Positions 1-64,000 of a DNA stretch of 64,000 nucleotides are shown here, one piece after another. The DNA comes from Epiperipatus broadwayi. Lineage: Eukaryota > Animalia > Onychophora. The notes under the pieces were generated by a model that did no database searches, was not told where the DNA came from, and saw nothing but the letters and a program-made list of their open reading frames with translations. How positions within the stretch are numbered: position 1 is the stretch's first letter; the number at the start of each line of letters is the position of its first letter. Where the stretch lies: NCBI GenBank assembly GCA_028023455.1, contig JAQFVV010000003.1, positions 20,584,001 to 20,648,000 on the forward strand. The letters run 5' to 3'. The position numbers and the translations under genes were made by a program.

Positions 1-2329
1 TATATATAATCATACCAGGGTCTACTGATTCTGGAAAATGAACAATTTCTAGATTAAAACTAATAAAAAATTACTTAAGGTCAATTATTACCTAAGATAA
101 GCTAAACAGTTTAATGATCCTATCCATTGAAAATCAAGAAACAAGGCAGTTAGATTTTAATTCAAAAACTTCTCTGAGCAAACAGCTACAAAATGTTTTT
201 AAATATTATTTTATATTGCTTCAATATAGTTAAATTAAATAATATATATTTATTTACAAAAGTTAGAATCACATTTTGAAGAGCCCCACAAAAACTATCA
301 AACTGGGCTCTGCATTAAATGAATCTGGCCCTATGCTGCTCTTCGTTTATGTAAATCACAAGTGAGGCAGTCATTATTCCCCAAACCACAGTCATTTCTA
401 AAGTGATGTAACATGTTGAAAACTGCATAACAGTGACTGGCAAAACAGTAACCTCATATGAAAAGAACTGATAAGACTGTCAGCCAACAGAAGTTTTAAT
501 ATTGCTGGAGTGTAGATAATTTATGATTCATACTTGTATATATAACACAATGAAAACAAGAAAACTAAATACTATATTTCCAACGCTGATAAACAATGCT
601 TTGTCAAAATATTATTACAGATCATTACACTCATGCACATTGTAGATCCAATTGCAATTCACACTCTAATGATCTCATAAAGTACAACTAAAGCTTTAGA
701 AATTAAGTGATATGTTAACCACATGTAGTTTTAGAATTTAGAAATCAATTCATTCCTTTAGACAAAGCAAAATTTGTATATCAAGCAAAAATGTTATTTC
801 AAGTCAAAAATTCCAATAAATATATACAAATAAAATAAATTTATCAATAAATGTAAGTTTTACAAAGTTATATTAAAGGAATTGTCACTGAAGTACACAC
901 ACACACATATAGTGTAATTCTATTTGCTTTGGTGAATCCTAGGTGAATATATCTAAATGACTATGCAATTATATAAAGATCAAAAGCAAACACAAATTAT
1001 AGTTGAACATTCTTTAATTATGAGAGAACAACAAGTCATATCTTTAATATTTTAAACAAAAAATTGTTTGCCACAAGCATGGCAGTCAAAAAAGAAAGAC
1101 TAAAGAGACAAAATAGATTACAAATTCAAAAATATAATTATGCCAATATGCATATATAAAAATATAATGAAAATTTCTACATATAAATATGACTTCCATA
1201 ATTTGAGTGCTAATAGTTTACAATCTATATATAATAATTATAATATAAGATACTGAAAGCTCTTCTTAGCTAAAGCTAAATTACAAAGCAGTGAAAATTA
1301 ATAAAATTCTGTTGTATACTAATATATGTGTAGTTGTCTCAATAATTACCATCCTATGTAAATCAAAGTTACATTATTTCACATTAGCATTAAAAATTTT
1401 TATCAAATTTTTTTTAGCTCAAGCAATGATAAATACAATACTACTTTTATTTACAGATAAGTCAATAAAATAAAAAGATGTTTAATGAAAATGAATGGCA
1501 GAAATAAAATTAAAAAAAAATAGCAAATTGCCACTTATGATGAATAAATGTTATCAGATGGATAGTACTCTAGTTACTTCAATTTGTTTTAGGGAAAAAA
1601 GCATAACATTCATAAGTAAAAGAAGTAATTGTTATAAAGACATCTAAGTGAAAGGAAAATAATGATCCTAACTAGAATAATTGATATTTTATTAATATAG
1701 AATGCAAAGACAATATAAGATGTAATATAATAAAAAAAAATTAACACAGACAATAAAAGCATTACACAGAAAGTAAATTCATTGTTTTATTACATTTCCT
1801 CATTTTATGCACACTCAAACATATGATTGTGTTTTCTCTCTCTCTCTCAACATATAATTCATTTCTGCATTGACTTTTTCATAACAATTTTATAAGCAGT
1901 TATTTTTATATAGCGCATGTTTACAATTGTATTACATTCAAATATCAGCCAGTACTTCAGATTTGCTCATATATAAGCATTTGAGTTGCAGGAATAGGTG
2001 GATTTATTTTATTCCTGCATAAATACTATATCTTGTATTGGAGAGAAAGTATTCATTTATTATTATTAACATTCGCAAAAACGTATGCATAATTAGCTTG
2101 AAAGGCTGATAGTTGAATGTAATAAGAATTTTATGTAATATAAGGGATTTGAACGAGACTTTCAAGCTTCCTTCAGCCATCCACTATATAAAATATACTT
2201 GTATTTAAAATATAACAATTTTATGTTAAAAATTTTTATTAAAAGGTTAAGATATATCAGTTTTAAATTAAATTTTATCATAAGGGTATTGTGTGTGTGT
2301 ATATAATAGACTAAAGTAATGTTCAATGG

Positions 2330-2930
2330 ATTTTCTTAAAAAAATAAATAAATAAAGATTGACAATTTTAAATTAGAAGTTAATAATTACAAAAATCTTA
2401 GTCAAATTATTAATAAGGATGGAATCATAATGGAAGAAATTATCATAGAATTAAACTTGCATGGAATGCTTTGTTATAAATAACTTAGTATTAAAAGAAA
2501 ATATGCCTATGTGTTTGAAATGAAGATGTTCGATAATGTGTTTTATCTGTTATTACTTATGGATTTGAGATTTCGGATACTTAATAATAGAGTAATGCAG
2601 AGACTTCAGACTATTCGATGAAGTATAAAAAGATATATGTTAAGAGTAACAAAAAAAAAAGATCAAAATAAAATATATATGTGAAAAAATAAACAGATAT
2701 CAATGACATTATTGAAAGAAAGCAGGGACTAAAGTGGATCTGGACTGGACATATTGTTAAAAGAAATGATAATGGATGGACAATTGAAGTTTTAAATTGG
2801 ATTCTAAGAGAACGTAAAAGACTTAAGAGATTATATATGAGATGGATGGATGAAATAAGAAACTTTATAGATGGGCTGTAGAGAAGCTATGAATTAAAAA
2901 AACTGGATTAAATTTGAAGAAACCATTCTA
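2330..2930 (+). mobile_element. 3' fragment of RTE-clade LINE (decayed RT C-terminal region)
   Basis: Manual translation from ~2705 gives DIIERKQGLKWIWTGHIVKRNDNGWTIEVLNWILRERKRLKRLYMRWMDEIRN, matching the RTE C-terminal motif KW.WAGHI.R..D.RW...VL.W.PR..KR..GRP..RW.D.I; flanking frames are broken. Boundaries approximate. Confidence 0.8.
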
Positions 2931-3469
2931 TAGTGCATCGATAATGTTTAAAAATGATATTGATAAATACATATATTTAACATGTATATTATATAAAGAG
3001 ATATTATCCAAGGCTTTATAATCCCATGTAAAGCTTAGAATCAAATTGTTACAGATATGGGAAACTACTGAATACATAGTTCTGGTTAACAAAATTACAA
3101 TAAAATTTAACCATTTTATTATTGCTCCCAATATTTGGTTCATGCATTGTTAAAATGAAAGGTTATTGCACTGTTTCCATGTAGGAAAAAGTAATATAAG
3201 CAATGGAGCTTCCCCAATGATTAAAAAATACCTGGTTATGTCAATGAAAATACCTAATAACTGAAACTGATTTAAAATAAAAAATCTGGAAAAAAGCTAT
3301 CAGATTGCAAACCTATCAGGTAATGTTGCATAAAAAGAAATGAACTAATAAGAAGTTGACTCATGTAACATTTACTAAAAAATAAGTGTATATTTGTAAA
3401 TAATCAGAATAAAAACTAAGATACAAAAGACAGAGAAATGTAAAATTAAAAAACTCAATATGAACTTAC

Positions 3470-3549
3470 AGGTTTCTTAAGAGAGGGTGTAAAACTATCA
3501 ACATAATTTTCCCTTGTTCTTTTACGAGCACCTTGCGACATCTTATGAC
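3470..3549 (-). CDS. Candidate early coding exon of unidentified minus-strand host gene
   Basis: Minus strand: long poly-T tract + AAGCAG acceptor, 80-nt exon, GTAAGT donor. Frame (G)HKMSQGARKRTRENYVDSFTPSLKKP is open, with a basic NLS-like stretch, and ends in phase 0. A second frame is also open. Protein not recognised. Confidence 0.6.
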
Positions 3550-3974
3550 CTGCTTAAAAAAAAAAAGAAAAAAATAATTTAAATAATAAAAAATGAAGAA
3601 CAAAAATATTTTAAAGCAAAACATTATACATATGACATATATGTATTTTAATTTCTGTGCCTGAAGTCAAATGATAGCACTTCATCAATGGCAATGGTAG
3701 TTTGTCATTGCTATTTCTTTACCACAATTTATACATAAACTTTAATAACCTTTTACAACATTAAAATGCGAACACATGTATATATCAAAGCAACATTCAG
3801 GTACAACTTCCCTTCCCACAACATATATTTCCATAGATTTCAAACTTTTGTGGTAATTTTATGTATATTTTTTTTATTTGTTGTATAATAGTAAATCTAT
3901 GATCAAAAAAAAAAAAAAAAAAATCAAATATCTTCATTGCTCATGAGTTAAAAAACATTTAAACATTGGATGTG

Positions 3975-4170
3975 CCAGATAGATCTGAGGACCTTATATT
4001 CCAGAATCTGATATTCTACCATTACTCTAAGATACACAAAGCAAAATAATTGAATGACTTTATGGCTCAGGAGTTCATAAGAAACTCAAGAACTGGAAAT
4101 GGCAATATTGGAATCAATCCAAAGACCCTATGCTTCAGGAGTCTGACATTCTACTATTGTATTAAACCAT
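3975..4170 (-). mobile_element. Two adjacent decayed tRNA-like SINE heads
   Basis: Minus strand acaatagtagaatgtcagactcctgaagcatagggtctttggattgattcc has an A-box/B-box-like layout; a similar degenerate copy lies ~100 bp away. Confidence 0.35.
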
Positions 4171-5655
4171 ACAGGAAAATAAAGATATTCAAATATCTTT
4201 TTAATGATAAAATATGATTGAAAATTAAAGCATTTCTTTTTTCTTAAATATTAAATTCATTTAGTTTCTTTTTACATGATCAATCTATTTATGCACAAGA
4301 AATTACATTGAGGTGCTTCTTAAACTTATTTAGCACAAGCATATTTAAATATTGTTAAACAATCTATTACATATTAAGGCAAGAATTAGATTATACAGAT
4401 ATATCAACATGAAATATATACAGTATATGTAAAATTTCCTGAATATTTGGTGAATTTTAATTTATTAGACAAGTGTTATTTCTTTTGTTTTATATTAAAT
4501 GATCAACATGTTAGTTGCTTGGATGGCCATGTGATATTTGAACACCGTAAGTAAATTTCAAAGTATGAATCTTTTTCTCTCAAATCCATCATTTTATCAA
4601 TGCACTAAATCACACAGAGTTGTTTTCATATTATATTCTGTAGATAAAAAATAAAAATATTTAATGTAGTTAAATCATATAGAATATACAAATATTAATG
4701 TTAAAAAAAACCCTAATACTTGTAAGCATAAATTATTAAGAGTATTAAGTTCATTCTCTAATCAAACCTTATTTGTTAAAATATATTTTACTATTTTTTT
4801 TTTGTATGAGGGATCTTTTGTATTTGTCAAAGACTACGTATATATGATCCTCTTATTTTCATTCAACCATATTCTTATTTTCCCATCACCTAAACATATG
4901 CATTTTATTAAAATCACAACAATCTCTGCCTTGAATATGTGAAAAATGCACATTTCCCATTATTGTTATTTTTTTCATCTTAGAATTAATTATAGAAAGG
5001 TAAATATTTAAATTCTGGTTAGAAATTGTAAAATTTTTTCCTAAATATAACTTTTTAAAAAAATTGTTAAAAATATGCTTTTATTAATCAATTAAAGCTG
5101 ATTATGTAACTATAACATATGTGAACAGCAAAAGTATATATACATGAGTCATTCAAGTATTCCAGTTCTCTAGATCAAATTTTAGCTGTATTGAATCCCA
5201 ATAATTTCTTTCTATATTAATACTAATCAAAGGCCAAAAGATGGCAATGCAGAAACCCTCTACAAAAAGTTCACTGTGAAATAGGTTTTACCAAGCAAAA
5301 GAACTGCATTCATTAAATAATAATTTTTTATTCTTACTCTGATATTAATGACTTGAAAATTTTTATTATAGTGTGCATATCACCATTTATTTGTTAAACT
5401 GGGGAAATAATTCTTTTTTTTTTTGCTTTGCCAAAAAAATACATTATTAAAAAAGGAAAAGAAAAACAGCTAAACATAATATATATAAACAAATTTTAAA
5501 GAAATTTTAAAAAATAATATTTAATAAATAATTGAAGTTCAAACATTATTAAACAAAAAAAAAATGAATTACTAAAAAAATGAAAGAAATTCAAATTTAG
5601 TTAAAAAAAAAAAAGGTTACTAAATTAATCTTTACCTACATATCATAAATAATAA

Positions 5656-5708
5656 TTACAAAGAAATCAAGTCATGTCACATGACTTAATTTAACAAGCT
5701 TATATTAT
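5656..5708 (-). repeat. Fragment of the LTR-like segment of the Gypsy element at 39654-43345
   Basis: ttacaaagaaatcaagtcatgtcacatgacttaatttaacaagctt is nearly identical to 39726-39773. Confidence 0.6.
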
Positions 5709-6639
5709 AAATGTTATATATATCTGTGTGTGAGCTCTATATATAATAATAATATTTTTTGTATTGAATGCAGCTTACAATTGGAAGAGCAATAAGTAGT
5801 AAGAAATAAAGATTAAAAAAAAAAATCACCAAAATTCTGCTAGTATATTTGTACCGCATAAGAAAAAATTGTTAGATATAGTTCCCTAAATGAACATCAG
5901 AGAAAAATGATGGAGTAAAACTGAACATCAAGAAAATTATAAACTTTAGTAAGGCTTACCTTTTAGAAACAGAAAGATTATGAAACAAATTCATTTCATT
6001 GTATAAAAAAAAATAAACAAGACATTAGCTATTGAAAAATACTGAATAAAAATTGTTACAAAAATATTGGATTTATAAATTAATTTTTATTTATTTCTAT
6101 AAAATTGTTTTCATTCTTTACATAATTCGAAGTTAAAGATAATGGCCACATAACAGAGAATATTGGTTTTAAAACTATTTCTAAAAGTACAGTAAACTGG
6201 ATTTGGCAACATTACATTGTGGTATTCTGTATAAATAATGTCATCCTAAAAAGACGAAACAATTAAACACACTTAGCGAGTTGTGCTAACATTTTTATTC
6301 TTCATTCATAATTTTATCATCAAATTCAATATTCTAATTATAAATAAAACTGCTGTTTTAAACATTTATTTTAAAATAAAATATTCTGAATCAAATTATG
6401 AAATTAGAAATATTTCAATTTTTAAACATATAAAAACACAAAAAAATATTTACATTAACTATCATACACATATTTATGAATCAAGTGCATAGATAAAATA
6501 AATATAACATATATGGAAAAATATGTATTATGCATAGATTTTATATTATCTAAGACAAAAAAACGTTCTGTGTAAATGGTATTAAGCATATAGCTATATG
6601 TCATGGAAAATCATTTATAAACATTTTAATGGAAATGAT

Positions 6640-8620
6640 AAGTATTCTCAGTATCATCATCATGATTTTCAGTCATTATTGATCCACTGGAGAATGCAAG
6701 TCTCTCCAAGTTTAATTCAGTTTTTCCAATCTTCATCATCTCTTTTCCACATTAATCTAGCACACTTCCTTATTTCATCCATCCATCTGACATGATGTCT
6801 ATTTCTAGATGTTTTACAATCACTTGAAATCCAGTTTAAGACTTCAACAGTTCATTTATTAACTCTTCTAGTAATATTCCAGCCCAGCTCCACTTTATTC
6901 TCTTAATCATTTCAATGATGTCAGTAACACCTGTTTGTTTCCTCACCCATTTATTTCACTTTCAATCTTTTCTGGTTACTCCTAATATAAATCTATACTT
7001 TGTTGAGAAATCTGAAGTCTATATATTATTTGTCTGTTAAATGCTCAAGTCAGATCCATAATTAAGAACTGATAAAACATATTTATTAAAACCTTTCTTT
7101 TCAAACACATAGGCATATTTCTTTTTAATATAAAGTTATTTTTACCAAAAACACTCCAAGTTCAATTCTATGATTAATTTTATCCATTATATTACCAATG
7201 TATTAATAATCTGATAAAGGTATTTGTAGTTAATTTCTTGTAATACATCATTACTAATCTTTATTTTCTTTCTTTGAGAGAATTTATTGCACATTATCTA
7301 GTCTTTTTAGTTTTTACCTTTGTTATTTTCATCTGATAACTATTATATTTCCCGAAGCTCAACTATTATTTGCAAAAACAATTACATCAGCTGCAAAATC
7401 TAAATGATTTAAGTAATTTACTTTTACTCCCTTACTTTCCTATTTTAATCCACAAAATACTTACAGCAAAACAGCTAAAAATGTTTTGGAGATATGAAGT
7501 TACTCTGTCATACACCTATTTCTATGTTAATCTTCTTAGTCTCACTATGTATTCTAATCAATTTTCTGTGCATTTTGATAAATATTCTTCAGAATATGCA
7601 ATATCCTGGATCTATATATTGATTCAACACATTAATCACTAAATAAATGCTTTTAGAAACAAATATTCATTATTTTAGTGGTCAATTGCTGCTTTTTTGT
7701 ATTAACTATCTTTGTGCAGTTCTTAATAGTGTATTAGTTATCTTCTTATTAATTTCATTCAAATCTAAGCCATCTTCAAAATTTGATAATATTTTGAAAC
7801 AATTTGCAAGTTCTAATTTAATTTCACTTGAATGTTTCTGATGGTTAGGAATATCAACTGTGAATACTATTTTTCTCAATAATTTTTGTCTTTTTAATTT
7901 TGGATTAACATATATCTTACATTTCACTAATCAATGAACACTTCCTGTGTTAAATTTATTAAGAAGATTACAATCTCGAAATATGTATTTTCAGTTAATT
8001 AAATATAAACCAATTCTGCTGTTCCTTCATTAGAATGCTTGCATGCCCATTTATGTTTAACATTTCTATTTTCTGCAAACTCCACAAGTCTTTATTCTCT
8101 TGCATTTCTATCACCATAATGTAAATTTCCCCACAACAATTTCATCTTTCAATCATTTAGCAATTCTAGCTTTAAAATCTCTTATGACAATTTTAAAATG
8201 TTGTTTGATAATGATCAAAAACATTTTGTACATCCATATACAAATCCTCTATTTCTTCATCAGAGTGAGAACTTATTGAGGCATAAACCAGAAGTATTTG
8301 AATAACTAAGCTTGGCATGTTGTTTGTACACCATCAATCTCCACAGTGTTGTTTTCCCATTTTTTATTTATAATAAGTCCTACCCTACTAGAACCCCCAA
8401 TATTTGTGCTTTTGTAAAATAATACATATCCACTTTCTAAATCAATTGTCTCTCCACCTTTTCTTCTAACTTAACAAAGTTTAACAATGTCCCATTTAAT
8501 ATTATAAAGTTCTTCTATCAATTCCTTCACTTGAACGTAATCTGCAATTCTAAGTACTTAAATAAAAGGACTTCATCAAATGGCAGCCTAGGTCTGCAAT
8601 AAAGAGACATTTAGCACCCT
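6640..8620 (-). mobile_element. Decayed RTE-clade LINE (endonuclease to C-terminus, internally shortened)
   Basis: Minus translations: ELIEELYNIKWDIVKLC*VRRKGGETIDLESGYVLF and LLVYASISSHSDEEIEDLYMDVQ (APE endonuclease), RLVEFAENRN, NYLNHLDFAADVIVFANN (RT YADD region), and terminal LGETCILQWINND* followed by a (TGA)n-like tail. Many stops and frameshifts. Confidence 0.85.
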
Positions 8621-9218
8621 CCATTTTCAGCCACAAATCATTGCTTTGACTGGCAACTTGAAAGCTTCCTAGAAATAAGAACCATAATTTAATTTTGTCA
8701 TGATTCTAAATATCTATTAAAAAAAGTTCATTCATCCATTCATTCTGCTTTCAAGAAAACTCAACTGATATATCAGTTAAAAGCTATAGAGCAACTGAGA
8801 AAAAAACTATAGCGTTTCTTGATCTTAAAAAGCCAATAAACTCACCACTTTGACTGATGTGTTGATGCGCAGCCCATACATGTTCATATACTACATGAAA
8901 AACCATATAATAATAATAACAGCTGCAATAATAAGAATGTAAGAAATGGGTATTAGAATTTGCCATGCTTAATTCCTTTTCAAATAGGAATCAAAGGGTC
9001 TCTTTTCAGTTAACAACAAACTCCTTTCTGTAGCAATTCTCAGTATAAGTATTAATAACTTTTTTGATTAATAATTTATATTTTTATATTATACTCAATT
9101 GTCTTGATAAATCATTATTTCAAATTTATTGCTCAGAAAATAAAGTTACTTTAATTTGTCAGCAGTTTTTGGAAGCAATTGCCATATATATGTTGAGTAT
9201 GGTTGTGAAAATGTTTAT

Positions 9219-9372
9219 ATATGGGGTGGATGGGTGCAAAAGTAGGTATATAATTGTAAGGATTATACCAATATTTTATATCTTATTGTGACTTAAAAAT
9301 TTATTACATTTAATTAAAATTTTTTTTTTCCATAATAAAAAGTATGCCAACTTTTGCATCCCCTCCTGTATA
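9219..9372. mobile_element. Possible Tc1/mariner-type MITE
   Basis: Imperfect inverted ends (…gggtgcaaaagtaggtata / tatgccaacttttgcatcccctcctgta) flanked by TA. Confidence 0.4.
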
Positions 9373-9933
9373 AATGTGTAGGTACAAATTGTCTAACTAT
9401 GATTATTAATACATATGTGCATTTTCAAATTATAATTTTTCAATATTATTTATTAAATTAATTTTTGAAAATAAATTATTACATAATCTAATATTTATTA
9501 TGTTTGGGGGAAAAATCTCTTTTTTTTCCTTGTCTTACATTAAAAATGAATTATCAAAACATTTTCATTTTTTTGAGGGACAGTGGCATAAAATATGAGA
9601 TGTTTTATATATAACTTTAATTATAATTTTATGGAGAATAAAATAAATCTATACTAATTTGCCTATTTTAAACATATATCAAAATTCACAATTTATGAGA
9701 ATATTTTCTCAGCTTTATTGTTTTTATGGTATGTTAATTTTATAAAACATATAATATTTTATCTATATAACATCATGTAAATTGAAATTATTGCAAAACT
9801 TACAATTTCAATAAAATTCATAAAAAGTCAGTAAGATATTTATGAGGGTTAAAAATATATACAAATCATATTAATTTTTATAATATTAAAATTCAGATAG
9901 ATGTACAATTTATTATAAATAATTACATTACTA

Positions 9934-10368
9934 CAGGGGTGGGAAATTGTTTTGGTTCGGGAGCCGCAGAGGTTGGCGAAAGGCCGCATTGGGGGACGCT
10001 TTGTGGAAGTGAATTTTAACGGAGGGCCACACCTTTTTTTCATTTCAGAATAAACACATTGCTTTATTCCTGTATTACTAAAGAAATAAACACACGACAT
10101 TCATCACCGATTTTACATTTTTTCGGAGGGTTCATAGTTTCACTAAAGTTGGCAATGTATATATTTGCTAATCCAAAGACAAAATTTAACTTAACCAGAT
10201 CAACTGGAAAAGCACTGCACATGTGTATTGACCTGGCCATCCTAGTGGAAAATACGAGACGAATCTTCGGTCACGTATGGAAAGAAATCTCAGTTCAAAG
10301 CGGATTTTTCTGATTGTCTTGGCAGGCTGCATAAAAACTCTTAGTGGGCCACTATTTGCCCACCCCTG
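9934..10368 (-). mobile_element. Internally deleted hAT (Charlie/Buster-type) DNA transposon, 435 bp
   Basis: TIRs CAGGGGTGGGAAA / TTTGCCCACCCCTG; perfect 8-bp TSD CATTACTA (9926-9933, 10369-10376). Minus ATG at 10135 reads MNPPKKCKIGDECRVF, resembling the KRK.D.ECRVF N-terminus of Charlie/Buster transposases. CpG-rich relative to flanks. Confidence 0.9.
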
Positions 10369-10531
10369 CATTACTACATTTTTTTCTTAAAATTTTGTTT
10401 ATATAGCACTGCACTTTTAATTTATATACAGTACACACACAAAGCAATTGTTCTGTATGTATATATGTGTTGCAAGGTACTATATTATATATTTAGAATA
10501 CAATAAATAATACACATTCTATTCTAATTAC

Positions 10532-10581
10532 CATTTATCAGTAAAAGGTGAGCTTGGAACAAAATAAAGTGCAGTTCACCG
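10532..10581 (-). other. Candidate 50-nt exon (probably 5' UTR/alternative) of minus-strand host gene
   Basis: Acceptor ttttactttttatatacAG and donor ATG|GTAATT. Confidence 0.4.
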
Positions 10582-12392
10582 CTGTATATAAAAAGTAAAA
10601 GCATGAATATAGTAAAAAAAACAGAGGAGAAAAGGTTTTTTTTAAAAAAATAAACATTTTTATTTTAAAAAATTACATATACTGTAAATATATAAAAAAG
10701 AATCTTTAGAAAAGTTTTAATCAAGCAGTTACTTTATATTACAATTATAATTGGTTTATATTTTATTTACTCTTAAGATTATCAAAAATAATATATTTTT
10801 TCTTTTTTATTGTGATTTAATTATTCCCATTGTTTAAAGCTATATAATATATTTGCAAAATGTATATAATTATCATTGAAAAAGACTATATTATTGATAA
10901 AACATTGAAGCTAAAAAATTAGAAATAATTTGACTTAGAATAATAAATAGGAATTGCTCTAGAAATGAATTTTGTGATGATTATACAAATCAATCTGTGA
11001 ATCACAGATATGTTTAATTATAGAACATGCTGGTCCATTTTTCTGTTTATTTGTTGTTTTGTAATGTATTTTAATTCATTCAGCAGAACACTTTTCTTAA
11101 TGAACTATTTAAACACCTTGTATAATTGTAGCTCTCAATTTATTCTAACCTCTGCTATATCTTTCCAATGGAAACAATTGACATTGCTTTTTTTTAGAAC
11201 ATCTTTGAGAGAATCCTTGCAACATAGACAGAAATTACTTCTATCACAAAACCATGCTCAAGTTCACTATTGAACACTTTTTTTTAAGGAGTCTTGCATT
11301 GTTCATTAATTTAAATTATCAAATCCAATGAAGGTGTGATTTTACAAAAGTGATTCTATAATATAACATCCAGCAAATAGAAAAACATTGATTTATAAAA
11401 TTTTACAGAGTATTTATAAATGAAATTTCTCTAATGCTTTTATATTGTGCCGATAGAATGTTCAAATATCACTTTCATACGAGAAATTAGCTAACTTAAT
11501 TGCAGTAGTTGTTTCCTGGAATAAAATACCCTATATTTTAACTACATAAAAGCAGCAGCACTTTGAAGGCTGTGTTGCATCCCAACATCTAATTCCACCT
11601 TTCTACTTCTAAAACTACCAAAATATATAAATTGGTATACATTGCCAAACTGAAAACTATCCTAAGTAAAAGTTGATGAGGATTTTTCTTCAGTCATTGG
11701 CTGATAAAGAACTTGAGATTTTTGAAAGTGAGTTAATAAAGTAAAGACTTTATATGTAGCACTTAAAACATTAAGCACATTCTGTAAATGATCTTTTGAA
11801 CTGGCAAAAATAACACAATCATTGAAGATGAAGTTCTTATTTTCATTTTTAATCAATTCAAATTAAAAATTCTACCATCAAAGCTGTATCATATCTTGAT
11901 CCCTGTTTCATTAAACTGCTTATAAACAATTCCAAAAATCACTGACATAAAAATTGAAAACAATGTTGAAGCAAGGGCCCATTTTTGTATAACACCAGTT
12001 TTATTTCAAATGCCTACCTGTAGTAATAATACTTCCTTTCATTCCATCATGTAAAAGCTATATAATATTAATAAATTTTGGTGAACAGCTAATTAATTTC
12101 AAATAATGCTGTCCTTGATCAAATCAATAAAAACAATACATATATAACACTCCACTGTTCACAACATTATTTTTTGCAGTGATTTGGATACAATAACTAT
12201 ATTAGTAATACATCTTAATTATCTAAAACTACAATGAGTCGCTGAAAACCATCTATGAATGCAAGTAACCTATTTAACAAAATCGTTGAAAGTATCTTTG
12301 CTATAGTGAAGAATAAATCAATAAAAACAATATATATCATTCCATTGTTCACAAGATTTTTTTTTCATTGACCTGGATACAATAACTATATT

Positions 12393-13018
12393 AATATATT
12401 CGGGATTCGAACTCAGACTTTCACACAACCCACTGCTCTCAGTGCTATCTCATATTGCTGACCCACCTGATCACACACATGCTGAAAAGATAAATAATCA
12501 CCAATAAACGTATTTCATGCTAAACCAGCAATCATCAGTTGGTCTAGATTACTATTCTCACACATATATACAATCAGTGCTCAGCTTTATATTAAGATAG
12601 CCGATCTTCATACTTTAATGGACAGGCTTCAAACTATTCCAATTCACAACTCTTCAGCTTTCCATTTCATTGAAAATCTGATGATGGCACATTCAAAGCC
12701 CTTGTTAGTGCCAAGGTTGTCATCCTACTCATGTTGACATATTAGTCATTCCGACCCCTCATGTACAGGAGAATAATCCATTTATACGTATATATGTGAG
12801 GAATGGGCAGACCTTTTACACACTATTTATATAAATTAATACATTGTACAGGCTTAAACCTGCATTTATATATGTAATATATTTGGATGCATGTGTGTGT
12901 GATCAGGTGGGTCAGCAATATGAGATAGCACTGAGAGTAGTGGGTTGTGTGAAAGTCTGAGTGCGAATCCCGAATATATTACATATATAAATGCAGGTAT
13001 AAGCCTGTACAATGTATT
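12393..13018 (-). mobile_element. Retrozyme-like non-autonomous retroelement with hammerhead, B-box and 5'-inverted segment
   Basis: 12-bp TSD AATAACTATATT (12381-12392, 13019-13030). Inverted repeats 12392-12482/12889-12981 and 12835-12883/12973-13021. Contains a hammerhead and GAGTTCGAATCCCG on the same (minus) strand. Confidence 0.75.
12496..12550 (-). ncRNA. Minimal type I hammerhead ribozyme (near-canonical)
   Basis: Minus: AATC-TAG-ACCAA-CTGATGA-TTGCT-GGTTT-AGCAT-GAAA-TACGTTTA-TTGGT-GATT. Intact CUGAUGA and GAAA cores; stem I ACCAA/TTGGT plus AATC/GATT; stem II TGCT/AGCA; near-palindromic TACGT(T) stem III; UUA triplet. Two mismatches from an ideal fold. Confidence 0.75.
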
Positions 13019-14949
13019 AATAACTATATTAGTAATACCTATTAATTATCTAAAACTACAATGAGTCTCTGATAACCTTCTATGAATGGAAGTAACCTAT
13101 TCAACAAAATCATTGAAAGTATCTTTACTGTAGTGAAGAATAATATTTCCCAATAATTACTGCAATCTTATCTATTCCCTTCGTTTTTAAAATTGGAACA
13201 ATAAAAGCAATCTTAATATTGTATGCCACCACTTCATGAAGCCATATATTTCTAAAATATTCCAATAATGTTGGAAACTAATATACCACTATAGTTTAAA
13301 ATTTCTCCAGATATATCATCAGGACTTGCAACCTTTTCATTTTTTAGATTACAAATAACTATTTGACTTTACTATGTTGGATATCTTGGTCCAAATTTAA
13401 ATGAGAAGACAAAACGGATATATCATTATAACTCATTATCTCAATTCTTTGATCATTATTCAAAACATCCATCTATTCAAAATGCCATTATTGGATTTAA
13501 TAGAATTGTGACATTGTTTCATAGATCAACATGTTTTCAATGATAAAAAAAAAAAGAAAAAGTTCCAGAATAACCACAATCTATAAATGGATGCATCTTT
13601 TTTAGAATCGTAATCCACCAATCATTTTTAAGTATTCTTGTCAGCCATTGAATTTCTGCCTTCGGATCTCTAGATTTATTATGAAGTTCCATATCTAATT
13701 TATTATTCTGCCAAACAGAAATGCTTTTTCTTTTAATTAAATTACTAATATGATTATTATGAGAAAAATAATCATAATTTTTCTTTTTAATGAATCCAAT
13801 AAAAGATTTACTTATATCCACAACATTCCCTTTAAAAGAAGTGCGTACTTCAATAATGTGAAATTTCTGAAAGTCAAAATTAGCAATTTTCATATTTAAT
13901 ATCTGTTGATATTTTTCTAAACAATGAACATTAATTTATTTGTGAATATGACTGGAATAATATCTTTTTTTTAATAAAAATATTTTAATATTGAAGCACA
14001 ATAATCTATGATCTGTGTTTGTAAGTGTTCATGTAATATAAACTTTTGTATTTAGACTCTTAATTATATTTCTTAAATACCATTGTTTTAAGTGTGGATG
14101 CACCCATGATCCTTTATAGTGTTTTTCCTACCCTAAACAATACGTTAGTTTTTGTCAATCCATGTGTTGTTCAGAAATTCAATAAATCATCTGAAATGAT
14201 AGTATCAATACTGATATTTCCAATGTCTCCAAGAAGAAAAATTTGATCTTTTAATTGTATTACTGTAAGAATGTTATCCTTTTTTTTTTTTTTTCTGAAT
14301 CTAAGATATGAACATAGGATCTAGTGAAACAAGCACAAGAAGTACACTATTAGCCTTTTATTAATGCAATAAAGAATTCCAACAATAGAAGATATTAAAC
14401 TATACTGTATAGTAAATTCAATATCATGCATTCACTGATTGATCTGCCTTTCCAACAAAACTTGCAACCACTTGTCTCATCTATTAAACGTTTCTCCTTT
14501 GGGAGATGAGTTTCACTAAGAGCAACTATATTGATCTTAAATCTTGGCAGCTCTATAGCTACTTGTTAAATCCTCCATTCTAGTCTTGAAGAAATTGTAT
14601 CAAGCAAATTCAGCATGTTCTATGTGCCTATATTAAAAAAAAATAAATTATAATATTTTTAGTACTATCACTGCCTCCAGTTTTACCTCTTCTACTGATA
14701 TATTATTATTTCTATGCTGCAATTAGTCACCAATCATGACAATGTAGCCAGACTGTGTGAGACAGGCCATTTTCAGACCACATTTTCTTGGCCCTTCCAC
14801 TTCTGCAGGAAGAAGAATCTCTAAATAGGGTGCCTAAACATACAATCTTTACCAAATGAAACTACTGTCTTACTCAAATCAAATTATAGAGGTATGAAAA
14901 TAGAAGCATATTTTATTTTATATTATTGATATTGAATAAAATTAAATTC

Positions 14950-15280
14950 TATAAAAATTTTACAAGAACAATACAGTGAAGCCATGATATCCATTACATT
15001 TTGTTTCACGTCTCTCTCACATATATTGTTCATAAAAAACAACTCACACTTTTGTATATAAACTTTGATTAGAATATAATATGTGCTATTTATTGAACCA
15101 CTACTTTTCAACACATACAAATTGTACTGGGGGAAAATGGACATAACTAGGGATCAATGTGTAAATTATAAATTGTGGCAAATCAAGAACTCAGGCAAAG
15201 CTCAGGGCTCTTTGCTATTACAATTTATGCTAACAATGAAGAGAGCTATAATAATAATAATAATCAACAATTATAAACTA
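14950..15280 (+). mobile_element. Possible LINE reverse-transcriptase fragment
   Basis: Track ORF 15083-15283 contains NSGKAQGSLLLQFML, resembling the RT G.PQGS.L.P.LF motif; weak. Confidence 0.3.
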
Positions 15281-16019
15281 TAACAATAAAATTTTAAGAG
15301 GAGAAACCTAAACTCTGCAAAACTTTCAAAGTTCCTAATATTTATGGCACCCATCACAAAGTAGTAAGGGTACAATAATTCCTTTACTTAAAATAAAATT
15401 TCTTTCATTATCCTTCTCCACTATAGTCATACATTTCCAACTTCCTATTCATCAATTTATTGCTATGATTAGATCCACATTTTAATAGAATAATCATCTT
15501 TTATAAATCTTATTGATTTGTTTTTGCCACTTTGCTTTTTCTTTAACAACAAATATAAGTTCTTATTTTATAGAACTATGGTATTATGATCTCAGGGTTC
15601 TTGGATTATATTTTAAATTTTCTCAATATTCTCCTTTATGGACATGTTAATAAATAATGTTATCCTAGTAATAGACCAGATAAGACATACACTTAATTTA
15701 CACATTAATGTATATCTACTATATAATAATAACAATTTTAATAAAATATTTTAATTAAAACAAAAATGCATAAAACTGTAAATTTGGAATAATACAATCA
15801 TTTTCTAGGATAGTATTCAAATACCAAGAGTGGAAAAAGGATTTTATGGTCACTCAAAATATTCATCAACAACATAATAATTTTATTAAATGAATATAGA
15901 CAATGAGTGACTATAAAAGCAATCTTATCTATATAAATTGCAGTTTTAAATTACAGTGATCAATAGAATAAAATAAATAATAAAAAGAAATTATTTCACA
16001 CTCAGCTGCCTACTATATA

Positions 16020-16294
16020 TATACAATTTTAATGCACAAATCAGCGCATAACAGCAGAGCTTCTTCAAATTAAATCACAATTTATTATAAACTTAATATA
16101 AATTATAATACATAATAAATAATGCCCGAGCGCTTTCAAGAGAACTTAGCTCTCATAATCAGAGCTAAGTTCTCTTGAAAGCGCTCGGGCATTATTTATT
16201 ATGTATTATAATTTATATTAAGTTTATAATAAATTGTGATTTAATTTGAAGAAGCTCTGCTGTTATGCGCTGATTTGTGCATTAAAATTGTATA
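16020..16294. repeat. Perfect inverted repeat, 134-bp arms, 7-nt loop
   Basis: 16020-16153 is the exact reverse complement of 16161-16294 (checked base by base); loop CATAATC. Confidence 0.97.
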
Positions 16295-17026
16295 AAATAA
16301 ATAATATTTTATTTCAGATGTATTATTCATATCTGCAAAATCATTATCATTAAAAAGTTTAATATTTCCATTTATGTGACTGTATTTTGAATAAATAGCA
16401 TAAAAATATTTGCAATATAAATTACACATTATTTAGATTTCTGAATATGGCTAGGCAAATACCAAGACTACACATGACTTAATAACAAAAACAACATTTA
16501 TTTTACAATAAACAAATTTTATAAACATAAATACTATAGGAAGTCTGTTACAAAATTTTTAAAACACTGTTACAATACTTACAGGAGAATACTTTTACAA
16601 TTTAAACCTATTTAAAATTAATAAATTAAATGGATAAATTAAATATCCACAACCTATCATGGTCTTAGGTGGACAAGTGCATCTTATAAGTAAAAGATTA
16701 TTACAAAAAATTTTCATCCTTAAAGTTAAATAGTTATTATCATTAAATATTTTGTGTCTTTAAAATGATAGAACTTTATTAAATTATAAACAAATTTATG
16801 GCACAAGCTTTATACCTCTTGCATAAAATAGAGGTCCTAAAACAATTGTACAATTTTATAATCTATAACTTTCACTAATTTATATTTACTTATCAATTCT
16901 ATGATTTTTTTAATTTGCTGATGTTGCATTAAATCTTCAAATTGTTCTCAGAGATTACACATACACTCATACACTCTATGCTATTGTCCCAACAATAAGT
17001 AAACTTGAATGATATTTAGAACTTAC

Positions 17027-17080
17027 CAATCCAGTGATAACTTGTTTCTGGATGATGATGATGCATATTGCTTATTTAGG
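17027..17080 (-). other. Candidate 54-nt exon of minus-strand host gene (contains ATG: MHHHHPETSYHWI)
   Basis: Acceptor atatcctttAG and donor TTG|GTAAGT. ATG at 17066 leaves phase 1, compatible with exon 3470-3549. Confidence 0.55.
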
Positions 17081-19040
17081 CTAAAGGATATAAATTTATA
17101 ATTTTGAATAAGTCATTAGCAGTTTTATCTCATGTAGTGCTGGCAGAACACAGCTTAAGGAGCTAAAAGTGCTCCCGAAGAAAGGATGATGCACTTCAAA
17201 ATAACAAACCTATCAATTGCCAATATACTAAAATATATACTACACCATACATGGTGATAAATACAATACAAGGAAAATACTTCCAAGAGGAAAAGCTAAA
17301 TAAAGCAATGAAGCTAGTGATGACATGAATCTAAAATACACATCTACTTTTTGAGGGCAAGAAAATGTTAGAACTCTTGTTTCTAGACATATATAATAAA
17401 ATGGGAATGAACAAACCATATTACAACTATAAAAACTGAGGAAAATATCAACGATATGTGGAGAATGATCCTCTATCTCCTCATTAAATATCTAAATTAT
17501 TCCAATAGCAACATTGAGAGAGATAAGCTCTATCTCCAAATCATCAAGGTGGAAATAAATTCGCATACCTTGGAAATGTACAACAGTCAGATAACTTATA
17601 TCAAATATGCATGAGAGGAATTAATTCTAAATTCTCAATAAACACAATACCAAATTGATGCATAAAACTAATAAAGTAATAATATAGTTATCAATGAATA
17701 TATATAGCCTTAAGCAATTAAAAGGACAAGAAATATTCATAATCTTTCATAAACATATAAGCATTCATTATAAAATATACTTCTCACAATAAAAGACAAA
17801 GCAATACTCTTTAAAATAATTTAATACCAAATCATTATATAGTATAATGAATAATAATAAATGAACCTCTGCCAAGCACTCTAAACCATAACATGTAAAA
17901 TATTAAAAAAATTAATATTTTAAAATAGCATATAATAATAATAATAAATTATAAATGCATGACTTAAACATAAAGCATAAAAATTTCTCAAGACCATTTT
18001 TTATTATAAAAATATAAAATATTAAAGTTCTTAATCTTGCAGAGCTTCTGGTTTGATAGCAAATAAATTTAACAAGTAAACATGCTTTTCCAAATGCTGG
18101 CAACATAATTTGAAAAGGTGCATATGCATTACCTATTTTTTTAAAAATAAAGATTTTGTGCACACACACAAAGAAAATGTTAATAAATAGTCGTTATTTT
18201 GCGAATCCTCCATATATAATTTAAAGGACAGTTTTCAACACTTCTCACAGCATTACTCCGGTTTTCTATTTTATCTAAAGCAGACAATTATTTAAATATA
18301 GCAATTAATCACACATTCTTCTTTTCCAATTTCAGCAAGTTTTCCAAGCAAGATATTCAATACAGCGATTTGGTCATAAACTTTCTTCTCCAAAATTTAA
18401 GCGATTCAAAATAAATATTTAAATATAGCAGTTTTCAAAGAAAAGAACAAGCTTCTACTAATCATTCAGCACTTAATAGAATACATAAATTCTATAATAG
18501 TAATCTTTGTCAAAATTAGTAGCATTTTGTCTGTAAATGTAATTTGCTAACACTCTAAACATAGCATTGCTTAAGGCAAAAAGTATTAAATATTTTTCAT
18601 TTGAATTAACTTCTCAAGAGCATAAGTTAATTTATCAAGTACCTTTTTTTAGTCAAAACAATAAATTACTAATTAGTTATTGATGATAATAAAATGTAAT
18701 TAGTCTTCAAAACAAACTTGTGTATCTATTGAATCATTAGTTCCTTTAACTAAATTTATCCATGAAAAACCATTTAAATAGATAACAAAACATTTTAAAA
18801 GTTTCTGACAATTATTATTATCTTTACAGGTTATAAAAGAAAGTTAAAACTGTTATAGTTAATATTAAGGTAAACTTCCAATGAATTTACTATAAAATAA
18901 AAAAATTTAAATGGTTGGTAATAATCGTAGGACATAAATAAGTAATAGTTCTTAAGTGAAATAGAATAAATTATGTTTGATATCTGCGACATGTTAGTTT
19001 TGTAGAAAAATGCTTTATTCATTAAAAAACAATGACTTAC

Positions 19041-19115
19041 CATTTTGCTTTCTAAATTCTCCTTCAATATTGCTGATTTAGATTTTCAATGAACTTGGGA
19101 TGAGAAACCTAGCAC
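19041..19115 (-). other. Candidate 75-nt 5' UTR exon ending in ATG
   Basis: Acceptor ctttatcAG and donor AAAATG|GTAAGT; stops in all three frames before the terminal ATG. Confidence 0.5.
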
Positions 19116-19603
19116 CTGATAAAGTTTTTTACGTACTCATTTCATTTGAAAAAAAAAATTAACTTATTTAAAAAAATATAATTTTTATTTTAATTATTAA
19201 GGCTTTAAACTTCTGTTGATAGCACTCAAGAAGATGATGGACAAAAAAATCATCATTAACATGTGAGCATATGTCTTTTATAGCTTGCTAATGTCAATCA
19301 TTTTGACTGACAGGCAACATCCTTTCCTCTTAATTTTTCAACCTTCAAATTATTAGTTATATGAGTATCTATGGTTTGAATCTAAACAGAATTAAATATT
19401 TACTAGACAATCAAACGTGATAGTCTAGGAATGTTAATAATTACTGAAGATACAAACTAATTAAGAAATTATATGGTTAAAATAAAATAAATATTACATA
19501 ATAATTATTTTATTCTTCTACTTTAAACTCGCTTAAATTATATTAAGGACCAAATTTCTGGGATTCACTAATATTTAATTTTTTTAAAACTAAATAAGAA
19601 TAT

Positions 19604-19884
19604 TACACAGAGGCTAAACTCTTCATACAGTAGCACCCTTGCAAGACAGAGTAATCAATGGATGCAAGAAGATTTGTGCATAAAATCCCTATCTAGTGCC
19701 TACTCATTTTAGGTGCAGTGCTCTCAGATCCAAGACTCCTCACTAACGAAAGTCACAAGCTGGAAACTAGTCTAGGGTTATTGGATGAGTAGGCACTAGA
19801 TAGGGATTTTATGCACAAACCTTGCATCCACTGATTACCCTGGTTTGCACTAGTGGCACTACTGTATAGAGTTTAGCCTGTGTA
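19604..19884. mobile_element. Foldback/MITE family A, copy 1
   Basis: Long inverted arms (cagaggctaaact…agtttagcctgtg; tgtgcataaaatccctatctagtgcctactcat / atgagtaggcactagatagggattttatgcaca). Homologous to 45614, 52462 and 56832; absent from duplication copy 2. Confidence 0.85.
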
Positions 19885-20719
19885 AACAGCAAGTATAAGA
19901 ATAATAAATGGTGATCATGCGATAAATAAAAATATTCTAGAATGATATTCAATATTCTCAAATAAAGAAATATTCTCATTAATAAATAAAAATTACTAAT
20001 GCATACAATAGTCACACATATTTAAAAATTATCCCATATCTTTTAAACTAATTAATTTAACTCTTTCTTTTAAATAGCATTAAATTACCAGTTTTTCAAA
20101 TCAACTAATTTAATTTAATCTCTAAACTCCATTTTAATAATACTATTTTAACAAATGGATTGATTACTGTTAAAAAGTAATTTAAATAAAATACTTTATT
20201 ATAATTATGACAACTACACATGAACTTCTAACATTAAAATTAAATTTAACTAGTATTATGGTTTATTCAGGCATGAAACTGAATATACTAGAATATGAGA
20301 ATAATGTGAACTTTTTTAATATTAAGCTATTATTAGCTATACTTTTGGATTTAAATTATTAGAATCTATTTTAATCATAAGCTTAAAATACTTTGGCAAA
20401 ACAATAAGTAAAATACAATGATATTTATTTATGACAGAAATACTTTAAATAATTTACTAGTTAGATTTGCATATGATTATTTAATCTTAATAAATATGAT
20501 TTGCAAAGATAACTTAATAAAAATTTCCTCTTATAATTTTTATTATTAAATATCCCAAATAAATGAAATATTAGCTTTATTGGCAAAGCCAAAACTTACA
20601 AATCTCCTAATTTTTACATAAAAAAAAAATTTAATACATAAGTATTATTTACAGGAAGCAATTCATTTTTATTAACACATTCACAGAATCCTATATCATG
20701 TTTCAAAAGTTATTTTTAT

Positions 20720-21119
20720 TACTAGATCATTCATACCCACTCGTTCTCTTTAGGAATGCGTCTAAGGCTTTGAACATTATAGGTCCCTCGAGTTCATTCA
20801 GGTGAAGAGAGCATAAAAGCATTTTCTCCTACCTGACTAATAGATTAATATGGGCTTTCATACAAGTTCAGAAGCTTCCTAAATGTACGTTTTTGTGGAT
20901 TGCTAACATAACAGGTCCAGGTCAAAACATAATCAAGGGATTTAAATAAATATGGTCTAGTCTTAGATTGATGAATACATTTTCCACCCACATTTCTAAG
21001 ATTAATCCTGGCTTTTTCTTGATTCACTTTTATTTTTAACAACAATTTTGGGTAGTCTGTAGACCCCTGGTAGAAGGTTGGCTTGTATCCATTCCTTTCA
21101 TTTTACCTCGAGGCCTACT
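20720..21119 (-). mobile_element. Ty3/Gypsy integrase C-terminal remnant
   Basis: Track ORF 20845-21045 RNVGGKCIHQ…RKLLNLYESPY resembles the Gypsy integrase tail (F.VGD.V…KF…YEGPY). Confidence 0.55.
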
Positions 21120-23600
21120 TGTGATGTCTTATGATCCGCGATGATTTGCTATCATGACGTCATTCAAGGAATGACTGCAGACTAGATTATCATTGTCTGC
21201 GGTATTAATGTTTTGACTGTAACTAGTAAACAAATGTTAATAAATAGTGCTAAGTCACTTCTTAGAATCCTAACAAGTTTTTGGCTGGTTTGTTATTTCT
21301 AGACACTGAAACACTACACCAGTTTTGGGGACGAGGATTGGATATGCGCAATACTGAATATTTTTTTTTTTCACACAGATGTAGAGATCTTGACATTATT
21401 ATTAATCGTACATAGGATGCCGAACATATTTATATATACTCCAACTTTGTTTTCTATTTGATTTATAATGGCAACTATTGGTCCTTTAGCACCTTTCAAT
21501 GTTGACTCACCACAAATGTGGGATACATATGCATCACAGGTGAATTTCTTTTGTGAAGCTAACAATATTATTCCTAACAAAAAGAAACGTGCAACACTCC
21601 TCGCTGTCTGCGGACTAAGAACATTAAGCATTCTTCATTCTCTTATATCACCTGTGTTGTCTCATGACAAGTCATATCAAGAATTAGTAAATATTTCAAA
21701 ACAGTATTTTAATCCACAACCTTCCGTTATTTACCAATGTTTCCAATTTTACCGTCATTGGCAACGAGGAGAAAATGTGAGTGCATTTTTAGCCGACCTT
21801 CGATTTTGGTCTTTCACTAACAGAGCATCTTTGAGATAAATTTGTCTGTGGACTTCGTGATGAAACTATACAGTGCAAACTATTAACAGAAGAAACTTTA
21901 ACATTAGAGATAGCTATACAGCATAGCCTAGCCGCTGAATCTGCATTGGTGCAGGTGCGTGAAATTCGTGCCACAAACACTCCCATGTCGACAGTTGATC
22001 TTATTCAGCGAAACAGATCAACCTTACCCTGCAAAAATATTTCTAGGTTCTCACCGCCTTCTCAAACATCTCCTGCACATAAAAGGATCACTGGTGCATC
22101 TTAATCAGGATTTCCACCTTGCTATGGTTGTGGCAGTCAAGACAATCGAGTGGAATGCCCCTTTAAAAAAACCAAGTGCCATTTCTACCAGAAAATAGGT
22201 CATTTACAGTGTGTATGCCAAGCAAAACAACACACTATTCCTGGATCTGCAAATCAATGCATGGCAGTAATGGAGACGGACGATGACATTGTAGATTATA
22301 TCCATGAGATACGCCACAATGTCTCAACACCTAAATCCTCCGCACATGTGTACATTAATGGCAAGGAATGTAAAGGAAAGTAACTCAGGATCAGAATATT
22401 CTATTTTATCATTTGACACACTATCTGAATTGTGCAATGGAAAAATACCCAAACTACATCCAGTAACAATTAATTACATTACGGGATTTACAGCACCACT
22501 CAATATCATTCAAGGGATATTGTGTTGTACATGTTCAATATGGTGTACATTCATGCCATCTATGTTTATTGATAACAGAGAGTCCTTGTACAAACCTGTT
22601 AGGACGTGAATGGTTCACACCTCTAGATATTTCACTAACTGGAGTTCATCTAATTACTGAACCGTTTATTCAAGATATCATTAACCAATTTCCATAAGTT
22701 TTCAGCACATCTTTACGAACTTACAAGGGTCCAGCTGTATCATTGCCAGTTGATCCTAAATTTCCCCATATCAGACTATGAGCTCGGCCACTACCACTTG
22801 CTATGAAACATAAGATGGATGTTGCTTTAGATACTCTGCTCCATGATGAAATCATTGAACCAGTGGAAAACCCTGTGTGGACAACACAAGTGGTACCGAT
22901 TCTTAAACCAACAGGAGAGGTGAGATTATGCAGTGACTACAAGGTAACAGTTAACAGAGCTCTTCTGAATCACCCATATCCTAACCTGAGGTACACCATC
23001 TTCTGACTTCTCTTCCTCCTAGCTCCATCTTTTCAAAAATTGTCTTAGATAAGGCCTACCTACAACTTCCAGTTGATGATGTCTGCAAACATACAGACAA
23101 TCATCACTCACTGTGGAGCCTTTCGTGTAAAATGTTTACAGTTCGAAATCTGTGTTGCACCCGGAATGTTTCAGTGCATTATAGACAATTTACTCGGAAA
23201 CATTTTTGGAGTTTTTCTATATTTCGATGACATATTAATTTGTGCGTCTTCAACAATTGATCTATGTTCAAAATTATGTACTGTGTTTAAAAAGTTAGCA
23301 CACAGTGGATTGTGGGCTAATAAAGAAAAATGCATATTCGGAGTAGATTCTGGGAAATTTCTGGTATATACAATTGACAGTAAAGGCCTGCATCCATCTC
23401 CAAATAAAGCAACTGCAATTCAAAATGCTTCCTCTCCTAGGAACAAAATAGAACTGAAAGCATTCTTAGGTCTTAATAAATTTTTATAACAATTTCCTTC
23501 CGGATCGCGCAACTGTAGCTGAACCTTTACATCGTTTATTACAGACATCATACTACTCAACTTTTCCCAAAGTAAAGACTTGACATATTATGGACTACTA
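21120..23600 (+). mobile_element. 3'-truncated Ty3/Gypsy (Mag/K02A2.6-like) LTR retrotransposon: 5' LTR, PBS, gag, protease, RT
   Basis: TG…CA LTR candidate 21120-21318 with AATAAA; PBS-like TGGGGACGAGG at 21326. Gag MATIGPLAPFN…WDTY…FFCEAN…KKRATLLAVCG; zinc knuckle CPFKKTKCHFYQKIGHLQCVC; RT WTTQVVPILKP.GEVRLCSDYKVTVN and YFDDILI. Frameshifted, no 3' LTR seen. Confidence 0.93.
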
Positions 23601-24000
23601 CAAACTTTTTTCTATGCTGATGTTGGATAGTTGACAAGTTAATATTATTTACATTACGGTGGGGTTCTCTAATCACTTTCATTCGGTTGTCAAGATTTGT
23701 TTCACTTATCTTGAGCAACTCAAGGATCTCTGCTACAAGCTCAATCATGTACCGATCTGCAGCAATCAGTATTTGCTCTATGTGTTTAGGCAAATTATGC
23801 CTGAGAATCCTGACGATTTGATACTCAGACAAGATGAAGGCAATTAAAAGTTTTTAGCTTGACTGCCTGACTCTTAAAGAATTGAGTATAGCAGCCTGTA
23901 TGTACACTACACGTGTCTTGGGAGACTTGATACCGATTGTTATCTTGCTTATCCTTTCCCCAGAAGCTTGACAGAATGATATACACCCGGGTCTCATTTT
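23600..24000 (-). mobile_element. Gypsy gag capsid (C-terminal half) remnant
   Basis: LSSFWGKDKQ…QFFKSQAVKLKT / LSEYQIVRILRHNLPKHIEQIL…IELVAEILELL matches the retrotransposon gag capsid pattern. Confidence 0.6.
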
Positions 24001-24009
24001 ATGCAGTAG

Positions 24010-24720
24010 ATAGGTTCCTCAGAAAACGCGCACAAAAATAAAATTAACTTACCTTGAAAAATGGGGGATAGGTTCTATAATTTTCAGAAATTGGCATAAA
24101 AGCAAAGCAACAAGGAAAAATTACTTTAAAATTAGCATTAAAAAAATAAGGAAATAAAGTATGACTAATAGAAAATTTCAAATATTTGAAAAAAATTAAT
24201 ACAAGACAAACTTTTTTTTATTAACTACAGTATTTAATTTTAATTTTTTTCATACATATTTTAATCATTACCGCTATTTGACAATATGAGTTAGTTTGTG
24301 AACTAGTAAGAAATCAGATTCATGAGATAATGTACAACTAGCGCCACTTTCAGTCTTGTGCTGTGTTAATAGTTTTCTGTGTCTATATTAAAAAAAATGA
24401 GAGTGCAATCAAAACAAAAAGATTATACATTATCATTAGAAAGATTATTTTCAGTTTATAAAATCAATAAAATCTTCGTTATTATTTACTTTAAAAATCT
24501 AAAAAAATATTTATTTCTATCAATATCTAACAAAATACGTTTTAAAAGTTTAAAATTTTTGAATATTTATTGCGATATACATACGTATACATCTATTATT
24601 ATTATTTACTCATTAGTATAAGTAACTTATTTACATAGAAGGTAAGATTCTAAATACAGCTTCAGACCATATACACGTTAGCTGCTAATATAACGTTATA
24701 TTTTTGGAAAAAAAAAAGTA
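24010..24720. promoter_or_regulatory. CpG-containing candidate bidirectional promoter
   Basis: Minus donor CAAG|GTAAGT at 24053; plus donor GAAG|GTAAGA at 24642; CTAGCGCCAC at 24338 followed by TCAGT (Inr-like) at 24350; more CpGs than the left-hand intron. Confidence 0.45.
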
Positions 24721-24749
24721 TTTCAAGTCAAAATAAGTTACTAATAATT

Positions 24750-25760
24750 TAAATTTCTTGATATCTAATATAGTAAAATATGAAAGATATTAAGAAAAAA
24801 CATGAATCGCATAACTTCAAAATTGCATTAAAATAATCCGCATAAGACCCAAGTGTACTTATAATTCCCATAAGTCTGGGGCCTATCAAACAGAGATTGT
24901 CATCAGTTTTTTGTTGTAGCATACAGATGATTGCTAGCAATTGCAATCTTTCCAACCTCTGTTAGGTCTTAGACAGTGAATAGCTCTTCTAAACTTTGGA
25001 GGTATTCTCCAAATATTGCCCCTTAAACACCTTAATCTTCAGAAATTTTAAAACCATTGAATTACCACCAAAATTATGATGAGTATAATTACTATCTTCT
25101 ATTTTAGAACTATCATTTCCTGGTCTATTCAATAAATTATTAATCTCCTGCACAATAGGACTATCAACCAAAGAATATGACATCCTAGTATCTAAGATTG
25201 GTTCTCCCTTAAGGCAGTGATTATTTCTCACTAAGCTAACATCTCCATCTTTTATTACTTGCAATTTCTTGAATTTTCTTAGGTATAACATTAAATCTAT
25301 CTAATTTCAGCCAATAAATCATGAATAAATTCCTTCTGCTCTTGTTTGAAATTGTTAAGTTGCTCTCCCATCTTTTGATTTGGCTCAGCTTCTTTATTTA
25401 CTAAATCATTTAATTTTTGGCCAACATCCATTAACTCTTTTTGGATCTGCTTAATATTTTTCTCTAGTAGAATGTAAAATTTCTTTACTTCATGCATTTC
25501 GACTCCTGCACAGAATCTATTAACTCTTGTTTGATAGCTTGCAAAATGACATTAATCTGAGATTGAATACTACCATCAATTTGTTGCATACTTAATATTT
25601 TTCAACTCCTATACTTAAACTACACTGTTTTTCATCAGTCATTTTATATCTCAAATCTAATTCAATTTTAAATTGTTCTACAATACTATTAGATTGCACT
25701 TCTATGCATTGCATTTTATAGCTCATTTCCATTATGTGCCCTGATGACTTTTTAATTTAT
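24750..25760 (-). mobile_element. Gypsy gag N-terminal half remnant (coiled coil + capsid start)
   Basis: Track ORFs 25297-25497 (coiled-coil-like), 24989-25291 (…KVFKGQYLENTSK) and 24749-24955 (…SYADYFNAILK) follow the F.G…ENP…Y.DF..AFL gag pattern. Confidence 0.55.
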
Positions 25761-25792
25761 CAAATGTTTTTTTTGTTAGTAAAGATGATAAA

Positions 25793-28425
25793 TGACTAAT
25801 TAGTAATTGACGATAATAAAATGTCAGTCTCCAAAACATATGGTTTTCTTTCTACTGAATTATTAGTTCCTTTAACTAAATTCATCCACGACAAACCATT
25901 TAAATAGATAGCAAAATATTTTAAAAGTTTCTGATAATTATTATTATTTTAACGAGTAATAAAAGAAAGTTAAAATTGTTATAGTTTATGTTAAACTAAA
26001 CTTCCAGTGAATTTACTCTAAAATAAGAAATTTTAAATGGTTTGTGATAAACATAGGACATAAATAAATAATAGATTTTATGTGAAATAGAATAAATTAT
26101 GTTTGATACCAGTGACACATTAGTTTCATAGAATAATGCTTTATTCATTAGTAAACAATTACTTAACATTTTGCTTTCTAAATTCTTCTTTCAATATTGC
26201 TGATTTAGATTTTCGATGAACTTGGGATGAGAAACCTATCACCTGATAGTTTTTTATGTACTCATTTTACTTGGAAAAAAAAATTAAACTTATTTTAAAA
26301 AAAAAACTTTAACTTTAATTATTAAGGCTTTAAACGGTTCTTTAGTATTTTCCAACAATGACGTATTACCATGAAGCCATATCAGTCTGATCTTCAGATC
26401 TTTAAGATAATGTCTCCAAGCAATTTGTGGACAAATACTATTGCTAAAATTTGTCCACAAATGACGTGGACCCGGCACGTTAAAGATAGCATGATCAGAC
26501 TGATATGGCTTCAGGGTAATACGTCATTGGTTGGAAAAAAAAAAAGTACATAAGTGCGTCAAAATAATTTAGAAATTAAAAGTAATTAAGTGTAAGTTTG
26601 ATAATTTAGAAATTGAAAGTAACTAAGTGTAAATTTTATAATTGCACAAATTTTTTTTTGTAAATTTAAAATAAATAGACAAATAAAGAATACTTTTCCC
26701 GATTATCTGGCATTATTAATGGCGACCTGGACAACGTACTCTATATTACGAATTTTTATAACAAAAAAATAAAAAAAATGTACTTGCGTTAAAAATTATC
26801 TTATCTTTACAACATTTCCGACGGTATTTAACTCAATTATTCATGTTAAAAATATATAAAACAAACAATTTGAAAATGTGTCTCATTTTTTGACTGAAAA
26901 TTAGAAAAGTCAGCGCGTAGCACTGTAATGGGTGGGGGGGGGTGGGTTTGTTTTTGATGGGCCAAAGGCACGGCCAATATTATGCTCAATTATAAAATAC
27001 AAAACCACAGACAACACCAGACATTGTATTACTCTCATAGCTGTAATTTTTATAATTGCAGATGAATTTAAAAAAAAAAAATTTCTGCACAATATAATTC
27101 AGAAATGAAAAAATTAATTAATTGTACTTTTTATAATTGCAGAAGAATTTACAAAATAATATACATCAAAATAACATTATTTATTAGAAACAAAAATGAA
27201 AATTACTTACAAATAGCGTCCACTGCGGTGGACTAGTAGCAAAGACAGACAAATGACAAAATTTCCCAAAGCTCTCTTCAATTTTTAAATCTCGCGGGTC
27301 AAAAAAATCCAAAAATTGGATTAATCATGTCAGTATCTTGGTTGACATGACAACGTTGTTATGTTATCATCGAAGATGTTTGCCGGAAGATAAATCGGTA
27401 AGTATAAAACGTCATCGGTTGAATAATACTAAAGTACCCTTTAAACTTCTGCTAGTAGTTCTCAAAAAGATGATTGACAAAAAAAATCATCATTAACATG
27501 TGGGCGTACATCTTTTAAAGCTTGCTAATGTCAATCATTTTGATTGACAGGAAACATCCTTTCTTCTTAATTTTTTAACCTCCAGAATAACAGTTAATTA
27601 GTATCTATGGTCTGAATTTAAAAATAGTAACAATTTAAATATTTACTAGACAATCAAACAATAGTCTAGGAATGTTAATAATTACCAATGATATAAACTA
27701 ATTAAGAAATTATATGGTTAAAATAGAATAAATTTTTTTTAAACTATATAATAATAATATTCTAGAATAATATTCAATATTCTAAAATAAATATTCTCAT
27801 TAATAAAAATAAAATAAAATTACTAATGCATACACAGTCACACACATTTAGAAATTATCCCATATCTTTTAAACTAATTTAACTCTTTCTTTTATATAGC
27901 ACTAAACTAATTACCTATTTTTCAAATCAACTAATTTAGTTTAATCTCTAAACTCCATTTTAATGATTCTATTTTAACAAATGGATTGATTATTATTAAG
28001 AAGTTTAAATAAAATACTTTATTATAATTATGACAACTACACATTAATTTCTAACACTAAAATTAAATTTAACTAGTATTATAGTTTATTCAGGCACCAA
28101 ATTGATATACTAGAATGTATTAGAATAATGTCAACTTCTTTAATATTAAGGTCCTATTAGCTATACTTGTGAATTTACATTATTAGAATCTATTTTAATC
28201 ATAACCTCAAAGTACTTTAATAAAACAATTAAATAAAATACAATAATATTTATTTAAGACAGAAATACTCAAAAATAATTTATTAGTTAGATTTGCATAT
28301 GATTATTTAATCTTAATAAATATGATTTGGAAAAATACTTTAACTTAATAACAATTTCCTCATAATTTTTTTTATTTATTATTAAATATCCTAAATGAAT
28401 GAACTATCAGCTTTATTGGCAAAGG
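25793..28425 (+). repeat. Local duplication, copy 2 (contains the 26334-27440 insertion and a donor-dead exon copy at 26167-26242)
   Basis: Collinear with 18668-20590. Confidence 0.9.
26334..27440. mobile_element. Non-autonomous TTAA-targeting TIR element (Kolobok-like), 1107 bp
   Basis: TTAA on both sides (26330-26333, 27441-27444); ~30-bp TIRs acggttctttagtattttccaacaatgacg / cgtcatcggttgaataatactaaagtaccct. Empty site ggctTTAAacttct at 19205 in the paralog. The Kolobok label is inferred from TTAA plus purine-start ends. Confidence 0.8.
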
Positions 28426-28509
28426 TTACAAAATATATAAATGTTTATATATATAATAAGAATATATTGCACCGGTTGAAATTGTATGTTAACTCAACAT
28501 GATTCACAG

Positions 28510-28622
28510 CCTGGGTAAAAAGACCTCGAATCCAACCGTATGCGAGATCAAAGATAAAGAATACGTATGGATTCTGCCCTGTTCACACACTCTCTAAACC
28601 TGCCAATAACAACATTTTCGAG
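28510..28622 (+). other. Candidate coding exon (WVKRPRIQPYARSKIKNTYGFCPVHTLSKPANNNIFE)
   Basis: cacAG acceptor, 113-nt open frame, GAG|GTAAGC donor; no recognised homology and no partner exons identified. Confidence 0.25.
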
Positions 28623-31600
28623 GTAAGCAATAAATCTTTTCTACACTCCGTAGCATCAATGGTGGAGCATGAGCCTCAACTAATTCTAACGTCTAATTCT
28701 AATATTGATTCTAATAAGACCTATTCATTTACTTAAATATAGGAATGGTATGTCTGTGACATTGAGTCATTAGATAGCAGCACAATAATTAATTAGAAAC
28801 GTTAATTTTAGAATAAAATGAATGGAGACGAACCACAAGTAGCTTAAATTCACATATGTATTTAATAAAACATTTATATAATTTTTCTAATGTCTCTCTG
28901 TTTTATTTCATAAATTTGTTAACATACATATTGATCCTGTCATTAATTATACCTCGAGTAAGGAAACGGTATACTTCATATGCCAATTTAACAAATGAAA
29001 CGAAGAGTTTTATGGTAGACGGCCACTCAGGTCTGAGATGTACGAGAAATATTTTAAATAACCCTATTTTAAATATAACTTTATTATAAGTGAAATTATT
29101 TTAAGAGAGAAATAATTGAATCACCTTTTAGGAATTAGTTTCGAAGAGAGTGACACGTTTAAAATATAAACAGATCGTGATATTTGCAACTAAATATTTC
29201 AAGATTGTAAAACAAATAAATTAATCAGACCGTAGTCAATCTGCCACGATGTGCTCAGAATAAAAGAAATTGGACAGACCCAGCATTTGATATTGCATCA
29301 CCAGCATAGACTCAATTCATCTGCCCCATTCCAGTGACACCAAAAAATAAAGAAAGAATGGTCTGCACCATTGGCAAACCTCAAGATATTTCAGGTGAAA
29401 GAATGGATTACCCCGGGTCTTCCGAAGTTGTTTTTCATATCCTGATAAAAAAATTCATAGTCAGTGAAATTATCACATGGTCTAATTCTGATTTAGCAAT
29501 CAGAAAAAACAAAAGACAAGTGATCAAGCAAAATGCTGGCAAGGCAAAATACAAGTACTATAAAAATACATTTTTAGAATTTAATATAAAATTGTACTGA
29601 GCTATTAAAGATTACACAAATGTTATACAGACTGACCAATATCAGACCAACAAGAATAAAATAAGCATTAATATTATTACAAATATCATTTTCTGGGCGA
29701 CATCTCTCTCCCCTCAAAACAAAATCCCACCAATATTTTTTAATTAAACATTTGATACTCTCTTTTACTATTTAGCAAGAATAAACTTTCTAAACTCCCT
29801 CCCTTTCATTCTTATAACAGGAAATAAGATAACTAAATAAAATCTCATACTTGATCTAGCGTCTCCCCAAAACTAAACCGTATACGCATAAAATATTTCA
29901 AAATATATAAAGTAATATAAAATTATTTCATCTCGACAAAAAAAGATTGCTCCAAGTATTAATCATTTAGAGCTAAAGAGTTAGTTATTTACTGACAGAC
30001 ATTGGTCGGGTAATAGGAAGTAAAATATTTAATTATATAAAATTTTTGTCAAGATGGAACAAATTAGTATAGAGTGATTTCATTTTAAATAAGACATTTA
30101 TCGGTCTTAAACAAATACATTCTTAAGTACATAATAATAATAAATTTTCTGAAACGCTTTAAGAGAAAGTTTAGCATTAAGAGGCATAACTTTAAAATAG
30201 ACAGAATGAGAGCAGAAACATTAAATTTAAATTTATAGAAAGTCAAAGGGTACAGAGTTTAGTTAAGGCAGTTATATTAAATTAAGGGGATTTCATTTAA
30301 GAAGACACTAAAGGTAGCAAAATTACATTATCAGGTCAACTGGAGTTTTGAGAATAAATCAGGCGGTTAGAAATAAACAAATTTGAAACATATTACCTAA
30401 TTTATTCTGAGTCTTTTGGAAATTTGGATCCTATGATGAAATACAAATTTCCGCACAGGCATAGCTAGCTATGAATTTAATTTGAGAGTTCACAGTTCAG
30501 CAGTCCAACAGTTACATATTATGATGAGGTTTCTCCAGCTTATGGTATTTTGGCGATCATACTTGGGATAGCGGGGAAGACAGGCAGGCTACAAGGCTAT
30601 CTACTCCACTACCATGCTTCTAAATATTTCATATTTATTGAAAATTTAACTGGCGTGGCTTCACTAGGCAATCAATGAACGAAAACTATGACTGGCTGAC
30701 CTCCATTGTTCTTGTGAGCTATTTATACCCTTTTCTGACTACCTTTGGGAAATTCCCTTTTTCTTCGCCGAAGGCTAAGTGGATATGTTAAAATTCCGGT
30801 GACCGCAATTATCGACTTAAAATATTTTGCATTGTATTCTTGAGATCCACTCTCCTGATACACCCAATGATTTTATTGTTTAAAATCTATTTTTAATTTA
30901 ATGTAGATTTGAAGATTTCATATTTCAAATATCTTTTCCATTTTAATTTTACTTTAATTAGAAAATTCCATTACCATTTTGTTAATGGATTTTCTTTTGT
31001 TTGACACTACGAAATGTTAGCAGGGTTTATCATGAAAGTGAATCTCCTGAATAAAATATTTAAAAAAAATAGCATATTAAAATTTATTTATTGATTTTTA
31101 TAAAAGTTTCCATCTGTAATTATATATATGTATTTACGCATATATATATCTGGGCCCCTCCAATATTTATAATAAAAACATCTTAAATAGAAAATTGATA
31201 TTGTAATCACTTATTTTCTGGTCTAAAAATTAAATGTATATAAACTGGCAGACGGAAAGTTTTATAAACATCGTAACACATGTGGATCTGGTTTGATCCT
31301 AGTCTAGCAATCTAGAAAAACATCGCTTCAATATATATTAATAAAAAATTGAGGGAACATATATATATATATTTTACTGAGTGTGTGTTCACTCATTCAT
31401 TGAAACAATAATAAGAAAGAAAAAATGTATTGCATCACTTTAAATTTTTTTGAAAAAAAAAAGGATTAGTAAAATCTCTGTCCTTCATTTCAATTAAATA
31501 TGCTCTAAACATTTTTCTATTCTTTCAATAACTTTATTGTAAAACTTTTAGCATTGTGCTTCAAAAACATTTTATTAAGCAGAATACTGAACATCAAATT

Positions 31601-32408
31601 TGAAAAATCTAATAAAAGAACAATAAATGTATGTGCTTTTAACATAAACCAAATAAATTTTATTAAAAATTATGATGATATGTAGTATTCTGAGGTAGAA
31701 TTTCTTTATAAATTTCATTTTTTTAAACATGATCACTTCTGATACTCAGGAAGAAATGGTTATTTGTGTATCATAAAATATATTAAATTTACAAATACAT
31801 ATATATAATTTTTGGCTAAAAATTATTAAAATAAAATTATCATAAATAATGTGAAGATTAATAAATCAATAAATAAATTTATAAAAATCTAGAGTTTTAT
31901 ATTAAATAAAATGCAGTTTGCTTTCGAAACGTAAAACTAAAAGTCTAAAGTGTTTTTTCTATTATTAGTGGTTTGAAATAAAAGTTATAATTAATTAATT
32001 AGAAGGGGGTAGAAAATATAAATCTTTACATGAAATAAAAATATCTCTCTTTTCATTCGATTTAAAGAAAAAAGATCTTTTCCCATTATTTGAAAGAAAT
32101 ATATATGTGCATAAATGACGAATTAATTTTAAGTATAAGAAAATGTGTGCGTGTTAATAAAATGAAATGGGAAAAATGAAATTATTGTAACACATAATTT
32201 GCAATGGCTATGAATTAAAAACAACAAATTTACAATGGCTACTAAGTTAAACAAAATCCACAAAACAACAAGTTTGTAATGGCCACTAATTAAAAGATCT
32301 CCAACAACAGGATTAAAAGCTTATCTAAGGAATTTCAACAACAAATACGGCTGGCGGCCACCAAAATGATAACAAGTCATCCTAATAAATAGTCGTTTTT
32401 TTATCGGA

Positions 32409-32745
32409 CAGTCAGTTAAGTTGAGATTACAGTCAGATCAGTGCAGTTCAGTCAATCAACCAGTCAGTCTATTATGTATCCAGAGCAATCATGCATTGTT
32501 AATCGTTGTTGGAAACATACAACTTTGCTCCAGCCTGAGTTCGATAAAACAGCCAACCTGCCCAAGAAAAGTAATGCCTGCCTAACAAACAACTTGAAAG
32601 TCCGTTTTCCATATCTGACTGTCTTAAAGAAAATGCCTCGGAATACTAAGCATTAAACCTTCTCAAGAAAAACCTCACATCCAACCGGTTGGAAAGATTT
32701 TCAATTAAAGTAACAACCAGCAGGAAGTCCACGTTCAAATCCTAG
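32409..32745 (+). promoter_or_regulatory. Candidate TSS cluster / first exon
   Basis: Several TCAGT/CAGT initiator-like motifs at 32409-32470, CpG-containing sequence, possible donor TAG|GTAATA at 32746. Confidence 0.35.
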
Positions 32746-35099
32746 GTAATAAATAACATTGTCTTATTTCCATTTCTAAGTAAAGTAGCTAATTCGAAGC
32801 CTCCCAGATTCAAATAATAATGAACTCTATAGCATGCATAAAGAACTATTGATATGCGTGTTTTGAAATGTTGTGTATGTGAATACTCTTTGTTATATTA
32901 TATTGATTTCATGTATTTATTTAAATGCTATGTATTATTTAATGCTTGTGTTATATTCTAGTTTATCGTATGAATTCAGAGTGTGCTTAGTCAGTATATG
33001 TAATTATCATTGTCTAATTTAATTAAGTTCTTTAAAAGTATTTAAAATCAGAATAATAAATATTTAGTCAAATAAATTACCTTGAAACGTAATATTTGTT
33101 GGTCAATTCTTTTACCATTAATTAAAGCAATAATGTGTTATTGTATTACAATTGATTGAGCTAGTCTTGGGATATTTCGAGTGCTGGATTATGGGCCTGT
33201 CCAAACACGTTAGTTCTCGTAACTAGCTGGCACATGAGTTTTACCTCAAAACAAATTAAGTGCTTAGATATTAGGAGTTTGAATCTAGCAGTCAAAGTGG
33301 GCCACGGTCTGGAAATGTGATCATGTTATGCATTGCATAGCTTGGTCTGACTGTGGGTATCATTTATCGACGGTATTCTCCTCTCTGCTTGAAGGGCCAG
33401 TCTGTTTACGTAATATTTATAATATAAAATTATAAATTTATGATAAACAAGGTTTGAACCCAGCTAAACCTACAAATAGATTACGCTGCATCATCTCTTC
33501 CGAATGAACCCAGTACAATACATAAACATTTAAAAATAAAGAAAAAGTTCTCATAATAGCTTGTAAAGTTAATGAATCATATAAAGGCAAGATATAAATA
33601 GTAAAAAAATACAAGTAAACAAAAATATAAGCATATAGATGTATAAACTTAATAATATTATTTAATTAAACATTACTATGATAAGATGTCAAATCTATTT
33701 TTAAATTTAACCACTTAACAACAACAATAAAAAAAAACAATAAAAGTTTTAGAGTGCTATTTTTAAATCTTATAAACACATTGATGGAAGAAAAAAGAAA
33801 GATATCATAAACCTGACTTCAAATTAAGTGAATTTCAAATGATTGTTGTTTGAGTTGCAAAATACATTATGTTCCAAACAAAATTAATTGACAATTTTAT
33901 AATAAAAAAACAAAAACAACTTAATAATTAAAAAAAGTAGGAAAGTATTACTTTTATTAATAATATAAATAAATGAAATATTCTATCTAACTTATAAACA
34001 TATTCTTTTTATTTTTAACTACCTGAATTATAAATGAATTTATAGCATTGGCAATGAATACTTTGAATAACAATGCTGTATACAAAAGCATTTTATATTT
34101 GTATATACAATTAATCTTAACTCTAATTGGGGTTTAAATTTTGAAATAATGTCCTAGAATAAATTGTAGTGAAACAAATAACCAGCAATAAAATTGTTCT
34201 GTTTTGAGAATATTATGAGACAATCTAATTCATTAAAAAACTGTATAAGGTTTGGAAAAGTCAGTAGTGAAAGAAGATAAGCAGCAATAAGATGGACTCT
34301 ATCACAACAATAATATGTTATTAAATTAAATAAATGATGTCATTCCTGAGAAATAATATCAATATGATTGCTAGAAATTGATCTGAAAACATCTAATAAG
34401 AAACAAAACTAACACAAACTATAGGCCAGTGTTAACTTTTGGTGACAATACCTGTTTCCTGGTTACATGATATGCCTTCATGCAAAATTGTATCATTAAT
34501 CTCTTATTTGCCCCTATTATTTTCAAATAAAATCTATAAATTTCATAATAGACAAATATTAATTCTTATTAAGCGCGATGTCAGCACGTAATACTTATAT
34601 AAGGCTAAAACCTTAGTACATGCGCCTTCCAGAGGAAGTTATCATTCAGACAATTTATTCTAAAATAAAATGATCATTGTGTCCACTAAATTTTTAACAC
34701 ACACACTCACAGACAACATGTAGTACTATTATTTAATAATATAAGATATATAGATGAAATAATAAAAAATGATGGCAAGATTATTTTTACCGGACAAATA
34801 TTTCCAATAATAAATAGATATCATTAATATATATGTACATATTGTAACAGTTAGATTCGTATGCCCCGCTAACATGCTGCAAAATCCAAGAACAATATAT
34901 GAAACTTAGCACCTCTGGGCAGGAATGCCTTCCAAAAAATCAAGTTTGAATCCTATTGGTCTGTGCTCCACAACCTAAACTATGTGAACAACACTTCTGA
35001 TGCTACTAATAGTTAATCTTCCTTTTATTCCTGGTGGTCAGGGAGAAACAAAAGACTCTAACTTAAATAAAATATGCCCTAGGTTTTCTAACAGATTTT

Positions 35100-35500
35100 C
35101 TATAGGTGATACAAAGTAAAGAACACTAAGATTAATATACTATAAAGTGGTGATATGAAACTGAGCTAACATAGTATGGATCATGTGGACCATCAATACT
35201 AACAACAGATGCAATTTAATATAAGATTTAAAGGATATATGAAAGATACAAAATATGATGCGTCTGTGTTAATTAAGCAGTGGCATCGACAAGGTGACAG
35301 TTAATATTTGCGCACCTACGTATATTAAACAATATCTATACAGTGTACTGTAATAAAATATTTAACTAATGTAATCTATACTTTCGAGGGTAAGGGTATG
35401 CAATATAATGTTATGACAATATGGCTTAAGGAAGTATTTCATGGTATAATGGATAGCTGTGAAGGTGTATGAGAATTATATGATCATTTTATAACCATGA
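35100..35500 (+). mobile_element. Decayed LINE RT fragment (RTE-like)
   Basis: KQWHRQGDS* resembles GLRQGDSLS; otherwise heavily broken. Confidence 0.35.
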
Positions 35501-36999
35501 ATATAATTATTTATTCTATTAGACAATTCATTATCATGATGATTTATTATATTAATCAAATAATGTTTGTTGGCATATGCAAGGGTAGGAAAAGATTAAA
35601 TCATAAGATGGCTCAGAAGTACAAGATTAATAGGATATCGGTGGTGCTGGTGGAGATTTTATACATATGAATGGAAAACGGTATATTAAAACCGTAAGGC
35701 TTTGTAGTTCACCATATATCTGAAGGTTTATCACATTAGCATCATCATGAGACTGGCTTTGTCCAGGTAAACTTCGTGACTGCGTGACTAAGGTCAGAAT
35801 TTCCAGGTGAGATTTCCATGTCCACTCTGGTCTGGCAATCGAAGAAATAGGGGACGGTCTTGGCTGTATATATCCTGATGAGGATTGACAAAGCATATGA
35901 TTCAATACTCTATGCATCTGCACTGGCAACACATGTATACAGATATTAAATTATAAATTTATATGAGCTTACTATTAAAATTGAGCATTAAAGAAGTATA
36001 TATATTCCTTATTTCAAATGAAATAAGTGATGTAAGTACAAGCAAAACTATATATAATATTATCATCGCAAAATAACTATGAGGGTGAGAGTGCATGATG
36101 AAAGGATTCTAGAAATTTAATATGCAATCATGCATGTATAGAGTATATTCACAATTATAATTTCGCACACATAATCGTTATCTTTAAATCAAATGGGCAC
36201 ATGTTGGTATAAACTAGCATAAATAAATTAAGAATGACGTAAAGATTATATGTATACAAGGTATTAATATATTTAAGATAACATTCGAGCTAGAAAATTA
36301 GCAATAGATTTGGTGCAAACAGTGGCTATTTACGTAATTAATCAGCTTGAATATGAAGCAGCATGATTATTAAATGGAAAAAAAGTTACTCACTCAGTCG
36401 AAGGTTATATAGGCATATCATCATAATGGAAAAAATACAAAGTGAATAATCTAATAATACATTTAAAATTGTTTACCCAAGTGTGAAAGTATAGCTGAGA
36501 AAAAAAAAAAGGTTAATTAGGTTACATATCTAGAGATTAGGTACATCATGGAGATGCAATTATAAATCTATAGTATGATTTAAATTCTATATACATTAAT
36601 TACAGAATTGCTATAGCTTAAGAGAAAGTGTAAAGAGTATTCAAGAACTCTTGGGATGATTACCTCGTGTAGTCAGCTGGAGAGTCCTAATGCACTTTAT
36701 AGTCTATTAATAATCACGAGCTATTTACAAGAGACCGTTCCACTGAGTATTTGGCTTTCATTCATTATGATATCATGAAGCTGAGATTAACAGCAGCAAC
36801 ATTTTATTCATTAGCAACAGCAACAGTAATTTCAAAGGCATATTCTTCTTATATTGGAGGGCATGAAAGTGGTATAGGGCTGCAGGATAACCAGTCTCTA
36901 AGTAGGAAAATAGTGCTCTGCCTGCTTCTACTCTCACATTTTATTTTGAGTAAGTTTAAACATAAAGATTTTAAAATAGAGCCATTAGAATATATTAGA

Positions 37000-38125
37000 T
37001 CATATAATGAAAGAATTATAAAAGAAGGAATTTATATCAATGAAATGAAACTTGTAATGAATAGTATGTTAATTGAAAAAAAAAAAGGATAATAGGTTGA
37101 TTTAAGTAAATAATTATAAGGGATTATTTTAAGAAAGGTATTTAAGAAACAAATGTAATGAAAAATTAAGATTGTTAGAAGAGTTTTAATTTTATTTGTT
37201 ATATATATTGTAGAATATTATCATTTGTATTTATTGTTTTTTATGTACTTTTAGTTGTTCTTTTATAAAAAATATAAAAGAATATAATCAAAGTGTTGGA
37301 ATATATTTTTGTATGTTATAAAAATTCATATAATAAATCAAGATTTATAAAGATGTTTGTGTGTGGTTTGTTGTATATATGAATAGTAAGAGAATAGCAA
37401 AATAGTATTTAATGGGTTAGAAGTAAAGGACAGGCAACAAAATGGGCGAGAAAGGTAGTATGATATGCAGAAGATTTGGATAAAGACTTTATGTCAGTAT
37501 ACTTGTGCAAAAGGTGGAATGATTGTGTTAGGAGGATTGTTGCAAGTGTTATACTGTCAAAAAAATGGGGTAGACAAATAGATGTATTAATAAAAAAATA
37601 GGGAACTGGAAAGATGAAAAACTAATGTGGAAAGTATAGTTTAAATATATATAGAAGTAAACAGAATATTGGGTGTGAGACAATTTACTATAGTAGCAAG
37701 GAAAGTAGGTTACTGTTTAAGGCTCAAACAGGATTATTAGCAATAAGGTAATATACACATAAATGGAAAAATGTGGGTGATTTAGTCTGCAAGTTATGTT
37801 AGGAAGGCATAAAAAAATATTAGCCTTTTGCTAATTGAATGTAAATGCTTACAAACAGAAAGGGTACAAATAATGAAGTTGTGTGAGAATAAATATAAGG
37901 AAAGTGATTGGTTTTTATGCTGGGTTTGGAAAAAGAAAAGGGAGGTCTAAACATAAAGGTCATACAGTGGACAACAATGATGTTGTGGAAATGGGATGGA
38001 GCAGGATAGAGAAAAATATGAGAAAAGGATATATGGAAAGGTAAGGTACAGAGGCTACCAGGTTTCTTTGGCGTCGAGAGATTCCCGACTTCAATAAAGG
38101 AGTAGCAATATCACATCACATCAAA
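37000..38125 (+). mobile_element. 3' end of a decayed non-LTR retrotransposon with C-terminal Cys/His knuckle
   Basis: IYYSSKESRLLFKAQTGLLAIR followed by CKLC…LLIECKCLQTER; ends in AATAAAGG and (ATCAC)n-like repeats at ~38094-38122. Confidence 0.6.
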
Positions 38126-38240
38126 TAAATAAATAGAGAAAATGTAAAAATGTTGAAATATGTCAAGTCTGATCATTACGATATATATTACTGAAGTTAG
38201 AAAGTCATAGAGCATAAGAATATTGGCGAAAACCGAGCAA

Positions 38241-38414
38241 TTATTTGGTTATAATACACATAGCAGGAAAATTAAAGTTTCAGATAGGTGATGACAATAT
38301 AGAAGTAAAATTAAGCTAAAATCTCTTATTTGGTTATAATACATATAGCATGTAAATTAAAGTTTCAGATAGGTGATGACAATATAGAAGTAAAATCAAG
38401 CCTAAAATCTCTTA
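38241..38414 (+). repeat. Tandem duplication, 85-bp unit x2
   Basis: ttatttggttataatac…tttcagataggtgatgacaatatagaagtaaaat…aaaatctc repeated at 38241 and 38326. Confidence 0.95.
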
Positions 38415-39071
38415 AGCGCTAAAGAAAAAAAATTGACAGTATACTTTTGAGTTTTTATTCACAAAACATTGATTGTATATACTAAAATTTGTAAAAAAAA
38501 AATATTGATAATCACATTTAGTCAGACATTTTAACTAAGTGAAAAGAATAATAGAAATAATTCAGCAGAAACAAAAGAATTTTAATTATCCTGAAGAGAA
38601 CTGTATTAGAATAATTGAGGGTATTTCTTCTAGGTTTTTTTTGGAGAGCCATTTATAGAAGGCTGATCTTTTATCAACATATAGTGAGTAATAAGTACAA
38701 AAAACATTCTGCCCTTATACAAATTATATAATATTGAATATTATATAAAAAAGCAGAGATTGCTAAATGAGTTTTTTTTATATATATATAAGCAATATGG
38801 TAAAAGAAAAATAAGTGAATATATTCTAAAGGTGATAAAAAAAGAATAACCAAGTTAAAAAGATCTTCATAAATGCGGATTTTTTTGTGTGCTGGTAGAA
38901 CTTTCATCAAATACTATATTTAGTCAAAACAAAAAATGCTTGCTGAAATTTATGGCAACATTTTATTTTCATTCCTGAGTTGTTTCTATAAACAAAAATG
39001 TGGTGTGACGACTAGTACATTCATCAACTATATCTGTAATCTTTTGAGTCTTGGTTGAAAAAACAAAAACT

Positions 39072-39177
39072 CGGTCAAGAGCGTTGGTGGTCGAGAGGTC
39101 AGCGACAGCTGCATTACAAGCAGTTTCCCGGTTTAGCGGGTTCGCTTCCTGGCTGATGCTATGACACATGAGAAAAA
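39072..39177 (+). mobile_element. tRNA-derived SINE, copy 1
   Basis: TSD AAAACAAAAACT (39060-39071, 39178-39189); A-box-like TGGTCGAGAGG, B-box-like GGGTTCGCTTCC, A-rich tail; homologous to 51005-51116. Confidence 0.85.
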
Positions 39178-39653
39178 AAAACAAAAACTTTTCACTCATA
39201 AATAATTTAAGTAGTTTATCTATAGTTAATCTAGTTAGGCATCCAATGGTAATCAGTAAATAGGTGTTTGGCTATTATTAGTTAGATGGTGAATGACAAA
39301 TCAATTTGTGCTAGTTAGATGAATTTGATGTGTAAATAGTAAAACTGAACAATATAATTACAATAAGATTTAGTCCTCATTAATGGCAGACATTATATTA
39401 ATATGGACGCTGATTTCAAAGTTTACCCTTATCTTAGATGGCAGTGTTCAAATAGATTCCTATTGCTTCATTAGCCTTCTGTAGCAACAAATGCTTATCA
39501 AAGAAGTTTAACAAGACAAAAATGTATCTAGATAGCTTGCTTGTTATTACTATTTAATAAAAACTAATGAAACAAAAATTAATTTGGAAATTTATAAATA
39601 GAGGAAGATAGCCAGGGTTCAAAACATTAGGATGTTAGCTTTAGATAGTGCTC

Positions 39654-42600
39654 TGTCCTGAGCAGACCAGTCAGGGAGTTAAATAAAAAACAATATAATT
39701 CGAAATGTATATATAACAAGATTTATTACAAAGAAATCAAGTCATATATCACATGACTTAATTTAACAAGCTTGTATTACACCGGTCTGAAGTTGGGAAT
39801 ATTCTGAAAAGCTTATTAAGAGCTATTTACAAGCTCATTATATAACAAGATTTATTTATTAACAAATAATGTGGTAAAAACAACATAAAAAGATAATGGT
39901 CCATTAATATTCATATGCTATTTATTTTTCTCAGGTGAAAATAGTCTTCTTTCATACCAGGAGTAATCCAGTTATTAATTCAATTCTTTGTGCTTTCAAA
40001 CCAAATGTCTCTTGAAACACAAATAAGCAATATATTATTTCATATATAGAACCTATTAAAGCTCACAATATCAGTGCTTAAATCGGCACACACAATCTAT
40101 ACTTTATATATTAACCAACTTTGTTTCCAACTTGTCTCTTGTGGTTTGGTTAAGCCTGTTAATTACTCTTCGCTGGTAATAATCTTTTCAATATACAAAC
40201 AAGTAATTGCTTCTTGCTTGCAATTATTCAATTTTAAACATTAATCACTGCTACTAGTCTATCATTGTTCATTCATTACTGCTGATCTGTTATCACTTTA
40301 AATCAGCACTAACTTTAATTCAGTTTAACCATTTTAACTGCTTTCTCCCTCTTCTTTATTTACTGGGGGATTAATATATATATCCAATCTAATTTGTATG
40401 CAACTAGCTTTATTTGCATACAAATCCTATTCTAATTTAATCTATAATTTTGGGATGATCTCTCCAGCAAATTTCTAGAGTAAATTTCTCCAATAAAGGG
40501 AATATTATTAAAGTGAAGAAATCCATGCATTTTACAAAAATAAATAATCTTTTATACGCGCGGACATTTGACTCCTCTCCCTACTCTAAAACTACAGACT
40601 TAAATTTATTACTATAGGAAAATTTATGAATCAAAAAAATGCTTTATAATTATGGATTCATCCATATGTAGAGTTATGTTTTAAGTTTATTGAAGTTGTG
40701 ATTTGTTATATGACAAATCTACTCTATTATTTATAACTATATTAATACTATAATGAAACTGAAAATTAAAATTAAACTTAGTAAGGAAATCTTGGACATT
40801 TATGTATAATAATAGTTTTCCTGCATGTATATGGATTAAAAAAATAATCATTAACTTTTATGCTTATGTGGAGTTTTAGGAATAACTGTTCTTCTTTTGA
40901 AATAATTCCACCTACATTTTCCTTCTGTACAAATACTGTTTATTATCAGTTATTTTAACTTGATTTGAATCAGTAATTAAATCCTCCAATAAAAAAAATC
41001 TTTTTTCTCTAATTCATTCTCTAAGGATTTATTTAGATGAATATTTGGCAAGGTATCTTCATTACTACGGCGAAGGTGTTCAACATGTCTTTTCAACTCC
41101 CACCCATTCCGTAATTTTACTATTCTTAAAATCCTTCAATATTACTTTGATTATTTCACCAGATTTCCATTTATACTTAACTAAGTCATGTATCCATGTA
41201 TTTTCTCCTGACCCAATTTTGAACAATATTTTTACAAGATGATGGTACTACTTTGTTAACTGAGTCGGAGGTCTAGTTTTTTCCCACACCCAATTTGCTA
41301 TAGCAGCACTACCAGTATTTAATGTTCTGGAGTTTAGCAACTAATTATTCACATTTACGTGAATATCCTGGGGTCGAAAGCAATTTCTCCCTAACAATGG
41401 ACTGAAATTTTTATTTACTACATAAAGTGTCAACCATTTCACACTAGAAATTAATTTTACAGGCAGTGCCACTTTTCCTGGAATATCAATTTTATTGCTA
41501 TTTATATCTATAGCTATCATATCTGTATCTTGAAGTGTTATCTTCCTTTTACATTTTCTATTAATTTTAATCCAATTTCTGAATGATATCATTGATAGAC
41601 TAGTTCCGCTATCAACTTCCATTTTTACTATTTGACCGCAAATATCCGAGTCTAAAAATATGTGGTCCATTTTTCTGTCATTCAGTCTCTTTATACTAAC
41701 CTTCTCATCATTCAGATTTATAGTCTACTTTTACAAAATTAGTAGCTCTACTCTTCCTAAAATGACAGACCACTGCTAAATGACCCTTTTTTGTCACTTT
41801 CTACAATTTTTATTTTTATGTTTATACTTACTTTAAAGATATCCGGATTTACCACAAGTGCACTTTTGCTCTTTTCTATCATTACAAAGGTCTACAAGTT
41901 TCGTTACTTTTTGATTTGTTAATGAAGCTTTCCTCAACTGTTGTGGCTCTATAACCTCCAACAGATCAATTTGTAAAACTTCTTGAGGACTCATTTCTCC
42001 ACAGCTCTTTTATAACTAGGTCACTGAGCAATACATTTCAGAAATTATCATCCACTATTCTGTAAAAGAGTTGTTCCAATAATATGTCATTTATTTCCAG
42101 ATCAAAATCACAGTGTTTAGCGAGATTCATTAGAGTTAAATCACAGTCCACATATGTGTTTTTCATATGGTAGTTTTCAGTTTCTCAATCTCAGCCACAC
42201 TACCCATTTAGATACTCTCAGAGTGAAATATCCATTTAAAATTTCTACAACATTATATGGAAGTTCTTTCGAACATTTGAGATCGGTAAGTCTATTTGCA
42301 AACTGTATAATGTCTTGACCTGCAAGATAGAGAAGAGTCTACATTTTGAGACACTCATTTTCCATTTATTTACAAATATATAATATACCATATGTTCTAC
42401 ATAACTTTTCCATGAGTCACTGTTGGTTATATTGAATTCATGGATTGCAGAATTTAGTGCTGCCATATTTTATTATACGTAAGTAGAAGTTATCCAGTCA
42501 AATCTTGTCATTACTGCATCAACTGCTGTGTCCTAATGGTCTCTAAGCACCAGTCAGGGAGCTAAATAAAGTAACAATATACTTTGAAATGTATATATAA

Positions 42601-43345
42601 TAAGATTTATTTAATAACAAATAATATTGTGGTAAAAACAACATAAAAAGGTAATAATCCATTAATATTTATATACTGTTCATTTTCCTTGGGTGAAAAT
42701 AGTCTTCTTTCACACCAGGAATAATCCAGTTATTAATTATTTGTGTTTTCAAATCAAATGCCTCTTGAAACACAAATAAGCAATATATAATTAATTTTGC
42801 GGTTTGGTTAAGCTTCAGTTAATTACTCTTCACTGGTAATAACCTTTTTAATACACAAACAAGTAATTGCTTCTTGCTTGCAACTTTCAAAATTAAACTT
42901 TATTTACATTTTAGAGTAGATACAAGAGAAATCAATGACAGCATAAAATTAGGTCAATAATAAAGTCTCAATGAATACATACAAATATGGTATGCAAACC
43001 ATGTATATAGAGAAATCAAAAGTTGCATTTGATCAATAACATAGTCTCCGCAAGTATTCAATTTAAACATTAATTAGTGCTACTAGTCTACCATTGATTA
43101 TTCATTACTGCTGATCTGTTATCACTTCAAATCAACACCAACTTTAATCCAGTTTAACCATTTTAGCTGCTTCTTCTCTCTTCATTTACTGGGGGATTAA
43201 TATATATCCGATCTAATTTGTATGCAACTAACTTTATTTACATACAAATTCTATTCTAATTTAATCTGTATTTTGGGACAATCTCTCCAGCGAATTTCTA
43301 GAATAATGTTATTAAAGTGAAGAAATCCTGCATATTTACAAAAAT
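39654..43345 (-). mobile_element. Decayed Gypsy (Mag-like) element(s): int tail-LTR-PBS-gag-pro-int tail-LTR
   Basis: Gag start MAALNSAIHEFNITNSDSWKSYVE (42466); protease MEVDSGTSLSMIS…SPLLGRN (41670-41341); ~0.8-kb direct repeats 39654-40540 and 42528-43345 with integrase-tail-like GEKAVKMVK; no RT seen. Confidence 0.8.
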
Positions 43346-44219
43346 ATTTTATTTACATTTATAGTTTTAAACTGCAGACATTTCAGATAGCAAGATAGAT
43401 AAACCCCTTAATCTCAATATATTGTTAAAAATCCAAATATAGAAAAAGTATATTTTTCTTTAAAATCAACAAAGTATTGTTATATTACTTGATCATAGTA
43501 ATATAGATACTTTTAGCCAGTAAATGTGCATTGCAATATACATAATGCATTAAAATTTATGACCAGTTCTACTAGTAAGATTCTAAAATGAAATCGGGTT
43601 TAATGGATGAGAAATAGTAAACTATCATTGATAATGAACAAATAGTATCACTTAATTGCAGTAGCTCATATACAAGTAAAATGCTATTAATCCAGCAACT
43701 TCAATCATATTATAAAATTAAGAGGGAGGTTTTAAATTTTTACCATCATCAAACTTTCTTTTAGCAAAAACTATGTTTTACTTAGTATTTTTTAAATTTA
43801 ATTTTGAATATACACACGTTAAAAAAATTATTGATACATATAATACAAAAAAAAAAAGTTAATATATATACACATTTAAAAAATATTAAATAAAAAAAAC
43901 AAATTTAAGTAAATACTATATTTGTGAATTAACATGCTTAATGTGAGCTCGTTTTTATTTTTTCGAATAGGAACTTATTTTAAATTAAGTTTAAGTAAAT
44001 AAAATTTGCGGCAGTTTTTAAAAATATATTTAGAGGAATAAAAACGGGTGAGGAATTGAAAAATTTTTATTTTAATTACTATTTTTGAATAAATAAACAA
44101 TATTTTATTTATACATAATATAAATTAATATTTTTAAATTTCCCAAAATATGTAAGGCTTTAAATATGCTAGTAATTATAATGATGGAAGGGATATTGTT
44201 GAATTATTCTTAAACTTAC

Positions 44220-44252
44220 TCATCTTCAGCATTACGTATTGTTATATCCCAC
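44220..44252 (-). other. Candidate 33-nt exon near a CpG-rich promoter-like region
   Basis: aatcAG acceptor and ATGA|GTAAGT donor; a second minus donor GTAAGT lies at 44525. Confidence 0.35.
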
Positions 44253-45613
44253 CTGATTTTATTTTTATACGGTACTTATTATTTGAGAATTATTGTAAAC
44301 GTAATTTTTCTATAAATAACTTGAAGAAATTACCATTAACTTAAAAAAATAAACAATTAATTAAAGTTTATATTGCGGAAGGAAAAAGTTTTAAAAAGAT
44401 AATGTTTAATGTCATTAAAAAAAAACAAATGTTTATCAGAGCCATAAAAAATTACTTATGCATATGGCGTAGGTAAACTATAAATAAGGATATACTGTAA
44501 TTTGTTAAATTAATTTAATACTTACATATATAGTTTAAGATCACACACGTATAACGTGGCCAGCCAAAATGTCACATTGCTGAACAAACGCCTCACCCAC
44601 ATCACTCCTTTATTTTTGCCTCATATTGTTATTGGTCAGGCATGACCAGCATGATTTTTAAATTGATCATGCCATACAATCACATATCTCTTAACAATGT
44701 TTCAGAATCATGTTTGTTGTAATTTAGATTTAAATAACTATAATAACGTTTATTTTATATTGAACATTACTACAACTTGATATAAATATCGTTTTCTTAG
44801 ATTTAATATTTGCTTAATGCGAAAAATACAATTATCACCATAATTTCTTTTGGAAAATTAAAACTATCCAGTAAATTATTTTGAAATTAGCGCGATGTGA
44901 ATACTATATATAGAATAAAAAGTAAAGTTATTCTAAGTGAGAAAAAGCCTTAACATATATATTATTGAGAATTTCTTACTCTTTGACCGGCAGACTTTTT
45001 TATTTAATAAATCTGTATATAAAAGCCAATTACATAACACAGATACGTAATTTAAATATATATACTATACAACATATACGAGAACATATATATATATTAC
45101 TAGAAATATAAATGATAATAAAGTATTTTATACATTAAATTAACTTTGTACCTGATCTAGTCTCCATTAGAACGGATATGAAATTAAATTGACTTTTTAT
45201 TTTATTTATGAAAACAAATTTTAACTGGAATTTTACCACAACAGAATTGACTTTAACAACAATAATAAATTTTTTTATCACAAAGAGGTAATCAATCGCA
45301 TGGAACTATCATATATCAAGAGTTTATTAGTCAATTACCTAATATGATTATTATTAATCACTGCAAAATAGATAGCTATGTTTATAAACGATATAAAACT
45401 TTTTCCAGATTAATTATCAAAGTATTATGGTACTGTAATTATTACTTTACAAATAAAAACAGAGTTTTATTTCAGATTGGAATTCAGTATCTGATAACAA
45501 TCTACCTTTAGCAAGCAATGCTCAATGACCCTTGATAATATTTGGAATTTTTTTTTCACAATTTGTCTTAAAAATAATCATACGGTTTTAGCAAACAATT
45601 TATATATTGTTAA

Positions 45614-45722
45614 AACAGGCAAAACTCAATATATATATATTGCCACACACAGCAAGCTTTCTGGCGTCCATTGATTACTCTAGCTTGCTGTGTGTGGCAA
45701 TATATAGTGAGTTTTGCCTGTT
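45614..45722. mobile_element. Foldback/MITE family A, short hairpin derivative
   Basis: TTAA|aacaggcaaaactc…gagttttgcctgtt|TTAA; ~45-bp arms; the loop carries ctggcgtccattgattactct from the family arm. Confidence 0.85.
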
Positions 45723-48700
45723 TTAACAACAGTTATACACAAGCATAAGAGGAGGTGGTCATGTGATGTTTATTGGCTTAAATTTATATAGTGCTCACAC
45801 ATACACACACCCATATGCATTTCTATTATATGTCTCTGGGATAAAAGCAGAAGGGGTTAGTGATGGTGGCCTACAACATACACATTTTTAAACCAAATTT
45901 AAAACGTCTATTACAGTAACAACTGCAAATTTAAAGTCATAAGGAAATGCAAAATAAGAATAGGAGAAATGATATACCAGGTTTTCATTAAAATACAGTA
46001 TATAAAAAATCTTTTCAGTTCAGTTGATTAGAGCGTTGTCTTAAAATCTTTTTATATATTTTCACTTATTTTTTAATGGAGACTAGATTTTGTGCAGTAT
46101 TATAATAATTTTAAACTTGAAAAATACTTGATGGTGTATGCAATTAGTACTGAGAGTCTCTTGCAACACTGCTCACCAACTGCAATAAAGGAATTGAGTG
46201 CTCCCTAATTGTGATAGAGATTGTGTGTTTGTGTAAACACATTTCCAACCTTTAATTATATGCATAGCAATTACGATTAATCTTTTTTCTTTTGTGTCTT
46301 TTAATTTATTCTTGATTTTTTACTGCTGATTTAATAATGATATATTAAATAAATCTTCTTATGATATAGTGGTTAACACAACATCTTAGCATTCTTAATC
46401 TATGAAATTTGTCTCTGGATGAATTATAAACATTTTTCAGATGATTGAGAATTTCCCAAGTAAGCATAGATCCCCCCCCCCTACACCAGTCATTTGGTCA
46501 TAATCATCCCAGCTAGCCATATAATTATTGGGCAGTAAAGGAGGATCTAGATATTTTTAGATATGCAGTAATAAAATAAAAAAGGGGAAGGATACTCATC
46601 AATGAAAAAAGTGATAATCTTTATATTTTCCTAAACATATAGAATCAATTTTATTTTTAAAACTAGAATAATAATAATCTTATATAATAGTAAAAAATTA
46701 TAAGAACTTGTCACCTGGACAAAGATTTTAACTATTTTTTGGTTTTCATTCTTTCATTTAAATCAAAATGTTATTTACTTATATTCCATAAAATTATCAG
46801 TAAGTTTATTTAAATTATATTGTGTATAATATATATATATTCAATACAAATTTTAAGAAATGACTTTTTTTTTTTTTTACACAATTCACATTTTGCAATT
46901 ACTGTACTTCACTTTTCTGCACTAGCTTAACTTCAGAGATGTCATGGAAAATATTGTGATGGCTTTTCCTGATCTGACTTCATTGAATTATTGACAGAAT
47001 TTTAAAACATTACTAATGTATATGATATTTGCAGAATTTAGATACAAATCTTTCATACTAATGCTTGAATCTTCAGATAATACAAACTATGTGTTTTAAA
47101 CATATATACATATTTATAATACAATTCAATTTAAAAATTATATACATTAAGAATAAATTACTAAAAATAATTAATATACTTATGAAAAAAAGATTATAGT
47201 AATAAATTGATAGAGAACAACATGATTAAATGGAAAAGGTGGGATTCATGGAAAGATTATTGTATTCAGCTTGTGAATTATTGGAACAGATATTGAACCT
47301 TCTTAAAAGGAAACCTTCAAACTCAGACATATTATTAAATGTCGATAGTCTAAAATTGATAAGGAATCTTTTTCTATTTCAGAAGTAATATCATATCATG
47401 TATTTGAATATTCCTTTGTACTTCAGTCACATTCAAACAATCAACAAATTCCCTGAATTCAAAAGTACAGAAACAATTTCTTTTCTTTTCTATTTGATAT
47501 TACTACCTTCATATATCACAAATTAATTCCACAAAAATAAAGGCAGCTGAAAATACAAAGAAATACTTTTTTTTACTTTACTTTCATTTGAACTCCATGT
47601 TTTTTTTTTTTTTTTTACTAATAATAAAAAAACAACCCCTCAATAAGATTTTAAAATTAATTATATAGAAGAACTAAAAAAAAAAATATAAAAAAAGAAT
47701 ATATTAACATTGATCGGATATACTTTACCATATTAAATTCTAACTTTACCTCATTACTAATTTATATGCAATTCTTTATTATTTAGCAATGTTGGAAATA
47801 AAACTTATATGCACACAATTTGTTATAATTTCCATATATTTTAATTTCTTCATTCTGAAAAACTTTTATCCATCCAAATGTATAGGTTATAAATCTTGTC
47901 AATATTATCCCTCTACACACATATCTATGTTTAATGAACTGGAAAACAATTTCATCAGAAATGGCATAAATATATTAGATAAATAAACATATTTCTAGAT
48001 TTCATATTATTACAATTAAATTTACAAGTGCCACATTTCTTAAATGCATTCATGAGACAATATCATCTTAGATAAATAAATTAACAATTATTAGTAATCA
48101 TTTATTAAGCTATAGATTATTATATCATTTTTGGCTGAAATATAAACTTTAAACTTAACTAAAAAAATCATATCTACTATTAAATACAAGCATATATATT
48201 GTAAGATGTGCCTCTTACATCCCTCCAATATCAATTACACATCTTGTGATCTAATTTGAATCCAAGACCCATGATAGTAACGTTCTTTATTAATCACTAT
48301 ATTAATAAAAATAAAGCACTATAATTGATAAACAATTAATTGTGATACATTTTTAAACTCCCACTTACATGACAACCACCCTTTAATAATTATTATCTTG
48401 TTAAGTGTGATGTAACTCCAACCCACTACAACAATATGTAAAAAATATGATCAGATAAAGTGAATGCAAACAAGAAATGAAAATTTATATTAAAGAAATA
48501 ACAAATAAAAATTTTATTGTTATTAACACATTATATATAATAATAATCACTAATAATGTCTTCAACAATGTACCTAAAGGATAATCATAAACTTGCTATT
48601 TCTCATCGGCTGAATAACCTGTGAAAATTTAAGCAGAGAATTCGAATTTGCGATTTGAATAGAAATTCCAACCATCTTTGAGTTGAAATAATAATAAAAA

Positions 48701-51004
48701 CCAATATCTGAATATCCGAGAAAGCAAGGACAAGCACAACTAGCTAACTGAAGGATCAAAACTGAAATCTTCAAAATTAAATTAGGATTATTCGAATTTC
48801 CAAAGTATCTGTAATTCTAAATCATAGCTCTAAGTATCTAGACTTGAGGATATCTAATAGTACAAACAATATTGCTCTTAATTCACTCAAAATAATTTAA
48901 AAAAAAATATAAATACTGATACAAACAAACATGCCTTGCAAAGTGCAAAAGCGACATCAGGGAAAGAAAGTCATCGCTCACGAAGGTAGGATTATCAGAA
49001 GTGGGAGAAAATTGAAAAGCATTTAACATCTGTGCCATGAAATATCAAGTTTATTATTAAGAAATGGATATGACATCTTCACACTTCAAAGCAAAAGTTC
49101 CAAGGATATAAAGGATAAGTGACTTAATGGATGTTCTATAACAAGACATTTTTCCTTATGAACTTTAAAACTACATTTAGGTTGACATCATGAATCTTAT
49201 TTATTTGTATATTTTGTATAAATGTTTTTTGTTTATATCTTTACTTTAATATGGATACAAAGGGGATGTTAAGACGTAACATAATTGAGAAATATTATTG
49301 CCATTAGTGTAAGTAATATAAAAGATAGGTTACGATGAGTACTTGCTTGCATACAAATCCGATCATCATCAAAGGGGAAAAGTAAGATTTTACCTAATAT
49401 ATATTTAGTCCAACATATACTTTTTTCTTTGTTTGTTTATGCTAAAAGTTGTGTTAAATGTTTTCGTTAAATTTGCCTAACTACTTCTATCACAAATGGT
49501 CTTTCTTGTCTGTATCATAACTACAGTATATAACAGGAATCCCATATCACCACTATGACAGATAGGAATTTAATGTATCAAGTTAATTAAAATAAAAATG
49601 AATTATGATTTCCAAATAAGAATATATTAAGCAAAGATGATTGGGATAATCATAAACGTAATATAATTTTCATTTATGTTGGCATGGACATCAAATGGCT
49701 ATTCTTTATAGAGAATAAGGATTTGGAATAATAATTGGAATGAATTATAAGCAAAGAGTAACCATAGATGCTTAATTAAATGTTTTATAGTTTATTATAA
49801 ATTTTCTTTATTAAAGATGTTGCATATTGTAAATATAGTTGTTAAATATATAAGTATTTAAATTAAAGATTCTCAATGTAATTTTCTAAATTTATTTTTC
49901 AATTGGTCATATCCTCTCACATATTTATAAATATTTTTGCAAAATGTACATATATTTTTATATATTCACACCTACCATTAAACACCTACACACGTTTATG
50001 CCAAGTCATACTTTAAGTGATATTAATATATTCTGAACTAGACAATCATGCAGATTCTCCATGAGTTTAAAATTGGGAATAACAGAAATGAAAGAGGATA
50101 AGGACAAATTGAATTTAGGTATATATTTTAATATTTATTAGATCACTAACCTTTCCTCTCCTAAGAATGAAATTAAAGTGTATGCAGGTATTTAGGTGCA
50201 AGGATCAACGATACTCATTTATTCATTATGATGACCTAGTTAATCTATTTTCGTATCAGGTAAAAGCCCATTCCATTACATATGGCATGACTAATCATGA
50301 GGTATCAAAACACATACCAATATTATGATTCAAATTCCATTCCATTACAATATATTTTTGCTTCTTTTGTCAATTCATGCATTTCATAGATATTCTACAA
50401 AAATTCTAATTTCTAAACACTCTTAAAACACATGGGTAATAATATTTGGAAAAGATAAATGACTCGGAATTTAAAATTTATTTCTTAGTTAAAAGTAATA
50501 AAATCTCTAGATTAGTACAAGATTATTGGTGCAGATAAATAATGAACGATGAAAACATGGAAAAGTTTTGACCTGGATCAATTGAAGATGGTTGGTGCAG
50601 TAAGTGACTTTTATCCACATTTTAAAAATTTGCAGAAAGCTTTATAATATATCTAATTACACATTATACATATTCATATACACCAGATTACATATAAATG
50701 TCTATAAATATATATAATGATACTTATAATTTTAGTTAAATCATAACTTTAAGAAAGTCTTTATATTAATTTATATTTTGTTCCTACAAATGTATTAAAC
50801 AAGAAGGTTCTGCATTTGTATAACTGCAAAAATTAGAACCAGTCTTATCTTTAGATATATATTATATATTCTTTGGTCAATAAAAAAATAAATTTTAGTC
50901 TTCATATAAAATAGTAGACTTAAACAAAAGCAATTCTTCATCACCGAATCATCAAAGCAGAATTGTTACTTTTATAAAAATAACATACGAAAACTGGATG
51001 ACAC

Positions 51005-51116
51005 GTCAAGCATTGTTAGCCGGAAGATCATTGCAGCCACCTTGCAAGCAAGTAGTTGGTTGCAGATGGTTGTGGGTTCGCATCCCAGCCAATGCTATGA
51101 CATATGGAAAAAAAAC
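51005..51116 (+). mobile_element. tRNA-derived SINE, copy 2
   Basis: 15-bp TSD AAAACTGGATGACAC (50990-51004, 51117-51131); B-box-like GGGTTCGCATCCC; CTTGCAA anticodon-like loop; A tail. Confidence 0.88.
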
Positions 51117-52461
51117 AAAACTGGATGACACATTATTAAATTTAATACTCTTAAACTGTATATAAAGCCAATCAAAATAACTTAGTAGTCCTAAAATATT
51201 GACTAGACTTTAATATTTATTACTAATATTTTTGAAGCTGAACTGTTGGATAAAAAAAAAGAAAAATAATTTTGGGGATATTTATTTTTATGGTAATACG
51301 CAACCAGAAATTACATAATGGATAATAATAATCTACTAAATTTCAAATTCTTTTTAATAATGATCTGGTGAATCTAAAGGTAAAAAAAAAAAGGATATCC
51401 TGGCAAATGAAAAATTATATAAAATATTACTTGATATAAACTGGCTCTTTATTAAATTCTTATTTCCTGTCTGTACTCAATCTGAACAATATAAATATAT
51501 GTTAAATCTATTTCATTCTTATAGGGCTTTCAGTCTACATCAATATAATTAGACAACTTAGACTTTCAAGTGGCTTGAACTGAAAGGAAAATCATATGCT
51601 TTTCACTAATGATTAAAACACTTAAGCAGAAACTATAAAAATATAAAATTGTGCTTAAAGTTTTTTGCATATATGATTAATATTTTACACAAAAATCCAC
51701 CAGATTCAAATAAATAAATGTATAATATAGTGGTGGGAATCACAGCCAAGAATAAAAAGTTTCTGAATGGATTCTCAACTAAATAAATAAATATAAAAAA
51801 ATCTCAATCTGGTCAACTGAATGAAACTGATCTGCCTGATGTGCTTATATTTATTTGCTGTTTTGCATTACTAATATCAAATGATTCATTGGCTTTTTAT
51901 AAAACAAAATTAATTATCTTTAACCATGTATACACATACACTTACCTTATAATTGCTTAAGCAAAAACATTTCCAATAAATGATTAAATTTTCATTATCA
52001 AATTTATTTAAAAAGTACCATATATTTAGATAAAAACCCCAATAATATGAATTTTGAATAGACAAAGATTTTTCTAAACTGTAAAGGTCAAAAGGATGTA
52101 CAGAGAGTAATATTATTTAATTTCTATAAATGTTAAAAATAATTTTTAAATGTTGAAAATATAAAATCAACATTGACTTACTCTTTGAATATACAAAAAA
52201 ACAACATATGTATACAGTATATATATAGAAGAAAACAAATAATGGAATTAATGAAAAATGGCATTAGTTAAGATAATTTTATATGGAGTGGGTTACTTCT
52301 AACATTTAATCATCAGTTTCTAATATCAAATTAAAGGTTTTTAACACATCAAAAATTTTCAAAACTAATTATCAAATTATGAAAGCACAATTAAATTATA
52401 TTATTTGATGATGAAATAATATTTCTAATCGATCAATAGTTAAACGACTAAACTTCACATG

Positions 52462-52890
52462 ATCAGGCAAAACTATCCATACAGTAGTGCCACTCAGTGC
52501 AAGCCAGAATAATCAATGGATGCCAGAAGGCTTGTGCATAAAATATACCTATCTAGTGCCTACTCATCCAATATCCTCAGACTAGTTTCTAGCTTGTGGC
52601 ATTCGTCAACGAGGAGCCTTGGATCTGAGAGCACTGCACTAGTACTCATCCAATATTCCCAGATTAGTTTTTAGCTTATGGCTTTCGTCAGTGAGGTAGA
52701 TCTGAGAGTACTGCACCTAGTGCAGTACTCTCAGATCCATCTTACTGACAAAAGCCACAAGCTAGAAATTAGTCTGGGGATATTGAATGAATAGGCACTA
52801 GATAGGGATTTTATGCACAAGCCTTCTGGCATCCATTGATTACTCTGACTTGCACTGAGTGGCACTACTGTATGGAGAGTTTTACCTGTT
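52462..52890. mobile_element. Foldback/MITE family A, longest copy with internal tandem duplication
   Basis: Arms caggcaaaactatccatacagtagtgccactcagtgcaag… / …cttgcactgagtggcactactgtatggagagttttacctg; centre gagagtactgcacctagtgcagtactctc; ~85-bp subunit duplicated at ~52561/52644. Confidence 0.9.
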
Positions 52891-54049
52891 TCAATCAATA
52901 GTTAATGGAAATAACTGAAAAACAAATTGGAATTCGTGAAATGATAAATATAACTTTTGATTCAAATTTCTGTAATAATGAAGTAAACAAATGGAGACAA
53001 TAAAGTAATTAATATGTAAAGATAAATCAGTCAGCACAGTGAGTGTAATGGTTTTTACTTATGAATTTAAAATAAAACCATTATGATGGCTGATAATTCT
53101 TAAATAAGACACTTGTTAGGTTTTTTTTTAAATGTAGAATGAATGTGCTTTTGAATATTCATTTTCATTTATAATCATGACAATCAAATATAGATTATTA
53201 GCTATCTCATAGCTTCACTCACATTAGTAAAAAATTACTAAGTTTTTAAAAATGATCTAATATTGCAAAACAAAAATCGATAGCCTAGCAAATAAACTTT
53301 TCAAATTTATATATACAAGGCTAAGGATAAAGAAAAGGATAAATGATTACTTGTAACTTGTGTACAATAGAGCTTGTTTTAGAATTCTAATATTTATCCT
53401 GACTGTCGACTGCAAATCCTTTGATCCTAACAAATGCAGTTTTTCTAAATTATTTGTAAAAATAATAGTGATGTATGTAATAAATTAACACTTTTATTAA
53501 CTGCTTTATAAATGATTTTAAAAAAATAGTAAAATTCTTACCATTATTATATTTTAAATAATCCTTCAAATATATTGTTAGTCTTATATATATAAATTTG
53601 AAAGTTAGTTTGTTTGTTGTTTAAGTAATTCTACAAATATTGGCCAATCTTCTTAAGAGTACACACATTTTTTTTCTTTCAGTAAAATAATATATTGATA
53701 ATTTTCAAATTGGCTAGAAAATATTACTTCTAGTTGATGAAAAATTTTCTACAGGACATTATAAGTTCAAACTTTCAAATTCTGTATCTATGGTTTGCCC
53801 GCAATAGAAGTAAATTTCCAAATTTTTTCACACAAGTATCATAAAGCAAAAATACATAGCCAATATAATTCTCCAAAAAAAAAAAAAATCATGAAAGATT
53901 TATCAAGATTGGTGCAATATTTGTTTAATTATTAAATACAAACAAACTTTCAAATTTATATATAATAGAATAGATAGATGGTCTTTATATCCAGGAGGCT
54001 GCAAAGTCAACAACCAAAAAAAAAAAAAAAATTAGTGACTGAAATTAAA

Positions 54050-56730
54050 AAATGCCAAGAATTTCTGCATTAAATACTTGGACTGCAATTACACGATGAG
54101 ATGTATTTAGTTATTTACAAATGTATAGCATTTTCAAACAAAGGAAGAATGTATAAATTGGAAGATCTTCTTAATATTAATTAAGATATTATCAAATTTA
54201 TGAAGTTGGTAAAATCCAGCATATATTTTTCTATTTAGCACAAATATTAGAAGCATAAATATTGGAATGAGATCCATTACAAAAAAACTTGAAAGACCAA
54301 CAATGTGACAACTAATGCAAGTCAGAAAGAGTGATAAGAGTTATTTAAATTAGCAGAAGCTATCAAAAATAGATAATTCAAGTTTATACCTAAATATGTT
54401 CTCATTATGATTTAGGAGAGAATTTTAATAAAGGTGTCAGAAAATTTTTGGTCAGATCTAATATTTTTAAAGTGTCATAGAAAATTCTAATGCAAAAATT
54501 CGAAAGCAAATGAAAGATGAAAATATTATGAGCATATTTGAATATTAATCAAAGATGAGAGAAGATTCATGGAATTTGCTATAATAAAATTAAAAAAATC
54601 CTATAAAATTATATATTCATTGTCTGAGAAATATCCAAAACAGAAACTGAATGGGAAGCATCAAAATGAAAATATAACCGATTTTGTTTATACTTTATTA
54701 ACAAAAAATTTACATTTCAAGATGGCTATTATGACATTCTGATTGGCTGTTGTATATATATTTTAATGAGTGCAGTGAGGTTCAGCAGTATCTCAATTTT
54801 CAACTATCTGCGCTTCACAAATTAAAATATTGTTTCAAGATTGTAATATTCTTAATAGATTCAACACAGGAAGTGTCAAGCAATTAGTGAGACATAAAAT
54901 TATGCATTAATGCAAAGTTAGAAAGACAAAAGCTATTAAAAAAGATACTATTAACAGATTTTGATAAAGACTCAGACTTAAATTCAATAGTAATTGTTGT
55001 TATACTAAAGATAACTATATAAATGGTCAGAATAGAAAAACAGAAATTTCCCATAAAATTTTCAACTAAGCCAAAAAAAAAAATCTATGAAGAAAAAAGG
55101 AATAGAAGACTTTTAAAATGACTTATTCAGAGGAATTACAAAGCTGAACTTCTGTAAAATGGTCTGCAAAAGAATTAATGATGAAATAAAAAAATATAAC
55201 TACAACAAAAAAAAAAGCTATAGAAAAAATAAATAAAGGCCTCAAAAATATAAAATAATAACTGGGTAATGGGGTAAAAAAGTTGTATAATTAATAAGAA
55301 AATATGGTACTTTTACTAAAAAAAAAGGTTGATATTATTAAGAAGAGAGCAAATAAATTCTATAAACAATTATATTGTGATAAAAAATAAGAAAACAAAG
55401 TAGCCACTACAATTATAACATTTTTTGGAAATGCTAAGCATTTTAAATGATAAGAAACAAGTCTATTAAATGAATAAAATATCTGCAAAAAATGGAATTT
55501 TTACATTTATTTTAAAAGTAGCATATAAAAAATAGTGGAATTATTGGTGAAATTTATACCAAATATCTAAATAATAAAAATATAAGAAATTGAAAAAAAA
55601 AAAAAAGCCATAGAGATATTGATATTTAAGAAAGGTGAAAAAAAAAGATGTTGAAAATTAAGACCTAGAAATTTTATACAAGATATTTTATTAAAATCTT
55701 AATTTTTCACAAAGAAATTTGGACATAAACCAACATAAAAAACAATAACTGGATTTAAAAGTGATTATAATACAGTAGATTATATCTTATAAATATTAAA
55801 AGAAGTTGCAGAAAGGACCTATGAGTATGTGTTGCTATTTTATTTTGGATTTGTAGATTATTGAAAGACATAAAAATAATAGTAACAGAAGATTAACATT
55901 GATAAGAATTTACAGAAGGAAGAATCCTTATCTCTAAAACTTTTTATATTTTTTCTGTATTTTATGGATTAAAATGAAAAATTAGAAGAATAAAAATAAA
56001 CGGAGATTATTAAAATCACCTAAATGTCAATATTCTTGAAATAATGTTTCAGATCTTTAGGAAATGTCAAAAAAGCTATCATATAAAACTAAAAAAAATA
56101 GGATTAATGATAAATAATAAAAAGACTGATAGTAATGATTTGAAAAAGTTAATAACTATAAAAATTTTGATAAAATTATTAAAATAAATGGAAATATAAT
56201 TGATAAAATTAACCAAAGAATTAAAGTTGGGATGAAATGTTTTTAGTAGAGATAAACTTAATACTGAAAAGAAATAGTTATGTGTTTGAAAAAGATTTTT
56301 TAACAAATGCGTTTTGGAAGTTTTATTGCTTATGAATTTGGGTCATGAATTATACTATACTTAATAAAAAAAAGCAACACAGATATTTCAGACTGTATAG
56401 CAAACTACAAAGAAATTCAGTTTGAGATTAACAAGGAGGGATCATAAGGGAAATACATAGGTGGAAAAACAAACATGTATTATTGATATCATCAGAAAAA
56501 TTAAAAAGATAATAAAATTGAGCTATAAACATTAGAAGAGAGGATAATACAGACAATTAAAGTTTTAAATAAGATCCTAAAGATTATAAAAGACCTATAA
56601 AATCATTTGTAAAAAGAATGTACTGTATAAGAAAGTTTGATATAGAGAGGAAAATATAGGAATCAAAGAACAGGATTAAACTGCGAAAGATCTTTATTCT
56701 GCAGTGGACTGACAATATATGAAAATGATA
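54050..56730 (+). mobile_element. Decayed RTE-clade LINE
   Basis: LEDLLNIN*DIIKF (APE start), EVAERTYEYVLLFYFGFVDY*KT (RT, cf. EYN.PL..AFVDYEKAF) and terminal FILQWT. Confidence 0.75.
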
Positions 56731-56831
56731 ATATTTACATATACTTATTTAATATATTATATTCTGGTCATATTAAACCATTAAACATCACACGATCACC
56801 ATTTCTTATGCTTGCTCATAACTGTTATTAA

Positions 56832-56988
56832 AACAGGCAAAACTCCATACAGAAATGCCACTCAGTGCAAGCCAGAAGGCTTGTGCATAAAATCATTATC
56901 TAGTGCTTACTCAGCCAATATCCCCAGACTAGTTTCTAGCTTGTGGCTTCCATCAGTGAGGAGTTTTGGATCTGAGAGCACTGCACCT
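56832..56988. mobile_element. Foldback/MITE family A, single-arm copy
   Basis: TTAA|aacaggcaaaactccatacagaaatgccactcagtgcaagccagaagg…ggatctgagagcactgcacct; no second arm. Confidence 0.8.
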
Positions 56989-57409
56989 TATGGATTGTTT
57001 ACTGGTGTAACAGATTGATGGACTCGTAAAAGCTAAAAATTCATGAATTAGAGTCTGACTCAATCTTACTGAGTTTGAATATCACACGATCATCTGAGCA
57101 ATGAACCATTTAAATTATTTTATTCTAGGCAGTTTAGTGCAATCGAAGAGTGAAAGACTTAAGATGTAAAGGTTCCTCAACTGAAACTCAATCTAGTAAT
57201 TCTAGTACTTGAACATCATATGACCTTAAAAAACAACAAACCATTTATTATTATTATTTGTGACATGTGAAATATAATCAATGCATTGATATATCACAAA
57301 TAAGACGATTTTTATAATTACAGCTAGTCTGCAGTACTAGTTTCATTTGAAAATTTTCAATAAACCTTAAAGTATTTTAATTATTTATAATTAGACCGTA
57401 AAAGATTCA

Positions 57410-57675
57410 TAATCAAGTCAGTTTTTATAAATAACAGATATGCATATCAACCATAAAGCAAAATAAAAATGTTTAATTCCATTTTAACACATTAACAAAT
57501 GTTCAAATAAATAAGACGTGATAAATCTTAAAAGTACATTGTTTACTTATAACAGACTGAAGGCTATCAGAATCATGTCATTTTTTAATAAATATCAAAT
57601 ATGCATATCAGTAATAAAGGAAGGTAAAAATGTTTAATTCCATTTTAACATATTAATAAATATTCAAATAAATAC
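57410..57675 (+). repeat. Diverged local tandem duplication (~160-bp period)
   Basis: atatgcatatca…taaaaatgtttaattccattttaaca.attaa.aaat.ttcaaataaata occurs twice. Confidence 0.8.
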
Positions 57676-58299
57676 TACATATTAATCATGTATATCATAT
57701 TTCAAATATAATACATTGTTATAATATCTACAATATAAAATGAAATTAACAAGTTAATCTTTTTATTTACATAAAAATTTATATATATATATATGCAAAA
57801 AATAGTTATGATTTCAAATGTGATATATTAGGTAAAAATATTTTAGTGGGGTTCTTGTTTGAATAAATACCTTGATTAAAAAATATATTACAAAATTTAT
57901 GGACCTATCCCACAAGAACATTACAGCATTACTAATTAAGCTGTCATAATCATGTGACATTGTTCTCAAACTACACAGCATAGTATTATGTATTTAAAGC
58001 TTTAAAGGGGAAATAGAAATAAGCACAAAGAAAATTAAATATATAGTTATTTATAAAATCATTTTGAAATAACAAAAATATTTTGATTTGAGTAATAATG
58101 TTAATAGATATTTTTGAAAATACTGTATATTATTTAAAAATCAAATATAAGAAAGGATAAGTCTATTGAAATCAACTAAGAAAGAAAAATAATTTTTGGA
58201 AAATAGTATTTTTTTCTCTACATTAATCCTATAATCTGCTTTAATTAACAGATTAAGAAAAAAATTTAAAATTATTAATTTTAATTAATGTATATTGAA

Positions 58300-58600
58300 A
58301 AACATGACAATGTAATTAAACTATTAATCAAGATGGAAAATACCTTACTCTAATTATCCCATTTTCAGATTCATTTGCATACACTATAAATAGTGGGTTT
58401 AGATAAAACTGATTATTAGATTGGAGAGAGTTCAGAAAAGTAGCTGTTAGTTCCACATTAATGAAATTTGAAGATCCAGAGAAGTAGGCAATGTGGCTTT
58501 ACTGCAAATTCATAACCCAATATGTGAGAAATAGATGATTACCTGTCTATCACATTACAGAAGGTAAATAGAATTGAGTATCTCTAATGTTTATTGTATG
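58300..58600 (+). mobile_element. CR1-like LINE fragment
   Basis: IIRLERVQKS matches the CR1 C-terminal I..LERVQ.RA motif. Confidence 0.55.
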
Positions 58601-59429
58601 TATATATTATACTGAACATAACAATGAGAAGCCAGCTTATTGTTTTAGCAGGGAGATGATCATAAGAAGTTCAGTTTGCTAGTGTTGAGAGATTCCACTG
58701 CTATACTTTATAATGTTACTTCATATATACATGGAAACATAAGACAAAACAAATCTATTGTCAGTTATATATATATTGTAATGGGATCAACAGTTTCTAT
58801 CTATAATGTGATATGCATATATGTAACTACGAACATATATAAGCATGTCATGTATATTTTATTCCTTTTTCTTCCTTTTAATTCAACAACCCTTTTTTTT
58901 ATTGGAATTGATAATGTCCAGTCAAGTTTGTAAAAATGGTCACATTAATACATTAGACTGTTAATATAAGGTAATTCCCTTTTCGGATTGAAAGAATTCG
59001 GCAAACACACAAAAAAAATTAGATTAAAACATTTGGAGATTCGCTATTTCTTGCCCAGCATATTTATGAGTATCACTTTATGACCTCAAGCACCAATCTT
59101 ATATTGATATAAGAATTATGCTGGGAGAGCTGGAATACCAATATGTAGAATTATAAGATAGTAACCCTTGACTAGCTCACTCAGGGCAGGTGATTATTTA
59201 ATTGTGGGAAATATACGAGGGTTACACTATATGAGACACACTTTCTTCAGTCAAATAGTTATTACATTAATTTTAAATTCTAGTAATCTAATAAACTCAA
59301 AAACAAAGAAATAACACAAATATACGTAAGTTTCATTTAACTTTAATCTTATAACTTTTATTTCTATATTATTTATATGACCTGATTATTTTGTGCTCAA
59401 AATGATGAGAAATGCATGCATATATACAC

Positions 59430-60600
59430 ACACACTGCATCGGAATATAAAAAAATGTAATAGAAAATACAAATAAAAGAAAAATATCAATTTATCCGGA
59501 TACACAATAAAAAAATCACTTTAAGTTCAGAAGAAGAGTTAAAACACATTGCTAGTATGGAGAATTATTTCCAATTAAATCAGATGATGGAAAGAAAGCA
59601 AGTGGCTATTGCCTATAATCATTTACAAGAACCTGTTAAGAAATGGTGGAACTCATTAATAAAAAAAGCAACCTGTTCTGAATATAAAGAGCAAATTTTG
59701 AAAAATGTTTGGTTAGAAGAACACTAAAAAATGAATCTAATATTAAATTATGTAAGAAAGGTTTCACATAAAATGTGATGAAAGTTATATCCAATTCTTT
59801 AGAAGACAAGTGTCAAAATTAATGTCATTGTCTGCATATGGCATGACAGAAAGCCAAATCATCAGGATTATTTAACATAATTTACCCTTTCATGTCAAAC
59901 AGATGATCATCAGCATAGAACAAAAAAACCATAAATGCCATTGATATGAATTTTCAGAATCAGGAAGTTATAGGGAATGGAGAAGATAAATTTACCACAC
60001 CAAACAAACAAACAAAATGAAGCATCTATTAGTTGTATTACAATGAAAGATGACAGAAGATTCCAACCTTATTGAGGGTGGCAAAAGAAAAAAAAGCACT
60101 GATAACTGAGACAAAACATGGATAGTATGTCATTTTAGAAGTTTTCCAAGTCCAAGAAAACTAGGCACTCTGGAAAAATTCCTAGAGAATTCACCATGTT
60201 CAGTAACTAGTACTGGAATATAAAATGACAGGATTAGACCCAGAAAATGGGATTAAACTAAAATGAAGAAATCAGGAGTGATCCAGAAAAGGGCAGAACA
60301 TATCTCAAATCCACTCAGATGATAACACAATTATCACTGCAAAAGTATCTGGAAAGAATAGCAGAAAAAGAGATAGTTTATTCTCTGTTGACTCTGGCTC
60401 TGTTAAAAGGATAAATGATTTAAGGAGAAAATTACTTGTAATGTGATAACATTTAAAATAGGTGACAATACAAAAAGTGATGATTAAACATACAAAAGGA
60501 AAAATTACCAGCTTGCTAGAAAGCTAGAATACTTTTATTGATAATTTTGATAAAAAAGAAAAGTAATAATTTAAATGATAAAAAGAATGGTGTCAAAAGA
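59430..60600 (+). mobile_element. Decayed Gypsy gag-protease remnant
   Basis: RKQVAIAYNHLQEPVKKWWNSLIKKATCSEYKEQILKNVW (gag capsid pattern) and SVDSGSV (aspartic protease D-S-G) at ~60383. Confidence 0.65.
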
Positions 60601-61496
60601 TATGAAACATGTGACCAGAATAGTTAGATTGATTTCTACTGAGAATGGGGTAAAAAAATTGTTAAAGTTTGTTTAGATATGTTCTACTTCTAGTGGTGTA
60701 TTAAAATTTGGTCATGTAAGTGAGACACTGCTGTCATGTGATGTTTTGAAGGATATAGTGTCAGGTGCTGCCTCAACATTTTTTTTTCAAGTTTAACTCT
60801 CCAACCTGTAAGACTCAGAGAAGCAAGGGTTTATATATTGGTATTATATTTGATTATTGGTATGTTGTGGGTAACTTAATTTAAACTGAGATAATCCTTT
60901 TAGTGTTCATGGTTCATTAATACACCTTAATGTCCTATTGTTGAATTTTTTTTACAAATCCTAGAGTTGAAATTTTATTCATTCTTTTTACAGTTAATGT
61001 CATTCAATCTCTGAACAATAAAATCATGGATATATGTATTTTGTTTATTTATATATTTGTAATGCAATCTTTTTTTAAAAAAGTGATTACTGTATTTGAA
61101 ATGCAATCTTTTTTTTTTTTTTTTATATAAAAAGTGATTAAAATATATCAACAGATAAAGTAATAAATTAAAATTTTTGCATTAAGTATAGAAATGAAAA
61201 GTTACACTGTTTCATTGTCTTATTTTACAGAGGGTATTTGTAACTGAAACAAATCTAATAGCAGCTCAAATTATTTATATAACAAAGCTGCATAGTTTAA
61301 AAAAGAATAAATTGTCATGTTTGTATGTGAGCATATTAGATATAACATATCTCATTTAAGTTCAACAGTTTAGGAAAATAAAAGGAAAAAAATTGGTCTC
61401 TAGATTTTTTTATTATATGTTATTAAATATTTTTAGAAAGAAAATAGTTTGTAAAAGTGAAGCCAATAAAAAATAAATTAATATCTCATATTATGT

Positions 61497-61652
61497 AACA
61501 GAGGAATGAAAAATTTAGTTTACAACTACACAAATTAATTTAATTTGAATAATTTATGAAAATATATAGTATTTAACAGAGGGGAAAAAAATTTGGTTTA
61601 CAACTACACAAATTAATTTAATTTGCATGGTTTATGAAAATGTGTAGTATTT
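61497..61652 (+). repeat. Tandem duplication, ~78-bp unit x2
   Basis: aacagagg…tttacaactacacaaattaatttaatttg…tttatgaaaat.t.tagtattt repeated. Confidence 0.9.
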
Positions 61653-62869
61653 TGTGCCATTTTCTGATTTGCCTTCTGAATGGGGTTTTAAATAAATAAT
61701 TTGCCCATTCTTATAGTAAATGACAAATCTAAATATGTTTTGAAAATTATGGGTTACTAAGTCATCAATGAATTTTTAAAAGTCAGTAATGATTTTTCCT
61801 ATCACTATTATAAAATAAAAAAACAAAAAGAGAAAAAGTATATATTTTTTATATCATAATTTAAGGAATAAAGAAAATGTTTATCAATAAATGTGTTGTT
61901 ATAAATAAAAATATATTAAATCTTGTAAGTAGGTTTTAATAAATCTGTTTATTAAAAACATCTGAATATGTGGTAGGTGTAAAAAACAAGTGAGATATAA
62001 ATAGGTCAGTGTAGTCTATTCCAAGCTTTAACTCAAGAAGCAGTATTGCAATGATTCCATGAAGAGAATATAAAAGCTGATTAAAACAGTTTTCCACTGT
62101 AGTTTGGATCGTCGTGCTTTGCCAAAATTAAAAGTATTTTTCAATACTAAGATCTAAAATAGCAAGTATAACATTAATTAGAGGTAGACTATCTAGTATG
62201 TGTGGCTAGAAAATCAATCACCAAAGCAGTCAAACATCCAGAATAATACAATCATATCCGGATATTAATGCTGAAGTTTTCAAAAACCAGCCATTGCCTG
62301 CTTTAATGATATCATGAGGAAAGAAATGTACTGTGCTGTAAGATTTATTAAGACTGACTGTATACCCTATTTAATGCCCAAGGAGGACAAGTACTGTCAA
62401 GGATGAACCAATAAAAACTTATTCATAAATATAGTAAAAGAACAATATCTGCAAAAACCATGGTTTGAAACTTTATACTTGGTAAGATCTTATCAATGAG
62501 TTATCATAATGCTTTAAGTTTTAAATATCTCTAATAATTATTATTTTCTTTACTATTTTGTATATTTATTATACATAGTAATAGTTGCAAATACATAAGC
62601 AACAAGTATATGCATCTACTGTTAATAAACTGTTAATTTATTTTTATTATTAATCAATTTAGTTTGTGTATCAATTTCATTCCAAATATACTTTTAACAT
62701 CCATTATGATACTAATATGCACAACACTGAAAAATCATGCAGTTTCCTGGCGGCTATGTGAGGATAATGGTAATGATTTATAAATGATGATGATCGGGTA
62801 TTAATAAGTTTTCCATAAATAAACTTTCTATTTAGAAGGTTTATCCCTTAAATTTCATTTTTCTTTTAC

Positions 62870-63900
62870 TATTGAATCTAGAAAAAGAAATTAAAAATAC
62901 TTTCGGAAATGTTAAGTCATCATCGCAGATATTTGGTCAACATTATTGTATATATTTCAATTTAACCATTTTTATTTCAATGTATATTAACCATTTTATA
63001 TTTATTTTTGCTCACCTAATGTTCCATTATATTTGGAACATTCAAAAATTATCTTTATATAGATTTCTTTCTGGTATTCTTAAGCCTTGTTCTATTATCC
63101 ATTGTATATCAACAATATTTATATTTACTCAATATTTATTGAATCAGTCTTTATATTTGGCAGTTTTTCTTTAATGTAAAGCTTTAATCTGCTAAAATGA
63201 TTTATTTCCATATAGCATGAGTTTGCATATAATGATATGGATTAAAAATTGATTCCAATTTGTAATTCATGAAATATTTGGCAGATAAATTGTCATAATT
63301 TGGTCAATACTTTTATTGAATCCTTTACAGGAAAATTTGGCCGGAATGTGTCAGTTACAGAAGCCTTTTAATTTTAGCAATGGTTTCAAGGCTAAATGAC
63401 CTAACTTCCTTCATGGAAGTATCTTGGTTGGTGCTTTTGTGATAAAGTATTCATTACATTTCCTTTATTTCTGCTTAATCTTTGTTATTTCAGTTATAAT
63501 CTGTCCACTAATATTTTTCAAAGATAGCTTTTATTTTTTAAAAACTACTTCCATTATCTAAGTCTGTAATTGTTTTTTATCTTTTCTTATTGATTTTTAA
63601 AATTTCTATTTAGTTTTCTTAAAAGATCTTTAATTTTATTAATTTTGCTTTCTCTTTTTTCCCTTTAAAATTACTAGTGATTTCTCTGTCTGATATTCAA
63701 GACTATTTCATCTCAATCAAATTTTCTGAGAATCCATTTATAATTCATCTAGCTCACTATCAATTTTATTAAAAATTTCAAATTAATTTCTGGTAGCCTT
63801 TCTAAAAGCAATAATTATGCTCTCTAGATAATTATTTAGTATGCACTCTGGGCCTTTTTCCATACCTAAGGGAGTCATTCAGCACTACTGAAAATATTAA
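62870..63900 (-). mobile_element. Possible highly decayed LINE ORF1/endonuclease region
   Basis: Minus-strand Lys/Glu-rich broken frames including LEYQTEKSLVILKG (cf. LEQYSR.NN..I.G); weak. Confidence 0.25.
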
Positions 63901-64000
63901 GTGAGAAATTTTTTTAATTTTGTCTGGCAAAGAAAAAAGTGTGTTACATGTACAGTTTTTGAAATTGAACCTATTTTAGACTTGGACAATTTTTTAAAAC

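Follow-up and report, generated by a model that had tools for sequence, protein, structure and literature searches.

A non-coding hammerhead element of the animal retrozyme type within a decayed LINE, with the insertion anatomy of Penelope-like elements

Animal retrozymes have been described as tandem repeats of low GC content, with units of 150-450 bp that carry type I hammerhead ribozymes (Cervera and de la Pena 2020, PMC7229834), and a preprint in which tails and inverted arms are not discussed argues that they are non-autonomous derivatives of Penelope-like elements, PLEs (Li, Clavereau and Pollet 2026, 10.64898/2026.07.22.740005). The hammerheads of PLEs are minimal, dimer-acting forms whose helix III is palindromic, and are also present in many animal repeats (PMC4209133); according to Cervera and de la Pena, the pair G10.1-C11.1 is highly conserved in them (PMC4209133). 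PLE insertions are heavily 5'-truncated, include partial tandems, often carry an inverted 5'-truncated copy at their 5' end, and show a "tail" of 30-40 bp at one end only (PMC8557442). Copies of PLEs also form solo pseudo-LTRs, pLTRs (PMC8557442, PMC3846280), and those of rotifers are accompanied by duplications of 8-10 bp, a tail of 31 bp and palindromes at the inverted junction (PMC3846280). In vitro, AT-rich DNA was cut by a purified PLE protein after 5'-ATT-3' on either strand, and both strands were extended; reverse transcription began at two positions within the RNA, ~100 nt downstream of the hammerhead and separated by the length of the tail. Hammerhead cleavage was dispensable for insertion in this system (PMC11167929). 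The enzyme used in that study was from a lizard. The PLE hammerhead that has been published is assisted by protein. A third group of comparable repeats, the SINE-like Sm-alpha and Sj-alpha of schistosomes (Ferbeyre 1998, Laha 2000, via PMC6765202), are short and non-coding, with a hammerhead followed, after the cut, by a tRNA-type promoter motif, and depend on tandem copies (PMC6765202).

The locus studied here is located in a window of 64 kb, the whole stretch of DNA that was analysed. It is a well-preserved example of a kind of element already described (PMC7229834; 10.64898/2026.07.22.740005), not of a new kind, and it is best explained, with a high degree of probability, by the single retrotransposition into an old LINE of a non-coding hammerhead element of ~483 nt, of the animal non-LTR retrozyme or non-autonomous PLE type. 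With the animal non-LTR retrozymes it shares a short, AT-rich, non-coding unit with a type I hammerhead, the combination of head-to-tail repeats and dispersed monomers, very many copies, representation in libraries labelled RNA, target-site duplications of more than 4 bp and a postulated origin from PLEs. It differs from them in a slightly longer unit (~483 nt against 150-450 bp), in a stem II that closes with U.U, and in a hammerhead of the minimal PLE type, with a stem III of 1 bp and a palindromic loop of 6 nt, whereas most invertebrate retrozymes have canonical hammerheads with loop-loop contacts. In addition, what is found here is a monomer accompanied by an inverted arm and not a tandem array; the repeat junctions of the element are known from DNA contigs.

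With PLEs the element has in common the head-to-head inverted 5'-truncated copy and a tail at one end (38 nt here, 30-40 bp in PLEs). The element also resembles them in a short duplication of AT-rich target DNA in which each strand has ATT at its 3' end, in a palindrome where the inverted copies meet, and in the palindromic helix III of a hammerhead that lies some 100 nt upstream of the points where reverse transcription starts. Unlike PLEs, it lacks a reading frame for a reverse transcriptase or a GIY-YIG endonuclease, so that it needs mobilisation in trans; it wraps around at 483 nt and not at ~3 kb, and its hammerhead is devoid of the conserved G10.1-C11.1 pair. The value added by this locus is modest and consists of one copy that cleanly shows the full PLE insertion signature: the features obtained with the purified PLE protein in vitro are found here in a non-coding hammerhead element, together with insertion-level evidence, since the empty site is datable, the duplication is clean and both arms are preserved.

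The insert comprises 626 bp (positions 12393-13018) and is flanked on both sides by the 12-mer AATAACTATATT, at 12381-12392 on the left and at 13019-13030 on the right. The base that follows AATAACTATATT is A at both flanks and the duplication is thus of 12 or 13 bp, the left copy possibly including the A at 12393. The host sequence, a decayed LINE extending from 11545 to 14565 on the minus strand (the strand of the main copy of the element), contains a tandem duplication of ~190 bp, in which 12122-12311 corresponds to 12312-12392 plus 13019-13143. A further occurrence of AATAACTATATT was detected only at 12192 (12192-12203), 190 bp upstream, within the intact paralogous host copy, which aligns continuously across the position at which the insert breaks the downstream copy. 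Since this paralogous copy reads through the insertion point, it constitutes an internal empty site, so that the insertion is firmly established, as is its target-site duplication. The coordinates given in the preliminary description were exact. A BLAST search of the insert against the window retrieved no second copy in the 64 kb.

The preliminary description had also assigned the host to the RTE clade. Stop-free pieces of the host from ~11.5 to 14.6 kb contain recognisable motifs of endonuclease and reverse-transcriptase type; Pfam analysis of eight of these pieces yielded one weak match to RVT_1 and nothing else, and weak matches to Exo_endo_phos/RVT_1 clusters were obtained in Atlas. These data sustain a generic decayed LINE with endonuclease and reverse-transcriptase remnants, but not the RTE clade. 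The surrounding DNA is very AT-rich, with a GC content of 27% in the window. The duplicated 12-mer begins with AAT and finishes with ATT, which places ATT at the 3' end on both strands. Only 0.275% of the 12-mers in the window have this start and this end; the agreement with ATT is post hoc, and the boundary is ambiguous by 1 nt.

The main copy of the element occupies 12393-12886 on the minus strand and consists of one unit of ~483 nt plus a terminal redundancy of ~11 nt, a direct repeat with a spacing of 483. On that strand the order is segment B, body, hammerhead and head; the head spans the 112 nt (12393-12504) that lie between the hammerhead cut site and the 3' terminus of this copy. Two nucleotides, AT (12887-12888), form the central junction and, with the next four bases, the palindrome ATGCAT (12887-12892). 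The junction is followed on the plus strand by an inverted 5'-truncated second copy of the head only (12889-12980), which begins 21 nt downstream of the equivalent of the hammerhead cut site, and by a tail of 38 nt (12981-13018), which is the extension of the inverted arm past the 3' end of the main copy, corresponds to the first 38 nt of segment B and holds a hairpin of 7 bp. The inverted part thus totals 130 nt (12889-13018), with the head passing directly into the first 38 nt of segment B, and its complementarity to the main copy reaches 98% between 12392-12479 and 12894-12981 and 92% between 12828-12886 and 12970-13028. The 5' ends of the two copies face each other at 12887-12888 and their 3' ends abut the target-site duplication.

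The joining of head to segment B in the inverted arm, proposed earlier and visible in the alignment, shows that segment B came after the head in the template, which must accordingly have contained the unit in tandem or as a circle. A permuted tandem or circular monomer of ~490 nt had been suggested; the unit is of ~483 nt. The unit is non-coding (483 nt, 36% GC); in a triple repeat of the unit the longest open reading frame was of 79 aa, antisense, and no homologue of this stop-free frame was found by protein search. Both arms have private variants in common with respect to the family majority, defined as the majority letter at single positions of the read table (12446 with 12927, and 12427 with 12946), which indicates one source and one event. 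Two nested independent insertions were also considered and rejected, as a single target-site duplication flanks the whole structure and the arms share these private variants.

The 3' end of the main copy is 112 nt and that of the inverted copy 150 nt downstream of the predicted cut; separated by 38 nt, they would correspond to the first (12393) and the second (13018) start of reverse transcription, respectively. The head-to-head arm, the tail of 38 nt at one end, the duplication ended by ATT and the variants shared by the arms are all published PLE signatures and point to copying in trans by a PLE enzyme, a reading derived from the anatomy of the insert. According to this mechanism, a PLE reverse transcriptase and GIY-YIG endonuclease supplied in trans would introduce one nick per strand into the AT-rich target, each after ATT and with a stagger of 12 nt, and each nicked 3' end would prime cDNA synthesis on the element RNA at one of two internal starts separated by 38 nt, one ~112 nt and the other ~150 nt downstream of the hammerhead cut. 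The top-strand cDNA would then comprise one full unit plus 11 nt, running straight through the hammerhead site, the bottom-strand cDNA would halt after 130 nt, and the 5' ends of both cDNAs would be joined head-to-head. No PLE remnant was identified in the 64-kb window.

The main copy is uninterrupted across the cut site, from which it follows that the template would have been an uncleaved multimer or a religated circle. The stop at one turn plus 11 nt is compatible with a template in circular form and equally with transcription from a fixed start, alternatives that a single copy does not separate. A more specific reading is that the geometry records the reverse transcription of a circular RNA of 483 nt by a PLE enzyme, with the conserved B-box-like head, immediately upstream of both starts, as the entry module of the enzyme or, as in Sm-alpha, as a Pol III promoter; it is suggested by the stop of the cDNA one turn and 11 nt on, where the polymerase would meet its own product, and we consider it rather unlikely. 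If true, the locus would be a genomic footprint indicating that the circles of animal retrozymes, and not linear multimers, are the template of transposition. The family is a convenient substrate for testing both trans-mobilisation by PLE enzymes and the circle against the multimer as template.

A minimal type I hammerhead motif was located on the minus strand at 12500-12543 and is all that the descriptor matched in the 64 kb, both strands included; 0.03 matches are expected per 64 kb from mononucleotide shuffles of the window, likewise for the two strands together. From 12543 to 12500 the sequence reads ACCAA-CUGAUGA-UUGCUGGUUUAGCAU-GAAA-UACGUUU-A, followed after the cut by UUGGU. The core is complete, with CUGAUGA at 12538-12532, GAAA at 12516-12513, U at 12506 and A at 12505; A15.1 and U16.1 are present and H17 is A. 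It is flanked by a stem I of 5 bp (ACCAA/UUGGU) and a stem II of 4 bp (UGCU/AGCA), the open ends being those of helix I. The cut site is predicted between 12505 and 12504, in agreement with the earlier proposal. Stem II is closed by U.U at 12531/12517 in place of the G10.1-C11.1 pair. Related subfamilies, recognised in read contigs by loose ends at 12559/12560, have G at 10.1 and the canonical CUGAUGAG at the same place.

A palindromic stem III is a property of the family majority but not of this copy, in which it is mutated at 12507. The stem III and loop region reads UACGUU here, where most of the family has UACGUA. At 12507 the majority letter is T, found in 92-99% of the family depth in all four read runs, and with it the segment from A15.1 to U16.1 becomes the perfect 8-nt palindrome AUACGUAU; the present copy has A and reads AUACGUUU. 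The computed gain on dimerisation was -13.9 kcal/mol with the majority letter and -7.5 kcal/mol for this copy. The isolated motif prefers a rival fold in which CUAGACCA is paired with UGGUUUAG (-9.1 kcal/mol, against -4.3 kcal/mol for the hammerhead-compatible fold). By analogy with other PLE-type hammerheads, the activity is probably dimeric, and the change at 12507 probably impairs it in this copy.

A comparison with the Rfam hammerhead models, proposed in the preliminary description as a check, gave no hammerhead at gathering thresholds in the whole window and none at E<=10 on 12300-13100, where two chance snoRNA-like matches were the only ones returned. Four metagenome contigs with textbook minimal hammerheads and the same GAAA-UACGUA-U-H arrangement were used as a control; RF00163 was reported in one of the four, a perfect minimal hammerhead that scored 23.5 bits where the threshold is 34, and missed in the other three. 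Rfam thus misses most of these minimal hammerheads, its silence at this locus says little, and the check is uninformative. The metagenome scan for independent copies of the family gave no match with a strict pattern; with a loose pattern it gave 120 loci, nearly all attributable to chance, among which the four genuine minimal hammerheads with a UACGUA loop were recognised, none of them with homology to the ~483-nt unit. A covariance model from these four hammerheads was dropped, as their MAFFT alignment did not match the structure in stem II.

To characterise the family, read-contigs from one DNA run and three runs labelled RNA, corresponding to three organisms, were aligned to 12250-13150. 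In the DNA run, 52,053 contigs match the stretch. Whereas the flanks have a summed depth of tens to thousands, that of the insert ranges from 0.06 to 8.9 million, and the depth steps coincide with the boundaries of the insertion, with sharp drops at 12393 and 13018. The deepest bin, 12498-12528, which reaches 8.9 million, covers the 3' half of the hammerhead, and in each of the four runs no part of the family is deeper or more widely shared than the motif region. The 40 best-supported differences of the read table all lie outside CUGAUGA and GAAA. The DNA contigs also contain joints that go back along the reference (12886 to 12406, 12877 to 12401, and 12881 to 12410), that is, head-to-tail junctions in genomic DNA with a period of ~481-483 nt. 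The family is one of very high copy number and has head-to-tail tandem copies in the genome. In the RNA-labelled runs the element is found at high summed depth in contigs that have no strand, where carry-over of DNA is possible, and the ratio of element to flanking LINE is not clearly above that in DNA. Transcription of the family is plausible.

Three other explanations were weighed against retrotransposition of a hammerhead element by a PLE enzyme. A tRNA-derived SINE comparable to the schistosome Sm-alpha, transcribed by Pol III from internal A and B boxes, freed by its hammerhead and mobilised by a LINE, for example the host, would account for the sequence GAGTTCGAATCCCG at 12400-12413 on the minus strand, which includes within the head the B-box-like GAGTTCGAATCC (12403-12413). 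In this motif, AGTTCGAATCC differs from the B-box consensus GGTTCGANNCC by one mismatch, and matches of that grade number 5 in the window against 1.06 expected. The family majority retains it: the inverted arm has T changed to G at 12963, and 99% of the family depth has T. Moreover, Sm-alpha likewise pairs a Pol III promoter with a hammerhead and requires tandem copies (PMC6765202). However, a type 2 promoter was defined here as an A box (TRGCNNAGTGG) and a B box (GGTTCGANNCC) 30-60 nt apart, and no A box was found within one mismatch anywhere in the element. No tRNA was detected by ARAGORN in the window or by Rfam at E<=10 on 12300-13100, and the 112-nt head folds no better than shuffled sequences (z +0.19). 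Two T4 runs on the sense strand, at 12676 and 12488, would be expected to halt Pol III before a full unit was completed. Of the Pol III-like box that had been reported there remains one B-box-like 11-mer with a mismatch, and the tRNA-like character ascribed to the head was not confirmed. The element also has no A-rich or simple-repeat 3' tail, while the inverted arm, the 38-nt tail and priming on two strands are signatures of PLEs and not of LINEs or SINEs. In contrast to Sm-alpha and Sj-alpha, the element has neither an A box nor a tRNA-like fold, its hammerhead is minimal and not canonical, T4 runs occur within the unit and the insertion signature is PLE-like; its likeness to Sm-alpha is one of layout only. 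A SINE origin is accordingly regarded as quite unlikely, and the conserved head is more likely to be a region of recognition and initiation for the reverse transcriptase than to have a Pol III role.

It is very unlikely that the insert is a 5'-truncated fragment, or a solo pLTR tandem, of an autonomous PLE, the 483-nt unit being then its pLTR. Such an origin would agree with the heavy 5'-truncation usual among PLE copies, with their partial tandems and solo pLTRs, and with the location of PLE hammerheads in the pLTRs (PMC4209133), but an arrangement of pLTR, ORF and pLTR would wrap around at ~3 kb, whereas the wrap-around is of ~481-483 nt here and in many DNA contigs. Furthermore, the unit lacks coding capacity, its longest reading frame being the antisense one of 79 aa for which no homologue was found, and its copy number far exceeds that usual for autonomous elements. 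Extremely improbable, finally, is a fortuitous or vestigial hammerhead in an ordinary satellite-like or dispersed repeat that spread without self-cleavage. It would be in accordance with the lack of an Rfam match, with the non-canonical U.U at 10.1/11.1 and the more stable competing local fold, with PLE insertion in vitro without need for hammerhead cleavage (PMC11167929), and with the reverse transcription of this copy through the cut site. Against it, the chance expectation for the motif is 0.03 per window, the region that contains it is the deepest and most widely shared of the family in the four runs, and the majority letter at 12507 completes the very palindrome that defines PLE-type hammerheads. 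The canonical CUGAUGAG is present at the same place in related subfamilies, and L033, one of the unrelated metagenome contigs of the control, combines an identical UACGUA loop with a stem II that is likewise closed by U..U.

The 626-bp insertion (12393-13018) lies inside a decayed LINE on the minus strand, and a tandem duplication of about 190 bp within the reverse-transcriptase region of this host LINE (12122-12311 versus 12312-12392 plus 13019-13143) supplies an intact empty site for it. The two tandem copies were 92% identical over the 125-nt stretch compared, whereas the copies of the 12-bp target-site duplication were perfectly identical; on this sequence comparison, the tandem duplication is evidently older than the insertion.

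The minimum-energy fold of the whole repeat unit had a z value of -1.93 and contained a long, GU-rich helix of about 16 bp, in which 12557-12580, upstream of the hammerhead, pairs with 12465-12490 (-), at the beginning of the head. In this predicted fold the helix sets the ribozyme in its own domain. Computed folding also indicated that the 5' strand of hammerhead stem I and the bases upstream of it (CUAGACCA) are able to pair with loop II (UGGUUUAG) at 12522-12547 (-), giving a fold that exceeds the hammerhead-compatible one in calculated stability by 4.8 kcal/mol. It could represent an inactive alternative conformation, or else could argue against ribozyme activity.

Well-formed minimal type I hammerheads were located in four metagenome contigs, L066 (765-808, -), L031 (651-697, -), L033 (312-354, -) and L003 (36-82, +). 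All four share with the element family the stem III GAAA-UACGUA-U-H, their flanks are unrelated to it, and L033 has the same unusual U..U closure of stem II as the element. Among these contigs, Rfam reported L066 alone, with a score below its threshold. Long reading frames were absent from L066, L031 and L033, the three contigs checked.

Antisense to the unit, 12679-12714 (+) resembles half a hammerhead: CTGATGA is followed by a 6-bp hairpin (TGGCAC...GTGCCA), with AGG at the place where a hammerhead needs GAAA. This resemblance is probably due to chance, since the family majority letters (commonest base per position in matching public read contigs) alter the 5' arm of the hairpin at 12688, 12691 and 12692.

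Across the window, five B-box-like matches were detected, including the element's own, against 1.06 expected. The other four, each with one mismatch (28824-28834, -; 33451-33461, +; 39139-39149, +; 51075-51085, +), may be signs of tRNA-derived repeats in other parts of the window. LTR retrotransposon remnants lie at 21371-23489; an ORF at 23073-23489 (+) carries reverse-transcriptase motifs, and its nearest Atlas clusters are RVT_1 / gag-pol fragments.
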